A stretch of 62,943 nucleotides of DNA, filler included, from Lenisia limosa (taxonomy: Eukaryota; Protista; Breviatea), in NCBI GenBank assembly GCA_001655205.1. It is 10 parts of 10 records of this genome, joined end to end, with 100 filler letters (N's around TTAATTAATTAA, not from the genome) between each part and the next. Parts side by side here need not be neighbours in the genome. Positions count along the whole stretch, not along the records: positions 11,891 to 16,332 come from LPNZ01010717.1; 9 more parts are not named here. One strand, written 5' to 3'. The notes under the pieces are model-generated. The model ran no database searches. It saw only the letters and a program-made list of their open reading frames with translations, and was not told where the DNA came from. Shown here piece by piece: positions 1 to 62,943 of this stretch (the first letter of the stretch is position 1; each line of letters begins with the position of its first letter). The position numbers were made by a program, and so were the translations under genes.

Positions 1-627
1 CCCCAGCAAGTACCAAGAGATTGGTGACGTCGACAATAGCCCACCCCGGCGTAAGAGGTCGGAAACTCCGCCTCGCCGCTCGGCCCACAGACAGGTCTGC
101 TGCTTGGAGGATGGGGGGTAATATTTGCGGTTGTTTAAATGCCACACCGGCACATCACATTTTCAATCACCCATCATACAATGTCACACAATCTATTCAC
201 CTCCGCAGAGAAGACAAAGAGACTTGACACCATCCCCCCAACCAAAGCATCGCCGACAGAAGGAAATGTTCACCCCCAGTCCCTCACCGCCTCCTCAGCG
301 GAGACGCAAGAAGCAGGTCTGCACTTCTCATTAGCATTGTGGCTTCAACATTATATACTTGGAGAAACCTTTTGATATTGCATTATCTTCATCTCACCTG
401 CATCTTCCTGACCCCTCAGATGTCCCTGAGCCCATCACCGCCACCCCGCCGACGCAGGAAGCAAGTTTGCGATTACATTGTTTTGCCCAGTATTCTACTG
501 CTTCTTAGAACAAGTTACATTTTCGGTGTTTGACCTACCATTGTAGGCTACACCCAGCCCCTCGCCACCCCCTAAAAGACGATCCCGCAAGGCCAAGAAG
601 GCTGATGAAGAGGCAGACTTTTGGTAA
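1..627 (+). CDS. 3' part of a Ser/Pro/Arg-rich protein (SRRM1/BUD13-like low-complexity tail), multi-exon, 5'-truncated
   Basis: GT-AG bounded exons read PSKYQEIGDVDNSPPRRKR, RRQRDLTPSPQPKHRRQKEMFTPSPSPPPQRRRKKQ, MSLSPSPPPRRRRKQ and ATPSPSPPPKRRSRKAKKADEEADFW; TAA at 625-627. Confidence 0.55.
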
Positions 628-723
628 TGTGTTTCTTTTATGTTTTGTTTCAGTTATTATGCACGTTTTGAGTGAACCTGGGATGAGACAAATTCACACT
701 ATCAGATGTTTGTTTTTTTACAG

Positions 724-3700
724 TTATATTTTGATTAAAGTCACAGGCACATATCTGTTAGACCAAATAGTCTCCTTCAAATAGCCAGGACCGCACTCCA
801 GCCACTCCTGTCGCGTGAGGGACATTTGCGTGAGATTCGATGACGTGGCAATTTTGGCTGCGCCCCTCCAGGCGTCGTATTTGGCGTCCCGCGCAACAAA
901 CACCTGGACCTGTGGCGTGATCAACTTGAAGACAGAACGGAAGTGGCATACCTCAGTATTCTCGTCAACAACACACTGAATTTCCTTCGCCACCCTCTGA
1001 GGAAGTCCGGGAATCTAAAAATTTAGCTCTGATTAAAAGACCCGACTAGTACCCAACTGTCAAAACTACCCTCCATTATTGGCGTATCAAATCAAAAACA
1101 ATGATCAAAGGAGTTTGATATTTGATACTGGGCCTCCAACCTTGGCCGGGCCGCCTGTCAAGAAAATACTCCGTGCAAGGCCGTGACGGTGTTCCTGCGG
1201 TACACGCGACATAACAGACGCGATCGCTTCGGCGAGACCCATTTGTGGGTTGCCCACAAGGCTCGGTTGGAAGAGTAGCTCTGGCACTGAGATCCGAACT
1301 GGCTCAGGTCAACAAGGGGACATATTGAAATCATTACAGAATTAGATTGACAATAATATAATCGATAAATCTGTCAAAAAAAAAAAAAAAAAAANNNNNN
1401 NNNNNNNNNNNNNNNNNNNNNNNNNNNNNNNNNNNNNNNNNNNNNNNNNNNNNNNTTATACCTAAAAGAAGTCTGAAAAGTCCCTGATGCACCAACCTGA
1501 GTCCATCACGATCCCATCAGGGTTCTGGTGCCCCCATTTTACTTCTTCTGCGAACTAAATCGTCAAGGCAGGTCAATACTCAAGGAATACAAGAGATCTA
1601 TCGTACCTCTTCCTCAACAATGCTCTTTTGAAACTTTTGGAGAACACCAGCTTTCACGAGTTGATCAGTTACAACCTGCTCATTTTAGGCAAAACGAAAC
1701 CTTATTTCCACCAACAATATGGTAAGGATTCTTATCATAACTCTCATATTAAATGTACATTTATCCAAAAAATACATCTGGATTTTGCTCCATGTCTGAT
1801 ATTATACTTTTTTGTTCTCACTTCCCATGTCAAGAGATACCCACCTGTAGTTCCTCTTCGGTCTCATCCAGCTCTTTGGAAATGTTGGTTCGAGACTGCA
1901 AAAAGAGTAAATACCCTTCCAAGTGAAAACACCGACACACCCCAATGAAACCGCAATAACAATACCCCCCCCCCCAACAATATCGCTGTAAACACTNNNN
2001 NNNNNNNNNNNNNNNNNNNNNNNNNNNNNNNNNNNNNNNNNNNNNNNNNGGGTTATCATCGTCAGCAATCTGAGGGTCACCAGGGGGAAGAAACTTGTGC
2101 ACAAAACTCTCTTCAAGCATTTTCCTCTTCGCTCCCAAATCATCAATTATCAATCTTCCCCACTCCCCACTTGCGCGGCAACTAGGCGCATTCGTTCGGA
2201 AGACTCGGTGGACCGTCGCGTGGAGAACTTCGCTAATTTATCCGCAAGAATCTAGGAGTGAAATTAAATCCATGCATTGTTGAAAGAAGTCTGTATTTGA
2301 GGAAAAATGATGTTAACATAATTCTTATATCTCCCATACCCTCAATTTTGCTTCCATTTCAGCCTTGTGCTTAGTCAATGACGCGATTCGCCTGAAAAGG
2401 TCAGGAACAAACACTCCAATAGACACAGAGAACACTCTGAGAAGTAGAAATGATAAATAAACAGGGGCATCTGGCTGAAGCGTCCACACCATCACTGAAT
2501 ACCAGTGTGTACAAGGGAATATAAGATTATAAGTATAAGAGGGCGACCAGTTGGCTACTAAAGGAGGAACCTAGTCTCTAAACAGCCCTGGTATCCACAG
2601 CCCTTCATGTATAATAATATTAGGTGTACATTAATACAGTATACTATAATATCATATCCATATGTATTCAATATTGTTGTTGTTATGGAGGGTTATTAAT
2701 CCAAAAACGCTCAACTCAAACGTGTTTTATCATAAAAATATAAATGGAAATATGCTAAAATTGTGATATTCTGTTACTTACTCAGGGGAAAAGGTCTCTT
2801 TTTTGGCCAGATCTTCTGCCTTCTTTTGGATAATAACTCTCTAAAAAGTCAATATGTCTACAACATAATATGATGTATATCTATGATTCATTAAAAAACA
2901 TAGTAGCAAAAATGGATCTTTTTATTAATCTGATGTGATGTGTTAAGATCTATAAATGTTGTTTACCCTCTGTAAATCCAACCAGCAGCAAACCTGGAGA
3001 AGCAGTTGTCCCTCCCGTTTGCGTGCACTAACACTGTCCAAAGTGGCCGGATCAACATTAATGAGCGAAAAGTCTGCATGGTAAATAACGCGGGGAATCA
3101 TTTAAGACCCAAGTCCCTGTCAACACCTCCCACCGGCTTCGTAGTCGGGTTCAAGTTTAGAACTGTCTCGATGAACGGTCCACATCAAATCCTATAATAA
3201 TGAGTAATGTATCTAGGGTAGATGTAATGTGGAAATAAGAAATAAAATTACGTAGTATCTGAATGAAGCCGTCCACACTGGCGTAACCCAAATAGCAGCA
3301 CAAAGTGAGAGATACAATAAAAAATTGTCAGATAATATTCGTGTCTTGGATATTTCTGCAACCCACTCTAAGCCTTCGGTTGAAGTTGGACACAATGTCG
3401 AAACCGTTTTCTTTGATCAATTCCTAAAGTGTAAAAATCTGAAGCGCAGTGCCTCCTTTATCATAAATTTAATAGCACAACTTGATCTACTGTATAGATG
3501 GGTTCCCTACCTTGTACTGCTCTTCACCATCAACAGCCTGCATATAAATACCGAATATTCTCTCCAATTCCGGCTTTGCTTTGAGGAGGCGGTCTTGGGC
3601 TGCCTAATTTCGGTGAATATAGAAAAGTATAAATAGCTGGGGTTAATATTACTTTAATGGTCTCAAACAATCTCAAACCTTCTGCTGCATTTCCATCATT

Positions 3701-5411
3701 CTTGCTCTCTGTAATTCCTTCCTATATAGATATTAGCAGGTGAACCAAAAGCTTAGACTATGAATTAGTTATTCAGAAAAAAAAAGTTCCATTTTGATTA
3801 TAATGCATCACAAGTCCAAAACACACTTCCTTGCTTTTTCCTCCTTTTCTTCCTCTGTTTCTTCCTGCTTCGCCTCAGGAACATTGGAAGGTGTTGCTAT
3901 GGGCTTGCCGGAGGGAACTGAAATAAACCGATTCCCACTCCTCTCTGCTGGAAGGGCTGGATAGTCAAATGGCTTTAAAATATATCTTCCTCTGAGTACA
4001 CAGCAGAAAAAGAATGCAGCCCCTTCAAACTGGGATCATAATATTGCTTCAGCTCTTGGGCATAGTCTTGGGCAACATAGCAATGTTCTTGGAAGATAAT
4101 CTGAAAATTTTCAGTCAAAAACCGGGAAACAATAAGCAAACCGCCGATCTCTCTGGGGTGAGTGCGGGTTTGAAGTCCGGGTTGGTCATTGAAAGGACTT
4201 GTTGGGTGCGATTGGCAAATGTGGCTCCTCCCACCCCCAGTCTAAGGAGGAAATAAGGCAACAAGACCTTTCCATCGAGTACGTTGCAAAGAAAATAATG
4301 ATCATGAAGGCGAGGGAGATACGGATCATCTAACCTCAGTGTGTACTCTGGTGCAAAGCTGCCATTGATAACAGTCAAAATGTGGGTGAAGTGGAGACCC
4401 ATTGACACGACCAGGCATGTCGGGGGCAGATCAAGATTCTGAAGGGTCAGCCCTAACTAATGTAGCATCCAGATTAACCACACCTGATACATTGAGAAGA
4501 GTCCATCAATTCCGTACAGAATCATAGGCACGCCATACGATTCAAAAAAGAGTTCCGAGAGATCTGGAGAGTCAAACGGCGGTTACTTTGTGAGACGGTT
4601 AAAACGACTTTCCAACGTTTCCTGCAGGTTGTCAGACAATGCGGTGCTTCGGTGCAGACTATGGGGTGGGGCACAGACGCACCATCCAGTCCAAGGCTTG
4701 CGAAGATGTGGTCTAAGACATATTCCTGCTCGGTTACAATTGTACTGATTGAGTCTCAAAATTGTTGACTAAAGCCTGCTTAAACCTGCTCCATTCACCA
4801 ACCTGAGTATCCATATGCGTTGGGGTATTGGACACCTTATCAAAGGAACTTCTGATATTGAGTCTGAACTGATCGGGGTAGTCGATCAAATCACGTCCGA
4901 CTAGCTGGAAAATTTTCCCATTCTAAAAAGGGATTACCTCTCAAAGAGAAGCCAATGCAAGAGTGGAGTGTCACAGATCATTTGTATTTAGGAGTACATC
5001 AACCAAATAATATCCGTCAATATCAGTATTGACGTGTTTGCTCACATTGCCTCTTGCACGACCAACATCAGGACAGAATTCCACTAAATTGGGTAAGAGA
5101 AAAGAAAAGGCTGTAGAGCTGTATACACCTCCACTACTCCGCTTGTATTACTTCTAGATTAATCTTTGAGAAGTATCGATATTTTATTGGTCTCTTTCGG
5201 ACAAAGGGAACCAAACCCCCATGTGAAAGGATATGCTAGGAAGGCAGCCAGACCGACTTGCAGGGTTTGTTTCCGATGCCCATCCCGCCAAGATGGATGA
5301 CGACCCATTGTCAATCGCAATCGGAACAGGAAACTGTTCCACAAAGCCCGCCGTGCGATAGTCAGTTCGCTTCTCGTAGGTAGCGGGGACAAACTCAGGA
5401 AGAGTGAACAT
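724..5411 (-). CDS. ARP5: Actin-related protein 5 (INO80 complex subunit), about 20 exons
   Basis: Hand-spliced exons give PIAIDNGSSSILAGWA, RSSFD, EYVLDHIFASLG, LSELFFESYGVP, RRSTESSERMRLVA, VRISVPELLFQPSLVG, SIFLTGG and DAWRGAA. This is an actin fold with the long charged ARP5 insertion, joined by in-frame GT-AG junctions. Confidence 0.9.
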
Positions 5412-5787
5412 CTTGAAACCTGAAGGTATCAGTCCAACAAAAACTGGTGCATTGAAGTTGAGAGTATTTTAATACAGTAACATACCTAATTAGAAGCTGC
5501 TCAGCTTTACATCTTCAAGTTAATACGATCAGATCAAGGGAATGATGCAAGCTACAATTCCAAACTAATTCCCCTTCTCAATACTATTATAACAATGAAG
5601 CGCAACAAGTTATAATGGAAGGAGCAAAGAGGGGGAAACAAGTAAAAACACCCTCATCAAAGCAACCCTCGCCACCGTAATATTTACAGACGAGAAAAAA
5701 ATCATCAAAACACGCAATCTGGTAACTTCACAACTATTTAATAGGTTTATCGTAAATTAACGTGTAATTTAATCTGATAAACCAAAT
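5412..5787. promoter_or_regulatory. Putative bidirectional promoter region between ARP5 and IND1
   Basis: 376-bp AT-rich spacer between two head-to-head start codons; no specific motif identified. Confidence 0.35.
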
Positions 5788-7587
5788 ATGGCTCTTGTTG
5801 CCAGCTTACGAGGCATTGCCAGGTCCTTTATCGCCCCCCAGTCATTCTCCTTGATCCGATCATTCTCAACTGCTAAGGCTTTTGAACAAACTAGGCCAAA
5901 AGACGTCAAGTTGGCACCCTTCCTCTTTTGCCTCACTCCTTAGGAAAGTGATTGCTGTCTCGTCCACTAAAGGAGGAGTCGGTAAATCTACTACTGCTGT
6001 CAATCTTGCAGTATCTCTGGCTAAGCTCGGACACAAGGTGAGCGACTCCATCTGTGAACAGTCTCCTAACAAAAGGATCTGAACATCTTCGTCATATCAC
6101 GAGTTTTATCCTTCGTTCACATCACCCCACTATTTCACCTCTTCGCTCTCATAGTTCAAACATCTAGTGTGTTTATTATACCTTTTTTCATTCAGCAAGA
6201 AACTCGCCAATGTTATTGTATTTTGTTTCCTTATTGACACGCAAGACGGGCATCCTGGATGCTGATATTTACGGCCCATCCGTTGCCACAATGCTCGGAC
6301 TTGAAGGCAGCCAGGTGTTTTCTGCTGGTGGGCTGGCTGTATGGATTAGTATCGCTTACCTAGCAACAATTTGTACAGTAGAATATAAAGAAGCAGAATT
6401 TTCCAATTGTGGTGAGAACCGTCTTTCTTAGTTCTCCACAAACAAGAAAAATACAAATTTGCGACATTTGGTTTTCTTTTTTGAAAAGGTGAAAAGGGTA
6501 GCATATCCTTCTCGCACCTAACTCCCCAGATGGAGAGACCATGGAGCCCTATGAAGCCCACGGGGTGTCCTGCATGACCATGGCCTTTATGGTGCCCCCC
6601 GAACAGGCAGTCATGTGGCGTGGTCCAATGGTGGCGGGAGGTGGGAGGGGTGCATGTTAGGAGTTAATGATTGGATTGTATTCATTATACATGTTCATTT
6701 GAGCAGATGGATCCAGTCAGATATGTTCCTCATTGAGGTTTTATTCCATTAACTCCATAGCTCTCAATTCGATGTACAATCAGTGCAACTGGGGCCCACT
6801 GGAGTACCTAGTTCTTGACCTTCCCCCTGGCACGGGCGATGCCCATTTGACAATCGCACAACAGTTCCATATTGATGGTGGGGTTCAAGACTGGATGGAA
6901 ACTGTTATGTAAGATGGTTGTGCCTGACCCTGTAGGAGCGATTGTTGTTTCCACCCCCCAGGATGTTGCACTCAACGACGTTATTCGAGGAATTGCCATG
7001 TTTGACAAGGTTGATGTTCCAGTGGGGAGGGGGGGTCAGTATGCGCCAAAAAATTGTTCAAATTGGGAAACCTAATCTTATAGATTCTTGGAATGGTTGA
7101 AAACTTCTCCTTCTTCGAGTGTCCAAACTGCCAGCACGTGACACACATTTTCGGACGCGAGGGTGCTGTCAAACTTGCCAAGGAAAAGGGTGGGCTAACT
7201 ATGTCACCTACTGATCAATTCGTGACCTTGGGCATGCCTTTGTACTTCTTAAAGACAGGATATTCCAGACTGATGTAGTTTCGGTCTACAAAACAGGTCC
7301 CAAAAGACTCTAGAATTGACCCTTTAGATATCCGTTTGTTGGCGGAAGTTCCGCTTCATGCTGACGTGGCGTCCTCTTCCGATGCTGGCGTGCCAATCTC
7401 CATCCGCGACCCGGACTCCAGTGGGGGGTCTATTGGGTATACCTTTTGTGGTGGTCTTTTGCATTGACAGAGTTGACGGCTTATAGTCCATTCCAAGGCA
7501 TACATGCAACTTGCTGTGCACCTTATTGAGGAAGTTGAGCTTGCTGAGGCTATGGCTGAGCCTGTTACTGTATTTGAGGAGGAGTAG
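5788..7587 (+). CDS. NUBPL: Mrp/NBP35-family P-loop Fe-S carrier, mitochondrial IND1/NUBPL type, 9 exons
   Basis: N-terminal presequence-like [14 protein letters not shown]...LIRSFSTA, Walker [45 protein letters not shown] and C-terminal CPNC. It lacks the N-terminal 4-Cys motif of NBP35. TAG at 7585-7587. Confidence 0.9.
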
Positions 7588-7849
7588 ACCCCATGTTTTT
7601 ATTTAGTATTTTTTCATTTAGATACATATATCGTATGTGTGAATGTCGCCGCCTGGTGGAACCCTTAAAATTGAATAATACACCCGAAACCATTGGGTAG
7701 AGCGGAAACATATCAAAAAAAACAAGAAAAAAAGGAGGAGGCTGGGAATTCCAAATTCCCAGGTTCTGTCCCTATAATAGTCAAAAGAGAATTTCGGATA
7801 CTTTACAAACTGACATAAAAAGTATGTTGGACATACCTAATCTGACAGT

Positions 7850-10800
7850 TCAACACTGTCATATTGCGCGATAGCCGAATGATGGAGCGTTTCAGGTTCC
7901 AAAGTGCTGCCTGATAGCTTGTCAAAAGAGACAGTTTATGAACTTATTATTGTCTGTATATATAATATAGTGTACATTATTGCCCCGTGGTACAATAAGG
8001 GCAGATGACACTGGATGTGACCTGTGGAACTTACCCTCAGAATACATGTAGTACTCTGCAGTACTATCTCTAATGTCTTCAGTGACTCCCTTGGCCTCTA
8101 GAATATCAGAAATGATCAAGAATAGGCCTTAGATAGAACAGAGACCAAACACATCGACAGTAAAGATAGAACAGAGACCAACCAGACACATCGGCAGTAA
8201 AGTCCTCAGCAGCTGGAATGAGACAGGCGTTCATGTCGTCAAGGGCATCCTGGCGAGGGGTAAAGAAGAAGAAGACACACTCCCAATATACATAACACTC
8301 CTCCATTCATTACATACCAACCCCCACACCATACCAACCCCTCGCTCACCGAGGGTCGCATTATCTCCCAAAGCACTCCTGCAGCTGCAACCATGATGTT
8401 GCCAAGGAGAATAACGAGTATTAAAACCGTCACAAAGAGAACGTGCTCGTCTTGACGAAGATATAATACTCCTAGACGGTTACCTCGAAAACAAAAGGCA
8501 AATGGCTCGTTGTGTGAACTATTGGAAACAGTCCAATCGTACCTGCCAGAATAGTCACTGTGTTGGTGGCAAGACAGAATTGCTCCAAATGGTTCAAATG
8601 CCTCTCATAGTAAGGCCGAATGTTTGAATGGAACATTGTGTGCGTGTTCGTGACTATCAGCGCAATGAGTGCCTGAATTTATGAGAACAAATACAAAGAA
8701 TAGTAGAAATTAATCTCTATTTATACTATATGTTGATGTAGATAAGTTCACACGACATGTTGTACTTGGGCAACAAATGACCCCATTGATTTCGTCAGTC
8801 TTGGCGAACCTGTATGGATGGGTAGCTACCGAACACTAAAAGAGAGGAAACCAGTATCAAGCTTCGGGCCATGAGAAGCGCCTCCCAGAGGTTTGCACGT
8901 GGAATGAAACGTGTGTACAGAACTCCATATCTGAGAGTTCAGTTCAACAAAATGAAGCAAATAGTATGATGACTATCTATATAGTATATTACATATACAT
9001 ATGATTTCATATATAGTATAAAGATTATTGCTGAACTTTTAATTTTTTTTTTTTTTTTCTGAATGCCAATACCATAATCAACATTTCTACCCACCTTGAA
9101 ACCACTTCATCCGCATCCAAATCATTGCCGTAGTAGCGGATAACCGAAATGACCGCGGCCGGCAGTCCGATGACATAACACAATATTCCTGTTATGGCAA
9201 GTGGGAATGTCGCCAAGTGCGCTGATGTGTAGCATTCCATACTCGGGTCTAGTGATGTAAAGCAAATCTAGTCTCTCCCATGAGAACCAATCCCTCCCAC
9301 GAGAATCCAGCGTCACTACACCATGTCCCTGGTCAGTGCAGTCGAAGTACTGCAGGGAGATATAGCACATTGGCAAGTAGGCAACAACTGCAAGGGAGCA
9401 TACCGATCGGTATAGTCCATTTCTAGGCAGTCAGCTTGGTAACCATATCAATAGAGTGTCTGAACTGAATGTGAGTTTTTGACATCTAGGGCTTCACTTT
9501 GGTTCGAAAAAAGACGGAATTTCTCGATAAATCCTCGAAAACTATCGATTTTACCGGTCTTTTTCGAACCGAAGTGAAGCCCTACTGACATCATATGCAG
9601 TGAACCGCGACCCACTTCAAAACGTCCATCCTCAGCATGTCATTAGCTTGAGGCACAGTTTCGCTCAAACAATGACGGTAGTAGTAGCAAGCCACTTTGT
9701 ACCAAACCAGCAAGACTCCAAGACTCATGAGAGGCAACAGGAGCTGATGTGTGAAAACGACAAGATGAGAAGAGGTGTCCTTTCCTCCATTCTTACTGAG
9801 ATAAGCATTCTTTGGTTGAACGTCAGAAATCCACTGACACTGCACTCGGGGGCTGAAAGCTGGGGAAAGGAGGAAGGAAAGAAAAGGAGAAAATAACAAA
9901 ACAACGCTGTATTTGGACTCAAACCTGAAGGTTGAAACTGAAGATGCTCATGACCTGCATGATAGTCTGGACTTCCGGNNNNNNNNNNNNNNNNNNNNNN
10001 NNNNNNNNNNNNNNNNNNNNNNNNNNNNNNNNNNNNNNNNNNNNNNNNNNAATGCTTAGCCAGGAGGTCCCTTGAAGAAATGATGAGAACCACACCCAGT
10101 CAGAACTCTCCAACTCCAATCCATCAACATCATAAAAAACAGGGATAATACCAACTTGGAAGAAAGACACGAGGATCCGGAGGGCACCAAACCTGAAGGA
10201 GTTAATTGCCACAATTATCCCAATTACCGATAAGCGACAAAGCGTTTATGAAATTGGTGGGAGAAGAAACGCCAACGAGAATAACCCACTTGCTGCTTGC
10301 CGTTGATGAGAGGGAAAACGCATAGAGGCCTCCTAGGACAGCAACCAGAGCTACAAGCAGAAGGGGCAGCATGAAGGTCGAGGCCGGGCCACAAGGAATA
10401 CACTCTTGTTGCAGTTGGTAATACCTGGAGGTGAAAAAGAACTTTGAAGGGAGTTAGTAGACAAGAAGAAAAAAGGATGTATCTGGCTGAGGTAAATAAT
10501 AATAAAAACCCTTTAGAATTTCCGAATGTCATAAAAAGACCCACCCTTCCTGGCAGTCGCCGCAGACAAAGCCCTCATATCCGTCAGCACACTTTCCGCT
10601 TCCGAGACACGCCGCCGCATAGGGGCATGAAACAAAGCTGCCATTCTGGGGGGTCAAGAGAACTCTAAAAAGCTGATGAACTATCATAATAAAGCGGTTG
10701 AGCCCGCCACCCACACTACTCGTCTGCCAGAACCCAGGTGAAGCACTCGGTTCGGACAGAAGACCGAGACAATCGCCGCCTTTAGGACACTCCTGAAGGG

Positions 10801-11742
10801 GTGAATGGAATAATTAATCGCAAAATTTCCAAATTTAAACCGTGAAGTAACACATGGGGATTGAAAACAACAAAATACAAAGCCCAGCAAGTCGATATCA
10901 TCACTCAGATGCGAAAGATCCTCTCACAGAGCAAATGGGCACTTCATTCTTGGATGACGAAAGATAAAACCCCTAAAACAGGTGAAAAGAGCGGAGGGAT
11001 ATTCATTGTACATGTATCCTTGATTTATATATTATATGATATCAATATTTTTTATCTTAATAGGGCATCACTCATATTTCTTTTCTGATAAAACATCTTC
11101 CATGATTAACACTTTTTTTGCAAGCTTCCACCCCCCCCCCCCNNNNNNNNNNNNNNNNNNNNNNNNNNNNNNNNNNNNNNNNNNNNNNNNNNNNNNNNNN
11201 NNNGTGGCTGCAGAGTTGGCAGGGCACAGGTCACATGAAGTTTCGAGAGATGGCTGTGACCTGGGCCGTCAGTATCACCTATTTTGGCTAATCATCTATG
11301 ATACATATGCAGTATTACATAAACATCAACATAATATACATCTATTCTCAACTGACAAAAGTAAAAATCTCTGGACAGGGTGTAAAAAAACATCTTTTCA
11401 AAGGGACAAGGAGGGAGGGGGAAACATCTTTTCAAAGGGACAAGGAGGGAGGGGAAACATCTTTTCAAAGGGACAAGGAGGGAGGGGGGGTACTAAAATT
11501 TGGAAATTTTGCCTGAAGTGACTCACCTATATCCCGCTATGCCACAAGGTAAGCAAGGCGTCGTGTCATCTGAAGGGCTGTAGTACTCACCTGAATAATG
11601 ATTTCAGCAGAGACTGCCACTGCTTGCTTAAAGCAATCCCCAAGAGCAGTACCTGGAGAACACATGCACGTCCGACCGCCATCATCAGTCTCCACGTTGA
11701 GCATGAGGTTCTTACATATGCAGTCTTCGAAGGAAGTTGTTC
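7850..11742 (-). CDS. Cys-rich (GCC2/GCC3, ephrin-receptor-like) ectodomain plus multi-pass membrane protein; 5'-truncated, 3' end uncertain
   Basis: Exons read GTTSFEDCICKN, CMCSPG, TPCLPCG and CPYAAACLGSGKCADGYEGFVCGDC, followed by hydrophobic segments LRILVSFFQV, YLPMCYISLQYFDC, DPSMECYTSAH and ILVILLGNIMVAAAG. Confidence 0.65.
9487..9584 (+). mobile_element. hAT-type MITE, family A (~100 bp), intronic
   Basis: TIR TAGGGCTTCACTT(T/C)GGTTCGAAAA; 8-bp TSD TTGACATC/CTGACATC (7/8). Confidence 0.85.
11391..11490 (+). repeat. Tandem repeat, 33-34 bp x3, intronic
   Basis: Unit CATCTTTTCAAAGGGACAAGGAGGGAGGGG(G)AAA. Confidence 0.9.
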
Positions 11743-11790
11743 CTAGAGGTTGAATTAATACTATTATAATCCAATATCTCTTATAAGCGT

Positions 11791-11890
11791 NNNNNNNNNN
11801 NNNNNNNNNNNNNNNNNNNNNNNNNNNNNNNNNNTTAATTAATTAANNNNNNNNNNNNNNNNNNNNNNNNNNNNNNNNNNNNNNNNNNNN
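11791..11890. other. Artificial scaffold linker (N44-TTAATTAATTAA-N44); first of nine
   Basis: The same 100-nt block recurs at 16333-16432, 29114-29213, 31854-31953, 35611-35710, 38414-38513, 53230-53329, 58808-58907 and 59946-60045. The 12-mer puts stops in all six frames, and genes are cut at these points. Confidence 0.95.
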
Positions 11891-12043
11891 GGGCTTTGTT
11901 CGTTTTGTTGTTATCACCCTTGTGTGTTGTCAGCCAACAGAGTTGATTTTGGGCTTTTTTGTTTCATACATTTTCCAATTTTACTCCCCCTATGTATCCC
12001 CCCGCTTGTTTCCAATTTCTACCTTTATTTTATTCCCCCCTAG

Positions 12044-15000
12044 GTAAAAGACCACATTCCGACCTTCCTGCACGCCCTCCTGGTCTGCTTTGCCGATGAG
12101 TCCTGGCCGGTCCGGGATGCTGCTTGTATTGGTGGGGGAGTGGGGTATTGGGTGGTCTTTAACAAACACTCTTATCTCGCAGCTAAATAATATCATATGA
12201 TAGTAGGGTACCTTGCAATTAATTGCCATAATTGGCACTATTATTTTTTTCGAAGAAATTAATTGCGTAATAAGTTGCAATCTTGGAGAAAATCATATTA
12301 TCTACAACATTATTTTGAAATAAAGCTAATTATTGAGTGGCTGTTGGAAACTTTCATTTCAGACTTTATTAAAAATACGTAATATACTTGTGCCCAGTCA
12401 AAAAATACGGAAGTTTATTTCTCTTTTTTACGCAACTAATTACATTTTTCAAGTCATTGCCAATTATTTGCGATGGTCAGGTAATTAATTGTACGGAGCC
12501 CTTATATATAGCATAACATAACACCACCCACCCTCTCGTATTATATGATACCTCACAGATATTGGATATTGTGTCTCCCTAGTATTCCCTCTCACCCGTC
12601 AGCCATCGGGTACTTTGTTGCTGCTCATCCCGAGGCGTGTAGACCGTTCATGGACAAGCTCAACCACCTCTGGGTGGAGACCCTTCATGATAGTGGGAAG
12701 GGGCTATTCAAGATGTGTTCATCGAAATTTCCTTCGTTTTGGTGACTAGTACCTTAACGCCAATATTCTTCGAAAAATCCTTCGTTTTCGCTTCACCCCC
12801 CAGACATTTGGTCCATTCGAGAACATGCAGCTGAGTCCTTTAAGAAGGGCATGGAAGTCTGGGAAGAGACTAAAGTCCTGGTGGGAGGGAGATCCTTTTG
12901 TTACGATTAGGGCTTCCTACGATCCGAAAAAGACCGTTAAAATATCGAAAGGACGGCTTCGGCCAAATACAGCCTTATTTTTTGCTATTATATTCCTTAT
13001 TTTATATTTCTCATTGCTTAAGGGGGGGGGGGGGGNNNNNNNNNNNNNNNNNNNNNNNNNNNNNNNNNNNNNNNNNNNNNNNNNNNNNNNNNNNNNNNNN
13101 NNNNNNNNNNNNNNNNNNNNNNNNNNNNNNNNNNNNNNNNNNNNNNNNNNNNNNNNNNNNNNNNNNNNNNNNNNNNNNNNNNNNNNNNNNNNNNNNNNNN
13201 NNNNNNNNNNNNNNNNNNNNNNNNNNNNNNNNNNNNNNNNNNNNNAGGCTGAAACGTCTCGTCGAAATGCCGGCTTAGAGAACACTACTTCCTTCGGTGT
13301 CGCTGCAGCCAAGGCCAAGGAGGAGGCTAAGAAGAGGTCAGGAAGGGTCCACTCTTCTTGGGTATTGGGAGTTTTCGGTTTTTTTTTTCTTCTTTTTTTT
13401 TTCTATCTCACAATTCAGGGAAGACAATGATATGAGCAGTCACGACAACAAACAGGTAATGCTTATTGGGGTGGTGGTGCTTGTCCATCCAATTCAGGGC
13501 ATAGAATGGAGCTTTCTAGGCCTTATTATCATATTGGTTTCTATTTTAAAGTATCCTTGCTCAAAAAGAGTTTATATTCTATTACAACCCCATCCCTTGT
13601 GGTGCTACAGAAGCGACTAGCCTTAGCTTTGTTTTTGTTTTTTTCAACCTTGTGTGTTTTTCTAATGTTTAGCCATGGAGTTGATTTGTTGTGTTTCATA
13701 AATTTTCCAATTCTACTCCTCACCTCCAGGTATTTTCCTGCGGTAGCCTAGCACCTAAGCTGAAGAGGGGCGGATGCGGCTGTTTCGGGGCTGGCACGCT
13801 GAGGCCGTCCCAGCCCTGGGAGAGTAGCGACGGGTTAGGGGGATGTAGCGTCTTGGCTTTTTCCCTGTGGTGGAGTAGGCGTTTTAGTACTTTGATTGGC
13901 TTGATGTGGGAAGGTTAATATTGTTCTTGTTTCTATAATGTTATTTTTTTTTTGCTTTCTCTTCTTTCCATTCACCGTCTTCTTCACTCTTTGGTTTGTG
14001 ATCCACCTTTCCCCCGATATGTATTGTTGAGAGTTTTTCTCCATTATCCCCCCTCCCGTACGTTGGAGTGATGGGATGTGGTGCTGNNNNNNNNNNNNNN
14101 NNNNNNNNNNNNNNNNNNNNNNNNNNNNNNNNNNNNNNNNNNNNNNNNNNNNNNNNNNNNNNNNNNNNNNNNNNNNNNNNNNNNNNNNNNNNNNNNNNNN
14201 NNNNNNNNNNNNNNNNNNNNNNNNNNNNNNNNNNNNNNNNNNNNNNNNNNNNNNNNNNNNNNNNNNNNNNNNNGCCGCCTTGCTACTGCCTAAACTGGCG
14301 GAATTGGTGGGACAGTTTCTTTCATCTTGTTCCCCTAGATTTCATATTGCTCAAACGCATTCCCCATATTTGATGCTTTTTCTTTCATTTATGCACAATA
14401 TTCGTGGCTGTTTCTTTCATTTATTCACTATATTCGTGGCTGTTTCTTTCATTTATACACAATATTCGTGGCTGTTTTTTGATAGATAATATTGCTGACT
14501 GCTTTAGGCTGCGATGGATCACTTTACGCACTACTATTTGTTGATGGAGACTATTTGGAAGCAAATGCCGGTAGTTATGACGGTAAGCTGTATTTATTAT
14601 TGTATCAAAGTGGTTATCAGTTTTCCAATTTTNNNNNNNNNNNNNNNNNNNNNNNNNNNNNNNNNNNNNNNNNNNNNNNNNNNNNNNNNNNNNNNNNNNN
14701 NNNNNNNNNNNNNNNNNNNNNNNNNNNNNNNNNNNNNNNNNNNNNNNNNNNNNNNNNNNNNNNNNNNNNNNNNNNNNNNNNNNNNNNNNNNNNNNNNNNN
14801 NNNNNNNNNNNNNNNNNNNNNNNNNNNNNNNNNNNNNNNNNNNNNNNNNNNNNNNNNNNNNNNNNNNNNNNNNNNNNNNNNNNNNNNNNNNNNNNNNNNN
14901 NNNNNNNNNNNNNNNNCTTTCCACCAATATTCTTCATCTTAATTTCCTTCGTTTTACATTCCAGAGAGCCCTGACATGTGATAATCGTTTGGCTCAGGCG

Positions 15001-16175
15001 GCAGCAGCCACTTCTATTGGTGGGGTGGGATGCTCTATTATATTATTCATCGTAACACCTTTCTACTCACTATTTTTCAGTAATGGTCCATTAACATGTT
15101 TCCCAAATGCTTAGCCCCCCCCCCCCCCNNNNNNNNNNNNNNNNNNNNNNNNNNNNNNNNNNNNNNNNNNNNNNNNNNNNNNNNNNNNNNNNNNNNNNNN
15201 NNNNNNNNNNNNNNNNNNNNNNNNNNNNNNNNNNNNNTCTCAACCCTCTTGTTGCTCCAACAGAGTTTATTGTGGGCTCTTTCATAAATTGTCCATTTTA
15301 ACTTTTGTCATCTGGCTTTTGTCTAGCTTTAGCGTTGGTTGCTCATGTTTGCTATTGCTTGTTTTTTTTTTGTTTTTTTTGGAGTTTCAGATTAATTAGT
15401 ACTTTTACGCCAATTCATTGAAATTTCCTTCATTTTACTCCCCCAGAAACGTGGGGTTTTTTTATTCATAAATTGTCCATTTTAACTCCCCCAGAAACCT
15501 GGCGCGACCTCGTGGCGCCCTCCATCTTCGACGCCCATGTGGCCAAATACCCCGGCCTGCAGAACGTCATCAACCGCTGCGAGTTCGTTACCGCTCCTCC
15601 TCCCCGCACCGGCCCGGGTTCCTGGTTCTAAAGTGGGGGGTTGTATACCTACGAAAAAAAACAAAACAACACCCTGTGTTCTTTGAGGGGAGAAAACTCT
15701 GATGAGAACCCTGTGTACTTCGAAGATTCTCACAGGGCTTCGCTTCGATTCGAAAAAGGACTGAATTTCTATTTTATCAATATAATACAGGTCTTTTTCG
15801 AACCAAAGTGAAGCCCTACTGCTCTCATCTTCATCATATCACCAACCCCCACAGTCACCTCTCACACTTCAGGTATTCTTTGAAGAGCTGCACCCAAGAT
15901 TTGTCTGTTTGTCTGTTTGTGACGACTGGCTTAATAGAAGTCTGCTGACAACCCCGGGATTGCATTGGACTCCATTCGGTCCGAAAAACACTGGTTTATC
16001 CAGATTTATCGAGGTTAGAGGTTGTTGAACTTACCCCTCGCGGCCAAGAATTGCAAAAACAACATCCAAATATAAAACTGAGACACGGATACATTTATAC
16101 CACCAAAAGTTAAATGCCCGACAAAAAGAAGCCACTCGCTCATACTCTCAACACGAGTCTGGAAGCGTTAATTGA
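12044..16175 (+). CDS. HEAT/ARM-repeat protein, 5'-truncated and partly in gaps
   Basis: Spliced exons: VKDHIPTFLHALLVCFADESWPVRDAACI-AIGYFVAAHPEACR...LHDN-IWSIREHAAESF, VFSCGSLAPKLKRGGCGC...QPWESSDG, DHFTHYYLLMETIWKQMP, ALTCDNRLAQAAAATSI-ETWRDLVAPSIF. WPVRDAA and WSIREHAA are HEAT-like. The 3' end (TGA 16173-16175) is less certain. Confidence 0.65.
12204..12503. mobile_element. Degenerate ~300-bp hAT-like MITE, family G, intronic
   Basis: Imperfect TIRs TAGGGTACCTTGCAATTAATT and (reverse complement) AAGGGCTCCGTACAATTAATT; TSD not clear. Confidence 0.5.
14378..14480 (+). repeat. Tandem repeat, 32 bp x3, intronic
   Basis: Unit TTTCTTTCATTTAT(G/T/A)CAC(A/T)ATATTCGTGGCTG. Confidence 0.85.
15733..15818 (+). 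mobile_element. hAT-type MITE, family A, internally deleted
   Basis: CAGGGCTTCGCTTCGATTCGAAAA...TTTTCGAACCAAAGTGAAGCCCTA; TSD not recognisable. Confidence 0.75.
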
Positions 16176-16432
16176 TAAGGGGGTCTGGATACCAGGGAAT
16201 AAAAAACAACTGCAGATGTAGAAATGAGAAATTAAACAAGGAGTATTTGGCCGAAGCCGTCCATCCCATCATGCTGATAAGAGATATTTGATCTATGTAT
16301 GATATTGATGATTCTATTCAGCTATTTATTCANNNNNNNNNNNNNNNNNNNNNNNNNNNNNNNNNNNNNNNNNNNNTTAATTAATTAANNNNNNNNNNNN
16401 NNNNNNNNNNNNNNNNNNNNNNNNNNNNNNNN

Positions 16433-16555
16433 TTGGCATGTTGGGGAGACACGCAGAAAGCTCTGTGCACAGAGTTGTAAGGCAAATGATTGGGTGAATT
16501 AATATTATAAGCGTGATGGTGTAGACGGCTTCGGCCAGATACATCCTTATTTGTG
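16433..16555 (-). repeat. Dispersed repeat family B (~150 bp, unclassified)
   Basis: Matches copies at about 2425-2455, 11751-11790, 16245-16292, 20579-20635, 24432-24545, 25495-25640, 26740-26860, 34185-34255, 35730-35778, 38514-38625, 38960-38991, 59853-59945 and 61591-61632. Core TATCTGGCCGAAGCCGTCCACACCATCACGCTTATAAGAGAT...AATTCACCCAATCATTTGCCTTACAACTCTGTGCAC. Confidence 0.9.
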
Positions 16556-16602
16556 AGTTCTCATTGCTTTATGTTCCACTTATCCATTCAGCCCCAGCAA
16601 AC

Positions 16603-19600
16603 AAGTGCCGGCATGCGCTCCGGGGTACTCAAAGGTCTGCAGGACACGTGCACACAAGATGCAATTGCGCGTAGCCACGCCTTGCCCGCCTCTCTCGCTT
16701 CTGTCCTCACGAAGAAATAGGTTTTGTTGTCGTGTGTTTAATGTATTTTTACTGTTCCTAAAACTACAATTGGTACCTCAAGCATAAGAAAATTCTTTTT
16801 TTTTTTTTTTTTTTTTTTNNNNNNNNNNNNNNNNNNNNNNNNNNNNNNNNNNNNNNNNNNNNNNNNNNNNNNNNNNNNNNNNNNNNNNNNNNNNNNNNNN
16901 NNNNNNNNNNNNNNNNNNNNNNNNNNNNNNNNNNNNNNNNNNAGCTTCTTGAAAATGTTCAAAAAAAAAAAAAAACCTCTTTTGCTTGAGGTACCCCCAT
17001 CAGAATCTCTTTTGCTTGAGGTACCCCCAGAATCTCTTTTCTCAAGCAAAATCCTTGTCTACGTTCCTGTTGTTCAAAGGATGAATTAGTGGAAAGCTAT
17101 TCTTTCCATGTCGAAAAGCCTATCGCTTTATTCTTTCTTTCCATGTACGCATAAGCCCACGGGTAATCAAAAGAAGGTTCCTTGAAACACGAAATCAAAT
17201 GTATTAAATAACTAAACCTTCCTCTCCCTCCTCATCCTCTTCGGGGACACTTAAGCCGAAAATCAGGCCATGCTCCCCTAGGTCCTCCTCAGGTATTGAT
17301 AGGCGCGATACGGAGCCGTCGTTGCTGTCTGGGGGGGAGGGTGTGAAGGGATGCAAGATGCTAGAAATAGTGCCAGCCTACCCCCATCCCCCATCCAGCG
17401 CCAATAACACTCCCACAAAAGCCATAGCCATATTCAATAATACCCACATTGACCCAGATCAGAGTTTTACTTCGGTTCGGTCCGGTAGTTACCAAACCGA
17501 CATTGTCCGAACCGACATTGTCCGAACCGAACCGAGCCGAACCGACTTTTACCAATATTTAGCTTTTGTGGGAATTTTTTTCTTAATGATACCAGGTGAT
17601 ATTGTGAAAGTGCATTTAGAATTTTTTATTTTTTCAACCACAAATATTATTTAAATTCTGAAGCAATATTAGTCAAATTTGTATTGCGATTGATTTTATA
17701 CTCTTTATGGTGGGTTCAAACCACGGTGTGGTTGTTTTTTTTTGTTTTTGTCAAAGTCGTCGGTAAAGTCGGTTTACCGACCGATATATCTCAATTTACC
17801 GAACCGAACCGAAACCCATTTTCACCAACAATTGGATTTACCGAACCGAACCGGTACCGAAACCGAGCCCAGATATTCAATAAAGCTCCTCACTTACGCA
17901 AATACTCCCAATATAACCCCCATACCCGGGGAGACTGGTTGGCTGTCGTAGTAGCCGCCCGTTGTTGATGCATTTGCGCTCTGAAGGAATGAAGGAAATT
18001 GAGATTTAGAAAAGAAATTCACAAAAGATTGCAGATCAAAGGACAAAATCAAAATAACTCCAAACAAGAATGGAAAATAAGCGCAGGCCTCATATGTAGA
18101 GCTTTCCTAATAGCCTTAATTCTCTATCAATCCAAGAAAAATATTGCATCATTTTGGAAACTGAGGTAAAGATCTACCCGCATGCACACGATATAGCGGA
18201 ATCATTCCCACATGTGTTAGGTCGTCATGGGGCAAGTGCTCCATTGAATTGGCCAACGAGTGCAGCGATGAGATGGTGGAGTGTGTTTCATGGTGATGGT
18301 ATTCCGGGAGGCCGTCCACTGATCTTTGATCGTACGCGGATTGGGCTTCAACTTCGTCAAAGGCAGGCTNNNNNNNNNNNNNNNNNNNNNNNNNNNNNNN
18401 NNNNNNNNNNNNNNNNNNNNNNNNNNNNNNNNNNNNNNNNNNNNNNNNNNNNNNNNNNNNNNNNNNNNNNNNNNNNCATGTTATTCTGTGCACCCCTCCC
18501 CCCCTCCAGGTTATACAGTTATACACACTCCTCCCCACTCACATTATACGGCGCCGGGGCGTCAGGATCCAACATTCTCGACAGTTTAGTCCGTGAGACC
18601 TGGATATAGTTATGGGGTACACAGGCGGGATCAATAATTTGATAGTGATTGTAGACAATGATGCCACGGTTAGATAGAGGATGATTGTGGACAAGAACGA
18701 AATAACTATTATGAGGAAGGACAATGGACCATTGTTAGTTTCAACTTGGGCTTCAAACAGAATATTCCAAACACCCTCGAAAGCAATCGATCAGATCTTT
18801 TTTTTTTCAGAATGAACAACCCATCAATCTACCTCCCCACTCGAGCTTCACTGCGGTTCGAAAAAGACAGGTAAAATATCAATAGTTTTCGAGGATTTAT
18901 CGAGAAATTCAGCCCCCCCTCTCACCGGTTTTTTTCTTGATATTCTTGACTCGCTGGTGTCGCCGATGTTAAAGGGCTCGGGAATAGTCACCCCTGGTTG
19001 CCACTGCTCCCCTGAAACTGTTAGACCGACGGTACCCATGTTGACTGAGTCATTATGGGGTATTTCAATCTCCCCCATGCTTCAAATCTACAAGAAAGTA
19101 GAATGAAGTGTTGCAACAAAAGAGCAAACTGTAGTAAGGTTAAACACTGCAGATAACTTAAGGCACAAGAATTCAGTTACGTCTCATTGAGCCCTAACCT
19201 CTACTCGGCTGTTTCCTTCTCTCGTTGTCAACTTTCTCCTCATGCGCCTTCTTCTGCCGATTCAGAAACTTATCCATTCCCTGGGGGTGTTAGAGGGCGT
19301 CATTTCAATGTGAAGGACTATGAAGTTAAAATAAAAAGGGACAAAAGTGATATTTTTATGAACATATAAACAATAAAAGGTCCGCTTTTGCGAACATAGA
19401 CGTTTTTGTAAAATTCCACCTCAATTTAGACAAGCCCCAATACCCCTTTCTCTCACCTTAACTTCAGTTTTGGGCTTGACTGGTCTCTTTGGGCTTCGAG
19501 CAGATACCTTTTCGGTTATGATATCAAAGGGTTCATTCCGGTACAAAAAATCCAGTAAAATATCGATATTTATCGAGAAATTCTGTCTTTTTTTCTAACT

Positions 19601-22600
19601 ACAGTGAATTCCTATTATTCACCTTTTGTATCACATGATATGCTTTATATACTACCTCTCCCACGTCAGGCCTAAAAGTGCAGTGTAGGGCGGATTCCTC
19701 CATATCCTTCCTCTCTCGCTCCCTGCAGAGGGTAAGTACTGTGTTTGCAGAAATGTTAAATAGATACGCAAATTGATCTCGTTTGAAGCGCCAATATCTT
19801 TACAAAGGATATTGATCGGGGTGGATGGAGCGACAGAAGCGTCATACCCCCACACCCCCTAAATACCAAGTTCTTGCATTATATCCCCTCGCACCTTTTA
19901 GCATTATCGAGTCTCTCTTGTCGGGCTCTTGCCCATTCCTGTTGTCGATACTCAAACGAGCAGCCGGCAAGGAGGCTCGACATTCCTTCTACAGCGTGAG
20001 TTGAATATCCCTTCTATAGTTTGAAATCGATACGCCTTCAAGAGAGTAGGGATAAAGTGTACTTATGATGAGACAGAAGGAGTATTATCTACCTTGCTCC
20101 TTCCACACTCTATCCAGGCATGCCTACGCTAGATCGAATGTATGAACCAACCCAGCAATAAAGTACATCACAAAGAAGGTTGGTATATTTTCTTGAAGAA
20201 ATGTGACATTTTCGGTCAAGACTTAGTACGGTCACCGTATTCACCCCCCATACCCGAGTTTTCGTCGGCCTGAGAGAGCAAATCAGCCAGGGACAGACTA
20301 TCAGATTGCGGACTAAAAAGGGGGTGAAGATATACACATATACATATATATGTATGCTGGAATGCAAAAAAATAAAATAACTTGGCACTCGAAAAGCGCA
20401 CTGATTTGAGGTAAAGCAAAGCGATAAGGTAATAGTGATAGCTATTTTGTGACAATTTTGTGGAATGTGGTAAACCGTTTACAGGTGTTGCGTGGTTTTC
20501 TTCTCTTTTTGAACTGCCTTCATGGGGTTGATTTTGGGCTGAAAAGTACACCCCGAGGCTAAACCATTAAATGAATAGAGATGAGAAATAAAACAAGGTT
20601 GTATCAGGCCGAACCGTCCACACCATCGCTCAGAAGAACATTTAATATTAGAAAACAGGAAGAAGTGGTAAAAGCCCCCACCCTCTCTCACCAAGTTCCT
20701 CCCGCACGTTTGCTTCCCATTCGTGACGTTCACGCTGAAGCCTCATGCCCTGTCATATTAGGAGAAAGCTGTTGTGAGTTCCAGATGTCAGCGACAGAAA
20801 TTGCCTTTAAAAACAGACAACCAGATTACCTTTGATAAATATTCAAAAGTATCGAGCATTACCCCCNNNNNNNNNNNNNNNNNNNNNNNNNNNNNNNNNN
20901 NNNNNNNNNNNNNNNNNNNNNNNNNNNNNNNNNNNNNNNNNNNNNNNNNNNNNNNNNNNNNNNNNNNNNCACCAAGACGCCTAAATGCGTAACCGTCCAA
21001 TTTCGGAATAGAAACAGAGAATTGCTGATCTAAACCGGCGTGGATTCAGCCAATCAAGCCAATCGATACCTTGATTTTGGGTTTATGCTTGGGACAAAGG
21101 AGTATTGCTCAGGTTGTGCCCGCGGCNNNNNNNNNNNNNNNNNNNNNNNNNNNNNNNNNNNNNNNNNNNNNNNNNNNNNNNNNNNNNNNNNNNNNNNNNN
21201 NNNNNNNNNNNNNNNNNNNNNNNNNNNNNNNNNNNNNNNNNNNNNNNNNNNNCAACAAGGGGGAATGGTGGTATCAGTGGAAATGAGGATTGTATAAAAT
21301 GATGTCAACACATTGATTGCTTTGTTGAGAGGAAGGTACATTTTATATACTATATATGATATAAATGACAGTATGTCAACCTATGCCTTCCTAAACTCTC
21401 TCTCCCCCCCCCCCCACTGCCTGCAGCNNNNNNNNNNNNNNNNNNNNNNNNNNNNNNNNNNNNNNNNNNNNNNNNNNNNNNNNNNNNNNNNNNNNNNNNN
21501 NNNNNNNNNNNNNNNNNNNNNNNNNNNNNNNNNNNNNNNNNNNNNNNNNNNNNNNNNNNNNNNNNNNNNNNNNNNNNNNNNNNNNNNNNNNNNNNNNNNN
21601 NNNNNNNNNNNNNNNNNNNNNNGGCTGACAACACACGGGGGTTGACAACAACAAAACACACAAATGCCAGGCCAGTAGCTTCAGCAGCACAGCATTCCCT
21701 CACCCCAGCGTACGTGATGGGAATAACACGATAGGAAGGAGAGAGGGGAATGGAGAGGGACGGTGTGTGTGTATATTCACACAGGGACATGGGGGTACAT
21801 GGTGATACAAAACAATTAGTTTGGTGTTGTCGTCAAGTTTCTTTGAAAAAAACCCCACAGCATTAGGTCTATGATTAAAACGGTGATTTATGACAGTAAC
21901 ACCTACCTGAGGAGGGGGGTGGAAGCTGGGGTGCTCTTCACGGTTGCTAGAGGTCCAGCCATCTTCATAATTGCCAGACATAGAGCCTGGATTGTGACAT
22001 CTTAGAACAGATGAAAAACAGAAATATTCATGTCTGTTGGAGTTGTTAAATTGGAGAAATATGACTGGAACAATATCAACGATTATCACTGAACATTTCC
22101 CTTTGAGGGGGGGGGGGGTGCCCTTTTCACNNNNNNNNNNNNNNNNNNNNNNNNNNNNNNNNNNNNNNNNNNNNNNNNNNNTCTTTTTAAACTATTATAT
22201 CTCTCTTTCATATCAATCGAAGTTGGATGTAAATACCAACCCAAATGAGACACTTCCATCAAGTAGTGGTTGGAGATGGGGGCGGCGGGGGTCATGGATG
22301 ATATGTGCGATAGTCGGCTAGACCTGAGCGAGTAAAATTGGAAGTAATCTTTAGACCTAAGGGCGGTAACAAAAACACTTAAAATCGGACAGCATATAGA
22401 AGTACATGAATACGGTAGGTAGCCAATAATAACAAACTAACGTTTCACATAAAGATAAGATTACAACTACAATTAAATAAAAAGTTGTATCATTTATCAA
22501 GGTGAGATATGGAGGAAATAACAACACTTTGGTTTATGCCAGAACAGGATCAAAGACTGAAGTGAATGGGCGAGCAAAGAACAAAATAAAGAGGAAAGCA

Positions 22601-22900
22601 CTCCATTTATGATTATTACCCTAAAGTGTCCACAGCAAAGCAAGCAGGCCCTCAGGAGAACCCACATATAGCTGGAAAATTGTTCATTTTCGTCCCCGAG
22701 GCCTCGACTGGTAAAGTAAGCGCGAAATACACCAGAGAACACGTTACCTGTCATAAGAGCCATATTGATGCCGATAGTCCGCCATAATGGGGGCGAATGA
22801 CACCAGATCGCGCTTTTGGTTCGAAAGTGTTCACTTCAACTATCCAAAAACTGTATAATCTATCTAGCTACGTAATTCGGTTCCTAATTTTGGACTATCC
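16603..22900 (-). CDS. Large multi-exon hypothetical membrane protein with possible C-terminal PH-like domain (may be two genes)
   Basis: GT-AG exons include LWRTIGINMALMT, IPHNDSVNMGTVGLTVSGEQWQPG, a TM segment LSFLIIVISFLSTIILYLTVAS, ERKCINNGRLLRQ (like a PH strand 1) and EAGKAWLRAIASC (like the PH terminal helix). Many exons lie in gaps. Confidence 0.4.
17460..17866. mobile_element. ~400-bp insertion with CCGAA/TCGGT pentamer arrays (hAT-like, family D)
   Basis: Starts CAGAG; both subterminal regions are rich in ACCGA/CCGAA; flanked by ACCCAGAT/GCCCAGAT (7/8). The right TIR is not evident. Confidence 0.5.
18843..18915 (-). mobile_element. hAT-type MITE, family A, truncated
   Basis: GAGCTTCACTGCGGTTCGAAAAAGACAGGTAAAATATC...GAGAAATTCAG matches the family A reverse orientation. 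Confidence 0.7.
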
Positions 22901-23240
22901 ATGGAATAATTTCACGAAAGTTTTATAGGCTTTTATCCTGGGGATAAATGCAACCACGTATTGAGTCACGATGGATAGAGCACTAGTACATTATTGATAG
23001 ATTAATACACTATTGATATATTAACACATTAATAATATTATGACAACTGTATGGCAATATGATGCTTTGATTGTTTGATTGCAATATGGCTGATTTCAAT
23101 ATAGCAATATGACAACAATCAAACAATCAACATTGCATAACCACCTTGCGAAACTAGACATATCCTTGGAATAAAACCATTCATTGGTACAAAGACCCTC
23201 ACTCCGGGCCGAAACAAACAAGTGTCAAAAATACAACAAA

Positions 23241-26200
23241 CTAAAACCCGACAAAGGTTCTGTAGCAGATATACACCACGTACACTCCGTAGGTGGCGAG
23301 AAGGAGGAAACCTGTGGAGTGAAGAGAGGAAATGTGGAAATGAGAAATCAATACACCATCACACTTATAAGAGAGATTGATTCTAGTATCTGGCCAAAGT
23401 CGTCCACACCATCACACTTATAAGAGAGATTGATTCTAGTATTTGGCCAAAGTCGTCCACACCATCACACTTATAAGAGAGATTGATTCTAGTATTTGGC
23501 CAAAGTCGTCCACACCATCACACATAACAGATTGGGATATAGGAGGTTTATAGGACGTGAGAAAGCCACGTATGTCAGTAAATGCCCCCACCCATTCCGC
23601 GACCAAGTCGCCAGCGGGTCAGTAGAAGCGAGAAAATCACAAACAGCAAAATACCGAACAGAATGGCAACTTCTTGAACCACGTTCTGAGGGGTGAGGGA
23701 AGTGTTGGGGATTTAAAGATGTCAGCGAAAATTGCCAAATTACTATTTACTATATCGATAAAACTATACATGATACTTGATGACGATGTATACATGTGCT
23801 TGTATTGATATGTACTATTGTTTCAAGAGCTGTTCAGAAAACCGAACCCAGGCCCGTATGCAAATGCCATCAATAACCCCCCCCCCCCNNNNNNNNNNNN
23901 NNNNNNNNNNNNNNNNNNNNNNNNNNNNNNNNNNNNNNNNNNNNNNNNNNNNNNNNNNNNNNNNNNNNNNNNNNNNNNNNNNNNNNNNNNNNNNNNNNNN
24001 NNNNNNNNGGAGAATGTCGAAGACGTTCGAGCCGAGGGCATTTGAAACGGCCATGTCACCAAGACCTTGGGGACGTTAAAAGGATGAGCAAGAGAAAAAC
24101 GAATAATAAAAAAAAAACACTGAAAAATAGGAAAGCATGAGGTTGAGAATGGGTGGGCAAAATTAAGTGATAACATTTCAAAGCTGGCACAAATAGTAAC
24201 ATAAAAAACATCTGCACAATTTGACACTATCCGCTCTACAGACCTTCTTTGGCAACAAGGATGGAGGACAGCGCATCCGGTACACTGGTACCTAAACAGT
24301 AAGTTGTGCGTATTGGAATAGAGAAGGTGTCAACCGTCAGCCTAAAGAGAAGGCTGTTTGCTGACGTTCGATATTGTCTTGTGACATCAGGATAGTATGT
24401 ATGATCCGAATTCCAAATATACATATCACATAGAATGAGAAATAAAAAACAAGGTTGTATCTGGCCGAAGCCGGATTATAGTATAATATTAATTCACCCA
24501 ATCATTTGCCTGACAACTCTGTGCACACAACTTTCTGCGTGCCGAGTCCACCAGCAGCCAAAACCGTGANNNNNNNNNNNNNNNNNNNNNNNNNNNNNNN
24601 NNNNNNNNNNNNNNNNNNNNNNNNNNNNNNNNNNNNNNNNNNNNNNNNNNNNNNNNNNNNNNNNNNNNNNNNNNNNNNNNNNNNNNNNNNNNNNNNNNNN
24701 NNNNNNNNNNNNNNNNNNNNNNNNNNNNNNNNNNNNNNNNNNGAATCGATGTCACGAAAGTGATCAGGTAGTATTTCTCGAATCTGGGGGGGGGGGGATA
24801 AAATTGGAAACACAATATAACCTAGAAAATTAAACATATTGAAATAAAACAGTGAGTAAAAGGTTGATAAGAGTAGTTGCATTTTTCTATCCTCCTCAAA
24901 TACAACCGCCCAGCCAGTTTCAAATAAATAATGAACGTTTCTTACCTGGGGTTGCGGCAGTCCACAATTGTGATTTTGAAGAGGAAGAAGAAAGGTGCGG
25001 TCATGAAGAAGATGAGCCAACCTGGGGGGTGGGGTAAGCAAAGATAATGGTGAAGGGAATAGCTGGCCAAAAGATATAAATCAAAACATAATACTAAATA
25101 CCATAACCTATCATATTGTGGGGTTCCTGCTAATACCATTTTGAACTTAACCTATCATTGTGGGGTTCCTGCTAATCAAGTCAAATAATAATAATAAAAA
25201 ACTGTTACTCAGATATTCACTGGAGATTAATTTGCCCTCGCTTTCACCTTTTCTCGATTATCCTTGAAAACAACGACATTTTCCACAATGTGGAGTCAAA
25301 TTGAAGAAGACCCCCCCCCCCCNNNNNNNNNNNNNNNNNNNNNNNNNNNNNNNNNNNNNNNNNNNNNNNNNNNNNNNNNNNNNNNNNNNNNNNNNNNNNN
25401 NNNNNNNNNNNNNNNNNNNNNNNNNNNNNNNNNNNNNNNNNNNNNNNNNTCCTGCTCCACCGTCTGTAAGAATGACCACCATGTTGGGGAAATAAATGAG
25501 AAATAAATAATAAGGTTATATCTGGCCAAAGCCGTCCACACTATCACGCTTATAAGAGATTTGGATCATAGTATAATATTATTAATTCACCCAATCATTT
25601 GCTTTACAACTCTGTGCACACGCGTGCCTCCCCAGTTATGTTGGGGAAATAGGAATGGAGATTGGATGTGTCAAAGCGGCAGAGGTATGACAAATAATAG
25701 GGCTCAACAAACGCAACGTAAAGACATCATGGCAGAAGAACACAAAAGATAGGATAGCAGTGGACATTTAGAAGTGACTACACCAACCTCCAGCGCCGGA
25801 AGGGGCTCGAGGGAAGCGGTGGCGGCAGTTTTTGGCTCCGCAGCGCGGGCAAACACTACGGTGGCGGCGGCGGCTCGGAGGGATGGGAACTGATGGCCCT
25901 GGTTGGTCAAAAATGCTGCTCATTCACCCCACCCCCAAAAAAAACAGAAGGAAAAGAAGAATAATTGAGATGAAAGTGACAAAAATAAAAATAGATCAAA
26001 ACCCAAAATTTCTATCGGGCAAAATGCTACTCCANNNNNNNNNNNNNNNNNNNNNNNNNNNNNNNNNNNNNNNNNNNNNNNNNNNNNNNNNNNNNNNNNN
26101 NNNNNNNNNNNNNNNNNNNNNNNNNNNNNNNTGGAGTCCGATGAGGCCATCGGAAGTTCGGCGAATGTTTCCGAGCCACGGTTGGAGCTGGACAGAGCAC

Positions 26201-28535
26201 CACTGGGTCCAGTGAGACTGGGTTGAAGCAATATTGAGGGAAGTATGAAGAAAGAGAGAGAGAGAGAAAAAGAGGTTTATCAAGGGCTTCACTTTGGTTC
26301 GAAAAATAACCGTAAAATATCGGTAGTTTTCGAGGATTTATCGTTTTTTTTTAACCGAAGTGACACCCTAGGTAAAATGATAGTACTCTGACCGCGGTAA
26401 GTCTTGATTGATATTATCAGAATGTTCACTCATCAGAAAAATCGGTCAATGTATAGCAATGAAAATGAAAAAATANNNNNNNNNNNNNNNNNNNNNNNNN
26501 NNNNNNNNNNNNNNNNNNNNNNNNNNNNNNNNNNNNNNNNNNNNNNNNNNNNNNNNNNGTATCTGCAGATTTCGCATTTTGCTAAATGATTAATTATGAG
26601 GACAGGGAGAGGAAGAGATGAAGATATATCCAGAGATCGTATTGGTCTCTGACTGAAGGAAAGTCCCCATATGATTATTCAAAAGCCCTTCATAAGATAA
26701 TTACTCAAGCCAATATAATATATATAGATATATTAAAAAAAAGATTGTATTTGGCAGAAGCTGTCCATCATGCTGAAAGAGAAAATTGATTATTGTATAA
26801 TATTTATAATTCACCCAATTACAACTCTGTGCACAGCATTCTGCGTACCTCCCCAGCATACAGTTATTCTCACCCAAAAATCTTAGCCCCCCAAGACTGA
26901 CCATTTCGGTAACGTCATCATTGTTGCCGCCAAGAAGGTTCATAAGCTTGGCGTTGAAACCCATCATCACCACGTACATGGCATAGCCAAATACCAGAAC
27001 CGTGCTCTCAACCCTGTGGGGTGGGGTGAATGGAAATGTGTCGAAAATTTAAATATAAGCTAAGCTGGCTAAATATAATTGCCCCTCAACGCACCATGTC
27101 ACTTCATTGTCGTCGAACACCCACATCAGAGCAATGATTGAGAGGGAGTAGAAGAAGGAGTCTCTCATCAATGGGCGCCAGTCCAGCTTCATAGTCGACA
27201 CTGAGAGTGCTCCGATCACACCGATGATCACCAGCACATTGAAGACAGCGCTAGAAGGGGGATGGAAAGAATGAAATAGTGGACTGGAAATTGTCATTTC
27301 AATCATCCCCGTCTTTAAAACTTGTCCTCTCAGGGTATGTAAACATAAAACTCCAAAATAACGCCACAAACAAGAGATATTAATAGAGCAGACTCCCCCA
27401 TCAACAGCCAATAACCCCCGTGCCGACCTTCCAACAATTGCGCCAATTCCAGTGTCGTTGCCCTGGCCGAAAACGGACACGAGTGAGGTGAACAGCTCCG
27501 GTGCAGATGAACTGGATCGGGTGAGACATTATCCCGGAGAGAAGGGTGGAAAACCAAATGTCTGAGGTAGACACTTTTTGTCAGTGCAAAACCAATTATC
27601 TTGAAAGGAATGGATGGGAATGAATAATACATTAAATAGACGGGACTGTAGAGGTATCAACATTCATCGGAGAAATTATCCGGGTTGCTCTCTACAAGGC
27701 TTACATTGTATATTACCTCATTACTTTTCCCATTTCAGTTAAATAAGTATTTGCTGCTGGTGATACTGATCAAAATTCGTACTGTGCAATGATGATAATT
27801 TGTAATGGTCAACTTGGGAACATCAAAACCTTGGAACATAAATACAGAGACCAGGATAAGTTGACCGATTTGCTTATAATTCCCAAGGAAAAACAAGAGT
27901 GGCCTTGAGACCCGTGCTAATGATACCAGTAAGTGAAAACAGTGGCCTTGAGACCCGTGCTAATGCTATCCGTAAGTGACAAACAGTGGCCTTGAGACCC
28001 GTAGGTAAAAACGAACCCCTTGATCCTTCAGAAGTCTTTTCAGAGCCTATCACATCCTCTCACCCAGCAGCCATGAACGTGGCTCCGGCAACATCATCGG
28101 ACAGACGAAGCTTCTCACTGATCTTCTCCAGGGAAGAAACAAAGTACTCATCGCTTACAACGGCGAGACCCACAAACTAAAAGGTTAAGTATCAGGGAAG
28201 AAGCCGCTACCAGTGCGGATCCTCCACTTTTAGGCTATATATGATCATATGGAGAGGAGGAGAGGGGTGGAAGGACACTGGAGACTATTGACCTGGCTTA
28301 CCATGAAGAATATGCCAAAAGAATATACCACGATTCCTCCATTTTGATCGAATTCGGAGTCACAGAGGCCTTCGTAGGACGTGCTTCCGGAGAAGAGCCT
28401 GCGTCCGGGGGTTGGTGATGCTAATGAGGTGGAACTGTGGAAAGACGCTAAGGAATACACCGTAATAGCTCCTAACGTAACCAGAAGACAGAAGGCCCGC
28501 AAATACAGAGGAGCATGTTTTCTAAGCCTTGTCAT
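23241..28535 (-). CDS. NCKX: K+-dependent Na+/Ca2+ exchanger (SLC24/NCKX family)
   Basis: Alpha-1 repeat [20 protein letters not shown]...GIGAIVGSAVFNVL and alpha-2 repeat [17 protein letters not shown]...[15 protein letters not shown], plus [15 protein letters not shown] at 28535, TAG at 23243-23241. Confidence 0.92.
23354..23524 (+). repeat. 53-bp tandem array (~3.2 copies) derived from family B, in the last NCKX intron
   Basis: Unit TGGCCAAAGTCGTCCACACCATCACACTTATAAGAGAGATTGATTCTAGTATT, near-identical copies. Confidence 0.9.
26282..26370 (-). mobile_element. hAT-type MITE, family A
   Basis: AGGGCTTCACTTTGGTTCGAAAA...AACCGAAGTGACACCCTA; TSD unclear. Confidence 0.75.
26386..26451. mobile_element. 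Degenerate family C MITE next to a family A copy
   Basis: TA|CTCTGACCGCGGTAAGTCTTGA...AAAATCGGTCAATG|TA resembles family C. Confidence 0.5.
27898..28002 (+). repeat. Tandem repeat, 43-44 bp x2.4, in an NCKX intron
   Basis: Unit AGTGGCCTTGAGACCCGTGCTAATG...GTAAGTGA(C)AAAC. Confidence 0.85.
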
Positions 28536-29213
28536 TTTTAATGCTTGTCTAAAATAAACTTATTATTAACAGAACCTCATGAAAATAGGAAGAAATGAGG
28601 AATTCCTTTCATTTTAAAAGCTCCGAGCCGAAACCTGTTTTTTTACTGGAACAAAACAAAAATAAAAATCGCCTCTGCCTTTCTCCCGCGCAAAGACAAC
28701 AACAGAAATAAACGTAACCTACGAGTAAAAAGGGAAGAAAAGTGGAAAGGGGAAAGTCTTGAATCAAAACAATAATAATGTTGAGTAGTCTCACGGGAAG
28801 GCTCCTTCCCGCCTTCAGGAGGAGCTGTGCCCCTTTATCTCGATGCATTACAACTAATTCACCGAATTGGGAAGGCTTAATTCACAATCCCAATGGAAAG
28901 GAGGTTGGTAGAGCACTAAACACACCTGCCATTATTGTCTTTCTGATATTTGCTTCCTTTCTGTATCCCCACTCGTAATATTAGATGGCTTGGTCCAAAT
29001 ATCACATTGTCAGGTTTTGTTTTAATATTCTAATATTTTTCCAAACAGCTTCCCTCGGTTTACCTCAAACAACCGACCTTACCCTTTGGTTGTGTGAGCT
29101 TGATTTTTGTTTGNNNNNNNNNNNNNNNNNNNNNNNNNNNNNNNNNNNNNNNNNNNNTTAATTAATTAANNNNNNNNNNNNNNNNNNNNNNNNNNNNNNN
29201 NNNNNNNNNNNNN

Positions 29214-29297
29214 TTATAGTTTTGTTTCTTCTCAAGCTTCATTATAGTTTTGTTTCTTCTCAAGCTTCATTATGGTTTTGTTTCTTCTCAAGCTTCA
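29214..29297 (+). repeat. Tandem repeat, 28 bp x3, at a scaffold start
   Basis: Unit TTATAGTTTTGTTTCTTCTCAAGCTTCA. Confidence 0.9.
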
Positions 29298-29345
29298 TAA
29301 TGTCACCATCAATTTTCCTATTTTACTCCCCCCCTCCCCCTTCAG

Positions 29346-29567
29346 GTGAAAGCAAGCCTTGATGTTGCCAAGACGCTCCTCTCAGTTTTCTTGGAGTTCT
29401 GGTGTTGTAACGACCTCAGCAAATCCCTATTAGAGGACGTGCTAAAAGCTGGAGGCAGTGTTGTTGAAGCCGCTTTTGGTAACATCATGGCCGAAGCAGT
29501 GACCGTTATCAGTGACGAAAATAGTAGGGTTCTTTCTGGGCCTCCTCCTAAAAGTTACTGTGACTGA
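29346..29567 (+). CDS. Terminal exon of an unidentified gene (upstream part lost at the linker)
   Basis: Acceptor CCCCTTCAG, then the open frame VKASLDVAKTLLSVFLEF...GPPPKSYCD ending in TGA. Confidence 0.4.
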   Translation: MKASLDVAKTLLSVFLEFWCCNDLSKSLLEDVLKAGGSVVEAAFGNIMAEAVTVISDENSRVLSGPPPKSYCD

Positions 29568-30743
29568 GAAAGGAATTTTGAAATTATTGAAGCTTTTATT
29601 TCAAATTTTGTTAAGTTTTTTCTTCAAACATCATTTTCATTATTTTGTTTTCACACATATGGTTTTCCATGGTCTTTGGACATTGGGGAAAACCTTTTAA
29701 TATTATCTCCACTTATTATTTGCATTGTTTTCCTCAATTTTATAGTGTCTAATTTCCAAAAAAAAATGTATCATATGAGGATCTGGAAAGTAAAAGAGTG
29801 ACTATCCAGAAAATGACCTTTTTTTGAACTCGCGAGGAACTTGGTTTGTGGGAGAGGGGGGGGGGTGGGATACAATTATCAACCTTCTTGTAACGTCTGC
29901 AAAGNNNNNNNNNNNNNNNNNNNNNNNNNNNNNNACTGGCGGGGTCAATGATCTGTTCTGATATGTCAAATAAAAATGACTCTGTTCTAGCCTCCATACT
30001 TTCAAGGAATTGAAAAAGAAATTTCTCATCAACATGATGAAAAACAGCACAAACACTTCACCAAAATAATTTAACTATCAGCCCTTGTGTGTTGTCAGNN
30101 NNNNNNNNNNNNNNNNNNNNNNNNNNNNNNNNNNNNNNNNNNNNNNNNNNNNNNNNNNNNNNNNTTCCGCCAATCATTGCCTTACTAGATGTGAGGAATG
30201 GGGGGTATCCACGGCCATTTTTTGTTTGATGAAACAAAGAAGAAGAAATACAGCAACTCTGTTGGCTTAACCTTTGCGAAACGGGAGCAGTGAAAGGGGG
30301 TAAGATGAGATAATCGAAGGGAGGGTAAGATGGTAAGGAGTGACAGGGGAGTAAAATTTATGGGGGGGAAAAAACCAACTCTGTTCGCTGAGGATTTCCG
30401 AACGCTCCAATTGTGCAAATAGCAGAGAGGAGGGTTGGAAGCAACAGAGAGAGTGGGTAAGATGTGATAATTGAATGGGGAATGTGTAGGGCTTCGCTTC
30501 GGTTCAAAAAAGACCGGTAAAATATCGATAGCTCTCGAATGTGGCGTCTTATTTTTTCTCTCACGAGTACTATAATGTATCTGCAAAGCCCCTCTCCTCC
30601 CTCCTCCCCCAACTAGGTTTTTTGTGTTTGCTTCTNNNNNNNNNNNNNNNNNNNNNNNNNNNNNNNNNNNNNNNNNNNNNNNNNNNNNNNNNNNNNNNNN
30701 NNNNNNNNNNNNNNNNNNNNNNNNNNNNNNNNNNNNNNNNNNN

Positions 30744-31843
30744 CTCCACGAGTTCATATGCGGCTTAGTAGCTAGCCACGTCAACTCCACCATCAACCAA
30801 GCTATTGGAAGTCGGCGTTCTACCCAACCTTTTTTCTGTTTTTTTTTGCTGCTATGATTGCTGCTTATTAGTTTCCTGAACCTCCCAATTTCCAACTAAT
30901 TCAACTCAGGTTTACGATTACCGCGCAATAAGCTCATCACGGTGATTCGCAGCAACATTCTCAAGGACGTGACGTTGTCAGAAACAATGTCCATTCAGGC
31001 GTCTTCGNNNNNNNNNNNNNNNNNNNNNNNNNNNNNNNNNNNNNNNNNNNNNNNNNNNNNNNNNNNNNNNNNNNNNNNNNNNNNNNNNNNNNNNNNNNNN
31101 NNNNNNNNNNNNNNNNNNNNNNNNNNNNNNNNNNNNNNNNNNNNNNNNNNNNNNNNNNNNNNNNNNNNNNNNNNNNNNNNNNNNNNNNNNNNNNNNNNNN
31201 NNNNNGCTGAGGAGGTGCTACCAGCCTTGTTAGATCGCTTGATCAATCCTTCTGTGGGGGGGAGGGGGAATTACATATAGTATATGGGTTTTTTTGGCTG
31301 ACCAAGAAAAGTTTTGACTAATTTACAATGAGATTACCCAAGGAAAATCGGTCAAGACTTATCCCGGTCACTGTATGTGTATGTTTTTATATACTATATC
31401 TAGATATGTATTATATAACTATTATACTATGTAATATAATTACAAATACTACAATGTATATTTGGGGCTTGACTTCGGTTCGAAAAATACCGGTAAAATA
31501 TCGATTGTTTTCGAGGATTTATGGAGAAATACAGTCTTGAACCGAAGTGAAGCCCTATGTATACTTGACGCCATTTTTAGTCGTACCCACGCTTTATACC
31601 CATTTGGTATCGTTCACAATACACCAGTTATTCTCGACAATCAAAATATATTTTAGCCTTATATTATATGGGGAATTTCATAAAATTCCAATTCCCACGT
31701 TTTAACAAGAATCCCAAGCTGTTACGCCCTAGTTTTATTGTGACGCTATTCTACCTCTAACGCCATTTCAGTCACACTCACGCAATACTCTGGGCGCCTT
31801 GCCTCGTACGGCCGCGCTACTGCTTTCAGAATATACACAATTA
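30744..31843 (+). CDS. Exon fragments of a hypothetical protein
   Basis: LRLPRNKLITVIRSNILKDV, AEEVLPALLDRLINPS|GTGGGG and later in-phase exons. The strand is inferred from splice signals, and opposite-strand readings are not fully excluded. Confidence 0.35.
31296..31373. mobile_element. Family C MITE, left end degenerate
   Basis: Right end CCAAGGAAAATCGGTCAAGACTTATCCCGGTCACTG|TA closely matches the copy at 38636-38709. Confidence 0.65.
31463..31557 (-). mobile_element. hAT-type MITE, family A
   Basis: Family A TIRs; 8-bp TSD TGTATATT/TGTATACT (7/8). Confidence 0.85.
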
Positions 31844-32179
31844 GTAGGGAGGGNNNNNNNNNNNNNNNNNNNNNNNNNNNNNNNNNNNNNNNNNNNNTTA
31901 ATTAATTAANNNNNNNNNNNNNNNNNNNNNNNNNNNNNNNNNNNNNNNNNNNNAAACAAACAAAGCCCAGGACAGTCGCTTCTGCAGCACCGCATCCCAT
32001 TACTCCGTAAAGATGGGGAGTCCTTTGGGTAGTGTTAACTCAGGGCTTCACAAAAAAGGGATTTCTTGATAAATCTTAGATGATATCGAAATTTTTACGG
32101 TCTTTTTCGGACCGTTGGGAATCTCAATACATCACACGAACGGAAAAGAAGTTTAGTGTCTTAAATACCCGCAAACGGA

Positions 32180-34750
32180 AAAGAAGTTTCATACTCCTTC
32201 TGGACAGTGGGGTTTCCCGCAGCCAAATCTCGGAATTGCAGAAGCATAACCTATCAGGTTATGCTAATATGAAGTATATTGTGAAGAAAGAAATGACATA
32301 GCTACGTATAGAGAGGATTATTAATACTAACCTGCCCATGTTCAGCTTGCTTCCCGGCAACTTTCATCTAAAATGTGAGGAAACTAATCATCCGCCCCTT
32401 TAAACAATTATACCTCCCCCATCTCAAAGGACGGACTCAGCATACCTGTTCATTGAAAACCTTGAATTTCGAAGGCTCCATGGACTTGATCAGGGGAAGA
32501 ATCTAGGCGGTTGTGAGTAGGGCATCCTTGTAGTCCGAAAAAGAATATCGATAGTTTTAGAGGTTGTACCGATAATTCCATCTTTTTTGGACCTTAAGGA
32601 AGCTGTAATTATAGCACATTATAAAGCAATTATTGCTCGGGCTTCCCTGCAGCCCAAATAAAAACGGCTCACGATTGACATTNNNNNNNNNNNNNNNNNN
32701 NNNNNNNNNNNNNNNNNNNNNNNNNNNNNNNNNNNNNNNNNNNNNNNNNNNNNNNNNNNNNNNNNNNNNNNNNNNNNNNNNNNNNNNNNNNNNNNNNNNN
32801 NNNTCCTCCTCGGCATCAACATGCCGGCTATACATTGCCTCAAGCTCCACCAAGGCGTCTTGGGCCGCCCGCAGCTCCCGCGTGAATGACTGGCCATTTG
32901 CACAGGTTTCCTTCAAGGATGATAGGCCTGAGGGGAAGGGGTGATTAAAGGGTGAATAGGTTTAGTATATGATAAAAATATATATAGTATACATAGAGAG
33001 AGTTTGAGGTGGAGAAAGGAATGGTTTTGTGTTTATGTGCCTCTCTCTCACATTTAGTGGCCGCCTGCAGTTTGTTGTCCAGTTCCTTGTGCTCTCTTTC
33101 GATGGTGGCAAGATCCTCATTGGCGTTGGGATGCGTGTCTTTGAGCTATAATGTGGAATTAGAGAAAGGTGTGTGTGTGTGTGTTTCAGTAGTAAAATAA
33201 TTTAAAAAAAAGGGGGGGGGGGGCNNNNNNNNNNNNNNNNNNNNNNNNNNNNNNNNNNNNNNNNNNNNNNNNNNNNNNNNNNNNNNNNNNNNNNNNNNNN
33301 NNNNNNNNNNNNNNNNNNNNNNNNNNNNNNNNNNNNNNNNNNNNNNNNNNNNNNNNNNNNGGAAGTCCAGGTTCCATTTGTGGATCATATCGAAGCCCTT
33401 GACAAGCTGAAAGGATAATGATTGTATGATTGCGCAATAGTAGAAGACTGGTTGATTTGATCAACAAATGAAGATTGTGTTATTAGAGGAATAGAAGAGG
33501 TGGTGTGAGTGTATGTGTATGTATGTGTATGTGTGTGTGTGTGTGTGTCTGTGTCTGTGTGTGTATGTATGTATGTGTGTCTGTCTGTGTGTGTGTGTGT
33601 GATTTAATAGAAGAAGACCCCCCCCCCCACATTAACAACATCCTCCGATTCCTGTGGCNNNNNNNNNNNNNNNNNNNNNNNNNNNNNNNNNNNNNNNNNN
33701 NNNNNNNNNNNNNNNNNNNNNNNNNNNNNNNNNNNNNNNNNNNNNNNNNNNNNTAACTTTAATGAGGTAGCGGAGATCTCTCAGTTGAAGCCTGGATTGT
33801 GAGACACATATGTTTTATCTGGATTGGAGTGAAGCCCTAGAAACAGTGAATAATATTATTGACTCCACATATCACTACATGCATTGACCTGGACTCTTAT
33901 GAAAAAGTTGTGATTTAATCAGATGGAAAAGAACGTTAGGGATCCCGAAAGTCAGACAAAAGTTAATCTATGGCCTGTTTGAGACCAATTCTTAAATTGG
34001 ATGAATATCATAAACTCCTTCTAAATACACAACTGAATTTGACAGAAATGCTAAATACACAATTGAAATAGGAAAATTGAATATATTCCACAACAAATTT
34101 GACCAGGTGCAAAACTCCTGCTAGTCTCAGTCGGAAAAAAATCAGCCAAGACTTCTATCATGCTATGATATAAGTGAACTAATTACATTAATCCAATATC
34201 TCTTATAAGCGTGATGGTGAACGGCTTCGGCCAGATACAACCTTGCTTATTTCTCCTCTCTACATATCATGGTCACATGTTTTCCCAAGGATGTCTTCTT
34301 ACTTTAGTAGTCTTCTTACTTTAGTATACAACCGCGAAAGTCATCAAACGGATATTGAGCTTTATTTTCAGTCAATGAGTCACGTTTTATCGCAGTCACA
34401 GTATATACTCTCCAAGGTGATAGATCACACTTGGGGTTTAGATAAAGAGATGGGAAAAAAACAAATATTATTCATTCTTGTCCCCTCACATATGTTGCCA
34501 CCTCCAGTGCGGAATGGTTCTTCCGAGCGCCTCCTTTTCTGTCATAGTCGCTTCGTCGAGTCGAAGAACGATGTATCCTCCAAGTACAGCTGAGGCCAGG
34601 ATCAAGAGTGAAGCCAAATATAGGTTGTAGCTGCTTGCGGGCATTCGATCTGAAACCGTCCCTGTTGTTCTTATAGTGTAATTTAATACACGAATAAGGC
34701 TCAGAAGCTTTTGGAGAGTAAAACTTGTAAACCTGATGTAAGGGTATCAA
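32180..34750 (-). CDS. Multi-exon hypothetical protein, partly coiled-coil
   Basis: GT-AG exons LVKGFDMIHKWNLDF, EDLATIEREHKELDNKLQAA, FTRELRAAQDALVELEAMY, ILPLIKSMEPSKFKVFNEQ and VMLLQFRDLAAGNPTVQKEY; no family recognised, ends uncertain. Confidence 0.4.
33503..33600 (+). repeat. (GT)n/(GTAT)n microsatellite
   Basis: About 100 bp of GT, GTAT and GTCT units. Confidence 0.9.
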
Positions 34751-34969
34751 AAAATTCCGTCTCTATATAAGGCAACTTAGGGTGTACAGATTTAAGGAAA
34801 CAGCTTTGCCAATTTGGCTAAATCTCTACTATATTTTAAGTTAAATTTATATGAGGATCTGTTTTAGCTTAAACGACAGGTTATTAGTAACATAGGTTGA
34901 ATCCCTTCTCCATCCAGGGGAGGCCCACCTCCTTAAATCTTCAAGGTTATATTCAATTGCCCATAAAAA

Positions 34970-35193
34970 ATGTCTCTTGATGGGACAAAGGGGGCGGCTG
35001 GGAGGTCAGGGATTGAGGAGGTGAGGTCGCTTTTCGTTTTCAAGGTGCTTACTCCTGCAGGGTATCTTCTCAGTCTTGTTTTTGATGACAAAAGACCAAG
35101 GCGTAGGCAATCAGCTGCTTCATGTTGTCTTCCTTATTGACTTCATTCAATGGCTCGGCTTTGCCTTCGATCCCGCGATTCCATGGGGGCTTG
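34970..35193 (+). CDS. N-terminal exons of a TmcB/TmcC-like (PAS-associated multi-TM) protein
   Basis: MSLDGTKGAAGRSGIEE|GIFSVLFLMTK...LLHVVFLIDFIQWLGFAFDPAIPWG resembles, from memory, the N-terminal TM region of protist TmcB-type proteins; the rest is lost at the linker. Confidence 0.45.
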
Positions 35194-37127
35194 GTAGGTG
35201 GATGTTCTCGTCTACTTAAGGGCAGTAAACTATAAGATGGATTTTGGACTGATGGCGGTTCTGGCTAATGATTTCTTTGGGGAGGGTTCGAACTTTCATA
35301 ATTTTTTTAAGGGCTACTAAATCGTCATCGTTGCTATCTCTTATATAAACGTAAAGCGTCTATGTTTCCATGAATGATGTCCCATTTTTTTGATTCATAA
35401 TACCTTTGCCAAGCTTTTTCTTGTTGAAATGTTTCTGTAGTGCTGTTAAACTTATTTCTGTTTTTCCGCGGGAATGTGGCTTTCGTTTCAAAAAATTAAT
35501 AGGCTGGAGTACTTATTTTTACACAGTTAAGGCCTCAAGTTGTTTTCTCGTTTCAAATCGTCTGCAAATTTTGAAATTTTCGTCATATATTCAGATAGTA
35601 TGTATATATANNNNNNNNNNNNNNNNNNNNNNNNNNNNNNNNNNNNNNNNNNNNTTAATTAATTAANNNNNNNNNNNNNNNNNNNNNNNNNNNNNNNNNN
35701 NNNNNNNNNNAAAACGACCACATTATATTGAACAAGGTTGTGTCTGGCCATACACCATTACGCTAATAAGAGATAAGGGGCTTCGCGCCATATTTTTTAG
35801 ATCGATTTTTTCTCGCTTTTCAGATATTTTATGTTATTTTTTGTTTCGTTTCATAAATTCTTCTTTCATCCCCCCCCCCCCACCATCGTAAGTCCTTAAA
35901 ACGAAGAGTNNNNNNNNNNNNNNNNNNNNNNNNNNNNNNNNNNNNNNNNNNNNNNNNNNNNNNNNNNNNNNNNNNNNNNNNNNNNNNNNNNNNNNNNNNN
36001 NNNNNNNNNNNNNNNNNNNNNNNNNNNNNNNNNNNNNNNNNNNNNNNNNNNNNNNNNNNNNNNNNNNNNNNNNNNNNNNNNNNNNNNNNNNNNNNNNNNN
36101 NNNNNNNNNNNNNNNNNNNNNNNNNNNNNNNNNNNATCACGAACCGAATAATCTGAAACTCCAAACAAACGAGAACAAAACACAAGCAATAACAAACACG
36201 AGCAGCCAAGGCTAAAACTAGACAAAAACCAGATGACAAAAACACAAAAGAAAATAGTACATGTGACATAAGGTCAATTGTATGAAACAAAAACAACAAA
36301 AAATGATAATCAAAGATGTTTACTTGGGGGGGAAAATAGAAAATTTCTGAAGAATAAACAATGATGAAAGATAAGGAGGGGGGGGGGAGTACNNNNNNNN
36401 NNNNNNNNNNNNNNNNNNNNNNNNNNNNNNNNNNNNNNNNNNNNNNNNNNNNNNNNNNNNNNNNNNNNNNNNNNNNNNNNNNNNNNNNNNNNNNNNNNNN
36501 NNTCACAAGAGCTGAAAAAACAAAGTTGCTTCAGTAGCACCGCATCAGAACCCCTCTTACCTCATATGCGCTGACAAGAGCCACCAGGAGAGCAATTCCA
36601 AGCCAGAACTGCTGCTGCATCCCAAAGCACTCCAATATTCTTTACTTGACGAAGGGTCAGCACGGAAATCCGTTATACCAGCGATACGTTCATCATCATC
36701 AACGATGATGAGGGTGATGTCACATCAAGATTAAAGAATCGCCAATGATCCCACTGATAATAGCTAACAAAGAGAGGGTGACAAGAGGGTAATCTCAAGC
36801 CAGAGGTGTGGATCAACTTGCTTATGGTAGCTGTGGTGGACCTTGCTTTTGTTGACGTGTTTTTGAGCTTTTGACTTTTTATTTTAGTTCTATTGTAATT
36901 GGCACTTTGTTACATGCAGAGGGGGGTGAGGAGAGGGAAGGATCGCGGCAAAAGGCAAGAAAATGTAACAAATGTAGGAACTTCTGGCTTGTTGGTTTGT
37001 TCTCCTTCCGTTCCACCACACGCCTTCCTTTTTTTAGAAAAGAGAGCAGTTTTTTTGGTCTATTTGGGAGAGATCAGGAAAAGAAATAAGGCTTACATCG
37101 AGACATCGAGACATCTTCCCATCTCCC

Positions 37128-37257
37128 AGGATCTTTCTCTTCCGCAGGGTTGCAGTTGTTATCGTCGCCTTGCTTGCCTTGACAATGTGGATTCTGTCGC
37201 TATTTGCGATCTTTGCTGTTGTCTTCTCTGCACAGGCTGCAGGACCAGCTCGCACTG
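37128..37257 (+). CDS. Isolated hydrophobic exon of an unidentified membrane protein
   Basis: CCGCAG acceptor, then VAVVIVALLALTMWILSLFAIFAVVFSAQAAG. Confidence 0.3.
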
Positions 37258-37579
37258 AGTACCTTGGAATTGATATTGGTATGTTTTTGATGGTGTTGTG
37301 ACGTGTTAATATTGATGTGTTCTTGATGATGGTGGTATTATTATGTTATTTATGTGTTATTTATGTTATTTATTGCTATTTTAGAAAGCGTTTAGATCGT
37401 TAAGTTTATATGGTTATGTTTTTGATGATGGTATGATATTTTTTGTTCTTGATGATAGTGATATTGTTTTGTTATTGATGATGGTGATATTGTTATGGAT
37501 GATAGTGTTTATATGTTAATTTACTGCAAAGAGGGCCATACATGCACTCACCAAAATTGTCTGATAATATTGATATAAG

Positions 37580-37706
37580 TAAGGCTCCATGTAATTAGTT
37601 TGTAAATTTGAAGAGGGACGTATTGGAACAAGAACCTCTTTTCAGACATTTTATTTTCAAATTTTGTCAATTAATTGCTTCAAAAAATTAATTACACAAC
37701 GCCCTA
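37580..37706. mobile_element. 127-bp hAT-like MITE, family G
   Basis: TIRs TAAGGCTCCATGTAATTAGTT and (reverse complement) TAGGGCGTTGTGTAATTAATT; flanks GATATAAG/ATTATTAG (5/8). Confidence 0.55.
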
Positions 37707-38635
37707 ATTATTAGATTGAATCAGCTTATTAATAATACGTATGCATATGTTAGCACATACTCTTCCCTACAGTCTGAAAACAACCGGTAAAATATCGATA
37801 TCTATAGAGGGTTCATCAAGGAAATCCGTTGTATGTGCGTAATATATCATATCATATATATATCATATAGCTATACATTATTACAAAGTCTATGATATCT
37901 AATAACGGCAGGAGGAACTCATATCAAGGGTTCAGTCATTGACATCATCAATGGCACGCAGGTAGGGGGGGGGGGNNNNNNNNNNNNNNNNNNNNNNNNN
38001 NNNNNNNNNNNNNNNNNNNNNNNNNNNNNNNNNNNNNNNNNNNNNNNNNNNNNNNNNNNNNATTGATTCTCGTGCTATCTTCCTTCATCATTTTTCGAAT
38101 AGAAAGTCTTATATGGTCATATCACTAGTGGATAAGGGTACGACAATTGATGATATGATCATATCTAGATGATATGGGTCAAATCTCAACTCGAAAATCA
38201 GCCCTATGTTCATATCACTAGGGGATATAGGCAATCTTCCTTCACCATTGGCATTTTTCTTTCATCATAAGCAACCTTCCTTCATCATAAGCAATCTTCC
38301 GTAACAATAGGTAATCTTCATCTACTATAACCGATCATTCTTCATCATCATTCAGGTCACTAAAACGGTTAAGTTCGATACTCCGCACCCCGGTACCCCA
38401 CGTCAAGTTGTTGNNNNNNNNNNNNNNNNNNNNNNNNNNNNNNNNNNNNNNNNNNNNTTAATTAATTAANNNNNNNNNNNNNNNNNNNNNNNNNNNNNNN
38501 NNNNNNNNNNNNNATCATTTGCCTTACAACTCTGTGCACACAGCTTTCTGTGTGCCTACACTATAATTCAGTATCTCTTTTTAGCGTGATGGGTGGATGG
38601 CTTCGGCCAGATTCCCTTGTTTCTCACTTAACATA

Positions 38636-38709
38636 CAGTGACCGGGAAAAGTCTTGATTTGCAATGTGATTTCCCAAGGAAAATCGGCCAAGACTTATTC
38701 CGGTCATTG
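38636..38709. mobile_element. Tc1/mariner-like MITE, family C (74 bp)
   Basis: TA|CAGTGACCGG...CCGGTCATTG|TA: TIR with TA duplication. Confidence 0.8.
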
Positions 38710-38724
38710 TATGTTCCCCCATAC

Positions 38725-41700
38725 GGAGCCATAACCAGCGGAGGGCCACATTGGCGGATCTGCTGATGTTCATGAGGGTTTGGAGCTTCTCAAGAATGTA
38801 CTCCTCTGACAAGACGCCCTACAAGGTCAAACTTCCTAATATCGGATATCCTTATATGGTAACAATCGGATATCCTTTTGAGATGACTCTAAGGATAGAT
38901 AGGTTTCTTCCTGGATTCAAAGTGCTTCAAATCTAGAATCAATAACATATTATATTGCAATGAGCAATAAAAAATAAGGTTGTATCTGGCCNNNNNNNNN
39001 NNNNNNNNNNNNNNNNNNNNNNNNNNNNNNNNNNNNNNNNNNNNNNNTTGCGTTTCTTTGTGAAATAAATGAGGCCAGTCAAACATCAAGCTAAATGGGA
39101 TCCTCACCTCCTTCAGCTCTTCCTGGAGCTTATTGAGGACCAAAGGGACATTCTTTGAGTGCATAAGGAATTGTTTCTACAGAGTCAACTTCGGTACCTG
39201 GTTGGCATAGAGCCATTTTGGGACAACAACTCAGCAATTAAGAGTTAAATTTTCCATTTATATCAGTTTTTGGGACCTGTTTAACAATCCCAAAAGGGTG
39301 GGGAAAGACGCTTTAGCCAGTAAAGTGGCAACTGTTTCATAGAACAAACAGTAACAACAGAAGATATCAGGGGTTTAACAAAGAAGAGTAAAGAAACTGG
39401 TAAAGTGCCCCCCCCCCCCNNNNNNNNNNNNNNNNNNNNNNNNNNNNNNNNNNNNNNNNNNNNNNNNNNNNNNNNNNNNNNNNNNNNNNNNNNNNNNNNN
39501 NNNNCTTTGTAGGGCTCCCATGCAGAGGTCAGGTCCACGTGGTAGCCGAGGTAGAAAGAAATCACCCAGTTGTCAGCGAAGTGCTTATCAACAATTCCTC
39601 TCATTACAGCCTATGGGAGGTGAAACAAAGCAATTTTTGAATAAAGAGAAAAATAACTCTTTTGGCTTACATTTAAGACTCTTGTGAGGGTGAAACAACA
39701 ACATATTGAAGGTGATTAAATGATAATATCATACATCATCATATCGATATGTATTCTCTAGCTACAGTGACCAGGATATGTCTTAACCGATATTCTATGT
39801 GATTTTCCAAGGAAATAGGTCTGATCTCGGTCACTGTATATTTATTAAGTCAAATTCAACAACACAGTTCCAACGGCCCCACAAACACTGTCGGTTTCAA
39901 GTAGCGTTGGGCTGAAATAGAGGATGACATAGAGCATAGCAGCCTGGGTTTGGAGAGCAGTGGAGCGGTGAGCTGGGTGTGTTAGAAGATGGTTTCTCAA
40001 AATACATTAAATGATTGGAAGGAGAAGAGGGAAGAGGAATGAAAAACAATTGCTGTGTATTTTGGGTGACAAAGAAAGAGCAGATAGTAATACTCACCGG
40101 GATTGGGATAGATATCAAGCTGCGAGTAAATGTCGTCAGTCCTGAGACGAGCAATCACCATGTCAATCAAAGTCTCGTTGATGGGGAATCTATGCGGAAT
40201 AAGAGGGCAAACTTCATAACCCCACATTACCACAAATTTACAAAACGCAAAAATATTGCTGTTTTGATTGTTCATACGTTTTTATACTTGGTTTTCTACT
40301 TAAGTTTTTAACTGAGAAATAAAAATACACCTGCCCCAGTAGACCTTGCGAAGAGTTCTTCGGGGTACTTTGCTGGTCTCTTGCCGCCAAGAACAAACCC
40401 TAAAAGAACGTAACGAAAGAAGAATATAATCATCCGCACCGCAGTATCCAACAACCACCCAAACCAGTACGTCTGACGAGCTTGAGAACGTCATCCATGT
40501 TTCGAGCGTTACGACCCTGTTAAAGTCAGGATCGGATGCAAAAAGTAGCATAATATATAAAAATGAGATTAAATTAAGGTAGGCCGTCCGCCCCTTCACG
40601 TTTAGCAGGGATATTGATTATAATATCAAGTAAAAGGGAGGTGTACGAAGAAAAACGTATTTTTTCCCCCCAATACTAACACCCTATCCCCCCCTCCCCC
40701 AAATACCTTGTATCTGTAGAATGAAACAGCCAGACGCTCACGAACTTCACCAACAAACACCTGTGAGGTTAATGGGGAGTGGACAGGACTTTTAACAAAA
40801 ACAATGAAAATTGATGAATCAAAAAATGAGATATCACTCTATTTGCTTATTATCTCAGACATATATGCACAAGCCATTACAAGTGGTTTTAGAACGCAAA
40901 ATACAGCACCTCAAGCCTCTTACCAAGTCCATAAGGAGGAGCATGCATCCATACAGGTAGCAAGCTTCACTAAAGAGCTGTTTACCGTCACTGTTGGCCA
41001 GGACTCTCTGGAGGGGGGGGGGGTAATACAAGCCCAAACCAAAAATGGGAAGTAAAATAATATAGTTATAAAGCCTCCCTTGATTGAGTAACGCTCAATA
41101 ACAAAATATTAAGATGATCACCCCCCCCCCTTACGTCGAGGGTGAGTTGGATGAAGACACCGTTATTAAGTTCATCGACATAGCGGTTAATGTCACTGAC
41201 GTATTTGTAGATCTATAGGGTCAAAACACTTAAAGTTAACATATTCATTCAGATCAAGAAAGGATACAAAATACATCAAGATATCGAGTAGCTTACCGAT
41301 TCAAATAAGTTGTAGAACCGAACAAGCATTTCCAAATGTGATTCCATGAACTCCTCGTCAAGTTCTCTCAGGGCCTGATGATAACGAAAAAGCATGGCGT
41401 ATATTTCAAGAATGTAAACGAGTAAGGGTGAGATTTTCAAAGAGAATAGAAGATACAGAAGTTATACAAATTTTGAAACCCTCCAAAAAATACTGAGAGG
41501 TACAAAAAGAGAGATAGAATATGACTTCAATACTATTGACACAGAATACAGGGTTGTTAATACGATACTAGCATTAAGACAATGATAACTTTACTTTAAT
41601 GAGCTGCTAATAAACAACCCTACCATATTGTTTTCAATTTTATGATCGTGGTGCTGAGCAACCGAAAGATAACTGTCGAGAATAAGTCCATGTTAAATAA

Positions 41701-42077
41701 AGACTGCCTCAAAAAAAACCATCAAGATCTGCAAACCTGAAGTCGAAGACAAACTGCCCGAATCCTCTCCCAGAGTCGTCTTTTCCAGTAGAAAACACAC
41801 TATAAGAATGATACCAAGGGAAGGTGCCTCGAGGTGGGCAAAAGAAACTGTTGAGTTATTTTAAGAGGATTTGTACATATTTCCCGCCAACGTTGGTACA
41901 TGTTCGGATAAACGAAGCATTTCAGCGATGATAGCACTGCCACGAGACACAAGGCGCTGAGTAATATAAGATACAGAGTGGCAATTGACCCAAAATTTTC
42001 TAAAACAGCCTTAAACATACCAGTAAAGACTGGCCTGCGACAGAGGATGCCGCCAAGAAGTCTATTTGAGAAGACAT
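38725..42077 (-). CDS. WASHC5: Strumpellin (WASH complex subunit 5), 5' half; 3'-truncated by the linker
   Basis: Exons give [53 protein letters not shown]...[53 protein letters not shown] and EEYIL...NVALRWL. Confidence 0.92.
39765..39836. mobile_element. Tc1/mariner-like MITE, family C (72 bp), in a WASHC5 intron
   Basis: TA|CAGTGACC...GGTCACTG|TA. Confidence 0.8.
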
Positions 42078-42429
42078 CTTCGCAACCAGGTTTCCCCAAT
42101 ATTACTAGTTCACTTCAATCAATACAAATATATAATCCTAGGCTAGTTTCAGGACAAGAGGTCAGAAAATCGAGCGCATTTTTATTTTTCATCTCGTGGA
42201 TGGATGATCTTCTATTTTAATTACTTTTTGTTTTTCAAAGAAGCCCTCTACTTTGGAATATATTGGTTATACTTTAAGATTATCAGTTTATATACGTATT
42301 AAGACAGGAAAAGAGGCGATATAATCTTTTGGGTATTCGATATCGAAGTTTCTTCTCACGGTTGCTGCCCCAAAGCACCTTTGCCACGCATTTGAGTTCC
42401 ACTGGGTGTAGTCCCGGAATAGTCACAAG
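42078..42429. promoter_or_regulatory. Putative bidirectional promoter region between WASHC5 and the REEP gene
   Basis: 352-bp spacer between head-to-head ATGs; no motif identified. Confidence 0.3.
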
Positions 42430-45400
42430 ATGGGGCTTGGCTATGTTCTCTCTCAAGTTGGATGGTGGGAAAGTGGCTGGTCGTTACCGTTACCTTTCAG
42501 TGACTTCCTCATGCTTGTATACCCCTTCTACAAGACATTTAAGGCGTTGAAAAACGAACGAGACGAGGAGTACCGACAATGGCTGATGTTTTGGTTTGCG
42601 GAAGAGCATCCTTTATCGCCATTTTTGTCCTGGTCATAAGAACAGTTTGATCTGTTTTCATTGTTTCTACCACCATAAGTGGAGATCACCAGCTGCGAGA
42701 TATTTTTGTAGTATATATGGAATAATATTGCTTGGTACTCATGACCTCAAAGTAACAAAACAAAAGACTGAATTCTATTAACAGTTTTGGTTTCAGATAC
42801 TTTCTGAAAGACTGAACAATATACCTTGATAAGTCTTGATATTTGATAGCAGCATTATTCTCGTTTTTATCGATAACACACGATCATCCCAATCTACTAT
42901 CAAATGTGAAACGTTTTCACCATGTACTAGATATTTATCTATCAACAGTAGTATTGCAAATAATATCGATCCTTCAACTAACCTAACTGTGATCGCATTG
43001 ATCTTACCATCTAGGGCGGTGGTTGGAGTGTTCTCAATTTTCGAGTCGTACATTGAATGGACCGTGTCATGGCTTCCTTTCTTTTATGAGCTGAAGGTTT
43101 GCTCCGTAATTTAGTAGATTTAGTTCCTGTAAATTCTTCATCATTCAGCTTTGGCTCACTTCTAAGAGATATCTTTCTGCTCAGTCTTTTCCTTTTTTTG
43201 TTTACAAATAGTTTACATGTAATACATACCAACGGACAAAGCTATTGATGATAACAACTCAGCTACTGTTTGTTCTGTGGCTAGCGGCACCTCAAAGCCA
43301 GGGAGCCGTGTCGTTGTACAGCCGCCTTCTCCACCCCTTCCTTATCGAACGCGAGGAGCAAATCGACAACAAGATTGATGAGGTAAGTGATCGTGGGGCC
43401 TCCATTAATACTCCACCGACATCACTCACAAATATGTCTAATTAGTATAATTCTCAATAGAGGGGTATTTATTATTGTTTTTTGTTTCATTCCAAACCCT
43501 ATATGTGCTATTCAGTCAATTAAGTGAATACATTGGATTGACCGTTATTATTATTATTTCTCCGGTCATAAAATCCAATACCTGTCCAACCATGTACCAC
43601 CATTTCATTGATTATCCTCCCCTCTTATTGTGTTATTTTGGGATTTGCCTCGCTTTTGTTTATCAATCAAAATTGGATTTACCCTTTGATATGTTCTTTC
43701 GATTTTTTTTCTCAGTTTAATTTCTTCACAATCAAAATTGGACTTATCCCCNNNNNNNNNNNNNNNNNNNNNNNNNNNNNNNNNNNNNNNNNNNNNNNNN
43801 NNNNNNNNNNNNNNNNNNNNNNNNNNNNNNNNNNNNNNNNNNNNNNNNNNNNNNNNNNNNNNNNNNNNNNNNNNNNNNGAAGGGCATGAGCTGGGTGCAG
43901 CAAAATTCAGCAAAAGCCCTCCAGATGGTATGTTTGAGCTTGTTTTAGAAGTCAACATTATGTAGTATCATCATGATTGTAATTTTTCGTGCTTTACATG
44001 ACTGTGGTAAGTCCTTGACCGGTAGAATCAGATTTCTCATGACAACAATCGGTCTAGACTTATTATGGGCATATGTAATTATGTGATGTACCAAAAATAG
44101 TATTGCGTACAACCCATACAATGTACTTATATAACACTAACTCCCAAGGCCTCTGGGATGATAGCGAAGGAGAACGCTGCGGGTCTGCTGCAATACGCCG
44201 TCAACAACGCCATTGGTACCGGTGCTCCTGCAGAATCACCGGGTATTTGGGAGATCATTGCAAAATGGATGATTTGGTGAATTATTATACCCCTGATGCA
44301 ACCTGGTATAAATTGTAAACTTGACACTTCCCGACCACGGTCAGTCACTACAACAGCAATTTACATTTATTATTATTATTATTTTTTTCATTCCTACTTT
44401 GATAACGGTTGCACCTCTCCATTTCAAATTGAAGGGATAAACTTGACCAAATAGCAGAGGAAGAGCAGAGCAAAATGAAGGCTTCGATCAGCGAGATCAA
44501 GGAAGACAGATCCACGCCACTTTCTCGCGCGCTGGCGCAAGCCGCTGAGGCTGAAGCTAGGTATGGAGCATTTCATTTACAGTGCTAAAAAACATGGATA
44601 AACGATAACGTGACTTTCCTTCATCCAGGGTAATTTAGCTGATATTTCTGCACAATTAGAGCGTCTCTTCAGTTCAAAAGACTGTAAATCCTCGAAAACT
44701 ATCGATATATCTTTTTCGAACCGAAGTGAAGACCTATACACAATGTCACTCTAACCCTTACCTCCATCTGCCATCAGCTGACACTTTAGGGCGGCGGCGG
44801 CGGAACATTCAGCTGAGCAGGCTCGAAGGAAAGCCTCCGAGGAAGCGGCCGCAGCTAGAGAGGCCAGGTGAGGGGAGAGGCTTGGAGCCCTACGGTCCCA
44901 AAGAATGACTGTTTTCTCGAGAAATCCCTAAATATTTTGGACCATAGGGAAGTCATACTTGGAGCAGGTCGTATAAGGTGATAATGATGTCTTTTTGTCA
45001 GTTTGTCTGACATGATACTGTCACAGCATACAGTATTTGTGCTTTTTATCACCCCTCGTTCAATACTCATTCTATTCTCTGATGCCTTCCCCACCCCAGA
45101 CTTAGGGCATCATATGGAGAGGCCTCCCCCCGGCCGCGTACGAGGCTACAGAATATGTCTCCGCAGTCGGCAGCTTTGGCTTCCGGAGACTCCAGCCCAG
45201 CCGCTAGGTACGCTGTGTCCGTTTATGGGTTCAATATATTAATTAGCCGTTTAATTTCAAGGGATTCATCCCATATGACAAGGTGTTTTAACATCTTTAG
45301 ATTCCATTACAACACAAGATCTCGCTCCAGCCCAAATAAAAGCAGCGATTCTGACTATTATGAGAGTGGGTTGACGTGTTTGAATTTATCCTCAGGTTCA

Positions 45401-45780
45401 TCGTATTCATCTTCCAAAAGCTATTCTTTTCTTTCATTTGTGAAATGTCTACAGATCAGACTTGATCGGAATCCGGGGGTGGTTTTTTATCAAGTCTGAT
45501 CTTGAATAGTTGAATTGATATTGACTAGTTTAATTTGGTGTAATGTGTTATGGGGGGGGGGGGCGCAAGTTGCCATATTGATCTTTTCTCATTCCATTAG
45601 GCTGGGCATATCAATTTAACTCAGCTCGTGATTTGTATGTGTCGAATTCCAGCCAATCTTTCTCCATCATTCCAAACTTGGAGATGTTGTCAATTGTACC
45701 TACCTTATGTTATTGTAGGTGATCCCGTCGAGACTCAACCGCAAGAAAAACCAACTTACAGAAGAAGAAGAGCTGCTTAA
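42430..45780 (+). CDS. TB2/DP1/HVA22 (REEP-family) ER-shaping protein with a long C-terminal extension
   Basis: LVYPFYKTFKAL...YRQWLMFW-AVVGVFSIFE...WLPFFYELK-LLFVLWLAAPQSQGAVSLY...LHPFL...IDNKID is the HVA22 domain, followed by Ala/Glu/Ser-rich exons; probable TAA at 45778-45780. Confidence 0.8.
44657..44736 (+). mobile_element. hAT-type MITE, family A, degenerate left end
   Basis: Right TIR TTTTCGAACCGAAGTGAAGACCTA; TSD TGCACAAT/TACACAAT (7/8). Confidence 0.75.
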
Positions 45781-45895
45781 ACTGTGTCACCTTTTTTATT
45801 CAATGTATCCCCCTATTTCATTAAGAATATGGTCCGATCCACTTTGTTCCAGATTGTCTCAGTGTTGAAATCAGCACGTGATATTCATAAACATT

Positions 45896-46340
45896 CTAGT
45901 CAAGGTCACTAAGGTCTTCATCTTTCGGCGGAACTTGAGGAACACGGTTGAGCGGCTTGCTCCAGTATACGCTTGATTTTGGGACTTCAGGAGAGGGCTG
46001 AGCTGGAGGGGTCTAGGTCGTGAGAATCATTTGAAGCAGAACATACAATACAATAAAATTCAAATTTAGGGATACAGTTACTGGGGCACTAACCATATTG
46101 AGGTGAAACCGTGAGCCTGCAGGGCTTCGTACAGAGGGGCTCAGGGCGCCTGGGCTTCCCATACTGCATCGGTTATTAAAATGTGAAAATACTTCAAAGC
46201 TGAATGGCAGATGTTAAAAGCTCATAAAATTCTTGGAAAATATTTTGACATTTGATGATGTAATTTGAGGATCAGTTTGGAACTCACCGGCAAGGTTCAT
46301 CGAATTGAACATCCGATCGAAAAGCGCTAGGACGTGGCAT
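45896..46340 (-). CDS. Small three-exon Pro/Ser-rich hypothetical protein (~80 aa)
   Basis: MPRPSAFRSDVQFDEPCR|MGSPGALSPSVRSPAGSRFHLNM|TPPAQPSPEVPKSSVYWSKPL...DLSDLD*, with phase-consistent GT-AG junctions. Confidence 0.4.
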
Positions 46341-47100
46341 TTAACTAAACTGGAACAGGTAATTTGACATGGCATATTTGTCGACACAATGAGGAAATGA
46401 GGTAAACATACAAAATGTTCGATAGTGATATTGAATTGAAAATAGTTGATTTGTCAAATGTCATTGAAAAGAACTTCAAAATACGAAAACATAACTGAGA
46501 ACTTGGAGATTATGTCGTGACACACATCACAGAAAACGAAACCACGAATATGTATACAAATGAAAAAACAATAAAAAAAGTATGACAGAAGATAACTCAT
46601 TTTTATGACCATATTATAGCATAGCGAACCTAACCTTGAATGATAGGAATCAAATGGCTAGATGGTGGGAAGGTGGCTTTGACAAAAGGTGAAACTACCA
46701 AATGAGGAAGAGAGCAAAAAGAAGAAGCTGCTTGGTTATTTAATGAGAAACCTCAAGTACGTCTTAATCAAGAAATACGAGGATTTAAGGAAGAGAGGAG
46801 GGTGCTTAGGAGAGGTGGGATTGAAATCAGATTAAATTTGGCACTAATGTCACTATTTTTGAAAACACTAAATCGCAAATTATAGCAAACAACAAGTGTT
46901 TCCTTGTGTAAATTGGGTAATAAAAGAAATCAAACTTTCCTATTTTGGCAAGTCAATTGGAACAACTGAAGATACCTAAATGTTCGCTTAGCGATATATT
47001 CGCATTTTCTACCATCCTGTGTCCTCCATGATCTTCTCTTTTGCTCTTTAAGCTTCAGTTTTTCATATTTACCTTTCTGATGACATTTAACCATGTGGTC

Positions 47101-49150
47101 TCACAGTTCTGTATCCCTCGTAGCAGTATTAATTGCAATGAGAAGGTATTTGTCACTTAAGGGGGAAATTCTGTCGAAAGGAGATTTGTCATTGACACTA
47201 ATTGGTATCTTGTTTATTGTAAGTAATGAATCACTTTCTATAATATCAGGGGTGATTGCAAAAAGGATTCATTCGAATGTATCACAGATCAAGAAAATAT
47301 ATCAAAATCACAAAATTAAACTTCCAAGATAACACAAAAACTGAAACCTAAATACAAACTACATAAAGACTAACTCAATTACATCTCAATTAACCTTACC
47401 TTCTTTTACTGTAGAGAAGAAGTCCTGCTGGATGATAACATTGCAAAAATGTTATACCGATACAAAAAGAGAGAACTGAAGTAACTTTTGTGACACATAT
47501 CTTTTTTAAAGAAACATTCAGCCAACTCTCATCTCACAGTGTCCCAAATGCCCATCTGTCAAACTGTCAACCTCATTGAGAATGTTATCAATGAATTCAC
47601 CTTACTAAAACGTTACTACCAAATCATCTAAAGGAGTAGCTCTCCAAATTCAAAAAATAGATAATGTGAATCTTTAAAGGCGATCCAGTACCATTTCCGA
47701 AATAACATCAAAATCGTCACTGTCAGTTATAGGTCGCGACATTGTTAGATCTGAGGTAATGGGAGTTGTTCATAGGGCTCTCAAGGGCAGACCGCGGGGT
47801 GGAACTGAATTGATAAAATCCTGCAATAATCCTTGAATTTTTACAAAAATTTACAGGTAATGTTTGTACAGGGCTTCAGTTTCTATTTTGAAGATAACAA
47901 AGATTCAAAAACTGGTTTTGGGTTCTTCATCTGAAGCGCTGTATTCCACAAATTGTGATCTAAAACGTAAACATACGTATTATTATTTGAGGAGAGAAAA
48001 GGAAACAACACATTTGAAACTCAAACTTACCAGATGTTTGAGGCTAGTTATCTGATACCATTGAGGCAGCCACAAGGATGTCAAGGCCGAAATGATGATG
48101 ACGGTGACATAAAGTTGGGTCAAAGGTGTGATCAGTCGGTGTGTCTCGCAAAGCATGAAGGTATATACACCTGGCTTGTCAATTCGACAAAATCGTTGAT
48201 CATAGAATATTAGACATTGGGCACACCAGATTTTAATAATCGATTTTTTTAGAAGAAAATGAAATATATAATTGACTTAAACTGATTAAACAATGATGCT
48301 GGATCCAATGGGTAAACTGTCTAATACACAGTATATGATATTGACATATGATACATTTGTTTGAACCTAACTATTTTGGGGACAAACCTATTAACAAACA
48401 TGGAATCCACATTTACAATATAAAGTAAAAAATGCAGTCATAGCAATACAAAACCGTTTCACATTGAAAGCGGAAAAGTGGTTCTCAAATTGATATGATT
48501 CCATAATTTACAATTATATGAGAGGTTATTATGTTATATTGCAACAATAATAACCTATCACCATACTTTTGGTCCAGTAACCGCGAACTCCGAAAGATGT
48601 GATGTTGACAGTAACAGTGGATTTTTGGTTGGTGCGCTCTTTCGAAGAGTTTGAGGAGTGATGGACTGGGAGAGCGAAATTGCCGATAAGCTCTGAGTGG
48701 TAAAATAACAGGTTGTCACAAAGCTAGCCGAAAAGAAATCGTGGATATGTATATGGTGAATTCATTGGATGGATTCGGCTGTGTCGTATTTGTGAATGTT
48801 CACATTTGTTTGGTAAAAAAAATTATAATGTTACTTACTGATGAAATCGAAACTGTGACACTTTCTGAGTTGACATCGGGACGTATGGATGAAGCAGAAA
48901 TATTTCTCCTGGTATCCCTTGCTTGCAAGTCTCCTAATTCATCACTGAAGCATTTATTGTACTCTTAATTGGAAACGGTATATTTGAGATAACCGAATCG
49001 ACAAATAACGTGAAACTTGCCATTTGAGGAACATTTTGGCAAATGGTGCAAAAATAAAATGCCTACTTTTTTGAAGCATTGCATCAGATGGCCACTTTCA
49101 CGTGGCAACACTTACCCGTTTTAGAAGGTTGAGATGTCTTTTGCTTCAAG
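47101..49150 (-). CDS. Multi-exon hypothetical protein
   Basis: Phase-consistent exons LKQKTSQPSKT-GILFLHHLPKCSSN-EYNKCFSDELG...-LCDNLLFYHSELIGNFALP and terminal ESDSLLTINK...RDTEL*; start not located. Confidence 0.4.
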
Positions 49151-49571
49151 CTTCACAAATAATTTCAAGAGCTATTAAAAGTATTAATTAAAACAGTAAT
49201 TGAGTTTTAGTGATCCTAATAGTGATTTTACCCCCCTCCACCTTCCCATTAACTCCATACCACTTTTGGTCAGTAGGCTGTGGTTATCTTGTTCATTTGT
49301 TCATGACACATGTCGAAATATTTAATCCGACTTGAGAATTTTACCAATACTATCATGAAACCTCTTCCATTCTAAATTTCAAATTAATATGATACGTTCA
49401 TGGACTTGTTAAACGCTATATTTAAGTGCTATTCCTATTTGTAGTGTCCAAATGTAATCAACAACAACTTCAAATTGAATTCAAGCGCAGAATGAAATAA
49501 TGTCTTGGTGTAATTTTCAGTCATGTTTTCTTTGTTTTACCCTTGTGTTTTTACAGTTATAGGACTTTAAG

Positions 49572-52500
49572 ATGGAACCCACTTCTCGTGATGAACTAGG
49601 TTTGCCTCTTTTACCTGATCATGATGTCACTTCTGTTATCATATTTCTGAGGAGAACTGAATTAGTATTAAATGTCGTCAGTCTTTTTTTGAAACTTTGT
49701 CGGTTTTCAGTGATTCTTAGTTGCGTCTTCACATATTACTGAAATTATTTATAATTACATTCATTTTTGTAATAAAAGAGCAGCCAAAGGTTCAAAGAGG
49801 ATGACACCAGATGTTGTCCATATGTACTTGCAATTCGCATGATTAAAGAATACACTAGTTGATTCATACAGAACTGATGCTCATCTCTGCGCTTCAGAAC
49901 AACGACAAACTCACCGAAGAAAATGAAGTGTTAAAAGTATGGTAAACATGTTCGATACTATTTCATATTAGTTATTTTGTACTTTCAAAATTACATGTAA
50001 ATAATAACTATTACAGCAACAAATGAACTTGGCTCTTGATGCACAACATGCAGTTACAACTGAGGTACGTCTAATTATCGCAAATTTGATAAGTTCTTCG
50101 TCCAACAGTCAGAATCAATTTCTTAAGATTCCGTTGGGTTCCCAAATGTTTCCAATATGACAGATGTTGGATGCAGACTTTTTCAGTCTTTTTACTGTTT
50201 TAGGCTGATCAGAAGGCGCAAGCACTTCAAAAAAAGTTGGGAGAAATCTGAAATTTGAAACATAGTAAATCACTTAAAATATGCATGTACATGTAGATAA
50301 ATTTACATGTTTTGATAAAATAATGCTCAGTATTGCCGACTACTCTGAGGCACTTCTAAAGGAGCAACGCCGTTTTTACTACGTCACTTCGAGCTACAGT
50401 GCTACAGTGAGTTATTTGGAAATGGAATCAAATCTGCAATTATCAATTCTCATATTACCTTACCAATATTATCAAATGACCATAGATATAATTTTCACTC
50501 ATATATAAATTTGGACACCACCACACCACATTTCAGAGTTCAATGTTTAAAAATGTGAAGTTACGAAAATAGGTGCAGTCGCTCAGTGGACAGCTGGCTG
50601 TTGCTGATCTTGCCCGGGCGGATATGGTAGGTTGGGGAGGTGTGTAATCTGGAGAAATTGCCATGGTAGTGATTATTCATTTGTACAATTCTGAAGGAGT
50701 TGGAAATTCCATCTGTTTTTGATATTTCATTCATGTTTGTATTTCTAATGAGTCAGGCTGCGGTATATGACTTACGTCTCTTTGAACTGAAGTGTGAAAA
50801 TGACAGCCTCAACCACAAACTTGCTAGTTCTCTGAAGAAAAACCGCGAACTCAAGACAACTCTGGAAAAGAAGCGTGACGCGTTTGCTTCGCTTTGTGTC
50901 AAGGTGAGAGGCAAACATGAAATTAATTCGCTCAGTTAACAGTATTATTTATCATTAGTATTAGAACGTAATTAACATTTAGTGTTTACAAATAATTGCA
51001 AAGTACCTTCGAAATAACATTTGGTACATTGTATATGAATATTAACATAAAACAGACAAGTGATGAAATTCTCCGAGTAAAGCACGAAATGCTGCAAATT
51101 GACATTGCCCACAGTCATGATGATCGAATCATTAAGGAACTTGAGAAAAGGGTCCGTTGATGTGCAGTTTTGGATTTGAAACTAGAAATTTCTTACACCC
51201 TTAATTTGAAAACTGTTTGGAACACTAGTCTTGATTACGTGGGCAATTCTTATAACCAAGAGTTACCAATCTATTAACATTTCAATTTCAATTTTATAAT
51301 CATAATTGGAATACCATACAGATTTTGTCCTCACGAATCAGGTTGATTCATACCAGGCTACAGAAGACTCTATTAAGGTTGGTGCAGGTTTGAATTGAGA
51401 AGTACAGTTCCAATTGTTAGACGAAACTCTAAACAGTACATAATTGAATTCTATAGTTAATACGCTGCATTCTTTTATTATTGGTTTGCTAAAGCAACTC
51501 TTTGGACTAATCAGTCTTCATAAACGATAAAGATACAACCATGATGTTCTTACGAACAAAGGTGTCAATTCTCACTTTCTCTTTTTTTAGGCCAAATTCG
51601 TGAAGGAAATCCAGGCTCGTAACGAGCTCATAAGCCGCCTCAAGATAGAAGGTTCCAGAATGCAGAGGGACTACTTTGACACTTCCAATGCGTGGGGGGA
51701 TTACATTGTCTTTAGCAGGTTAATGAAAGATACACTGAGTTAGAAATGGACTAACAATTATAAATCACAATAATTGCCATTAATATTGCGACTTCGACAA
51801 TGTAAAATCAACAAATGAATGAGTTCATGGATAAGTCACCATTTTTGCTGATCCATACATACTTGACAGAACCAGAAATCTGTTTTCATAACCCTAAACA
51901 GGCTAAAGAGAAGCCGTGCAGTTTTAACTGCAACCCAAGAGGCTATGAAGGCTGACGCTATTTGTCACAACGCTACAGACGAACTGCTGCAGCAACTCAA
52001 GAACGAATATCGCTCCCTCCAACATGCTTTTGAAGTATAGGGTTGTTGAATGCGGTTTCCCTCTGTTGTCAGTTTCATTAACACGCCCTGGTGGAATATC
52101 AAACGCTTACATTTTAACAAACTGTAGATGGCCAAGAAGGAAGTCAACTCACTGATCACTCTTCATGTCATCGAGGTAGTTGGGTGTCATTAAATATTCA
52201 AAACACCAAGAATCACAGTATATCACCAGTTTTACAGCAGTTGGTTTTCTATCATCTTTTAAAATAGCATTCTGAGAGATTCAGCCAGACACAACCCAAT
52301 CATTTCTCTTTCACATAGTTCCCTTAACACCACAGTGTAAAAACAACAAGGCAACCATCGACGGATATGTCCAACAATCCAGAGCCCAGGCCAAGACCCT
52401 CAATGCTATGTCGCAGAAGCAACACGAGTTGCTCTCTCAAATTAAGGATAATCACGGCAGAATGGAGGGAGCTGTGGTTGGTTTTACTTTTCTTGAATAG

Positions 52501-53229
52501 TAAATATCACATATATTGCCACCCAACTTATTTTTCATGAGTATGTATCTGACATGTATATTGTCACCCAACTTATTATTCGTGAGTATGACATGTATAT
52601 TGTAGAAATGATAATCAGATTTGATTAACAATTCACCTTCATAGCCCCTCCTTGAAACCGCGGTTCAGACCCCCCACCCCGCAGCCCTCCTTCTCCAAGC
52701 CAAGAGACAATGCAAGCCCCTCCCACCCATTCCAGAGTCGTACGAGACCCTTGATAGCTATGACAGCATCACGATTTACTCCGATGAAGAACGTATCCCG
52801 CTACTCGAGACCTACAAGATCTTCTCAATGGACCTCGAAGGCCCTGCAATGACATCTCTCATTTCGACTGCTGTCCGGGCTTACTGGACCGAGAAGAAGC
52901 CCGTTGCTCCACCCCCACCCAAATGGCTCCCCCCAATTCCACGGGTTCTCGCACGTGCCCTTCAAGACATGGCATCATACATTCCCAAAACCGAAGCCAT
53001 CATTGAGCCGAAGCCACCTGCCCGTTCGCCCATTCCTGGTATCCTCGCAAGCATGATTCTTGAGTTCTGGGGAATTGAGAAGAACTCTCTCAACCACCCC
53101 ACCACGTCACACCCGACCCTGCCCAATGTCATTGCCAAGGCTCTTCGTATTCATTGTGACGTCAGTTCCGTCCCTCTTGCACCCCCTTTACCGCCGAAGA
53201 AATCTGCTGTTCCTCGCGTTATGGCCCGT
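49572..53229 (+). CDS. Coiled-coil protein with a Pro-rich repetitive region, 3'-truncated
   Basis: MEPTSRDELGLPLLPDHDV..., heptad exons (DSLNHKLASSLKKNRELKTTLEKKR; DELLQQLKNEYRSLQHAFE) and a 580-nt open exon at 52646-53229. Confidence 0.6.
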
Positions 53230-53329
53230 NNNNNNNNNNNNNNNNNNNNNNNNNNNNNNNNNNNNNNNNNNNNTTAATTAATTAANNNNNNNNNNNNNNN
53301 NNNNNNNNNNNNNNNNNNNNNNNNNNNNN

Positions 53330-54340
53330 AAGTCATCGATCTTCACAAAGCAATTATCATTGGGCTTGACCTCGGTTCGAAAAAAAAAAAGGGGAAATAT
53401 CGATAGTTTTCGAGGAGTAATCGAGACATTCAGCCTTTTTTCAAACCGAAGTGAAACCCTATCCCCAATGCCAAATTCAAGAGAATCGCATACTGAAAGT
53501 TTCTTCAGATACCACGAAATCAATGGACGCTTCGCCCTAAATAGTTAGAGGAAAAATAATGGACCATCACGCTAAGATGATTTGTGTTATTTTACAGAGA
53601 AAAGCTTTTGAAAAAAGGCATCTGATCCCAATGATGCATACGCTGTGTTATCCTCTCAGCAGGTCCCACCCCCCAACACACACACAAAGAAAGAGATACA
53701 TTCACACATAAACACAACAAACACAGTAACCTTTTCGTTGAGTTCAGTGCAGCTGATGGGTAAAGCGCTGTTATCGAGTCGAACCTTGTCAGCCACTCTC
53801 TACGCAGGTTTGTTAGAATAATATTTTTTTTTGAAAAAAAACAACAAAAAAAAGTTTCCATGAGATTGTCACCCCCCTCCACCAGGAGATTGTTCCCGCC
53901 AATGTCAACACACATCCACATGGGATATGGGGGCGATAGGGGTGCATGGTTGTGCAGGGCCTGAAAAGTGTCAACATGGGTTTAATTTGAGAAGAAGGAA
54001 ATTCTTACTCTTCAATAAATAGAAATTGTGAATATTTGATGTTGAGGAAATACATGAAATCACACGGTATTGTTTTTTGCTTTTAAAAAAAGCTGTTAAT
54101 CAAAGGCGAGGGAAATCGGCTCATCTAAAAAGGGGGTGACAGTATCTGTTGTTAAGAAAAATAAAAAGGGGAAATAGAAAATTAATTGTTGAATAATAAG
54201 GGGGGATTACCAGAACCGCGGATGGGGGAGAGTGCTAATGCCTGGAAAGGGTTTTTTTTCGAGATCATAATTAAAGAAACTATGCTATGGGCCAATAATG
54301 AAACATTCCAAGATTTTTCCCCCATCTTGAACCAGACAGA
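53330..54340 (-). CDS. Exon-like segments of an unidentified gene (strand uncertain)
   Basis: Minus-strand exons chain in phase 0 (MCVDIGGNNLL|RVADKVRLDNSALPISCTELNEK|DNTAYASLGSDAFFQKLFS|GEASIDFV); a plus-strand reading is also partly open. Confidence 0.25.
53360..53461 (-). mobile_element. hAT-type MITE, family A
   Basis: GGGCTTGACCTCGGTTCGAAAA...TTCAAACCGAAGTGAAACCCTA; TSD not recognisable. Confidence 0.8.
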
Positions 54341-54613
54341 TACACATATCTATCAAAATATTCACAGATATCGGATTATTCACAGATATCGGAAAAATCA
54401 CAGATGAATGCAAGGTTTGGTATGCTGTAACCCCCCCCCCCCTGTAATATCAAAAACAATATTAATTTAGCTACNNNNNNNNNNNNNNNNNNNNNNNNNN
54501 NNNNNNNCCTCAAAGTGAAATTGAAGTGGGTGCCAATTTGAAAGACAGCCGGAAGTGTGCCCTCAACAAGCTCCAAGTAGTCGTACCAATACAGTGGGGG
54601 GAGGGCTACTATG

Positions 54614-54730
54614 TCTTCACTAAAATGTCAAGAACCATCAAAATTATCACTAAAATACCAAGTTTCATCAAAATTATCACTAAAATACCAAGTTTCATCA
54701 AAATTATCACTAAAATGTCAAATATCATCA
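54614..54730 (+). repeat. Tandem repeat, 30 bp x3-4
   Basis: Unit AAAATTATCACTAAAATACCAAGTTTCATC. Confidence 0.9.
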
Positions 54731-55062
54731 TTATTACAAGTACTTTACATAACCAACTATTTTTGTAAGGTAATATATACATGTCTTCGCTTTGTTATTG
54801 CTTGTTTTTTGTTATTTGTTTGGGGTTTCAGATTATTCGGTTTGTGATTAGTACCTTTACGCCAATATTCTTCATCGAATTTCCTTCGTTTTACCTCCCC
54901 CCCCTAACTATTTGGTGATATTTGGTTCGTGATAGGTCACAGCAACGGTTGAGGAGTTACTGATACCATCAATAGTAGCTTTAATGTGGTACTGCTTTCC
55001 TGGAGAAGTAAGGGATTTTTTTTGATACACGCTTCAATAGAGACTTTACTCCATGATTCAAG

Positions 55063-55162
55063 TAAAGCTTCACTTCGGTTCAAAAAAAGACTGAATTTCT
55101 CGATAAATCCTCGAAAACTAACGATATTTTACAGGTCTTTTTCGAACAAAAGTGAAGCCCTA
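55063..55162 (+). mobile_element. hAT-type MITE, family A (100 bp)
   Basis: Perfect 8-bp TSD GATTCAAG (55055-55062 and 55163-55170) around the family A TIRs. Confidence 0.9.
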
Positions 55163-55539
55163 GATTCAAGTTTCAAAAGAGACTTTCCTGCAAAATGAAT
55201 TTTGCTCTCGAAGTACATATAAAAACAAAACAATCTTTGCCCCTCCCCCACCGTCTATGCCTGCTTTGAAATAAGGGTAAATCAAAATTTGGCCATCAGG
55301 GAAGGGTTCAATAAACTATGAAGTTAAAAGAGAAATTCTGGTAGTCTGTTGAATAGTATTGACTTGTTACCTTACATTTTTGATTTGTATTATTTCCGAT
55401 CCTAAAGTATCTATTTGCTTCCCTAGATTTCTAGTTTGATTGAGGGTGAGGAGTGTTTACGTGTTGGTTGACGGTGGGAGTGTTTATCTTCTTTGTTTTA
55501 AATGGGAGAGGAGTGTTTGTTTGTGTTCATATTTTACAG

Positions 55540-55647
55540 GACATGAAGAGATGATAAAAAAGGTGAGCGTAAGAAGGATGACATGAAGAGATGATATAAA
55601 AGGTATGCATTAGAAGGATGACCTGAGGAGATGACAAAAAGATATGG
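55540..55647 (+). repeat. 40-bp tandem repeat (~2.7 copies) containing an exon end and donor site
   Basis: GACATGAAGAGATGATAAAAAAG|GTGAGC..., period 40 (55540, 55580, 55620). Confidence 0.8.
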
Positions 55648-55714
55648 TTGAAGCCATTCACAACAGTGAAAGAATGGCAGATGGAAAAGGGGAAAGGGGA
55701 GAAAAGGTGATGAC

Positions 55715-58351
55715 TAGAGCTCTTTCCAATTAATTCATTGTCCCAATTAATTGATAATCAATTTTTTAATTGTTTTAGTTGAGGACCAATTAATTTACCA
55801 ATTAAATAATCTTAAATGCAGCAGTGTGTTTAATGATAGTTTTATTTCAGGTAAAGAGGGATGNNNNNNNNNNNNNNNNNNNNNNNNNNNNNNNNNNNNN
55901 NNNNNNNNNNNNNNNNNNNNNNNNNNNNNNNNNNNNNNNNNNNNNNNNNNNNNNNNNNNNNNNNNNNNNNNNNNNNNNNNNNNNNNNNNNNNNNNNNNNN
56001 NNNNNNNNNNNNNNNNNNNNNNNNNNNNNNNNNNNNNNNNNNNNNNNNNNNNNNNNNNNNNNNNNNNNNNNNNNNNNNNNNNNNNNNNNNNNGACATCAA
56101 GGCACAGCTCCGCGAGCTTTTCGCTTCTGTAAGCTTCCTTAATAAGATAAAAAGGTTTTTATGATGAAAGGCGTTATCTCACCTTTTAGGGTGAGCTCAC
56201 TGCTGCCGATCTTGTATCGATGCCACTACCAGTCTCACACACCTTACTATTTAATATTTTTTTTTAGTCGAATGTGGGGATAGACAACCCTATTGTAGCT
56301 GCCGTAGTAGAAAAAGACACTGGAATTCGCGTCGGCAAAACCGTAGCTAAGCGAATCAAGAAGATGGTCAGCGTAAACAGTCACCTCGACTTCGACCGCA
56401 GAGCTCAGTCTCAAGAAAGCAATAAGCATTATTGCATGATAGGGTGTCAGAAGGATTAAAATGTTGCAAATGTGTCATCTTCTGCTGCTGTATTTGACTT
56501 CTGAAGCCAGAGATCACACTTCAAAACGGAAGGGGCTTCTCTCAAGGAATCCGAATGATCAAGACCGTCAAACATGCTGTCTGTAACATGGGTGGCATAG
56601 AGGCCGATAAGGAGGCGCGGAAGGTGCGGCTACAGTTTTATGGAAAGGAGGAGATTGTCGCCAATGCTTTATCAGCCCTACGCTGGGGAGCTACTCAGGA
56701 GAAGGAACTACCCAAAGAAGGTTTGTAAATATATTTGTATGTAAATTGCTACTGGGTCATTTGTGGTGAGAGCTAGTCCGTCTGATGTCTTTTAGAGAGA
56801 ATTAAGAAGGCCCTTGGCCTACTATCTGCTCCTCTCCATGAACCATTTGAAAGCATAAGGGACGATATTTACCACAGNNNNNNNNNNNNNNNNNNNNNNN
56901 NNNNNNNNNNNNNNNNNNNNATGACCTTGAACTCAAAGACGAACTGAACAGTGTTACAGACGTTATCAAAGTTAACATCTCAAAGTCTGCGGTCCTTCTT
57001 AAGAAGATGCGAACATTATCTCTGGTCAACCACGATGTCACACCCAATGAAGAGGTAGACCCAAGTCGCATCCTTTTTGGAGACGAAATTGCGTTCATGG
57101 GCGCTTTCTTCGGAGAGATGCCTGGCTTCCCTCGATTTTTGGCTTTAGGCCTTCTCAGTGGTATGGGCGATTTACTAATGGCAACGTGCAACCTTGGCGG
57201 TGACGACATCAGTTCAACAGATAGGGTTATGGAGAGCCAAGTTCCGGTCTCGACACACAAGGGAATGATTGAAGAAGAGGTTCGTCGAGCATTTTTGGGG
57301 ATAATGTGCTATAACGAACAGTTTGTAATATTCGCAAAAATAAGTAACTACAACTTGCTTCCACGTGATATGATGATTACTTTTCTACAGTGTGTCATGT
57401 TTCAGGTCAAAAAATACAAGAGCAGATTTACAGTCTCCATGACGCACCGCGGAGCTTTGGAGACAATCAGCCACATTTCAAAAGACACTCCAAATATCGC
57501 ATATATATTGCAAAAGCCGCTTCCCATGCTGTCGATGCTATCCAGCTTGGCCCAATCGACATGCCCTGATATTGCTGTCAAGATCCTCTGGGTTGAGTCT
57601 GGAATGAGAGGAGCAACCATTCAGGATGATCAGGTCATTGTTAACAAGACTGACTACGAAGAGAAGAAAGCAAGAGGAAAGAAGGTCGACACGAAGGAAG
57701 GGACAACACTTGGACCTGACAAGATTGACGCAACTGGAGGCGCTATGGCTGTTCTCAAGAGACAAGTTCTGCGAAAGGAAGGTAATGATGTGTCTTCCGT
57801 GCTCACTTACCAATCTAGTGTATGTAGTTTTTCTTATAAGAATAAATTGTTCAAAAAAAAAATAATTGGTACCTTTTAGAGATAAAGTTAAGCGAGTCAT
57901 TTTTAAACTCCAAAAACGGTTTTTGAATCAAAAAATCACAAACACATATAATGAACGATGTGATTGCTTCCACAATATTTCCTATTCACTGTTCAGGCCT
58001 CTTCAATTCCGTTTGAGCGTTTGTTCTCCAGATGCGGAACGGCTACAAAAACCGCCAGAACCCTGAAACATTGGCAACAACCATGTTCTGGGAACAGAAT
58101 ACCCTGCACTCTTGACTGATACGACACAGTTTAAGATAACGGCCAGGGTTTAATTTTGTTGAATGTAGTTTATATATCTGCTTATTGATTGTTCTCTGGA
58201 ATCAGAGTGTTGCTTTTTCTTTGGAAAATTTTGAAAAACTTCAAACACAGGTTAATGTTTCTTACAGAACATAATGGTCATTATAATGAAAGTCAAGTAA
58301 TGTGCGATTAATAAATAATTAATTTAATAAAATTAATTGGAAAGAGCTCTA
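55715..58351 (+). mobile_element. Full-length hAT-superfamily DNA transposon (~2.6 kb including gaps)
   Basis: Perfect 21-bp TIR TAGAGCTCTTTCCAATTAATT (55715-55735 and 58331-58351); perfect 8-bp TSD GTGATGAC (55707-55714 and 58352-58359); subterminal CAATTAATT repeats; internal transposase-like gene. Confidence 0.9.
56093..58119 (+). CDS. Divergent, intron-containing hAT transposase (5' end in a gap; may be partly decayed)
   Basis: Motifs in hAT order: LRWG (56678-56689), LHEPFE, PRF, PDIAVKIL, and last exon ASSIPFERLFSRCG...R (ERLFS at 58015-58029, the dimerization-domain motif carrying the catalytic E). GT-AG introns include 56721-56795 and 57820-57996. An intact CxxH and the first two catalytic Asp were not located. 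Confidence 0.7.
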
Positions 58352-58955
58352 GTGATGACTGAAAAAGGAGGGCAGTTAAAGTGTAAAATTAAAGAGAAAA
58401 GTGCGTGATATACACGTACATAGTGGAGAAAAGATACACCACCAACCACAAGCCACAGTAATTTTTATAGTCACTTTTGGAAAAGAACGAATCTCCACTT
58501 CTTTTGAAGAAATAGAATTAAAAATAATTACCGAAAATCCAAAACAAAACAACGCCAGACCTTGCAATGATGTCCAACATGCACAATTCCATCATCTTCT
58601 TCGTCAGGTACCGAAAGCAAAATGGTCACCTTACGTCCCATAACTACATACGGTTAATGGAATAATTGACCATTTTTTAATTTCATAACAATAAGACTTT
58701 GTTATTTGTTCGGCGATCCATAATTAAATCCGGTTAATGTAGAGAAATTGAGAGAAAAAAGAAGGGTCTCTTTGCAACCGCGACCATACTAAGATGTATT
58801 ACAATCANNNNNNNNNNNNNNNNNNNNNNNNNNNNNNNNNNNNNNNNNNNNTTAATTAATTAANNNNNNNNNNNNNNNNNNNNNNNNNNNNNNNNNNNNN
58901 NNNNNNNATTTTGGGTTTTTCTTTGTTTCATAGATTCCCATTACCCTCCCTCCAG

Positions 58956-59823
58956 GATTTGGTGCTCCTGCTGTTGTTCGAACCGGTCCGGGAGGGCTCA
59001 AGCTCAAAAACAAGGTCAAGCCTGCCAAGAAAATGCGTCAGCTCAATTGGGCCAAGGTTCCTGCAAACAAAATCACGGCCTCGGTCTGGATGCAGCAAGA
59101 CACTTCCTTGGGTTGGCGGCTGGTGACACAGAATCGGGCCTAGACCTTGATGACTTCTTTCTTGTTCAGCCAATGTTGTCACCTAGAATGTTTTTTCTCC
59201 TTGTTATATCATATATTCCGATTTTACTTCGCCAGACGGCCTGATTGACACTTCGGATCTGGAAGCTATGTTTGGACAGCCGGAGAAGAAGGCCCCTGCG
59301 CCCGGTTTGTTGACATTGTTCATTCCAAAGGCTTCCCTAGGTCCCAAAAGAATACCGAATCTCTCAATAAAGCCTCGATATTTAAACGGTCTTTTTCGAG
59401 ACGCAGGGAAGCACTATTTATGACATCTCAGGCGAAGTCGAAGAAAAGAAGCCTGCCAAGAAGCAAGCCATCCAGCTCATTGATGGAAAGAGGAACAATA
59501 ACATGGCCATCATGCTTAGTCGCTACAAGATGACCTATGAAGAAATTAAGGTTTGTAAATGGCGGTACGTGATCTTACCCCCAGACTGCCATTCTTGCGT
59601 GTGATGATAACACATTGCCGTCGGAGCGTCTGAAGCCTCTCCTCCAATTCGCACCCGAACCTGATGAAGTTGAAGCCTGTAACGAATTTGGTGTATGCTT
59701 TATTATTGAGCGTGTCATCTTTCGTCTTATTTCTTTGGTTTTGTTTTGCGACCTGAATGACACTGGTAGGGCGACATAGAAGAGCTGGACAAACCTGAGA
59801 AGTACATTCGCGTCATTAGCAAG
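58956..59823 (+). CDS. Formin, FH1/FH2 fragment (truncated at both ends)
   Basis: KPAKKMRQLNWAKVP...SVW, DLEAMFG, IQLIDGKRNNNMAIMLSRYKM, AILACDD...LLQFAPEPDE and ELDKPEKYI form the canonical FH2 N-terminal half. Confidence 0.92.
59327..59416 (+). mobile_element. Old, degenerate family A MITE in a formin intron
   Basis: Colinear with family A (GGCTTCCCTAGGTCCCAAAA...GGTCTTTTTCGAGACGCAGGGAAGCACTA). Confidence 0.55.
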
Positions 59824-62800
59824 GTAAGCGCAGTATCATGGGAATTTGTGGATGCTGGGGAAGCACGCAGGAAGCTGCGTGCACAGAGTTGTCAGGTCAA
59901 TCATTGGGTGAATTAATATTATACTATAATCCAATATCTCTTATANNNNNNNNNNNNNNNNNNNNNNNNNNNNNNNNNNNNNNNNNNNNTTAATTAATTA
60001 ANNNNNNNNNNNNNNNNNNNNNNNNNNNNNNNNNNNNNNNNNNNNTTTTTGAGACAAAGAAAGCAAGAAAAAAAGACGGAAAATGGGAATTTATAAAAAA
60101 TCGGGAAAATCGGGTTTAGTGTCGGTAGCATATATCTAGATAAGTAGTTTACTATGATATTTTTATTATAACAAATTGTGTCATAAATGGATTAGAAATG
60201 TATGTTTATAATGTAAAATTTGAGATTAAACCCCCACTATAATTCTCTATCTCAGAAGACGACTAAACCCCCATAGGAACCTATTCGTCAGTTGTCCTCA
60301 AGGGAACATGTAGCGAAACACCTTGCACTTTGACAACTCTCCATGCGTATGAAGGGCGCAAAAGCACTCGGAGCATTGACTTGGGGGATTCTTAGAAACA
60401 TTAGGTGCAATGACTTGGGATTAATATGAACACAACGGAGCATTTTTGAAAAAGCAAATATACATAAAATACTAAAAATATTATTTTTCTTCATGTTATT
60501 TACCAACCCCAGTGAGCTGAACAACAACAACGTGGACTCGAATGGAGTCGTGAGTATCTACTACTCCGGACTGTACCTGGTAACCTTCGCATGCGAAATG
60601 GATCTTGAATAGTGAGCCGGTTTTCTTCATCTTTTAAAAGTGATAAAAGATAGAAAGTATAAAAGAAATGATGAAAATGGACCATTTTACTTTGCAGCTC
60701 TTTTCTCACTGGCAACCTTTGTATCTCTGCATTGCATCGTTTTTCAGTTTATTATTCATTGCTTTTTATCATTCACTCGGGGTCATGCTATCTTCGTTCG
60801 CCATTTCAACAAGCAAGTCGATCATATGATCATATTACTCGTGGATATGAGTCTACATATGCATGATCAGTCACCCCCCCCCCCNNNNNNNNNNNNNNNN
60901 NNNNNNNNNNNNNNNNNNNNNNNNNNNNNNNNNNNNNNNNNNNNNNNNNNNNNNNNNNNNNNNNNNNNNNNNNNNNNNNNNNNNNNNNNNNNNNNNNNNN
61001 NNNNNNNNNNNNNNNNNNNNNNNNNNNNNNNNNNNNNNNNNNNNNNNNNNNNNNNNNNNNNNNNNNNNNNNNNNNNNNNNNNTTTTATCCTCTTTACCTT
61101 CTTTTGTCCAGCATTATTTCTATACATATATTTCACACTTTTTGCCATTAAGACTTCAGAGGGAACAGTGAGGGAAGTCCCAGTTATTTCAGTAACTCCA
61201 AGCACACTTCTCGAGGACCATGGTGAGAGAGGGACTCCTAGGGGGACGTCGATGAGCCCGACCGGACATGTTGAAATACTGTTTCCTCTTTATTACTGCG
61301 GAATGCTAAAAAGAATTCCAAATAAAGATAGATAATTTTCAAAAAAACATTAATAAAAATGATGAAAAAGGAAAATCATTACATCATGAAACATATTCAG
61401 AGATCTCAGATCACGGTACCCTTGGGGANNNNNNNNNNNNNNNNNNNNNNNNNNNNNNNNNNNNNNNNNNNNNNNNNNNNNNNNNNNNNNNNNNNNNNNN
61501 NNNNNNNNNNNNNNNNNNNNNNNNNTGATCAATTCAATTCACTTCGATGATGAATATTCAACTTAGAAATATAGATTGCTAAAAAAAAAACAAGTTTATA
61601 TCTGGCCGAAGTCGTCCACACCATCACGATATTAGGGCTCGGTGCAATTAATATGAAGGAAATATTGACACAAAAAATTGCTAAATCGAGTACAATGTAC
61701 CTCACTTCCCGTTTTGCAATTAATTTTCCATAATTACACAGTTAAAATTTATCTACTATCTCTGCCAGCCCTGACTTATTTTCAGGAGCAACATTCGCAA
61801 TAGAGTTCTTCGCGGGGGATACCTTCACTGTGAGCGTTCCCTTTATGAACTTTTTTGGAGAGGGGAGGGTAGTTGTTTTTTAGTATCAGTATTTTATCTT
61901 ACTAATTAGTATTATTAGCGTTATTACTTGTGTAAACCACGGTCACACTTTCTCCAATCTGTTGATTTTCCAGGTTAAGGGTAACGGGATGCAAGCGCGT
62001 CTTGGCCTCTTCCTGCTTAACACCGAGTAGAAAATTGTCTTCTGTATGTCCATGTATGCTTTTCGACACATGTTCTTTCCCCAAATTGTATCTCGCCTGC
62101 GACCAACTGCGTAAGAAATGAACAGAATTTGAACGAAACTCTGCATTTTTGGTGTACATNNNNNNNNNNNNNNNNNNNNNNNNNNNNNNNNNNNNNNNNN
62201 NNNNNNNNNNNNNNNNNNNNNNNNNNNNNNNNNNNNNNNNNNNNNNNNNNCTGAACCACAATTTTGGCTGACATTGTATTTAAAGTGGATGATTTTGAGT
62301 TATTTCATAGTAGTATCATATCATATGCATATGATGTAGTATATTAATTCATTTGGTACAACTTGGGGATACATTCACGAGCGTCACTATACTAAGACAA
62401 TCTAAAAATACAACAGTTTGTAATCGAAGTGACAGTAATAACTGGATTGGGGACCCGAGCAAATGGCCAAGACTCATCATTTGATTTGTTGCTGAAGGAG
62501 TACTCGTCTTAAGAGGTCCGTCACCACCTCATCCGAGGGGTTAAGTAGAAGGGACTGAAGTGTCAAATGAAGGTGGGGAGGAGTCAAAAATAAGTACTTG
62601 TGGAAGGGTGTACAATGAGAAACAGACAAAAAAACTGAATTAACTGAGGGCGTGAAAAAAAAACAAGCAAACAAAAAAAATACAACAGGGGTTCAAGAAA
62701 AAAAAAAAAAAAAANNNNNNNNNNNNNNNNNNNNNNNNNNNNNNNNNNNNNNNNNNNNNNNNNNNNNNNNNNNNNNNNNNNNNNNNNNNNNNNAGGTGTG

Positions 62801-62943
62801 GTGAGGGCAGGGGAGAGTTGTGCGCCACAATTTTCAAAAATTCATCTCAGGAGGAAGTGAACATCTTTATTTTCGGTTTATTATTGGGGATCCGCAGGAA
62901 GAAATTGCCGATTTTACAACTTTTTCTCGAGGAAGCCTACCAG

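Follow-up and report, generated by a model that had tools for sequence, protein, structure and literature searches.

The intron ends of this gene are best explained by two separate things, namely ordinary splice signals and intron 3' parts that were copied independently of them, a reading to which we give a probability of about 0.55. The G-run donors and C-run acceptors would be ordinary major-spliceosome (U2-type) signals of the gene and, extrapolating from this one gene, probably of the whole genome. In at least five introns the 3' 30-110 nt are, irrespective of the splice signals, copies of two related units, the repeat families A and B. The likeness of the intron ends to reverse complements of each other appears, on present evidence, to be mostly a by-product of composition rather than a sign of a transposon or of a structure.

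The window is a stretch of 62,943 nt. The analysed piece is its LPNZ01010717.1 part (11891-16332, 4.4 kb) with a plus-strand gene, from which all counts come. This is a conserved eukaryotic gene with HEAT repeats, and its last 10 visible exons lie in the piece. Intron density is very high, about one per 80 coding bases, and every intron runs from GT to AG. The features, all on the + strand, are the following.

11891-12043 (+): 3' portion of the intron that precedes exon 1; family-A copy 11891-11990, its end degenerated to CCCCCTATG, then a partial second unit ending in the used acceptor CCCCCCTAG
12044-12131 (+): first exon in the piece (exon 1; HEAT repeat, ...DESWPVRDAACI), following the acceptor ...TTCCCCCCTAG; Pfam HEAT E 8e-4; tblastn to P0003 residues 392-423, 62% identity
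12132-12602 (+): intron 1 of 471 nt, from donor ATTG/GTGGGGGAGTGGGG to acceptor CTCTCACCCGTCAG; branch-like CTCAC in the acceptor (A at -9); in the intron's interior a nested inverted-repeat element, arms 12200-12227 and 12480-12507 (28 nt, 75%)
12603-12692 (+): exon 2; tblastn to P0006, P0009 and P0045, E 3e-4 to 7e-3
12693-12803 (+): intron 2, 111 nt; G-rich leader GTGGGAAGGGG, then two tandem family-B units (12708-12742, 12747-12803), end TTCACCCCCCAG
12804-12880 (+): exon 3; donor GTGGGAGGGAG at 12881, its intron entering the gap 13036-13245
13248-13336 (+): exon 4, whose start may lie in the gap (about 15 residues missing); donor GTCAGGAAGGG at 13337
13337-13418 (+): intron 4 of 82 nt with a T-run interior; CTCAC in the acceptor ATCTCACAATTCAG, its A at -9
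13419-13455 (+): exon 5, 37 nt, from the homologue alignment
13456-13729 (+): intron 5, 274 nt; donor GTAATGC; G-run ATTGGGGTGGTGG at 13465; 3' 105 nt (13625-13729) a family-A copy ending in CTCACCTCCAG
13730-13833 (+): exon 6 (VFSCGSLAPKLKRGG...PWESSDG); donor GTTAGGGGGATG at 13834
14274-14306 (+): exon 7, 5' part in the gap 14087-14273; donor ATTG/GTGGGACAG at 14307
14307-14507 (+): intron 7, 201 nt; 32-nt x 3.2 tandem repeat (14375-14477); acceptor GCTGACTGCTTTAG (CTGAC, A at -10)
14508-14582 (+): exon 8 (...LMETIWKQMPVVMT); donor GTAAGC at 14583; about 21-29 residues hidden by the gap 14633-14916
14917-14964 (+): acceptor of exon 9, a family-B copy (…AATTTCCTTCGTTTTACATTCCAG), from direct repeats and alignment scores
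14965-15019 (+): exon 9; P0006 residues 649-666
15020-15494 (+): intron 9; donor ATTG/GTGGGGTGGG; gap 15129-15237 within; family-A copy 15238-15303; family-B copy 15397-15446; 44-nt family-A unit 15451-15494 ending at the used acceptor AACTCCCCCAG
15437-15456 (+): pseudo-junction, an upstream copy of the acceptor junction (ACTCCCCCAG AAAC GTGGGG), 18/20 identical to 15485-15504
15495-15631 (+): exon 10, last of the coding exons; stop codon TAA (15629-15631)

Phase is consistent throughout the exon model, which four homologues match collinearly in tblastn. Homology searches were run one exon at a time. Exons 1-6, 8 and 9 are backed by collinear matches to P0003, P0006, P0009 or P0045 (lowest E 2e-13), and the matches of exons 7 and 10 are at chance level (E 8.2 and 4.8). 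Exon 7, with a single match (P0006, 26%), was placed by the phase-consistent model. The protein is of the conserved eukaryotic HEAT/ARM-repeat type of about 700 aa and has collinear similarity to full-length members; some sources name such proteins 'dynein assembly factor 5-like' or 'ARM repeat-containing'. The best overall identity is 50-60%, and Pfam gives HEAT, plus a weak TPR_DNAAF5 match on the homologues. The named relatives that come nearest form a mixed set (Mantamonas, Picochlorum, Acanthoeca; 50-60% identity) and give no lineage signal. Searching a large representative protein set with exon 6 recovered the protein family (53 representative proteins at E <= 1e-3; P0003 the highest-identity full-exon match, 82%) and no near-identical protein. 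A word search with the exon 10 ORF gave zero candidates, exons 1, 6 and 10 had no useful match among PDB sequences, and the two Rfam matches were both sub-threshold, miRNA-like and located on the 3' hairpin.

The exons flanking the four gaps are collinear with the homologues, in the same strand and order. The gaps 13036-13245, 14087-14273 and 14633-14916 each conceal about 15-29 residues (an exon or part of one), and the stretches first taken as introns 3, 6 and 8 are therefore not single introns. The gap 15129-15237 lies inside intron 9 with no residues missing, the join of exons 9 and 10 being in phase 1.

The preliminary description had proposed G-rich donors and C-rich acceptors with near-perfect reverse-complement termini. 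Its motifs GTGGGGGAGT (12132), GTGGGAAGGGG (12693), GTGGGGTGGG (15020), GTGGGG (15451) and AACTCCCCCAG (15484-15494) are exact; those that it quotes at 2170 and 6529 fall outside the analysed piece. The one quoted as CACCCCCAG at 12802 is actually CACCCCCCAG (12794-12803, six C), with the acceptor at 12803. Positions 12132, 12693 and 15020 are true donors, and 12803 and 15494 are acceptors in use; 15451 belongs to a copied junction and is unused. The nine donors read GTGGG (five times), GTCAGG, GTAATG, GTTAGG and GTAAGC. GGG occurs 24 times in the 9 x 40 nt after donors vs 4 times in 1205 nt of intron interior (about 20-fold, Fisher P 1e-12), and CCC 14 times in the 8 x 40 nt before acceptors vs 22 times in the 1205-nt interior (2.4-fold, P 0.008). 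No GGG precedes any acceptor of the piece. Three of the six complete introns have an acceptor without a C triplet, and these are evidently spliced, since the reading frame is conserved. A branch-like yTnAy with its A at -8 to -11 marks 7 of the 8 real acceptors vs 7 of 61 decoy intronic AGs (Fisher P 2e-5). The U12-type 5' splice site RTATCCTT (RTATCYTT in Physarum) is absent from all listed donors, and a U12-type reading of the TTCCTT...TTTTAC motif was ruled out, the donors not being RTATCC.

From these sites the donor signal would be G/GTGGG followed by more G triplets, the G runs probably acting as an enhancer. The compact 3' signal would comprise yTnAy as a putative branch site (A at -8 to -10 before AG), a C/T tract of 6-7 nt and AG. 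With such a signal, ACTCCCCCAG would be the branch 'AC' plus tract plus AG. Its likeness to GTGGGGGAGT would arise from a G-run facing a C-run, from the T shared by GT and CT, and from choosing the best of 72 pairs.

The complementarity of the ends is not intron-specific. The 9/10 match sets the donor of intron 1 against the acceptor of intron 9 and is the top of 72 donor x acceptor pairs (mean 4.36). Donor and acceptor of the same intron agree at 3-6 of 10 positions, and the preliminary description was right that the match joins different introns and that pairing within one intron is shorter. Its proposed comparison of 5'/3' complementarity per intron with shuffled pairings showed no excess in true pairs among the six complete introns. 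RNA duplex energies of true vs cross pairs were -6.7 vs -7.1 (12 nt), -10.3 vs -10.8 (20 nt) and -13.1 vs -12.7 kcal/mol (30 nt), with exact permutation P of 0.62, 0.68 and 0.41; at n=6 power is low, and a modest intron-specific effect would escape detection. The G-rich 5' end of intron 1 pairs with its own 3' end at -26.6 kcal/mol and about equally with those of introns 2, 5 and 9 (-22 to -23).

[quoted passage not shown] 2016, Roy et al.), finds no support either. At the DNA level, true pairs have a local TIR score of 10.4 and cross pairs one of 10.9. Blastn among all intron ends gave no 5'-5' and no 5'-3' inverted similarity, the sole hits being 3'-3' between different introns, and alignment of the 5' ends leaves only GTGGG and G-richness in common. 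The piece has 22 inverted-repeat pairs; none links a donor end to the acceptor end of its own intron, none includes a unit of family A or B, and no inverted copy of a repeat unit was found. The short direct repeats expected at junctions, or any consistent target-site duplication, were likewise not found in the six complete introns; the lone exception, CAG/GTA at intron 5, is just the proto-splice consensus.

The introns do contain two related families of 3' parts, with no 5' similarity beyond the G-run. In at least five introns, families A and B supply the terminal 30-110 nt on the 3' side, every copy running in the sense direction. Of the eight copies, five stop in register at a used acceptor AG (introns before exons 1, 3, 6, 9 and 10), and several are doubled in tandem at the acceptor. 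The family alignments reach 76/104 (z 13.5), 53/72 (z 6.4), 42/57 (z 7.3) and 27/32 (z 8.1). The first of these joins the family-A copy of intron 5 to the intron upstream of exon 1, and the family-B units of intron 2 give z 7.3 against intron 9 and z 8.1 against 14917-14964. A 22-nt core occurs four times and an 18-nt core three times, every occurrence lying on the + strand, against a chance expectation of 0. The copies sit in introns 1.7-3.5 kb apart, and some copying mechanism is needed. Sense-only copies, their register at AG and the tandem doublings suggest that the 3' ends have grown and been overwritten by duplication, both locally in tandem and between introns. The mode of copying would be duplication or an introner-like cassette. 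To count as refuted, the preliminary description asked both for no excess of complementarity in true pairs and for a lack of intron families; because the families exist, an origin by copying can still be entertained.

A duplicated junction is seen most clearly in intron 9, where the 20-nt direct repeat 15437-15456 copies the real intron 9/exon 10 junction 15485-15504. As a mutated copy of the exon 10 start, GTGGGG at 15451 is the counterpart of CTGGCG there. The 10 nt after AG match 8/10, which only 0.08% of the 10-mers in the piece equal. This one acceptor doubling carried along the first 10 nt of exon 10. Position 15451 is unusable as a donor because a 4-nt microexon (AAAC, 15447-15450) and a frame shift would result, and the microexon was ruled out on that frame shift. 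Other candidate pseudo-junction copies extending into exon sequence (upstream of exon 1, and at 15303) were not above chance.

Instead of plain duplication, an introner-like cassette of about 44-110 nt, mobile or prone to copying and bearing a donor-like GTGGG, branch site, C tract and AG, could have seeded or overwritten introns here and perhaps genome-wide, the G/C-rich ends then being family features. This explanation is tentative, and we consider it rather improbable. It shares with the preferred reading the family copies in at least five introns and their register at the acceptor in five of eight, and it would account for the G-run (TTGGGC, GTGGGC or GTGGGG) that lies 15-20 nt upstream of the TTCATA core in 3 of 4 family-A copies. 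The extreme intron density recalls lineages of mass intron gain, and three donors have an exon-side ATTG in common (ATTG/GTGGG), which goes beyond the ordinary splice consensus and could reflect an insertion-site preference. The 44-nt copy 15451-15494 begins with GTGGGG, ends in CCCCCAG and sits between two AAAC, which resembles a target-site duplication of 4 nt. However, the homology of the flank (15447-15456) runs on to 8/10 instead of stopping at 4/4, so that a duplicated junction fits better, and the other junctions have no direct repeats. Beyond the G-run there is no 5'-5' similarity, and inverted copies are lacking. The Symbiodinium-type match between the first 4 nt of an intron and the first 4 nt of the next exon is also missing, except for GTA at intron 5/exon 6. 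Against metagenome contigs a degenerate family-A pattern had no match; since it matches three copies in this locus, the source species must be missing from those contigs. The published definition of Introners (Gozashti et al. 2022, PMC9860276) asks for similarity that begins a few bases at most from the 3' exon-intron boundary, for similarity at the 5' boundary too, in either orientation, and for four or more member introns located in genes that are not paralogues. Here similarity starts at the 3' boundary and is not seen at the 5' boundary, which keeps the copies outside that definition; all of them lie in one gene of a 4.4-kb piece. A more specific version, which we regard as doubtful, is a miniature, orientation-fixed cassette without TIRs (G-run, T-run, TTCATAAATTKTCCAWTTTWAC, C-run, AG; about 44-110 nt). 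It would hold a complete splice-signal set and spread within or between introns, possibly creating them, as an unusual introner-like element defined by its 3' module, with a possible ATTG/G insertion preference.

Generic splice-site bridging, in which donor G runs pair with acceptor C/U runs of the same intron in the pre-mRNA and no intron-specific sequence is needed, is unlikely. [quoted passage not shown] Whole-intron folds are not unusually stable against dinucleotide shuffles (z -0.49, -1.38 and -1.68 for introns 2, 4 and 1). G-triplet-rich donors tend to go with C-triplet-rich acceptors (introns 1, 2 and 9), yet the association is not significant (P 0.15-0.2): triplet counts per intron give Spearman 0.62 (one-sided P 0.15, n=6), and GTGGG donors have a CCC acceptor in 3/4 vs 0/2 introns (P 0.2, n=6). 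Cross pairs being as good as true pairs, and splicing of the three introns whose acceptors have no C triplet, also stand against it.

Mis-scaffolding of intron modules in a gap-rich draft assembly is extremely improbable: two of the four gaps lie beside G or C homopolymers and two module copies adjoin gaps (14616-14632, 15238), but most copies are in unbroken sequence with conserved exons (12747-12803/exon 3, 13625-13729/exon 6, 14917-14964/exon 9, 15397-15494/exon 10) and diverge by 10-30% from each other.

If the modules are genome-wide, they would add a case of intron spread by copying of a splice-signal cassette, via a 3' module and not inverted termini, and would bear on the origin of very intron-dense genomes. 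If they are local, tandem duplication of an acceptor junction, with the downstream copy kept in use, would be a simple route of intron lengthening.

Several known systems resemble parts of this picture. For the U12-type introns of Physarum polycephalum (rtatctt...aagATAT, with a TA direct repeat) a transposon model was proposed (Larue, Elias and Roy, 10.1101/2020.10.12.336362). The argument there is likewise from short inverted termini coinciding with splice signals, and a branch motif lies 9-12 nt from the 3' splice site. The P. polycephalum assembly is also gap- and homopolymer-rich, and its introns are pyrimidine-rich (PMC4758236). Unlike those introns, the present ones are GT-AG with GTGGG and not RTATCYTT, and lack both the TTTGA motif and the TA repeat. 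Of 32 published Physarum introns, most open with GTA (chiefly GTAT) and none with GTGGG, so that P. polycephalum was rejected as the source of the piece. Structure-bridged introns are known as (GGG)m-(CCC)n and, in teleosts, (AC)m-(GT)n (Lin et al. 2016, PMC4691745), and G triplets as intronic splicing enhancers (McCullough and Berget, cited in PMC4691745). The present introns share with the (GGG)m-(CCC)n type the G triplets just after the 5' splice site, the C triplets just before the 3' splice site and ends that can pair in minimum-free-energy folds. They differ in folds no stabler than shuffles, in the absence of C triplets from half of the complete introns, and in a probably non-vertebrate host. 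Compact motifs joining branch site and 3' splice site at a fixed short spacing occur in Giardia and Trichomonas. The yTnAy here, at a near-fixed 8-10 nt from AG, is similar, although the present introns are numerous and, at 82-475 nt, long, and their motif is looser. Introners or introner-like elements have been described in Micromonas, Aureococcus, dinoflagellates and fungi (Gozashti et al. 2022, PMC9860276; Roy et al. preprint 10.1101/2020.10.14.339549). The copies described here differ in being similar at the 3' side only, in having no TIRs, consistent target-site duplication or opposite-orientation copies, and in being known from one gene. What they have in common with introners is sequence shared among several introns up to the splice site, a very intron-dense host gene, and one small unit that opens with a donor-like GTGGGG and closes with an acceptor.

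A protein-coding gene runs along the + strand of the piece at positions 11,891-16,332 (LPNZ01010717.1), which holds its 3′ third. Ten exons, numbered as they are visible there (intron n follows exon n), were placed by eye, checked for reading phase and then compared with homologues, each exon being searched singly, not joined. Exon 6 alone (34 aa) gave 53 matches at E <= 1e-3 among 1.84 billion representative proteins; the highest-identity match over the full exon, the HEAT/ARM-repeat protein P0003, reached 82%, and no near-identical protein was found in the collections searched, this one included. The full-length relatives are about 700 aa long with HEAT/ARM repeats, come from green and brown algae, choanoflagellates, cnidarians, Mantamonas, Fabomonas and others, and are named "ARM repeat-containing" or "dynein assembly factor 5-like" in their sources. 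When four such homologues (P0003, P0006, P0009 and P0045) were compared with the piece by tblastn, exons 1-6, 8 and 9 gave collinear matches; exons 7 and 10 matched at chance level only (E 8.2 and 4.8) and were placed by reading phase and local resemblance. The exons average about 80 nt, which makes the gene extraordinarily intron-dense. Nine donors and eight acceptors are visible, all GT..AG. In intron 7, a 32-nt unit is repeated 3.2 times in tandem (14,375-14,477, 92% matches).

Exon order and strand are kept across all four assembly gaps in the tblastn comparison. Three gaps (13,036-13,245, 14,087-14,273 and 14,633-14,916) each hide about 15-29 residues of the homologues and so cover a whole exon or a portion of it; the intron pieces flanking them therefore belong to different introns. 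The fourth (15,129-15,237) lies within intron 9: exon 9 (...ATSI) and exon 10 (ETWRDLVAPSIF...) join directly in phase 1, spaced as in the homologues. Six complete introns are left once the gaps are allowed for, namely 1 (12,132-12,602), 2 (12,693-12,803), 4 (13,337-13,418), 5 (13,456-13,729), 7 (14,307-14,507) and 9 (15,020-15,494). Runs of G14 (13,022-13,035) and C14 (15,115-15,128) directly adjoin two gaps, and homopolymer or low-complexity intron sequence is probably what caused the gaps.

The G-rich donors and C-rich acceptors that the preliminary description quoted for this piece were found again, two corrections apart; the acceptor at 12,802/12,803 is present and actually reads CACCCCCCAG. 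Five of the nine donors start with GTGGG. Over the first 40 nt of the nine introns the triplet GGG was counted 24 times, versus 4 in the 1205 nt of intron interior (P 1e-12); it is absent from the 40 nt upstream of the eight acceptors, where CCC is enriched 2.4-fold (P 0.008). A branch-site-like yTnAy (CTCAC, TTCAC, CTGAC, TTTAC or TTAAC) with its A 8-10 nt before the AG is present in seven of the eight real acceptors, versus 7 of 61 other intronic AGs (P 2e-5). This enrichment allows ACTCCCCCAG to be read as a putative branch "AC" followed by a C/T tract of 6-7 nt and AG. The G-run and C-run ends are best taken as the ordinary U2-type splice signals of this gene, with the 3′ parts of introns copied separately, a reading to which we assign a probability of roughly 0.55; whatever is said here of the genome is drawn from this one 4.4-kb locus.

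The 3′ parts of introns are copies of one another and fall into two families of repeat units.

Repeat units in the 3′ parts of introns
11,891-11,990, 13,625-13,729, 15,238-15,303 and 15,451-15,494, + strand: family A, core TTCATAAATTKTCCAWTTTWAC (4 cores found, 0 expected by chance)
12,708-12,742 and 12,747-12,803 (both in intron 2), 14,917-14,964 and 15,397-15,446, + strand: family B, core AAATTTCCTTCRTTTTAC (from core search and pairwise alignment)

Family A copies match pairwise at 76/104 (z 13.5) and 53/72 (z 6.4) positions, and the two families are alike over roughly the final 30 nt. Every copy has the sense orientation, and in five of the eight the end coincides exactly with a used acceptor. 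Exons 1, 3 and 10 each have a tandem pair of units at their acceptor; the pair at exon 10 takes in exon sequence. The 20 nt at 15,437-15,456 (ACTCCCCCAG AAAC GTGGGG) repeat the true junction at 15,485-15,504 (ACTCCCCCAG AAAC CTGGCG) directly at 18 positions; among the ten bases 3′ of the AG, 8 match, which is equalled by 0.08% of the 10-mers in the piece. The GTGGGG at 15,451, previously listed as a donor, thus derives by mutation from a duplicate of the first bases of exon 10; it is unused, and splicing there would leave a 4-nt exon and a frameshift. The acceptor copy at 15,446, if used, would add 48 nt open in frame (16 codons); the homologues agree with the shorter form, spliced at 15,494. 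On the favoured reading, the 3′ parts of introns were copied both through tandem duplication of the acceptor junction and through some form of copying between introns.

The main rival, an introner-like cassette, is rather unlikely. It would accommodate the G-run that the family-A unit itself has upstream of its core, the extreme intron density of the gene and the exon-side ATTG of three real donors (ATTG|GTGGG; 12,128, 14,303 and 15,016), a consensus beyond what usual splice-site rules explain. Yet BLAST similarity between different introns is 3′-3′ only, with no 5′-5′ similarity and no inverted copies among the intron ends, and no junction showed a convincing target-site duplication. A degenerate family-A pattern had no match in metagenome contigs. 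The ATTG on the exon side of these donors belongs to the coding sequence, in codons for Ile or Leu, and the similar ATTGGGGTGG and ATTGTGGGC occur within introns (13,465 and 15,268).

Generic bridging of intron ends by G runs and C runs is distinctly less probable. Within the limits of six introns, complementarity does not go beyond composition. The 9/10 match from which near-perfect reverse complementarity had been claimed joins the donor of intron 1 to the acceptor of intron 9 and is the best of 72 donor-acceptor pairs (mean 4.36); ends of the same intron match at 3-6 of 10 positions. With ACTCCCCCAG read as above, the "GAGT/ACTC" part of the 9/10 match pairs the neighbour of the donor-side G-run with a branch site, and nothing suggests that these are related. 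RNA duplex energies are equal in true and mismatched pairs (exact permutation P 0.62, 0.68 and 0.41 for 12, 20 and 30 nt; six introns), and the DNA gives no sign of terminal inverted repeats (local score 10.4 in true versus 10.9 in cross pairs). For the highly G-rich start of intron 1, pairing with its own end (-26.6 kcal/mol) is little stronger than with those of introns 2, 5 and 9 (-22 to -23 kcal/mol). Introns 1 and 2 do join their ends in minimum-free-energy folds, but this joining is absent from the centroid structures, and the folds are no stabler than dinucleotide shuffles (z -0.5 to -1.7). G-triplet-rich donors tend to co-occur with C-triplet-rich acceptors (introns 1, 2 and 9), a tendency that is not significant (P 0.15-0.2). 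An artefact of the assembly is highly improbable.

Inverted repeats of other kinds were also seen. Nested in intron 1 is an AT-rich element some 310 nt long (12,195-12,510), whose 28-nt inverted arms (12,200-12,227 and 12,480-12,507; 75% complementary) stay paired in the centroid fold of the intron; it resembles a small inverted-repeat transposon that entered the intron secondarily. The 3′ flank holds a near-perfect hairpin of 84 nt (15,734-15,817; DNA fold -23.5 kcal/mol, z -7.9), which has arm relatives at 12,910-12,934, in the intron after exon 3, and at 15,967-15,991. Together with a second inverted pair (12,944-12,970 and 16,243-16,269; 27 nt, 89%), these resemble miniature inverted-repeat elements. 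Directly 3′ of the stop codon stands GTGGGGGG (15,633 on), and an acceptor-like CTCTCACACTTCAG with CTCAC at -9 is found at 15,872; 15,633-15,872 may be an intron of the 3′ untranslated region, which would enclose the 84-nt hairpin.

Introners have been defined, for working purposes, by similarity at both boundaries in at least four introns of unrelated genes (PMC9860276). Here similarity is present at the 3′ boundary and absent at the 5′ boundary; the sequence compared covers a single gene. The published introns of Physarum polycephalum mostly start with GTA (chiefly GTAT) and none with GTGGG, in contrast to the five donors of nine in this gene.

Follow-up and report, generated by a model that had tools for sequence, protein, structure and literature searches.

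Positions 55715-58351 of the window, the 62,943-nucleotide stretch of joined Lenisia limosa records that we analysed, hold what is probably (we put it at about 0.62) a young, non-autonomous, Pack-type hAT element that carries gene fragments and a transposase stub. The initial annotation had described a complete element; completeness and autonomy are not supported, because a transposase signal is absent and the hAT motif occurs only in a short, apparently frame-broken stub. The interior is a mosaic of coding-like exons, an exon for the N-domain of an orphan protein family, a truncated C-domain fragment with an intron, and the transposase stub. Two N gaps (gap 1, 55864-56092; gap 2, 56878-56920) divide the element into three contigs, and its size is about 2.6 kb when the scaffold's estimated gap sizes are used. 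The features, some of them compared with L001, a homologous sequence from another assembly, are as follows.

55707..55714, strandless: left copy of the TSD, GTGATGAC, whose second letter (T) and seventh letter (A) fit nTnnnnAn
55715..55735, + strand: left TIR, TAGAGCTCTTTCCAATTAATT, 21/21 against the right end
55736..55863, + strand: left subterminal region, AT-rich, containing AATTAATT / CCAATTAAT repeats and truncated by gap 1
56093..56877, + strand: a scaffold contig of its own, holding four coding-like candidate exons (GC1 > GC2 codon signature)
56921..57297, + strand: N-domain of the orphan family (...SRILFGDEIAFMGAFFG...NLGGDDISS...), 37-52% identity to relatives
57298..57512, + strand: open-frame linker of non-coding-like composition, possibly with an in-frame intron inside it
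57513..57781, + strand: 3' part of the C-domain exon, 5'-truncated, 87-89% nucleotide identity to L001 546-819
57782..57963, + strand: intron or downstream non-coding part of the captured gene; the donor at 57782 is shared with L001
57964..58116, + strand: relic of a hAT transposase C-terminus, LLPQYFLFTVQASSIPFERLFSRCGTATKTAR in frame 1 and, in frame 0, the hAT-like tail PETLATTMFWEQN... up to a stop that ends at 58115
58117..58330, + strand: right subterminal region, AT-rich, with AATTAATT repeats
58331..58351, - strand: right TIR, reverse complement of the left TIR
58352..58359, strandless: right copy of the TSD, GTGATGAC

The ends bear out what had been claimed for them. The termini of hAT TIRs follow the YARNG rule, and both the TAGAG terminus and the 21-bp length found here agree with the hAT rules. 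The TIRs are perfect (21/21 between 55715-55735 and 58331-58351), and the TSD is identical on both flanks (8/8 between 55707-55714 and 58352-58359), in keeping with the 8-bp TSDs and short TIRs of 10-25 bp of hAT elements (PMC3942097). Elements of the Ac/hobo/Hermes type prefer targets of the form nTnnnnAn (PMC10368747), to which the target G-T-GATG-A-C conforms (one site only, hence weak evidence). Short subterminal repeats near both tips are a further hAT feature (PMC10368747): the tips are AT-rich (GC 27% over 55715-55863 and 28% over 58120-58351), and AATTAATT has five sites in the terminal 150 bp of both ends versus two in the rest of the piece, an end count reached by none of 5,000 composition-matched shuffles (0/5000). 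The TIRs, the AT-rich subterminal regions, and the repeated AATTAATT sites are the cis parts needed for mobilisation. The left and right TIRs are on different contigs of the scaffold; since the same 8-bp TSD stands on both flanks, both contigs belong to one insertion. Within the window, the TIR has no further match at up to three mismatches (0.01 expected by chance), its sequence has no match in GTDB genomes, and neither a second copy of the element nor an autonomous partner was found in the searched collections, which exclude this genome. Taken together, TSD, TIR, subterminal repeats, and a C-terminal hAT-like motif support a hAT-type element that inserted fairly recently, the intact TIR and TSD agreeing with the recent insertion proposed at the outset.

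The C-terminal motif, also correctly reported near the 3' end, is ASSIPFERLFSRCG, encoded at 57997-58038 on the + strand and the sole motif of its kind in the six frames of the piece. It lies in a stub of about 50 codons (a 51-codon ORF) that begins right after a stop, 11 codons upstream of the motif. We take this stub to be hAT transposase by its motif alone, going by the PF05699 consensus; judged against that consensus, the dimerisation domain presumably is without its first half, and the stub presumably changes frame midway, with a hAT-like tail in the other frame. An intact, in-frame PF05699 dimerisation domain was not found, and the 51-codon ORF had no Pfam, PDB, or word-search match. The Pfam check, which the initial annotation had recommended for the spliced protein, gave no hAT, RNase H, or zf-BED family in six exon/frame pieces at E <= 10; the only matches, all three sub-threshold, were to unrelated families (Viral_Rep, E 0.07; DUF5835, E 0.08; Mpv17, E 0.11). 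PDB sequence and family-profile searches matched neither Hermes nor any other hAT protein, and Rfam found nothing in the piece. A DDE/RNase H core with an all-alpha insertion domain was not detected by Pfam or PDB profile in this element, about 270 estimated bases of which are concealed in gaps, and an N-terminal BED zinc finger had no zf-BED match, the 5' part of the element lying mostly within gap 1. The gene had been expected to be captured cargo if no RNase-H/hAT fold could be found; this holds at the level of sequence profiles, while on the structural side there is only an AlphaFold2 model of the large exon, built from a 7-sequence alignment, with a pLDDT of 38, too low to argue against a cryptic RNase H fold.

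The interior had been read as a single spliced gene for the cognate transposase, highly divergent and possibly of a new hAT lineage. This reading is not supported, given the lack of hAT, RNase H, and BED signal and the assignment of the big exon to an orphan family. Four exon candidates precede that exon (E1, 56093-56128; E2, 56268-about 56456; E3, about 56498-56720; E4, 56796-56877). Putative GT-AG introns would connect E1 to E2, E2 to E3, and E3 to E4 in frame, but no homologue backs them; their contig has no Pfam match and no match to the homologues of the large exon, and its comparison with the N-termini of the relatives P0004, P0008, and P0003 was not significant. Of the motifs named at the outset, LRWG, EPFE, and PRF are present as letters but lie inside exons without detectable hAT relation. 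The sole donor with comparative support, AAG/GTAATG at 57782 and common to L001, throws the exon with the hAT motif out of frame, yielding ...RKEGLFNSV and a stop; its candidate acceptors are 57879 and 57996. An alternative GTATGT donor at 57820 permits an in-frame join to the motif.

The large exon begins with the N-domain, whose relatives at 37-52% identity are P0004, P0006, P0007, P0008, P0009, and P0010. The linker that follows is open in frame 1, has a GC1 of 0.37 and a coding score of at most 1.2 in every frame, and gave no homologue match. At about 57513 similarity to L001 begins abruptly, mid-exon, and 57513-57818 is 87% identical in nucleotides to L001 546-855. Compared with L001, P0002, P0003, and P0005, the window copy is frameshifted by a 2-nt deletion near 57567 (seen as a frame switch in tblastn), and residues 1-86 of P0002, which are kept in P0003, have no counterpart in the window. 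Similarity resumes at 57899-57964 (71-72% identity with indels to L001 1200-1285) and stops at 57964, 33 nt upstream of the ASSIPFERLFSRCG stretch, at the place where the ORF with the hAT motif starts after its stop. With its abrupt mid-exon start at 57513, the frameshift at 57567, and the end at 57964, the captured sequence has the fragmentary or chimeric make-up, with breakpoints inside exons, that is expected of Pack-type elements. We considered whether the large exon might hide an intron at 57280 and rejected this, as VRRAF just downstream aligns with VAKRAF/Y in P0002 and P0003. P0005 has a C-terminal extension, GLFNIAYLTSKGG, whose counterpart may be GLFNSV-stop (the motif exon in frame 0) or FLNSKNGF (a possible small exon at 57880).

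For the L001-like stretch, dN/dS is 0.07 and dS 0.49, with 18 of the 23 differences at third codon positions. Nearly all of the divergence therefore accrued in functional genes, which points to a recent capture, in agreement with the intact ends of the element. The interior of a Pack-type element should be homologous to a gene that exists outside it, and L001, the homologue of 57513-57964, may represent such a gene. In L001, which comes from another assembly, we found neither a TIR (up to five mismatches allowed) nor a hAT motif in the 5.4 kb downstream. Its 5' context is unreliable, as 6214-6445 recurs in inverted form as its first 232 nt, and L001 could itself sit in a different element. Across the junctions, the frame of the large exon stays open for 290 codons. 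This is unlikely by chance (by our rough estimate, 0.003-0.01 for the 90 codons without support for that frame), and the open frame could mean that a chimeric ORF is in use, which would count against a Pack-type reading.

The family to which the exon belongs is very small. Besides the protein of the window itself, six relatives were found among 1.84 billion representatives; a profile word search added two and a cluster look-up one, giving fewer than 10 among 1.8-5.8 billion proteins. As far as seen, its members are fragments on short contigs of environmental or eukaryote-like character, and its homologue clusters hold 1-2 sequences each, on single contigs. P0003 and P0004 are both listed on a contig of 4556 bp and may be exons of one gene. 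JGI metagenomes (searched with the single protein and the alignment) and viral contigs contained no relatives, and the protein atlas gave no usable match. Recurring signatures are LFGDExAFMGxFFG...GGDDI in the N-domain and IRDDQxIVxK...KKVDTKxGxTLGPxxIDATGGAxxVxKRQ in the C-domain. None of the eight relatives scanned has a Pfam domain (0/8). The N-terminus of P0003 had been considered as a pogo/Tigger transposase, and this was rejected: it has no Pfam match and aligns with the window's own exon.

Three other explanations were weighed against a Pack-type element. It is highly improbable that the hAT element is complete and autonomous and that its spliced gene encodes an extremely divergent transposase representing a new lineage. 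Its ends are of hAT type, ASSIPFERLFSRCG is correctly placed and oriented, the GTATGT donor at 57820 would allow an in-frame join to the motif, and a compact hAT of 2.8 kb with a five-exon transposase gene exists (BuT2; PMC3942097). However, none of the exons carries a hAT, BED, or RNase H signal, and splicing from the conserved donor at 57782 would not keep the motif in frame. The exon just upstream copies, in truncated and frameshifted form, a gene that in its other location is not followed by a hAT domain. The motif region moreover starts after a stop, and, going by the PF05699 consensus, the first half of the dimerisation domain is presumably missing and the tail in another frame. A scaffolding artefact, in which the real ends of a shorter element had one or both internal contigs wrongly put between them, is very unlikely too. 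Three contigs and two N gaps make it conceivable, and neither gap is bridged by any homologue: no relative extends across gap 1, and at gap 2 homologues stop at about 56932-56998 on the right side while the left side is unmatched (p >= 0.17). The frames flanking gap 2 also disagree at the stated gap length (56876 to 56923 = 47 nt), which is an estimate and makes the disagreement uninformative. Against an artefact, the stretch 56921-58807 holds the large exon, the L001-like fragment, the hAT stub, the right TIR, and the TSD free of gaps, so scaffolding did not create the association of gene fragment and TIR; the identical TSD ties the left contig to the right one, and only the placement of 56093-56877 relies on scaffolding.

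The orphan gene might instead be element-borne and code for an accessory protein or a new kind of mobility protein, carried along by a hAT-like lineage across several species; the window copy would then be slightly damaged. We regard this as unlikely, and still less likely is a related reading, in which the whole family would be borne by elements of a hAT-related lineage not yet described, in a poorly sampled group of eukaryotes, and would be either a new transposase or an accessory protein. A tiny family on short contigs is often what TE genes of poorly sampled eukaryotes look like, strong purifying selection between copies would suit an active TE gene as well, the 290-codon frame is open, and the 232-nt inverted repeat around the L001 copy could be the long TIRs of another element. 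If the gene were element-borne, the purifying selection would reflect a need for mobility, and the window copy would be one damaged member. Clusters of 1-2 sequences on single contigs, however, give no sign of multi-copy amplification, L001 is without hAT TIR or hAT motif, and Pfam revealed neither a nuclease nor a DNA-binding signature. Although truncated mid-exon and frameshifted, the window copy sits in an element with perfect ends, which argues that the gene was not needed in cis.

A Pack-type origin would account for these features as follows. The internal transposase gene would have been lost, leaving a C-terminal stub of about 50 codons beside the right end, and fragments of host genes would have been acquired by transduplication, as in Pack-type elements. 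The long ORF that results would be chimeric and would not encode a transposase. The element would have been inserted in trans, by cut-and-paste and with duplication of GTGATGAC, through a transposase from another locus of the genome; capture and insertion would both be recent.

Known hAT elements offer close parallels. Pack-hAT elements occur in plants (PMC8903248); like them, the element described here combines hAT TIRs and an 8-bp TSD with the lack of a working transposase, and as in Pack-hAT the interior would consist of cellular gene fragments with introns (PMC8903248). Unlike them, it resides in a host that as far as is known is not a plant, was seen in one copy, and would have captured fragments of an orphan family. 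In Pyrenophora tritici-repentis, a non-autonomous hAT of 2.3 kb carries a chimeric ORF that retains the transposase C-terminus (PMC3538342). This short form is similar in size, and there too an unrelated ORF adjoins the C-terminal part of a transposase with the dimerisation motif (PMC3538342). The Pyrenophora chimera preserves both the reading frame and the entire dimerisation domain, is present in multiple copies, and has a known autonomous partner, whereas the stub here covers only part of the domain, apparently has a frame break, and would not be joined in frame from the conserved donor. The nTnnnnAn 8-bp TSD, short TIRs, subterminal repeats, size within 2.5-5 kb, and C-terminal (A/S)SxxxERxFSxxG motif are shared with Hermes, hobo, Ac, and BuT2 (PMC10368747, PMC3942097), unlike which the element has no detectable BED finger, DDE/RNase H core, insertion domain, or complete dimerisation domain.

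For annotation, the element is a warning on two counts: a 290-codon ORF between hAT ends is probably not a transposase here, and a perfect pair of TIRs and TSDs is no proof of autonomy. It also draws attention to a small orphan family with two conserved domains under strong constraint. Pack-type hAT elements are already known and fairly ordinary, and this one would be a clean case of gene-fragment capture by a hAT element beyond the well-studied plants. Its intact ends indicate that a hAT transposase was recently active in the host genome.

The ends of the element at 55715-58351 are hAT-type, judged by the published criteria (PMC3942097), which call for 8-bp target-site duplications (TSDs), terminal inverted repeats (TIRs) 10-25 bp long and an element 2.5-5 kb in size. 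The perfect 21-bp TIR and perfect 8-bp TSD reported in the initial annotation were borne out, the TSD being identical on both sides:

55715-55735, + strand: left TIR, TAGAGCTCTTTCCAATTAATT, with its exact reverse complement at the right end
58331-58351, - strand: right TIR, exact reverse complement of TAGAGCTCTTTCCAATTAATT
55707-55714 and 58352-58359: TSD, GTGATGAC, directly outside both TIR copies

With up to three mismatches allowed, TAGAGCTCTTTCCAATTAATT matches the window only at these two ends (0.01 matches expected by chance), and the chance that any given flank pair agrees over 8 bp is 1 in 65,536. No extension of the inverted repeat past 21 bp was found at the element ends. Five copies of the palindromic octamer AATTAATT lie across the outer 150 bp of the two ends and only two in the remainder of the 5.4-kb piece, and none of 5,000 composition-matched shuffles of both ends attained the count at the ends. 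In hAT elements, subterminal repeats are bound by the transposase and the target pattern is nTnnnnAn (PMC10368747), which the TSD fits, its second base being T and its seventh A. The terminal regions have a GC content of 27-28%, lower than that of the flanks (35-39%) and of the internal exons (45-48%).

Two MITE-like foldback copies of about 96 bp (53362-53457, + strand, and 55065-55160, - strand) lie in opposite orientation 1.6 kb apart; they are about 85% identical, have their own inverted ends of about 20 bp (GGGCTTCAC...GTGAAGCCC) and a DNA hairpin z-score of -3.8. There are also three minisatellites:

54357-54405: 18-nt units, 2.7 copies
54617-54730: 30-nt units, 3.8 copies
55540-55640: 40-nt units, 2.5 copies

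The 40-nt array stops about 70 bp short of the insertion site, and its unit (…GATGACAAAAAG…) is similar to the sequence around the TSD; the element therefore inserted into, or right next to, a degenerate repeat.

The element is divided over three contigs (up to 55863, 56093-56877 and 56921 onward), and none of the homologues fetched bridges gap 1 (55864-56092) or gap 2 (56878-56920). Gap 1 has subterminal AT-rich DNA on its left, and on its right none of the three frames meets a stop within about 35 bases. At gap 2, the frame of exon candidate E4 starts at 56798 and that of the large exon at 56923, out of register at the stated 43 N, an estimated length; homologue coverage to the right begins at about 56932 (P0003) or 56998 (P0004, P0008 and P0010). 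The exon candidates of the middle contig, E1-E4, showed no significant similarity to the large-exon homologues in pairwise alignment (all p >= 0.12), and alignment of the E3+E4 join by local script was negative, a result that was not used. Because no homologue links E1-E4 across the gaps, it is scaffolding alone that puts 56093-56877 within the element.

The + strand exon candidates have a coding-like GC1 > GC2 signature. Submitted to Pfam one at a time (E <= 10), the exons matched no hAT-related or other transposase family and gave three sub-threshold noise matches. The large exon (56923-57819, + strand, 299 codons) belongs to an orphan family: besides its own entry, we found one relative among 5.8 billion clustered proteins and six among 1.84 billion representatives (exhaustive HMMER), with two more from a profile search and one longer member from a cluster look-up. 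Pfam domains were found in none of the eight relatives scanned, the family profile retrieved nothing relevant from PDB sequences, a protein atlas search was blank, and AlphaFold2 on a shallow alignment gave the large exon a pLDDT of 38, too low for a useful comparison of folds. The relatives define two conserved blocks:

56998-57216, + strand: N-domain, 37-52% identity to P0004, P0006, P0007, P0008, P0009 and P0010
57568-57781, + strand: C-domain, identity 92% to P0002, 57% to P0003 and about 50% to P0005

P0002 is encoded on L001 (CBDLPA010000046.1), a 6657-bp contig filed as an uncultured Colwellia MAG. L001 does not look bacterial. Its GC content is 41%, it encodes a homologue of the spliced orphan gene of the window in which the GT donor is conserved and the intron has diverged, and Pfam gave no match to any of its ORFs. 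The contig is probably eukaryotic DNA binned by mistake with a bacterial MAG. Window positions 57509-57818 and L001 543-855 share 87% DNA identity. In a base-level alignment this similarity begins abruptly at about 57513, with upstream sequence at random level (49% with gaps); the breakpoint sits midway through a long exon both in L001 and in P0003, which is more distant, and P0002 residues 1-86, an upstream exon part conserved between P0002 and P0003, have no window counterpart in any frame. The donor AAG|GT that follows ...RKE(G) is present in both copies; in the intron the similarity falls, then returns weakly (57899-57964 versus L001 1200-1285, about 71% with indels) and ends at 57964. Between the N-domain and the L001-like fragment, 57298-57512 is open in frame 1 with non-coding-like composition, and no homologue of it was found. 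Over 57298-57567, 90 codons are open in frame 1 despite that composition, which is not expected by chance; the final 18 are demonstrably in the wrong frame of the L001-type exon.

The window copy lacks two bases at about 57567 (CCC--TGAT versus CCCCCATGAT in L001) and therefore reads AASHAVDAIQLGPID in one frame and DIAVKILWVESG... in another. The frameshift is derived in the window copy, because P0003 and P0005 agree with L001. Of the 23 differences across the 71 codons that could be aligned, 18 fall at third positions (dS 0.49, dN 0.034, dN/dS 0.07), so almost all divergence arose with both lineages under purifying selection and any neutral decay in the window copy has to be recent. This agrees with the undamaged TIRs and TSD, which support the fairly recent insertion proposed in the initial annotation.

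The hAT motif ASSIPFERLFSRCG (57997-58038, + strand) is the sole such motif in the piece across six frames, and it fits all conserved positions, catalytic glutamate included, of what we take to be the PF05699 C-terminal block. Its frame begins at 57964, just past a stop and precisely where the L001 similarity ends, and thus leaves at most 11 codons ahead of the motif; the dimerisation domain presumably lacks its first half. Beyond ...GTATKTAR the frame passes into unrelated sequence, and a tail that we assume to be hAT-like (PETLATTMFWEQN, then a stop) goes on in another frame. By our assumed consensus, this indicates an internal deletion whose length is not a multiple of three. Pfam, PDB sequence and word-index protein searches did not confirm the stub as hAT, so its identity is read from motif and position only. 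The earlier assignment to hAT from YAG/TSD hallmarks and a C-terminal motif is supported by the TIR, TSD and subterminal repeats and by the hAT-like motif close to the 3' end.

The cis apparatus of the hAT element is intact, and the trans apparatus is cut down to a broken stub. On sequence comparison, the interior is made up of putative fragments of at least one unrelated gene, intron included, with breakpoints within an exon. We favour, with a probability of roughly 0.6, a transduplicating Pack-type non-autonomous hAT element, in which gene fragments and an intron would fill the space between intact ends and a transposase remnant. Pack-type hAT elements are known from maize and rice (PMC8903248), and there is a close parallel in Pyrenophora, where a 2.3-kb element has an unrelated ORF directly adjoining the C-terminus of the transposase (PMC3538342).

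An autonomous element with a divergent transposase, as initially annotated, is very improbable. In-frame GT-AG joins can be drawn for E1-E2, E2-E3 and E3-E4 (translations of candidate joins, by local scripts, were reading-frame tests only). The conserved donor at 57782 does not read the motif: joined to the acceptor at 57996 it gives ...RKEGLFNSV-stop, and joined to 57879 a 15-codon tail (EIKLSESFLNSKNGF), then a stop. The motif is read in frame only from weak, unconserved donors, e.g., GTATGT at 57820. Pfam and PDB gave no transposase match; on the favoured reading, a frameshifted gene fragment and a broken stub take the place of the proposed cognate transposase. A scaffolding artefact in the interior, conceivable for the middle contig, is improbable, since 56921-58807, gap-free and independent of scaffolding, holds the large exon, motif stretch, right TIR, TSD and flank; the left contig belongs with it because the TSD is identical on both. 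The main rival, which has the orphan family itself as element-borne in this lineage, is unlikely in our estimate. In L001, a search allowing five mismatches gave no TIR match, and none of the six frames encodes a motif of the ER.FS type. Bases 1-232 of L001 are a 99% inverted copy of 6214-6445; the repeat holds a coding-looking exon (…HDPAYWEERLLEDKKRKKQAEAQ, then GTATAC), and its left arm starts at contig base 1 and stops where P0003 homology begins. The arrangement may stem from chimeric assembly or from a long inverted duplication; the 5' context of L001 is therefore untrustworthy, and its gene may not be an ordinary host gene.

The C-domain homologue P0003 and the N-domain homologue P0004 are each reported on a 4556-bp contig, and the MGnify numbers of P0002 and P0003 are neighbouring. 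P0003 and P0004 may belong to one gene as separate exons, or be encoded side by side in one organism; such linkage, if true, would bear on whether a single parent gene gave rise to the N- and C-domains of the window element.
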